Below are positions 1 through 16,901 of a stretch of DNA of 16,901 nt, piece after piece. Source of the stretch: a bacterium. Its GTDB lineage: Bacteria; Electryoneota; Electryoneia; Electryoneales; Electryoneaceae. A program made the position numbers and the translations under genes. The first letter of the stretch is position 1, and every line of letters starts with the position of its first letter. Where the stretch lies: assembly GCA_043801585.1 (NCBI GenBank), contig JAZDLX010000172.1:1-16901 (forward strand), given 5' to 3'. The notes under the pieces were generated by a model. The model made no database searches and was not told where the DNA came from. It saw only the letters and a program-made list of their open reading frames with translations.

Positions 1-120
1 GAACCCCGGCCCCACGGACGCTGCGGCGACGGCACGGGCCACAAACGAGAGCGCGAGGATCAGCAGAGCCGGCCGGTCGTGAAAGATCGGCAAGACACGT
101 GATGAAGGGATGGGACGCAT
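1..120 (-). CDS. 5' fragment of a membrane protein, possibly a family-39/ArnT-like glycosyltransferase; runs off the left edge
   Basis: Not in the ORF track. ATG at 120 on the minus strand reads MRPIPSSRVLPIFHDRPALLILALSFVARAVAAASVGPGF, open to the edge. A hydrophobic helix with an Arg followed by a G-x-G stretch resembles the segment before the DE motif of GT-C enzymes. The DE motif itself would lie outside the window. Confidence 0.45.
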   Translation of the reverse strand, partial: MRPIPSSRVLPIFHDRPALLILALSFVARAVAAASVGPGF

Positions 121-163
121 GGCTGAAAGTAACTTCAAAGGGAATGGGCCGCAACCGGGAGTC

Positions 164-556
164 ATGACCCGTGTGCTGCTGGTCGACGACAACGACAGCT
201 ACGCGGATATCCTTTCCGGGGATCTGAAGAAGCGTGGTGTAGAAGAAATCTTTCGCGCCTACGACGCCAAGCAGGGCGTTTCCATGTTGCGTGAACACGG
301 CGACAGGATCGATGCGGTGATCACCGACATCTCCATGGAATCCCAGATCAGCGGCCTGAAGGTGCTGAAAGCGGCACGCCAGAACGGCTCGAAGCGCATC
401 CTCGCGGTCGCTTCCACCGGCCTCGACACCAAGCTCGGGATGAAACTGAACCGCTGGCTGATGGGCACGATGTATCACAGCGATTACATCATCCCGAAGA
501 AACCGATCAAGGCTGACGGACGGGTTTTCTGGCTGCCGACGAAACGAGCGAAGTAG
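164..556 (+). CDS. Single-domain response regulator (REC/CheY-like)
   Basis: RVLLVDDN acidic pocket, VITDISM phospho-acceptor Asp, VAST (Ser/Thr switch) and a late Lys (IPKKP). ATG 164 (GGGAG just upstream) is preferred over 110 because 110 overlaps the divergent ORF. Confidence 0.85.
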   Translation: MTRVLLVDDNDSYADILSGDLKKRGVEEIFRAYDAKQGVSMLREHGDRIDAVITDISMESQISGLKVLKAARQNGSKRILAVASTGLDTKLGMKLNRWLMGTMYHSDYIIPKKPIKADGRVFWLPTKRAK

Positions 557-610
557 TAAACAGGTTCAGCCAAAGTGCGGCTATTCAGAGACTCTGTCTT
601 TCATAAACAT

Positions 611-642
611 GTGAAACCCGGGACTGAAGTCCCGGGCCACCC
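611..642 (-). repeat. REP, GTGG-tagged family (RAYT-associated)
   Basis: GTGAAA-CCCGGGACT-GA-AGTCCCGGG-CCACCC. Perfect 9-bp stem at 617-636 with the same flanks as the REPs bracketing the RAYT. Confidence 0.85.
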
Positions 643-647
643 GACCG

Positions 648-677
648 GATACGCGACCTTGAAGGATCGGGCTATCT
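648..677 (-). repeat. Degenerate REP, GTGG family
   Basis: GATACGCGACCTTGAAGGATCGGGCTATCT matches the copy at 12622-12651 at 23/30 positions. Confidence 0.6.
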
Positions 678-738
678 ATCACTATAAATAAACGCTAAAC
701 ATTTCTATTAGGCTTATATTTGAATATCATATATAGAC

Positions 739-768
739 GGGTGGCCCGGGGCTCCGCCCCGGGTTTCA
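739..768 (+). repeat. REP flanking the RAYT 3' end
   Basis: GGGTGG-CCCGGGGC-TCC-GCCCCGGG-TTTCA. GTGG tetranucleotide at the foot of an 8-bp stem. Exact reverse complement of 1390-1419. Confidence 0.92.
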
Positions 769-835
769 CTTGCTTTGGCTGCATCATCAGCGACCACAGT
801 ATGTAAATCCTCATGCCGACCGAGCATGATCCTGT

Positions 836-1369
836 CTACAACACTCCCTCAAGCCTGTCCATCTCAAGGAGATCAGACACCCCAGTCAGCCAAAACCTTG
901 CACTGGACCAGAGATACTCTTCTGGAACAATCACCATTCCCGCTCGTACCGGATTGTTGTGAATGTATTCCATCATCTTTCTTACCGCATCATCATTGAA
1001 TACGTTGCGGTCGTACCCACCCCCTGTCTGCCAGAAACGGTGCATCATAGTGCCATGATCCCTGACCTCCAGTGAACTGAAAAGTGATGCATTGGTTTCT
1101 TCAATCCGGGGGAGTGCATTACGTCCAAACCTGCCTTTCAACATGCCCAACTGCTTTCCCAGCGTGGTTTGATCCGAGTGAACCAGCATGTGTACGTGGT
1201 TCGGCATCACGACGAACGCAAGGAGTCTGATGGCGTTTTGCATTCGCCACTGGTCAAGGTGTTGGATGAAGAGCTCGGCGAGGGAATCCACAAGGAACAA
1301 ATGTTTGCGGCGGTAACACCCAAATGTGAAGAAGCGGGCGTGTGCGGGATCTTCATAGCGCTGTGTCAT
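836..1369 (-). CDS. rayT: REP-associated tyrosine transposase (RAYT/TnpA-REP, HUH Y1 superfamily), 177 aa
   Basis: FFTFGC N-terminal strand, FVVMPNHVHML (HUH), RFWQ-x-GGYDR, YIHNNPVRAG (catalytic Tyr) and WSSA. Flanked by inverted REPs. ATG 1369 is chosen because the track start at 1417 lies inside the REP. Confidence 0.93.
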   Translation of the reverse strand: MTQRYEDPAHARFFTFGCYRRKHLFLVDSLAELFIQHLDQWRMQNAIRLLAFVVMPNHVHMLVHSDQTTLGKQLGMLKGRFGRNALPRIEETNASLFSSLEVRDHGTMMHRFWQTGGGYDRNVFNDDAVRKMMEYIHNNPVRAGMVIVPEEYLWSSARFWLTGVSDLLEMDRLEGVL

Positions 1370-1389
1370 GACAGAAGATAGTGTCTGAA

Positions 1390-1419
1390 TGAAACCCGGG
1401 GCGGAGCCCCGGGCCACCC
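1390..1419 (-). repeat. REP flanking the RAYT 5' end
   Basis: TGAAACCCGGGGCGGAGCCCCGGGCCACCC, a perfect 30-nt inverted repeat of 739-768. Confidence 0.92.
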
Positions 1420-1476
1420 CCCGATTTTAAGAAGGTTTTTTCCCTGAATAAGAATTGCCAGATTCAAGAATCTAAG

Positions 1477-2220
1477 CTATTCCTCCAACGCGCGTTTCGT
1501 GAACTGCGATTCATCGAATTTGACATCCAGCTTGACGTCGCTCATCTCGAATTTCGTCCACTTGTTGTCGACCAGGCGGCTGCGAATGATCACCGAGGTC
1601 GGGAAATTGCGGTCGCCGATCTTCTTGTAGCTGAGAATCTCCGTCTCCTTGATCGGTGACTCCGAAGCGTCGCTGCTCACCTCCAACATCGGGAGCGAGG
1701 TGCGTTTGTCGATGACAATCTCTCGGTAGGGATAGCTGGTGGTCATGTCGTGCGCGGTCATCTTGATCGTCACCGTGTTCGAGTCCTGCTTGACAATCTC
1801 CGCGTCGTAGATGTCCTCCCAACTCTTGGATTCAGTCATGTCCTCGAAGCTCATGTCACCGCCCTGCACACCCTGACGCAGCATGTGGCCCTGGATCAGC
1901 ATCGTGCGGTCAACGCGCGGGAAATAGATCCACAGCTCGTCGTCCCGTTTCAGATAGCGGGTGCCAAGATCGCGCTTCGGTTCAGTGTATTCCATCATGG
2001 CATACTGATCGCCAACAACCTTGCATTCCATTTTGAACATTCGCTCCTGCCCGGAGGGCAGGTGAACGGTCATTGTCGCCATGTACTGGGCGGACTTCAT
2101 CACCATATTGTAATCCAACTCGTGCAGCCATTCCATCGCCGTTTTCGCAGGGGCTGTCTGCACCGCGACCAGCAGCATTCCAACCACCAGTGACATCAGC
2201 TTTTTCGTATCAGGCATCAT
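1477..2220 (-). CDS. LolA-like outer-membrane lipoprotein-sorting protein, periplasmic
   Basis: Signal peptide (KKLMSLVVGMLLVAVQTAPA). Motifs YTEPKRDLGTRYLK, LWIYFP, GGDMSFEDM and C-terminal FDESQFTKRAL are typical of the LolA_like family. Last gene of the ABC operon. Start is ATG 2220 or 2217 after GGAG. Confidence 0.85.
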   Translation of the reverse strand: MMPDTKKLMSLVVGMLLVAVQTAPAKTAMEWLHELDYNMVMKSAQYMATMTVHLPSGQERMFKMECKVVGDQYAMMEYTEPKRDLGTRYLKRDDELWIYFPRVDRTMLIQGHMLRQGVQGGDMSFEDMTESKSWEDIYDAEIVKQDSNTVTIKMTAHDMTTSYPYREIVIDKRTSLPMLEVSSDASESPIKETEILSYKKIGDRNFPTSVIIRSRLVDNKWTKFEMSDVKLDVKFDESQFTKRALEE

Positions 2221-2275
2221 CGACTCCACCGTTCAACTGTCAAACCGCTTATTACTGCTGGTTCCTCGATTATTA

Positions 2276-3511
2276 CTACTGGCTTCTCAGCGCGGTCGCC
2301 GGATTGATCCGAACGGCGACCCGTGCCGGATACCACGCCGCAAGGATCGACACCAGGGCGCCAAAAAAGGCTGCGTAGATGGCGATCTGGATCGAGGGTA
2401 CCGGACGGACGATCGGCTGGAAGATCATATTTATGTTTTCCATCGCCGTCGTTACATCAATCCCGACAATGTGCAACCACTCGGAGATGCCCATCCCCAC
2501 TCCGATTCCGACAGCCGTCCCGATCAATCCCAACAGGAGGGTTTCCAGAAGCACGATCCTCGTGATCCGGCCACGTGTGAATCCAAGGGCGCGGAGCGCT
2601 CCGAACTCCCGGATACGTTCCATCACCGACATCAGCACCGTGTTGATCACCGTGGTCAATGCAACGATGCCGATCAGCATCATCAGCACACTGCTCATTT
2701 TTTCGGCTGGATCCATCGCCCCCGCCATCAGGCTTGCCTGCCGCCAAGTGAGCGCGATTAGATCGCTCCGCCCGGCGTCATTCAGAGCCTGCTGGATTAT
2801 CGACGTCATCGTCTCCGCAGCTTCGGCTCCGTCGTCCAGCGAAATCGCGATGTCCATGGCCATGTCGTCCATCGCCAGTTGAAACTGACCCTCGCTAAGC
2901 GGGATGTGAAAGAATTTCCTGTCGAGTGTTGGAATTCCTGTATCCATCAGGCCGACGATCTTGTACAGTCCGGGTCCCAGGCCACCATAGGACGTCGTCG
3001 CCACGACGAAAAGCTCATCCCCGAGCTTCAATCCCATCTCATCCGCAAGACGGTACCCGATCAACGTTTCAGAGGCATTGTCCTCGGGAAGCCTCCCCTC
3101 GATGACCATGCTGCCTAACTCCATCAGGTGGGTCTCACGCGACATATCGTGCGCCATTCCGGCCGCTGGCATCGCCCCTTTTGGTTTGTCAAGCAACACT
3201 CCGAAGGGGATGCGTGGAGAAACCTGCTGGACTCCGTCGATCGCCTCCAGCTGTTTAACCAACTCGCCAACATTCCTGATTCCATCTTCGAGCGCAATCG
3301 AACGGATCCGACCGACCGCTTTCGCGGGCATCACCTTGACCTGTCCCGTCTCAAGACGGATGGTTGTATCATTGAAACTCTGGAAAATACCCGTCAGGTA
3401 AGCCTTGAAAAAGGTCACCGCCGCCACCGCCATGGCGATCGCCAGCGCTGTCAGCAGCGAACGTTTCATCGATCGCCGTGCGTTCCTCATCGCGAGCCGG
3501 AACGTGCTCAT
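2276..3511 (-). CDS. ABC transporter permease, LolC/LolE (FtsX/MacB) family
   Basis: LAMRNARRSMKRSLLT start, one TM, a periplasmic domain, SVMERIREFGALRALG, three further TMs, PATALR end. 4-nt overlap with the upstream permease. Confidence 0.93.
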   Translation of the reverse strand: MSTFRLAMRNARRSMKRSLLTALAIAMAVAAVTFFKAYLTGIFQSFNDTTIRLETGQVKVMPAKAVGRIRSIALEDGIRNVGELVKQLEAIDGVQQVSPRIPFGVLLDKPKGAMPAAGMAHDMSRETHLMELGSMVIEGRLPEDNASETLIGYRLADEMGLKLGDELFVVATTSYGGLGPGLYKIVGLMDTGIPTLDRKFFHIPLSEGQFQLAMDDMAMDIAISLDDGAEAAETMTSIIQQALNDAGRSDLIALTWRQASLMAGAMDPAEKMSSVLMMLIGIVALTTVINTVLMSVMERIREFGALRALGFTRGRITRIVLLETLLLGLIGTAVGIGVGMGISEWLHIVGIDVTTAMENINMIFQPIVRPVPSIQIAIYAAFFGALVSILAAWYPARVAVRINPATALRSQ

Positions 3512-4743
3512 AGCATCCCCTCCCTCAAGGCTCGTACGACCTGGCCGTGAGCGGCGTACCAGGCGGCACGCCAGCTCGACAAAGCCCCCAACAGTACACC
3601 GAAGATGAAGGTGCCAAGAATACTCCAGAGGGAGAGCGCCGGATACATCGCCGTGGAAATCGCCATCCCGAAATCGATGTCATCGTATGCGGCGAGGCTG
3701 ATCCCGACTTTGCTCAGCCAAAGGGTTACCCCACCACCGACGACGACAGCCGCCACACCCGCAATCAAGCCGATCAGAAGACCTTCGGTGAGGAACAGCC
3801 ATAGGATTCGGTGGCTGGTGTACCCCATTGCCCGCAGCGATCCGATCTCACGGGTTCTCTCGTGCACCGCCATGGTCATCGTATTGGTAATCGCTACCAT
3901 CGCCACAAGCGCGAGAATAAGGACCATGATCCATGATCCGGCGCGCTTCATCCGGATCATCGGCATGAAATCCTCGGCTCCCTCTTCCCAGGTCTGCCAA
4001 TCGTAACCGGGCATTGACGCCTTGAGAGAGTTGCGCAGCCGGTTCGCGTTCGACTCCCTTTTCCCAAGGATCGCGATTTCGGTCGCGGCACTGTCCGCCA
4101 GCGCGAGGGTCTGAGCGTCCTTCAATGAAATGATAACTGAGTTGCCGTCAAAATCGGGATGTCCGGTATCGATGATCCCATGCACTTTCAGTCGAAGGCT
4201 GTTCATCGCGCCGGGCGCACTCTTCAGCAGCACGATGAAGGAATCATCCAGCTTCAATGAGAACTCTTTGGCAAGCCTCCGACCGATCAGCGCTTCTCCT
4301 TCCTTCCCGTCGAGATTCTGCCCGGCGACGAGATGGTCCAGTGTCCTGAACACATTCCGATCCGTTTTCAGGTTCAGGCCGCGAACCGTCAGAATTGTCT
4401 CTTCGCCGTTCGAAATGAACGTTGCCGGCATCTGCATGCGAGCAGTGGTTATCGCTCCGGACAATCCTGCTACGCGCTGTGCAAGGGAATCCACGTCTGT
4501 CAGCAGGTAATCGAGACCGGGCATCACCTCCTCAAGATACCCCTCCGCAAACATGCGGACATGTGCCTGTTCCTCCCTGATCATGTTGTCGAGTGTCTGG
4601 CGTGTAATCCCGTCATAGAGCCCGTTCAGGATCACCATGATGATCAAAGCGACGGCCAGGCCGGACGCCGAAAGCAGTGTTCGTTTGCGGTTTCTCAGGA
4701 GGTTTCGCCAGGCAAGGCGAATGGTATTCAGGATCGTATACAT
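3508..4743 (-). CDS. ABC transporter permease, LolC/LolE (FtsX/MacB) family
   Basis: LAWRNLLRNRKRTLLS and AVHERTREIGSLRAMG motifs. Same topology as the neighbouring permease. Confidence 0.93.
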   Translation of the reverse strand: MYTILNTIRLAWRNLLRNRKRTLLSASGLAVALIIMVILNGLYDGITRQTLDNMIREEQAHVRMFAEGYLEEVMPGLDYLLTDVDSLAQRVAGLSGAITTARMQMPATFISNGEETILTVRGLNLKTDRNVFRTLDHLVAGQNLDGKEGEALIGRRLAKEFSLKLDDSFIVLLKSAPGAMNSLRLKVHGIIDTGHPDFDGNSVIISLKDAQTLALADSAATEIAILGKRESNANRLRNSLKASMPGYDWQTWEEGAEDFMPMIRMKRAGSWIMVLILALVAMVAITNTMTMAVHERTREIGSLRAMGYTSHRILWLFLTEGLLIGLIAGVAAVVVGGGVTLWLSKVGISLAAYDDIDFGMAISTAMYPALSLWSILGTFIFGVLLGALSSWRAAWYAAHGQVVRALREGML

Positions 4744-5405
4744 CCGTCCTCCAGAGTGATGATTGTTTCCGTGCGCTCAAGCAGACGGGGGTCATGCGTG
4801 GAGAAGATGAATGCAGTCCCGAGCTGGTCGCGCATCTGCTTCATCAGGTCGATGATCGCGCTTCCGGATTCTCCATCGAGGTTCGCGGTCGGCTCGTCCG
4901 CGAGCACGAGTGCCGGGTGTTTGACCAGGGCGCGGGCTACCGCCACCCGCTGCTGCTGACCGCCGGAAAGTTCGTTGGGAAAACGGTCATTCATACCCAT
5001 CAGGCCCACCCGCTCAAGCATGTCCTGGGCCGCCTTGCGGCGGGAATCACGGGTAGTTCCCGCGAGGATTTCAAGCGGAAGCTCAACGTTCTCCACAGCC
5101 GTGAGTACTGGCACCAGGTTGAAGGACTGGAAAACAAACCCGATTGTTTCGCGGCGCAGGCGAGTACACTGTTTTTCGTCAAGTTTTGTGATGTCGTGGT
5201 CAGCAACAATCACGATTCCGGCATCGGGTTGATCGAGAGCGCCGATAATGTTGAGCAGCGTTGTCTTCCCCGAGCCCGAGGGTCCGGCCAGTGCAAGAAA
5301 AGCGCGTTGGGGCACTTCGAGGCTCACTCCGCGCAATGCGCGTACTTTTCCACCCTGGTAGTTCTTGACCACGTTTTCAACATGGACGACGGGCAAGTCG
5401 TTCAT
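4728..5405 (-). CDS. ABC transporter ATP-binding protein, LolD/MacB-like
   Basis: Walker A GPSGSGKT, Q-loop FVFQSFNL, signature LSGGQQQRV, Walker B LVLADEPT and H-switch STHD. Start ATG 5405 after GGAGAGG. Confidence 0.95.
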   Translation of the reverse strand: MNDLPVVHVENVVKNYQGGKVRALRGVSLEVPQRAFLALAGPSGSGKTTLLNIIGALDQPDAGIVIVADHDITKLDEKQCTRLRRETIGFVFQSFNLVPVLTAVENVELPLEILAGTTRDSRRKAAQDMLERVGLMGMNDRFPNELSGGQQQRVAVARALVKHPALVLADEPTANLDGESGSAIIDLMKQMRDQLGTAFIFSTHDPRLLERTETIITLEDGCIRS

Positions 5406-5470
5406 AACCTCTCCACCGTTTCCGCTCGTTTGCCGAGTCTGCGCACTCCAACGAGTGCTCACCAGAACGT

Positions 5471-6124
5471 TTATGCAGCGTAGGGATTGTCCCACTTCCG
5501 GCGATGCCTGGGATTCACTTCACTCCATCCGGTCTTCATCATGCCCCGCATCAGGATGTCGATGTACCCGTCCCAGAATTCCTTCTCCGTGACCCATCCT
5601 GATGTTACCAGGTCCCGATAGGGAAAAAGGAATTTGATCGACCCAAGTGCGAATGGAGTCACCTTGAGATCGAGGTCCTTCCGGAACTCTCCGATGCGTA
5701 TCCCCTCTTCAAGAACATGCTTGTAGAATACCAGGGATGCGTCCATGTCACGGTTCATCTTCGGCTGAGCCATCAGATTCTTCATCACAAAATGGTCCGC
5801 CCCAGCGTTCAGGGTCTCCAGAATCAATGGTTCTTTCCGCAGGAGATCAACGGCGATATAGAGTAGGTTACGCATCAATTCAGCCGGCGTCTGCATTTTT
5901 TCGAGTTGCTCCGCGAAAACCGCAATCGACTGTTCCTGGATGCGTTGAACGATGCGAAGGTAGAGTTCCTGCTTGCTTTTAAAATGAAGGTAGAACGTTC
6001 CCTTTGCGATTCCCACTTCGCGCGCGATGTCGTCGATCACCGTCCGCTTGTACCCGTACTTCTCGAAATGGCATTTCGCCACGTCAAGGATACGTTGTTC
6101 TCTCTTTTGGCGCTGCTCGTCCAT
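5471..6124 (-). CDS. TetR/AcrR family transcriptional regulator
   Basis: N-terminal HTH: ILDVAKCHFEKYGYKRTVIDDIAREVGIAKGTFYLHFKSKQEL. C-terminal helical domain with EEGIRIGEFRKDLD. Confidence 0.95.
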   Translation of the reverse strand: MDEQRQKREQRILDVAKCHFEKYGYKRTVIDDIAREVGIAKGTFYLHFKSKQELYLRIVQRIQEQSIAVFAEQLEKMQTPAELMRNLLYIAVDLLRKEPLILETLNAGADHFVMKNLMAQPKMNRDMDASLVFYKHVLEEGIRIGEFRKDLDLKVTPFALGSIKFLFPYRDLVTSGWVTEKEFWDGYIDILMRGMMKTGWSEVNPRHRRKWDNPYAA

Positions 6125-6139
6125 CGTGTTCTCGACTTA

Positions 6140-6165
6140 ATGACCATATGTGTTCATTTGGTCAT
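6140..6165. promoter_or_regulatory. Probable TetR operator (palindrome)
   Basis: ATGACCA-T-ATG-TGTT-CAT-T-TGGTCAT, 15 nt upstream of the tetR ATG and overlapping the predicted transcription start. Confidence 0.75.
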
Positions 6166-6194
6166 AATGTACAACGCCGAGTCGTACAAGACAA
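6166..6194 (-). promoter_or_regulatory. Putative sigma70 promoter of the tetR-ABC operon
   Basis: Minus strand TTGTCT (6194-6189), 17-nt spacer, TACATT (6171-6166), directly next to the operator. Confidence 0.6.
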
Positions 6195-6227
6195 CAGAAC
6201 CTCCAAGAGAATCTTCCCCTTTCGAAT

Positions 6228-6287
6228 TGAAACCCGATCAGTCAACCGACTAATCGGGCCACCCTCCCCACCCTGCCGGGCCACCCT
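6228..6287 (-). repeat. GTGG-family REP plus a truncated tandem copy
   Basis: TGAAA-CCCGATCAGTC-AACC-GACTAATCGGG-CCACCC (6228-6264), then a second CGGGCCACCC at 6277-6286. Confidence 0.8.
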
Positions 6288-6298
6288 TCAGCCCTTTG

Positions 6299-6394
6299 TG
6301 TCATCCTGAGCGAAACAAAGGATCTTTGTTTTCCTCGGATGAAACAGCAAGATTGCTTCGTCGTCCCGAACCGTCGGCACTCCTCGCAATGACA
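6299..6394. repeat. Inverted pair of GTCA(T)-tagged palindromic repeats (CGTC/RPE-like class)
   Basis: TGTCATCCTGAGCGAAACAAAGGATCT at 6299-6325. On the minus strand, TGTCATTGCGAGGAG...CGACGAAGCAATCT at 6394-6350. Confidence 0.75.
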
Positions 6395-6513
6395 GTCATT
6401 TCGTTGTGGCAGGTCTCTGCTTCGCTAATATCCAGACGGAGCCCAAATAACCAGACAACACTGTCATTTACTGGTGATTTACAAAGGATTTTCGCGATGG
6501 TGCAGCGTTCTGG

Positions 6514-7299
6514 TTACTCCTGGACGGGTCCCTGTTCCTGGTCACGCTCTTCAAGCAGTTTGACTCGCTGCTGAATGCGTTCCTCGAGGTTCAGAATCTC
6601 AACGTCGCTGCTCGCATACTGCATTGTATGGGTGTCGATGTCTTCCTGAATCTCCTCGATGCATTGCAGCGTCGCCGCGATGACACGGGTCCGGCGGCGC
6701 ACGACCTCCAGCAGCTTGGTGACAGAATCCGCGTTGCCCGGATCAGTCACCGCAACCCGGCCGTCTATCGCGGCAAGTGCGTTGTTGATGTAATGGGCGA
6801 GGGTGACAAGCAGCGTTTCCACAATCTTCCGGCGTGCCGCCTCCCGTTCATGATCGGCTGCTTCACGTTCAAGGCGCTGCATTCTGAGGGTGGAGCGAAC
6901 GCGTGCCACCAGCTCGGACGGATTGTAGGGTTTTGTGATGTAATCCACCGCCCCCAACTCAAGACCATGGACCTTATCCTCTATGTCATCGCGGGCGGTG
7001 ACAAAAATGACGGGGAGTTTGACGTACTCAGGGTTTTCTCGCAGAGTCTGGAACACATCGAAGCCGTTGATGTCCGGCATTGTGATGTCCAGCAGTATCA
7101 TGTCCGGGTGCTGACTGTACACTAGTTCGAGCCCCGCCTGACCGCCGCGGGCGGTCAGTGTTCGGAAGCCATGACGTTGCAGAGTCATCTCAGCGATGTC
7201 GAGTGCGAGGGGTTCATCATCGACAATCAAAATCAGGGGCACATCGGGCTGTTCAGTTTCCGTGACTCCCTGCTGTTTCGGATCATCTGGTGTTGTCAT
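6514..7299 (-). CDS. Response regulator receiver fused to a HisKA/DHp-like helical domain, without an HATPase domain
   Basis: LILIVDDE, PDMILLDITMPDINGF, VIFVTA and AVDYITKPY form the REC domain. A coiled coil follows, then TLAHYINNALAAI (H-box-like). Start ATG 7299 with GGGGA 8 nt upstream. Confidence 0.85.
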   Translation of the reverse strand: MTTPDDPKQQGVTETEQPDVPLILIVDDEPLALDIAEMTLQRHGFRTLTARGGQAGLELVYSQHPDMILLDITMPDINGFDVFQTLRENPEYVKLPVIFVTARDDIEDKVHGLELGAVDYITKPYNPSELVARVRSTLRMQRLEREAADHEREAARRKIVETLLVTLAHYINNALAAIDGRVAVTDPGNADSVTKLLEVVRRRTRVIAATLQCIEEIQEDIDTHTMQYASSDVEILNLEERIQQRVKLLEERDQEQGPVQE

Positions 7300-7508
7300 C
7301 CTGATAGTCCCCAAAACAATCAATCTCTATTTATAAAGTACTGCTGGCTGGACCAACCGACAACCCTGAAAGGCCGCCACCGAGGGTCTGGAATATTCGA
7401 GCGAATTTCTTAGAAACCCGTGAGTTGAAGACTTAGTTTCTCTGTTTCCAGGGTTTTTACGTCGCAAATAACAACACCTGCTCTATAATGCTACTCGGAT
7501 ACTTAGCA

Positions 7509-7554
7509 TAATCTATTGTTTATTAGTACGCTATTGTATGGCATACCCCTTGCT
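7509..7554 (+). promoter_or_regulatory. Sigma54 (-24/-12) promoter with an upstream IHF-like site
   Basis: TGGCATACCCCTTGCT at 7539-7554 has exact GG-N10-GC spacing. TAATCTATTGTTT at 7509-7521 is one mismatch from the IHF consensus TAANNNNTTGATW. The site lies 61 nt before the permease ATG. Confidence 0.75.
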
Positions 7555-7615
7555 TTTAGATGTCTGATCTGATCGAATTCCAAAACCGTTGTGATCCCGT
7601 TCGAGCGAGGTCCTG

Positions 7616-10018
7616 ATGCTGAAAAACTACCTGTTGACCGCTTTGCGCAACCTGATGCGCAACCGCGTTTATTCACTGATTAACATCGTCGGTTTTGCAT
7701 TGGGACTATCCGTCTTTCTGATTATATCGCTCGTCGTCATTGATGATCTCTCCTTTGACCGATTCCATGTTGACTCCAGGAATATCTACCGCTTTCTGAC
7801 TCAGAACGTGTCGACCCGCAATGTCAACGCCATCACCAGCGGCGCACTGACGAAAGAAGTGATGGAAGCGGTTCCGGACGTCATCGCCACCACGCGTGTA
7901 TTTTCTTTTGGACAGGTCAATCTGACCTTTTTCGGAGCTGGTGAAAATGAACAAGGCATTCAAAGGTTCATTCTGGGTGCCGACTCGAATTTCTTCAAGG
8001 TTTTCCCGTCATTCAAAATCATCGAGGGAGATCCCGATAACCAACTGAAAACCCCGAACACCGCGGTGGTGACACGCGAGGTTGCACGGGCTCTGTTTGG
8101 TGACGAGAACCCCATCGGGAAAAGCGTTTCCGGTCAGAACAACCAATTCCAGGTTACGATCACTGGAATCGTTTCCGATTGTCCCCGTTATTCCCACCTC
8201 CATTACGACATCATCGCCCCGGCACTCGTCAATCCGCAGAACGCGGTCTGGTGGGAATCCTGGGATAACATTACGGGACAGGGCTACCTCCGTACTCACC
8301 AGGGAGTCAGTCAGAACAGTCTGGAGAAACAGATTCAGGATGTTGCTGAACTGAACGGAATGAATGAACAGTATCTACCCCTGTTGCAACCCCTGCTCGA
8401 CGTTCACCTGGGCAGTGGAGATATTCGATTTGACGGGTTCAATTGGGGAAAGAGCGACAAAACCCAGGTTGTCATCCTGAGTGTGATCGCGTTACTGACA
8501 TTGATCATCGCTTCGATCAACTTCATCAACCTCTCGAGCGCACGGGCGATCAAGCGAGCTCGTGAAGTTGGGATGCGCAAGGTTGTCGGCGCGAACCGGA
8601 TACAACTGATGGGCCAGTACCTTGGGGAATCGGTGCTGCTGACGTTGATCGCCACAGTCATCGCTGGGATCACTGTTCAACTTTCGCTTCCTGCCCTGAC
8701 CAATTTCCTCGGCAAGCAGGTGAATTTCACGTTGACCAACAGCCCGATACTGATTCTCGGACTGTTCCTGACAGCGCTTTTCGTCGGATTGCTCTCCGGC
8801 ATCTATCCGGCTATTATCCTCGCTGGATTCAAACCGGTTTCCGTTCTCAAGGGCGCCTTCCGCTCGAGCAAACAGGGAATTGCACTGAGGCAGGGATTGG
8901 TCGTGTTCCAGTTCGCCCTGTCCATTGCACTGATCGCCAGCGTGATCATTGTGCTCCAGCAGCTTCATTACGTGGTGACGATGGATCGTGGCTACGATAC
9001 CGAACAGATTGCAGTAACGTTCATGTTCAATCAGCAGGTCGCGCCCCACCGTGCAACGTTCATGGATGAGCTGCGTAAAATTCCTACAATCGAAGCTGTT
9101 GGATCGACCATCCACATGCCGGCATTTAATCAACCTGGCAAATACGAAGCGAGGGCTGAAGACTCAATTTCGGACGAAATGAACCTCTCTGTTAACTTCA
9201 TGTTCGTCGGTCCCGATTTCATTCCCGCTCTCGATCTGAAACTGATCGCTGGACGCAATTTCACCAAGGGTTCATCCGCGGACAGCAATGTCAGCGTGGT
9301 CGCCAATGAAGCGCTGGTTCAGGCTTGCGGATGGGATGATCCGATTGGGCGCCATGTGATCGTTCAGGATGTCAATGGAAACATGGTCCCGAAGACCATT
9401 ATCGGAGTCGTCCGCAATTTCCAGTTGTTCGGCGCCCGCCAGGAGATCGAGCCTCTCGTTCTCGAATACCTTCCCCAGGGAGGGGGATTTGTTCCCTTCC
9501 GCATTCAAGCAGGAACGATCCCCGAAACCATGGAAAAAGTGCGCGAAGTCTGGACGAACATGTTTCCGGATGTTCCTTTCAACAGTGCATTCCTCGACGA
9601 TCAGTTCGAAGCCCAATATCAAGGCGACCGGAACTTCGCCACCAAAGTGGGTGTCTTCTCCGCACTCGCAATCATCATCGCCAGCCTTGGCCTGCTCGGT
9701 CTGACCTCCTATGCCACCGAACAGCGGCGCCGGGAAATTGCGGTGCGGAAAGTCCTCGGAAGCAGCGAGGGGAACATCATGTTTATCCTGATGCGCGATT
9801 TTGTCAAATGGGTCCTTTTTGCGAATATTATCGGATGGCCAATTGCCTTCTTCGCGATGCGTCAGTGGCTTTCCGATTTCGTCTATCGGATCACAATAAC
9901 GCCTCTCCCCTTCATCATCGCGGGACTGGCAGCCCTGGTGATCGCCATGCTGACGATTTCCATTCAGGCCTACAATGCAGCGTTGACAGACCCGGCGACA
10001 GTGCTGCGGACAGAGTAA
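7616..10018 (+). CDS. ABC transporter permease, duplicated MacB-PCD/FtsX architecture (800 aa)
   Basis: MLKNYLLTALRNL start, RAREVGMRKVVGA and RRREIAVRKVLGS motifs, two periplasmic domains, DPATVLRTE end. Confidence 0.95.
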   Translation: MLKNYLLTALRNLMRNRVYSLINIVGFALGLSVFLIISLVVIDDLSFDRFHVDSRNIYRFLTQNVSTRNVNAITSGALTKEVMEAVPDVIATTRVFSFGQVNLTFFGAGENEQGIQRFILGADSNFFKVFPSFKIIEGDPDNQLKTPNTAVVTREVARALFGDENPIGKSVSGQNNQFQVTITGIVSDCPRYSHLHYDIIAPALVNPQNAVWWESWDNITGQGYLRTHQGVSQNSLEKQIQDVAELNGMNEQYLPLLQPLLDVHLGSGDIRFDGFNWGKSDKTQVVILSVIALLTLIIASINFINLSSARAIKRAREVGMRKVVGANRIQLMGQYLGESVLLTLIATVIAGITVQLSLPALTNFLGKQVNFTLTNSPILILGLFLTALFVGLLSGIYPAIILAGFKPVSVLKGAFRSSKQGIALRQGLVVFQFALSIALIASVIIVLQQLHYVVTMDRGYDTEQIAVTFMFNQQVAPHRATFMDELRKIPTIEAVGSTIHMPAFNQPGKYEARAEDSISDEMNLSVNFMFVGPDFIPALDLKLIAGRNFTKGSSADSNVSVVANEALVQACGWDDPIGRHVIVQDVNGNMVPKTIIGVVRNFQLFGARQEIEPLVLEYLPQGGGFVPFRIQAGTIPETMEKVREVWTNMFPDVPFNSAFLDDQFEAQYQGDRNFATKVGVFSALAIIIASLGLLGLTSYATEQRRREIAVRKVLGSSEGNIMFILMRDFVKWVLFANIIGWPIAFFAMRQWLSDFVYRITITPLPFIIAGLAALVIAMLTISIQAYNAALTDPATVLRTE

Positions 10019-10170
10019 CGGATTCAGAAGTTTGCGATGTTCAGAAATGTTTTCTGGTCGCACTGGATTCATGAAATCCGGTATGACCAGTGTTGTTATC
10101 TGTGTCATATCTCAGATGGAAGGGAATTAAGCGAAATCCAGTAGCCAGAACCGTAAAAGGAAGAGTCATC

Positions 10171-12564
10171 ATGTTCAGGAATTACCTGATCGTAGCGTTT
10201 CGGAATCTGTATCGGAACAGGCTCTATTCGATCGTCAACATCCTCGGCTTCGCGCTGGGGATTACCGTTTTTCTGGCGATCTACCTTCACGTGCGGTACG
10301 ATCTGGAATTCGACAAATTTCATCAAAACGCAGATCGTATCTGGCGTTTGTACACCATCGACAATGCACCCGGCGTGACGAGCAGCCATGTGGGGATCAC
10401 CAACCTGGCGCTTGCAAGCAATCTGAAAGCGAACGATCCCAATGTGGAGGAAGTTACCCGCTGCAGCCCGACAGGACAGAATATTAACCTGACAGCCGGC
10501 GAGCGATCGACCGTTTCACAACAGTGTTGGGCGGTCGATGGTGCTTTCTTCAAAGTGTTCAGCTGGGAACTGATCGAAGGTGACCGTGAAACGGTTCTCG
10601 AAAAACCATCGTCCGTGCTGATCTCTCCCGCGATCGCCGCGGCTCTCTTCCCGGGTGAAGACCCAATTGGAAAGACGTTCACATTCTACGGCAATCAGGT
10701 GAAGACAGTCACCGGGATTATCGAACCCGCTCCCCGGACCTCCCACCTCCAATTCGACATGCTTATTCGAATCCAAGATTTACCCGGGTGGGAAGAGAGA
10801 ACGCAGATCTGGCAGAACCTTTCCCTGATTTCCTATGCACTGCTCCGTGAAGGAGCGGATCCCGGACAGGTCGAAGCAACGATGGATTCCCTCGCACACA
10901 AGAATGGAATGCCTGCCGTATGGGACCCCGAAATCCAGCCCCTTCTGGATTTGCACATGCGCGCAATGCACATGCTGTATGACTTGAACTATCGAAAAAC
11001 GGACATCAGGCAGGTGTACTCACTATCGATGATCGCAGTCCTCGTGCTCGTGATCGCCGCGTTCAATTTCATGAACCTGTCGACAGCCCGTTCCGCGAAA
11101 CGGGCAAGGGAAGTCGGCATGCGGCGTATTTCAGGGGCCACCCGGCAACAGATGGTATTTCAATTCCTCGGCGAATCGATTCTGCAGACGGTGCTGGCGA
11201 CGATTCTCGCGGTCCTGCTCCTGCAACTGATAATGCCGACCCTGAACCAGCTTTCCGGGAGGCCTCTCTCCTTCTCGCTTGTCCAGTCGGTCTATACGGT
11301 ACCCTCCCTGATCACATTGGCTGTGTTCGTCGGACTACTCTCCGGGATTTATCCAGCCGTCGTGCTCTCCAGCTATTCACCGGTCGTTGTCCTGAAAGGT
11401 GATTTCCGCAGTTCGGGGCGAGGCATTCTGCTTCGGCGGACGCTGGTGATCGCCCAGTTCAGCGCATCGATCGCGCTGATCGTGGCCACCCTCGTCGCTG
11501 GGCAGCAGATCCGTTTCATCCGCACGATGAATCCCGGTTACAACCGGCATGAAGTACTAACGATGACAACAGGCGCGAGACGGTTCCTCTCGTCCCGCGA
11601 AGCATTCCTCAATGAGGTGAAGAAACTTACGGGCGTCGAGAACATCAGCAGCTCGTACTCCGTCCCCGGCCGGGGGTACAGCCGGGCCAGCCTTTACCCC
11701 GAGGGCGCGCAGACCGAAGAGGAAGGCATGATCATGAGCTACGAGATCGTTGATGCGGACTTTCTCAAGACCCTCCAGATCGACCTCGCCGCGGGGAGAA
11801 ATTTCTCGCCCAATCTCTCTTCGGATTCAACGGAAGCGATCCTGATCAATGAAGCGGCTGCCCATCAATTAGGATATACCCCTGATGAAGCCCTTGGAAG
11901 GAAAATCAACCTGGGGGAACTGGACGAGCCTCAAATGCTGACGATCGTGGGAGTGATGCGCGATTTCCATTTCGCATCCCTGCGCCACCGTATCGAACCG
12001 ATCATTTTCGCATTCGCCGCGCAACCTCCGGCCCAGTCGGTCATCCGTGTCCGCCCCGGCATGATCGCCGGAACGGTGACGGATATCGAACGGCTTTGGA
12101 AGGAGTTCTACCCCGAAGAACCCTTCAATTACAGCTTCCTCGACGACGAGTTCGACCAGATGTACATGACGGACATCCATTTTTCGCAGATCGTCCAGTG
12201 GTTCTCAGCTCTGGCCGTATTCATCGCCTGCCTTGGGCTTTTCGGATTAGCGTCCTTTGCCACCGAGCAGCGCCGGCACGAGATCGCCGTTCGCAAGGTT
12301 CTGGGCGCCGGAGAACGGCGGATTGTCGGACTGCTCACCGGCGAATTTCTGCGCTGGGTGCTGATCGCCAATTTGATCGCCTGGCCACTCGGCTACTTCG
12401 GTATCAAGCGCTGGCTGGCTGATTTCGAGTACCACACTCATCTCACCGTCTGGCCGTTTCTGATTGCCAGCGTGACCGCCCTGGTCATCGCCGTGATCAC
12501 CGTCTCGCTTCAGACCATTCGCGCCGCCCAGGCAAATCCGGCAGATGTGCTGCGGCAGGAATGA
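10171..12564 (+). CDS. ABC transporter permease, duplicated MacB-PCD/FtsX architecture (797 aa), paralog of the previous gene
   Basis: MFRNYLIVAFRNL start at ATG 10171 (AAGGA upstream), RAREVGMRRISGA, RRHEIAVRKVLGA, NPADVLRQE end. Confidence 0.95.
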   Translation: MFRNYLIVAFRNLYRNRLYSIVNILGFALGITVFLAIYLHVRYDLEFDKFHQNADRIWRLYTIDNAPGVTSSHVGITNLALASNLKANDPNVEEVTRCSPTGQNINLTAGERSTVSQQCWAVDGAFFKVFSWELIEGDRETVLEKPSSVLISPAIAAALFPGEDPIGKTFTFYGNQVKTVTGIIEPAPRTSHLQFDMLIRIQDLPGWEERTQIWQNLSLISYALLREGADPGQVEATMDSLAHKNGMPAVWDPEIQPLLDLHMRAMHMLYDLNYRKTDIRQVYSLSMIAVLVLVIAAFNFMNLSTARSAKRAREVGMRRISGATRQQMVFQFLGESILQTVLATILAVLLLQLIMPTLNQLSGRPLSFSLVQSVYTVPSLITLAVFVGLLSGIYPAVVLSSYSPVVVLKGDFRSSGRGILLRRTLVIAQFSASIALIVATLVAGQQIRFIRTMNPGYNRHEVLTMTTGARRFLSSREAFLNEVKKLTGVENISSSYSVPGRGYSRASLYPEGAQTEEEGMIMSYEIVDADFLKTLQIDLAAGRNFSPNLSSDSTEAILINEAAAHQLGYTPDEALGRKINLGELDEPQMLTIVGVMRDFHFASLRHRIEPIIFAFAAQPPAQSVIRVRPGMIAGTVTDIERLWKEFYPEEPFNYSFLDDEFDQMYMTDIHFSQIVQWFSALAVFIACLGLFGLASFATEQRRHEIAVRKVLGAGERRIVGLLTGEFLRWVLIANLIAWPLGYFGIKRWLADFEYHTHLTVWPFLIASVTALVIAVITVSLQTIRAAQANPADVLRQE

Positions 12565-12579
12565 AATTTTCAGGCACTC

Positions 12580-12651
12580 TGAAACCCGATCCCGACTGGT
12601 CGGGATCGGGCCACCCTTTCAGAAACCCGACCCTGAAGGGTCGGGCCACCC
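12580..12651 (-). repeat. Two tandem GTGG-family REPs
   Basis: TGAAA-CCCGATCCCGAC-TG-GTCGGGATCGGG-CCACCC (12580-12616) and GAAA-CCCGACCCT-GA-AGGGTCGGG-CCACCC (12622-12651), each followed by TTTC. Confidence 0.88.
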
Positions 12652-12676
12652 TTTCTGTTGAAGGTCTTGTTACCAT

Positions 12677-12771
12677 TGTCATTGCCCGGCTTGACCGGGC
12701 AATCCAAAAGAACAAGTCGACTTTTTCTGTTCCGTCAGGTCATTCGTCCGCCAGTTGGCGGACGGAGATCT
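12677..12771 (+). repeat. Two GTCA(T)-tagged palindromic repeats
   Basis: TGTC-ATTGCCCGG-CTTGA-CCGGGCAAT-CCA (12677-12706) and GTCATT-CGTCCGCCA-GT-TGGCGGACG-GAGATCT (12739-12771). Confidence 0.7.
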
Positions 12772-12782
12772 AACGTTAAAAG

Positions 12783-12819
12783 AAAAACACCGGAGGGCTA
12801 ACACCCTCCGGCATTTTTT
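12783..12819. terminator. Probable bidirectional intrinsic terminator
   Basis: AAAAA, then CCGGAGGG-CTAACA-CCCTCCGG (12790-12811), then TTTTTT, located between convergent genes. Confidence 0.75.
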
Positions 12820-12858
12820 CGTTCGTATCTCGCCGCGATTATCCCCATTTTCGCAGTG

Positions 12859-13245
12859 TCATTTCTGCTTGTTGGTCAGATCGACGATGCGGGTTTCAAG
12901 CCTTTGAAATTTTGAGTCGATGACCTTTTCATAAGAATGGAAATAGGCGTCAATGCCGCGCAATGTCGCCTGCATTCTGAACAGGACGAGGATCGTCTCG
13001 CAGATCACCCACCACAGTGCGGCTGCGACAACACCGGCTCCGATAAGCAGAATCGGGTTCCACCCCGTGTGAAGCAGACGACTCAGCACGAACCCCAACA
13101 CCACCCAGCCGATGGGCACAAGCACGCGTATCAACGCCGGAGTTCGGAATTTTCCATCATAGATCCCGTCCATCAGTTGCCTCGAATGTGAAATGTGATC
13201 GAAAGGGACAAGAAAACAGACGGCGGCAGGCAGCGCAAGGCCCAC
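12859..13245 (-). CDS. Small membrane protein, DUF4282-like
   Basis: GTG start after AGGAG. DGKFRTPALIRVL...WWVICETILVLFRMQATL resembles the F-D-K-F-I-T-P...E-L-L-I-V-L-F-R pattern recalled for DUF4282. Two TM segments and a C-terminal coiled coil. Confidence 0.6.
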   Translation of the reverse strand: MGLALPAAVCFLVPFDHISHSRQLMDGIYDGKFRTPALIRVLVPIGWVVLGFVLSRLLHTGWNPILLIGAGVVAAALWWVICETILVLFRMQATLRGIDAYFHSYEKVIDSKFQRLETRIVDLTNKQK

Positions 13246-13271
13246 TCCTCTCCTGCGGTGTCACGATAAGA

Positions 13272-13345
13272 GTCACCCCCGCGAAAGCGGGGGTCCAGAT
13301 GTTAACAAAAAATAATCACTGGATTCCCGCTTTCGCGGGAATGAC
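13272..13345. repeat. Inverted doublet of GTCA-tagged palindromes (dRS3/RPE-like)
   Basis: GTCACCCCCGCGAAAGCGGGGGTCCAG (13272-13298) and CTGGATTCCCGCTTTCGCGGGAATGAC (13319-13345), separated by a 20-nt AT-rich spacer. Confidence 0.88.
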
Positions 13346-13635
13346 ACCCTTTATCCTCAGTGGTGTGAAGAGATTCGACTGTTTCCTTGTACTGTTAATA
13401 CCTTTCGCATAGCAATTAGATCTGGCGGGAAATTCGATGCCGGGTCATCGCCGCGTTTATGACCCAATACAAAGAATAAGCCATTGAATCCAAAACGAGG
13501 CAGGAGCTGCAATGAAGGCAGAATCGTCATTGAAAAGAAAATGGGCATGATCTCACGACCATACCCATCCACTTCATTGCTGCATGAATCCGGTGACGTT
13601 GCGAAGCAAGCCACCTATGGGTCCAGCGACTTCGC

Positions 13636-13712
<77 letters not shown>

Positions 13713-13727
13713 ATCTGACAGGTGCCA

Positions 13728-13756
13728 AATATAGTCCGGCACCCCATTGCAGTCAA
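13728..13756 (-). promoter_or_regulatory. Sigma70 promoter of tRNA-Pro
   Basis: TTGACT, 17-nt spacer, TATATT, followed by a GC-rich discriminator (TGGCACC) just upstream of the tRNA. Confidence 0.8.
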
Positions 13757-13794
13757 GCAAGCCTGCCAGACGGATTCTCCGAAAACGCGTGACA

Positions 13795-13920
13795 GAAAAA
13801 GCGTGACAGTTACTCTTTTTCGACCTGCCCGGAGTGTTTGCTTCGACTCCTGAATCTTCCACATTGATCGAGTCACTGGGCATTTGTAACGGTAAAAAAG
13901 AGTAACTGTCACTCTATTTC
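13795..13920. repeat. Inverted-repeat element with self-palindromic 26-nt arms
   Basis: GAAAAAGCGTGACAGTTACTCTTTTT (13795-13820) matches the reverse complement of 13895-13920 at 24/26. The inner 18 nt are perfect. Spacer is 74 nt. Confidence 0.8.
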
Positions 13921-13938
13921 CGCGCTCCTCCCAGACAC

Positions 13939-14084
13939 AAAAATGAACCGGAAGTGCACCGTGCAAGGAACCCGTCCAGGCAAAGCACTTCCGGCTCAAT
14001 CCGGGAAGGCCGTCATCCGAGGAAACCGTGCAAGCAAGTCTCGGCCTTCACGCGTAGCCCGATCAAAGCAGGCGTTTCAATCAT
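13939..14084 (-). ncRNA. Candidate small RNA (~145 nt) with two hairpins and a repeated loop motif
   Basis: Stem GAAGGCCG/CGGCCTTC (14005-14049) and a 14-bp stem (13944-13998) ending in TTTTT on the minus strand. The loops share an 18-nt motif at 15/18. An ECF-type promoter lies directly upstream. Confidence 0.55.
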
Positions 14085-14090
14085 TTGAAA

Positions 14091-14115
14091 TACGTTTGAG
14101 AGTGGCACAAGTTCC
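14091..14115 (-). promoter_or_regulatory. Putative ECF sigma factor promoter
   Basis: Minus strand GGAAC(TT), 16 nt after GGAAC, then CGTA. This fits the generic ECF AAC/CGT consensus. Confidence 0.55.
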
Positions 14116-14435
14116 AGGTCAAATGAACAAGTTGGGAGGTATGTCACTTCCTCGGACCAAAAAGTACTGATAAATCTTATGACTGTCCACTGCGTTTTGA
14201 AATTGTTGCTCTCATTGGGATAAATTGATAGGTCTATCTAACATTTATCTATCTGTTATATTTAACGATACAGTGAAGGAATCGTGATATGAACGGTATC
14301 TCTCTTTTTACTATGAAATATAATTATTGTACGTTTCCACATCGCCCTTCGAGACGCACCGGATAAAATGGTCTTATCAAAATGCAAAGATCGATCCTTT
14401 ACGCGGCACCATTCCTCTCCCCGCCGGGCATCAGA

Positions 14436-14738
14436 TCATCCGAGATGGTAATGCACCCCTTTCCCGCCTTCGGGATAGAACCAGTTGACATAGTGCGGTG
14501 CGGCGACATGGCAGGTTCCACATTCGACGCAGTTCTCGTGATTGATCGTGCACTCACCCGTCGCCTCATTCAGCTCATAGACCTTCGCGGGACAGATGTA
14601 GAGCACAGCCTTGACCGGGTCCGCCTTGAAGATTTCCTGGTCCACTGAAATGTGAGACTGGTGATCCGGTTTGTAGGTCAGCAGGCCGAGTTTGTCTTCT
14701 ATGGTGACAGGGTTGTTTTTTACCGGCAATTCGCTCAT
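14436..14738 (-). CDS. fixX: Ferredoxin-like protein FixX (100 aa)
   Basis: IEDKL...SHI, ICPAKVYE, NCVECGTC and WFYPEGGKGVHYHLG. The start overlaps the fixC stop (ATGA). Confidence 0.9.
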   Translation of the reverse strand: MSELPVKNNPVTIEDKLGLLTYKPDHQSHISVDQEIFKADPVKAVLYICPAKVYELNEATGECTINHENCVECGTCHVAAPHYVNWFYPEGGKGVHYHLG

Positions 14739-16045
14739 CGCACCGCTCCCAGTATTTTCAACATGTCGGTCACGAACTTGAACATCCCGACATCCTTGCG
14801 AATGCTGCGGAACAGGTTCTTCTCCACCTCCGCCTTGGATGTTTCGTCGATGGTGAAGTATTCCTCCAGCCACTTTGACACGTAGCCGGGGTAATCCCGC
14901 AGCACATGGGGATACCTGTTGAAGAAATCGGGGATCCTGCGGAATTTCTTCATGTCCTTGAGCACGAATTTCGCTTCCAGTTTCGCCCGGTAAGGCGCCA
15001 GAGCTTCGGCGGAACCGATGTCGATCCCCTTCTCTTTCGCCTCGATGATCGTTTCGGCGGCGAGGATACCGCTGCCCATCGCGAGATTCGTTCCCTCATG
15101 GTAAACGCTGCCGTTGACAAGTCCCGCAGTGTCCCCCACCAGCAGCAATCCGGGCATACTCATCTTCGGCAGGTGATTGTACCCGTATTCAGGGATCATG
15201 TGCGCGGCGTACTCAAGCGACTCGCCGCCCTGGATCAGTTTCCGTATCGTCGGAAGGTTCTTGAAATGTTCGAGCAGATCGTTCAGCGTTTCCTTTTGTT
15301 CGATCAGGTCGTGCACGGTGAGTCCGAGGCCGATCGACACCGACTCTCCGTTGGTGTAAACGAACCCCATCCCGAAACGGCCTTTGACCGGCTCCCCGAA
15401 ATACTCAATGGCAACGCCCTCATCCCCTTCGAGCAGGAATCGGTCTTCGATCACGCCTTTGGGCAATCCAATCACCTCTTTGACGTTGGTGACCATGTGG
15501 CGTTTCGGCAGCTCCGGTTTCATCAGGCCCACCTGCCGTGCGAGGAACGCCTGTGCGCCCTCGCCGGAGATGACCACGCGCGCCCGCATTTCCTCGTCGC
15601 CCGGCTTGACCTTGACGCCGACGACACGGCCGTCCTCGACGACGAGTTCGCTGACCATGAATCCGCTGAAGACCTGAGCGCCCACCGCCTCGGCCTGCTC
15701 CGCGAACCAGCGGTCAAACCGTCCACGCAATGCGGTGACGGTGTGATTCCACGGTTTGTCACGCCATCTGCCCACTTTCAGGTCCATCGCCACTTCCCGA
15801 TCACCCGCGAGGAATCCGAAACGGCGGCGTGTCACATGCCGTTCGAAGGGAGCATTTGTATTGGATTCCGGGATCAGTTTCAGGAGTTGATGGGTGAACA
15901 GGATGCCACCGTAGACATTCTTCGACCCGGGATACTCCCCGCGCTCGAGGACAACGACTTCCAGACCCGCCCGTGCGAGGGTGATGGCGGCGCTGATGCC
16001 TGAGGGTCCAGCGCCGACAATCAGAACGTCAAATTGTTCATCCAT
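14735..16045 (-). CDS. fixC: FixC/EtfC FAD-dependent electron-transfer-flavoprotein:quinone oxidoreductase subunit
   Basis: FDVLIVGAGPSG Rossmann motif, ERGEYPGSKNVYGG, RGRFDRWFA, EYAAHMIPEYG, LLVGDTAGLV and EGTNLAMGSG. Translationally coupled to fixX. Confidence 0.93.
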   Translation of the reverse strand: MDEQFDVLIVGAGPSGISAAITLARAGLEVVVLERGEYPGSKNVYGGILFTHQLLKLIPESNTNAPFERHVTRRRFGFLAGDREVAMDLKVGRWRDKPWNHTVTALRGRFDRWFAEQAEAVGAQVFSGFMVSELVVEDGRVVGVKVKPGDEEMRARVVISGEGAQAFLARQVGLMKPELPKRHMVTNVKEVIGLPKGVIEDRFLLEGDEGVAIEYFGEPVKGRFGMGFVYTNGESVSIGLGLTVHDLIEQKETLNDLLEHFKNLPTIRKLIQGGESLEYAAHMIPEYGYNHLPKMSMPGLLLVGDTAGLVNGSVYHEGTNLAMGSGILAAETIIEAKEKGIDIGSAEALAPYRAKLEAKFVLKDMKKFRRIPDFFNRYPHVLRDYPGYVSKWLEEYFTIDETSKAEVEKNLFRSIRKDVGMFKFVTDMLKILGAVR

Positions 16046-16086
16046 GGATGTGTTTCACGTTTGTTGAAAGAATCTCTGTTCTGCGC

Positions 16087-16114
16087 AAGATAGCGTCGTT
16101 CAGATCGGATGCAA
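16087..16114 (-). promoter_or_regulatory. Putative sigma70 promoter of fixCX
   Basis: TTGCAT, 16-nt spacer, TATCTT, about 40 nt upstream of the fixC ATG. Confidence 0.5.
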
Positions 16115-16221
16115 ACCGGAGTCCCTCGGCCGCGCCGCAGGCAGCCGAAACCCGCCTCTGTGGCGAAAGATGGCATTACTTTTGCTCTCTTGGTGGCAGG
16201 GAAACTTGCAGGAGGTATGTC

Positions 16222-16901
16222 ATGAACAGAATCCTTCGAATCTTCATAGGGGGTCTCGCACTGCTAATAGCCGCCACGTTTTCATTCCCCGCTTCGAACG
16301 CCGTCGCAGGACAGCCGAAGCCAATGTCTGACAAACCGACCCAAGCCACCGAAGAGAAAGCCCAGCAGAACCACCAGCAAAGCTCCATACAGAAACCCAT
16401 GCCACAGTCCGTGCAGAGTCCAGTGCCCAAAGCGTCCAACAAGGCAGCTGAAACACCCCGTTCGTCACCTGTGACGTCTAATCCAGCGCCCAAAGCGCCA
16501 CGATCAGCATCAGCATCGTCCAATCCAGCACCCAAAGTTGCCAGTTCAGAACTCAAAACGTCCATTCCGGTCGCCGAAGCAACCCGTTCAGCACCTGTGG
16601 TGTCCAATCCAATCGCCAAAGTAGCCCGTTCAGCACCTGTGGTGTCCAATCCAGTCGCCAAAACACACCGATTGGAACCTAAAACGTCCATTCCAGTCAC
16701 CAAAGTACCCCGTTCAGCACCCGTGGCGTCCAATCCAGCACACACTGCATCCGAACCGCTACACATTGTGCGCCGTTTGCCAGCCAGGTCTTATCACGCC
16801 AAATACAACAATATCAACTATTACTACGATAGCGGCATCTTCTACCGAAAGGATCACTCCGGCTATTGCAGGGTCCCCGCTCCAATCGGTTTCCGCGTTC
16901 C
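16222..16901 (+). CDS. Secreted Pro/Ser/Ala-rich repeat protein with a C-terminal DUF6515-like domain; 3' end beyond the window
   Basis: Not in the ORF track. AGGAGG lies 6 nt before ATG 16222. Signal peptide MNRILRIFIGGLALLIAATFSFPASNAVA. The frame is open to the edge and ends IVRRLPARSYHAKYNNINYYYDSGIFYRKDHSGYCRVPAPIGFRV, which resembles the DUF6515 YYY-xx-G-x-FY...APIG pattern. Confidence 0.85.
   Translation, partial: MNRILRIFIGGLALLIAATFSFPASNAVAGQPKPMSDKPTQATEEKAQQNHQQSSIQKPMPQSVQSPVPKASNKAAETPRSSPVTSNPAPKAPRSASASSNPAPKVASSELKTSIPVAEATRSAPVVSNPIAKVARSAPVVSNPVAKTHRLEPKTSIPVTKVPRSAPVASNPAHTASEPLHIVRRLPARSYHAKYNNINYYYDSGIFYRKDHSGYCRVPAPIGFRV
16450..16743 (+). repeat. Seven tandem 42-nt (14-aa) coding repeats
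   Basis: ETPRSSPVTSNPAP / KAPRSASASSNPAP / KVASSELKTSIPVA / EATRSAPVVSNPIA / KVARSAPVVSNPVA / KTHRLEPKTSIPVT / KVPRSAPVASNPAH. Confidence 0.9.

Follow-up and report, generated by a model that had tools for sequence, protein, structure and literature searches.

A predicted single-copy small RNA gene upstream of tRNA-Pro(CGG) and the phylum-wide family of GCACGGUUU-repeat RNAs to which it likely belongs

The window, which is the whole 16,901-nucleotide stretch of DNA analyzed here, carries on its minus strand a predicted small RNA gene that is single-copy, non-coding, and under constraint, and the locus is very probably a real functional RNA gene. The RNA in all likelihood belongs to a family of RNAs built on copies of the short word GCACGGUUU, a family that is uncatalogued, is spread through its phylum, and is defined here. 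On sequence comparison it appears to be a miniature homologue of the long RNAs of this family, with the present genus having a promoter-swapped variant. The RNA, running from about 14084 to a terminator at 13939, may act as a decoy titrating a factor that binds GCACGGUUU, a reading put forward tentatively at slightly below even confidence. The phylum is uncultured, and to our knowledge nothing is known of RNA regulation in it. The family bears several marks of a global regulator, being widespread and enhancer-controlled and repeating a single word of 9 nt as many as dozens of times, and if the decoy reading is right the word provides a direct handle for fishing out a global RNA-binding regulator. 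The window copy would illustrate how such an RNA can be reduced to three units and exchange its sigma-54 promoter for a different one.

An earlier note made from the letters of the window had described a promoter-like motif, two hairpins, a TTTTT run, and matching loop sequences at this place, all of which are present (Table 1). The finding is real, its scope is wider than that reader saw, extending to a phylum-wide family, and the proposed ECF control and anti-Shine-Dalgarno seeds are less certain. The 18-mers displayed in the loops of hairpins 1 and 2 match at 15 of 18 positions with the 10-mer CTTGCACGGT exact in both, and the single G-U among the 14 pairs of hairpin 2 joins 13995 with 13947. 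Three repeat units lie on the same strand of the small RNA, from which CCGT is absent. A genome search finds the small RNA as a single copy in the 3.28-Mb assembly, which settles the check for a dispersed repeat proposed in the note, as the element is not a REP or MITE. An Rfam scan of the window places only the tRNA above the gathering threshold, the best other hit being sroE at 16.1 bits with E about 1, in agreement with the note, in which no known family was recognized. Open reading frames of 44-98 codons overlap the region, and none of them is common to the genome of the window (G000) and that of its sister species in the same genus (G001). Folding z-scores are similar on both strands (-2.23 minus and -2.35 plus) and the energy is unremarkable. 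Coverage in four public runs (X1, X4, X19, and X20) is of the tRNA only and is uninformative on transcription of the small RNA.

Table 1. Coordinates of the small RNA, its predicted elements, and the neighboring genes in the window
Feature	Positions	Strand	Description and basis
Predicted small RNA, ~145 nt	13939..14084	-	Terminator sets 3' end; core 13937-14073 76% identical to G001
Candidate ECF-type promoter, GGAAC-N16-CGTA	14091..14115	-	GGAAC 14115-14111, then 16 nt, then CGTA 14094-14091, read from sequence; GGAAC-N16-CGTG at aligned place in G001
Candidate sigma-70-like promoter, TGGACA, 17 nt, TACTTT	14161..14189	-	Overlies conserved 19-nt block TCATAAGATTTATCAGTAC (14182-14164)
5' leader with small predicted hairpin GCCUG-CUUUGAU-CGGGC	14057..14073	-	Alignment with G001 and comparison with long members
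Hairpin 1	14005..14049	-	GAAGGCCG (14049-14042) pairs with CGGCCTTC (14012-14005); 29-nt loop
Repeat unit GCACGGUUUCC	14031-14021	-	Single unit inside hairpin 1
Hairpin 2, terminator stem	13944..13998	-	TGAGCCGGAAGTGC (13998-13985) pairs with GCACTTCCGGTTCA (13957-13944); 14 pairs
Repeat units GGACGGGUUCC and GCACGGU	13977-13967 and 13964-13958	-	Both in 27-nt loop of hairpin 2
U-run of intrinsic terminator, TTTTT	13939..13943	-	G001 has UUAUUUUUU at matching place
tRNA-Pro(CGG), conserved downstream neighbor	13636..13712	-	Own promoter TTGACT-N17-TATATT at 13756-13728
fixX-type ferredoxin gene	14436-14873	-	Pfam Fer4_ETF_QO
fixC	14735-16045	-	Co-oriented with fixX, small RNA, and tRNA-Pro(CGG)

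BLAST of 40 relatives matched G001 only, in which synteny is kept with the RNA placed between fixX and tRNA-Pro(CGG). The RNA core is identical at 104 of 137 positions between the two species compared with 48-54% identity in the intergenic flanks, 54% at the third codon positions of fixX, and 83% in the tRNA promoter. No position differs in a 17-mer of the leader (14070-14054). Hairpin 2 differs by one compensatory A-U to G-C change and by two changes to or from G-U, which fit the minus strand only and would give A-C mismatches if the plus strand were read; hairpin 1 of G001 has one A-C mismatch. Directly upstream of the core, positions 14074-14180 are only about 54-59% identical, and the GGAAC and CGT elements are found at the same spacing in G001 with the 16 nt between them mostly changed. 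Among metagenome contigs, the scan recovered nothing but copies identical to G001 and a single chance match, with the result that the short form is known from two distinct sequences only, and hairpin 1 and the promoter therefore rest on one comparison. A scan of a genome collection returned only the record of G001 itself, and a search of the other 14 class genomes with model R1 gave no match apart from one inside a gene, attributable to chance.

The terminator hairpin can be followed into other genera. In an alignment of hairpin 2 comprising seven sequences from five genera, 98.8% of the cells are paired and 6 of the 14 pairs are changed on both sides, with the loop word invariant among the aligned terminator hairpins. 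In 500 shuffles the observed values were never reached, whether for the cells paired, for the pairs or the cells with changes on both sides, or for covariation; the number of additional pair types was unexceptional (182 of 500 shuffles), and slid controls were 35-55% paired. This covariation and the G-U changes between the two species uphold the part of the note that described a non-coding RNA gene ending in a terminator, read from the minus strand and displaying a motif in two large loops. A covariance model (R2) built solely from the terminator hairpins of five genomes of other genera has its best match in the window at hairpin 2 (13939-14000; 22.2 bits, E 2e-4), followed by G001 at 19.8 bits, and scores hairpin 1 at 15.7 bits (E 0.015). 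The match of 22 bits has significance at the scale of the window alone, with E about 0.03 when scaled to the genome, and synteny thus carries part of the homology argument. In a whole-genome run of R2, in which 150 of 1002 candidates were scored, the locus was not listed.

A homologue search upstream of tRNA-Pro(CGG) had been suggested in the note, and family members are found there in several relatives, with a hairpin 2 that covaries. The class, order, and family here form one group of 16 species genomes, and the phylum sample comprises 79 genomes with 63 outside the class. The RNA lies directly upstream of tRNA-Pro(CGG) in 9 of the 15 class genomes examined. In addition to G000 and G001, seven genomes (G003, G004, G008, G011, G013, G014, and G015) contain 3-9 copies of (U)GCACGG(U/G)U upstream of the tRNA and on its strand, and in five of them (G004, G011, G013, G014, and G015) the array ends in a terminator hairpin with the loop (G/A/C)ACGGUUUCC, no terminator hairpin with such a loop being found for the G003 and G008 arrays. 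A pattern search located similar arrays elsewhere in the genomes of G005, G007, and G012 and in a further seven genomes belonging to three different families (G027, G030, G033, G038, G041, G042, and G047). The family is present in 12 of the 16 class genomes and at least 7 of the 63 others of the phylum, both figures being lower bounds because the search pattern is strict. Conservation of the loop motif therefore extends far beyond what the earlier note supposed, and the promoter motif that it paired with it is kept in G001.

The units of the family are all on one strand and number from 3 to more than 20 per RNA. Summed over 19 RNA stretches, GCAC occurs about 221 times compared with about 10 for GTGC, and ACGG about 156 times compared with about 6 for CCGT, and a position matrix drawn from 145 ACGG instances gives the unit as GCACGGUUU(a/c)C. 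The long relatives range from 190 to about 950 nt, the 19 counted stretches being about 190-700 nt and the G038 RNA spanning about 950 nt from its promoter. None of 17 family loci has a match in Rfam, no reading frame is conserved in the long arrays, and a literature search returned no description of such an RNA. An open frame of 176 codons at L103 was rejected as a gene, being broken in the relative L101. A second array was sought and not found in G000, where a cluster of GCAC on contig C21 is a coding Ala/Thr/Pro repeat. Among the remaining pattern matches, L102, L106-L111, and L116-L117 show no one-strand cluster of units; L107 and L112, the two inspected as sequence, both read as coding; and L113-L115 have only two units each. 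The pattern search in G007 was swamped by dozens of tandem repeats of ~17-21 nt (GCAAGCACGGAGG...), which occur on both strands of many contigs (for example L042, L049, and L055) and are unrelated to the RNA family.

Hairpin 1 (GAAGGCCG/CGGCCUUC) corresponds to the closing stem of the family, GAAGGC.../...GCCUUC, which together with a CUUUGA leader is common to L012, L014, L073-75, and L105, genus g11 closing with another stem. In G003, G005, G007, G008, G012, and G030 the closing stem encloses 155-474 nt of array and is preceded by the CUUUGA leader, and in the present genus the array enclosed by hairpin 1 has shrunk to one unit. The small RNA thus has the same-strand GCACGG(U/G)U copies, the terminator loop word, and the closing stem following a CUUUGA leader, and is without the sigma-54 promoter and enhancer palindrome that form the remaining feature of the family.

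A sigma-54 promoter with at most two mismatches and with GG and GC intact precedes 15 of the 17 arrays outside this genus; one of the remaining two has GT at -12 and the promoter of the other lies beyond the DNA examined. A palindrome RYGCA-N5-TGCRY is placed 70-250 nt upstream of 16 of 16 promoters, compared with a background of 0.156 per 260 nt, and the two elements together have the layout of an enhancer-dependent promoter. Neither element is found within 400 nt of the small RNA in G000 or G001, no pair of palindrome and sigma-54 promoter occurs anywhere in the G000 assembly, and a search for a regulon of the palindrome gave nothing in G000. The genes neighboring 16 family loci have nothing in common and no activator gene adjoins them. 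A palindrome search in five other genomes returned a similar site with a sigma-54 promoter before one gene of G021 (L119, G021:C1, about 376.5 kb), the product of which begins like a type IV prepilin, and with only this one pilin-like gene behind a similar site the activator is not nameable. Sigma-54 promoter-like sites with at most one mismatch are also seen in the window on the plus strand at 7539-7554, ~60 nt upstream of an 800-amino acid FtsX-type permease ORF (7616-10018), and at 16171-16186, upstream of a repeat-rich, secreted-looking ORF near the window end.

The small RNA would be transcribed as a species of ~145 nt from the region of 14084 to the terminator at 13939, its three displayed units would bind a protein or other partner, and the amount of RNA would set how much of the partner stays free. 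Such a decoy function fits the many copies of a short and somewhat degenerate word, the strong avoidance of its complement, the variable copy number, and the enhancer control, and the RNA more likely soaks up its partner than masks ribosome-binding sites. The variation in copy number and the degeneracy that the word tolerates are better suited to titration than to seeds. The mechanism taken by itself may hold with a chance a little short of even. Folding of single sequences counts against it, the repeat units being no more unpaired than other G/C positions (0.31 compared with 0.34). As to the partner, Hfq is found in none of the 79 phylum genomes (control genomes gave matches), CsrA in 1 of 79, which is not one of the 16 class genomes, and RRM_1 in 53 of the 79 phylum genomes and no class genome (0 of 16), and Hfq, CsrA, and, within the class, an RRM protein were accordingly rejected as candidates. 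RRM_1 proteins are also absent from both g32 genomes with the longest arrays. In the 5' regions of G000 genes, as delimited by crude gene calls, no enrichment is seen of the word or of its complement, and the rRNA contig contains no full complement of the word.

Several known systems are similar in design. CsrB, RsmY, and RsmZ sequester CsrA/RsmA through a word repeated in hairpin loops and between stems, and in CsrB-type RNAs the copy number varies between species and the loop of the terminator hairpin carries a unit. The present family likewise repeats a short word in varying copy number and has a unit in the terminator loop; unlike CsrB/RsmY/RsmZ, its word is without a GGA core (ACGGU), it has no Rfam match to them, and CsrA is nearly missing from the phylum. 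The sigma-54-dependent small RNAs GlmY, Qrr, and NrsZ resemble the long relatives in their -24/-12 promoter and enhancer site 70-250 nt upstream, whereas they bear no sequence relation to the family, and we know of no array of one repeated word in them. A parallel in layout is seen with CrcZ/CrcY of Pseudomonas, CrcZ being described as driven by sigma-54/CbrB and as sequestering Hfq/Crc, the RNA having a short motif in several copies (PMC5113210). The long relatives share with these RNAs the sigma-54 promoter, the upstream activator site, and the short word repeated along an RNA of a few hundred nt, and titration would be predicted by analogy with that account (PMC5113210). In contrast, the family word is GCACGGUUU and not the A-rich AAnAAnAA, the phylum genomes gave no Hfq, no activator gene with cbrB-like adjacency is seen at 16 loci, the window copy has no sigma-54 promoter, and there is no sequence or Rfam match.

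The reading given in the earlier note was of an ECF-sigma-dependent envelope-stress small RNA with two loops acting as duplicated anti-Shine-Dalgarno seeds that pair with mRNA ribosome-binding sites, and this is unlikely. The GGAAC-N16-CGT motif is present in both species, Shine-Dalgarno sequences are in use in the genome (present at 40% of long ORFs compared with a background of 14%; 16S tail CACCUCCUUUCU), and a C/U tract follows each unit (UUUCCUC/UUCCUU in G000 and UCUCCUU/UUUCCCC in G001). However, the 19 related RNAs conserve GCACGGUUU(a/c)C and not a CCUCC-like tract, the family-wide sequence after ACGG being UUU(a/c)C, the relatives carry up to more than 20 copies, unlike seed regions, which leaves the seed reading unsupported, and the complement of the word shows no enrichment at 5' regions. 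RybB and MicA are sigma-E-dependent envelope-stress small RNAs that work with Hfq. The window copy resembles them as a short terminator-ended RNA behind a GGAAC-N16-CGT-type promoter, whereas it has no Rfam match to them, the lack of Hfq in the 79 phylum genomes leaves the comparison drawn in the note unsupported, no ECF link is found, and the conserved part is a repeat word common to sigma-54-driven RNAs in place of a 5' seed. Dependence on an ECF sigma factor gains no further support from the genome: G000 has six sigma-70-family genes with four of ECF size, none of these four has a GGAAC-N16-CGT-like motif within 300 nt upstream, and GGAAC-N16-CGTA is not enriched (20 occurrences compared with 26.6 expected from base composition). 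Upstream of one ECF-sized sigma gene, on contig C9 of G000, GGACACATTACTTAATTCA and its complement form a perfect inverted repeat of 19 nt directly 5' of the start codon.

We infer that the small RNA starts at the conserved GGAAC-N16-CGT, which would be an ECF-type promoter or one for another alternative sigma factor; that it is an ECF promoter is doubtful, conservation of the motif in two species being the one point in its favor. The 5' end could be set by this motif, by the putative sigma-70-like pair around 14182-14164, or by fixCX read-through, and the account in which the RNA has no promoter of its own at GGAAC, being a processed 3' end of read-through or starting at the sigma-70-like pair, is decidedly improbable. 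The co-orientation of fixX in both species agrees with it, as does the lack of any listed terminator-like site between fixX and the small RNA, the latter scan seeing only loops of 3-8 nt and thus missing even hairpin 2. Block 14182-14164 is the most conserved upstream block, with one mismatch in G001, and overlaps the possible -35/-10 pair; against this, the sequence from 14074 to 14180 is poorly conserved as a whole, and the pair falls below the thresholds of the promoter scan and is unlisted there. CrcZ is described as also arising by processing of cbrB-crcZ read-through (PMC5113210). The same block was considered as a Fur-type palindrome, which it resembles under what we take to be the Fur consensus, and was rejected in that role, being unique in the genome, where only three loose Fur-box matches occur.

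It would be more improbable still that the locus is a decaying, non-functional remnant in which the sigma-54 circuit has been lost and hairpin 2 does no more than end fixCX transcription before the tRNA promoter is reached. The missing sigma-54 promoter and enhancer palindrome, at the locus and as a pair in the assembly, would agree with decay, as would the presence of only three units and of an apparent mobile repeat directly downstream. Against decay, the core is kept at 76% compared with about 50% in flanks at saturated neutral divergence, the leader 17-mer is invariant, changes in the stem compensate one another, and both species retain the loop word.

For Geobacter the reported RpoN promoter consensus is TTGGCACGGTTTTTGCT, within which the unit GCACGGTTT is found (PMC2725144). 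This overlap and the overlapping ORFs could point to a DNA-level element (a protein-binding array or dispersed repeat) or to a small protein gene, which is very improbable given that the locus is single-copy with units all on one strand, that the G-U pairs and covariation point to RNA, that the ORFs are common neither to G000 and G001 nor to the long arrays, and that only 28% of units have the first G of the -24 GG. The overlap also allows the family to be read as an RNA mimic of sigma-54 promoters feeding back on sigma-54 or its activators, as GCACGGUUU equals the -24-box-to-spacer part of the sigma-54 consensus and the RNAs are themselves sigma-54 transcripts. The mimic would do for sigma-54 what 6S RNA does for sigma-70, and if it were true the promoter-swapped miniature would let another sigma factor damp the sigma-54 regulon; the low frequency of the first G counts against this reading too, and its probability is very small.

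The interval between the RNA and the tRNA-Pro promoter differs among the genomes. In G000 it holds an insert of ~150 nt (13770-13936), absent from G001 and located between the small-RNA terminator and the tRNA promoter, with 18-nt inverted repeats at 13895-13912 and 13803-13820 and partial copies on contigs C86, C133, and C137, features that suggest a small mobile repeat. Between the array end and the tRNA-Pro promoter, a second conserved element of small size is seen at L021:1698-1773 on the minus strand and at the like place in L012, L014, L018, L022, L025, and L026. It is absent in G000 and G001, has no Rfam match, and is composed of a hairpin ACAGCG...CGCUGU flanked by CCCC runs with a terminator of its own.
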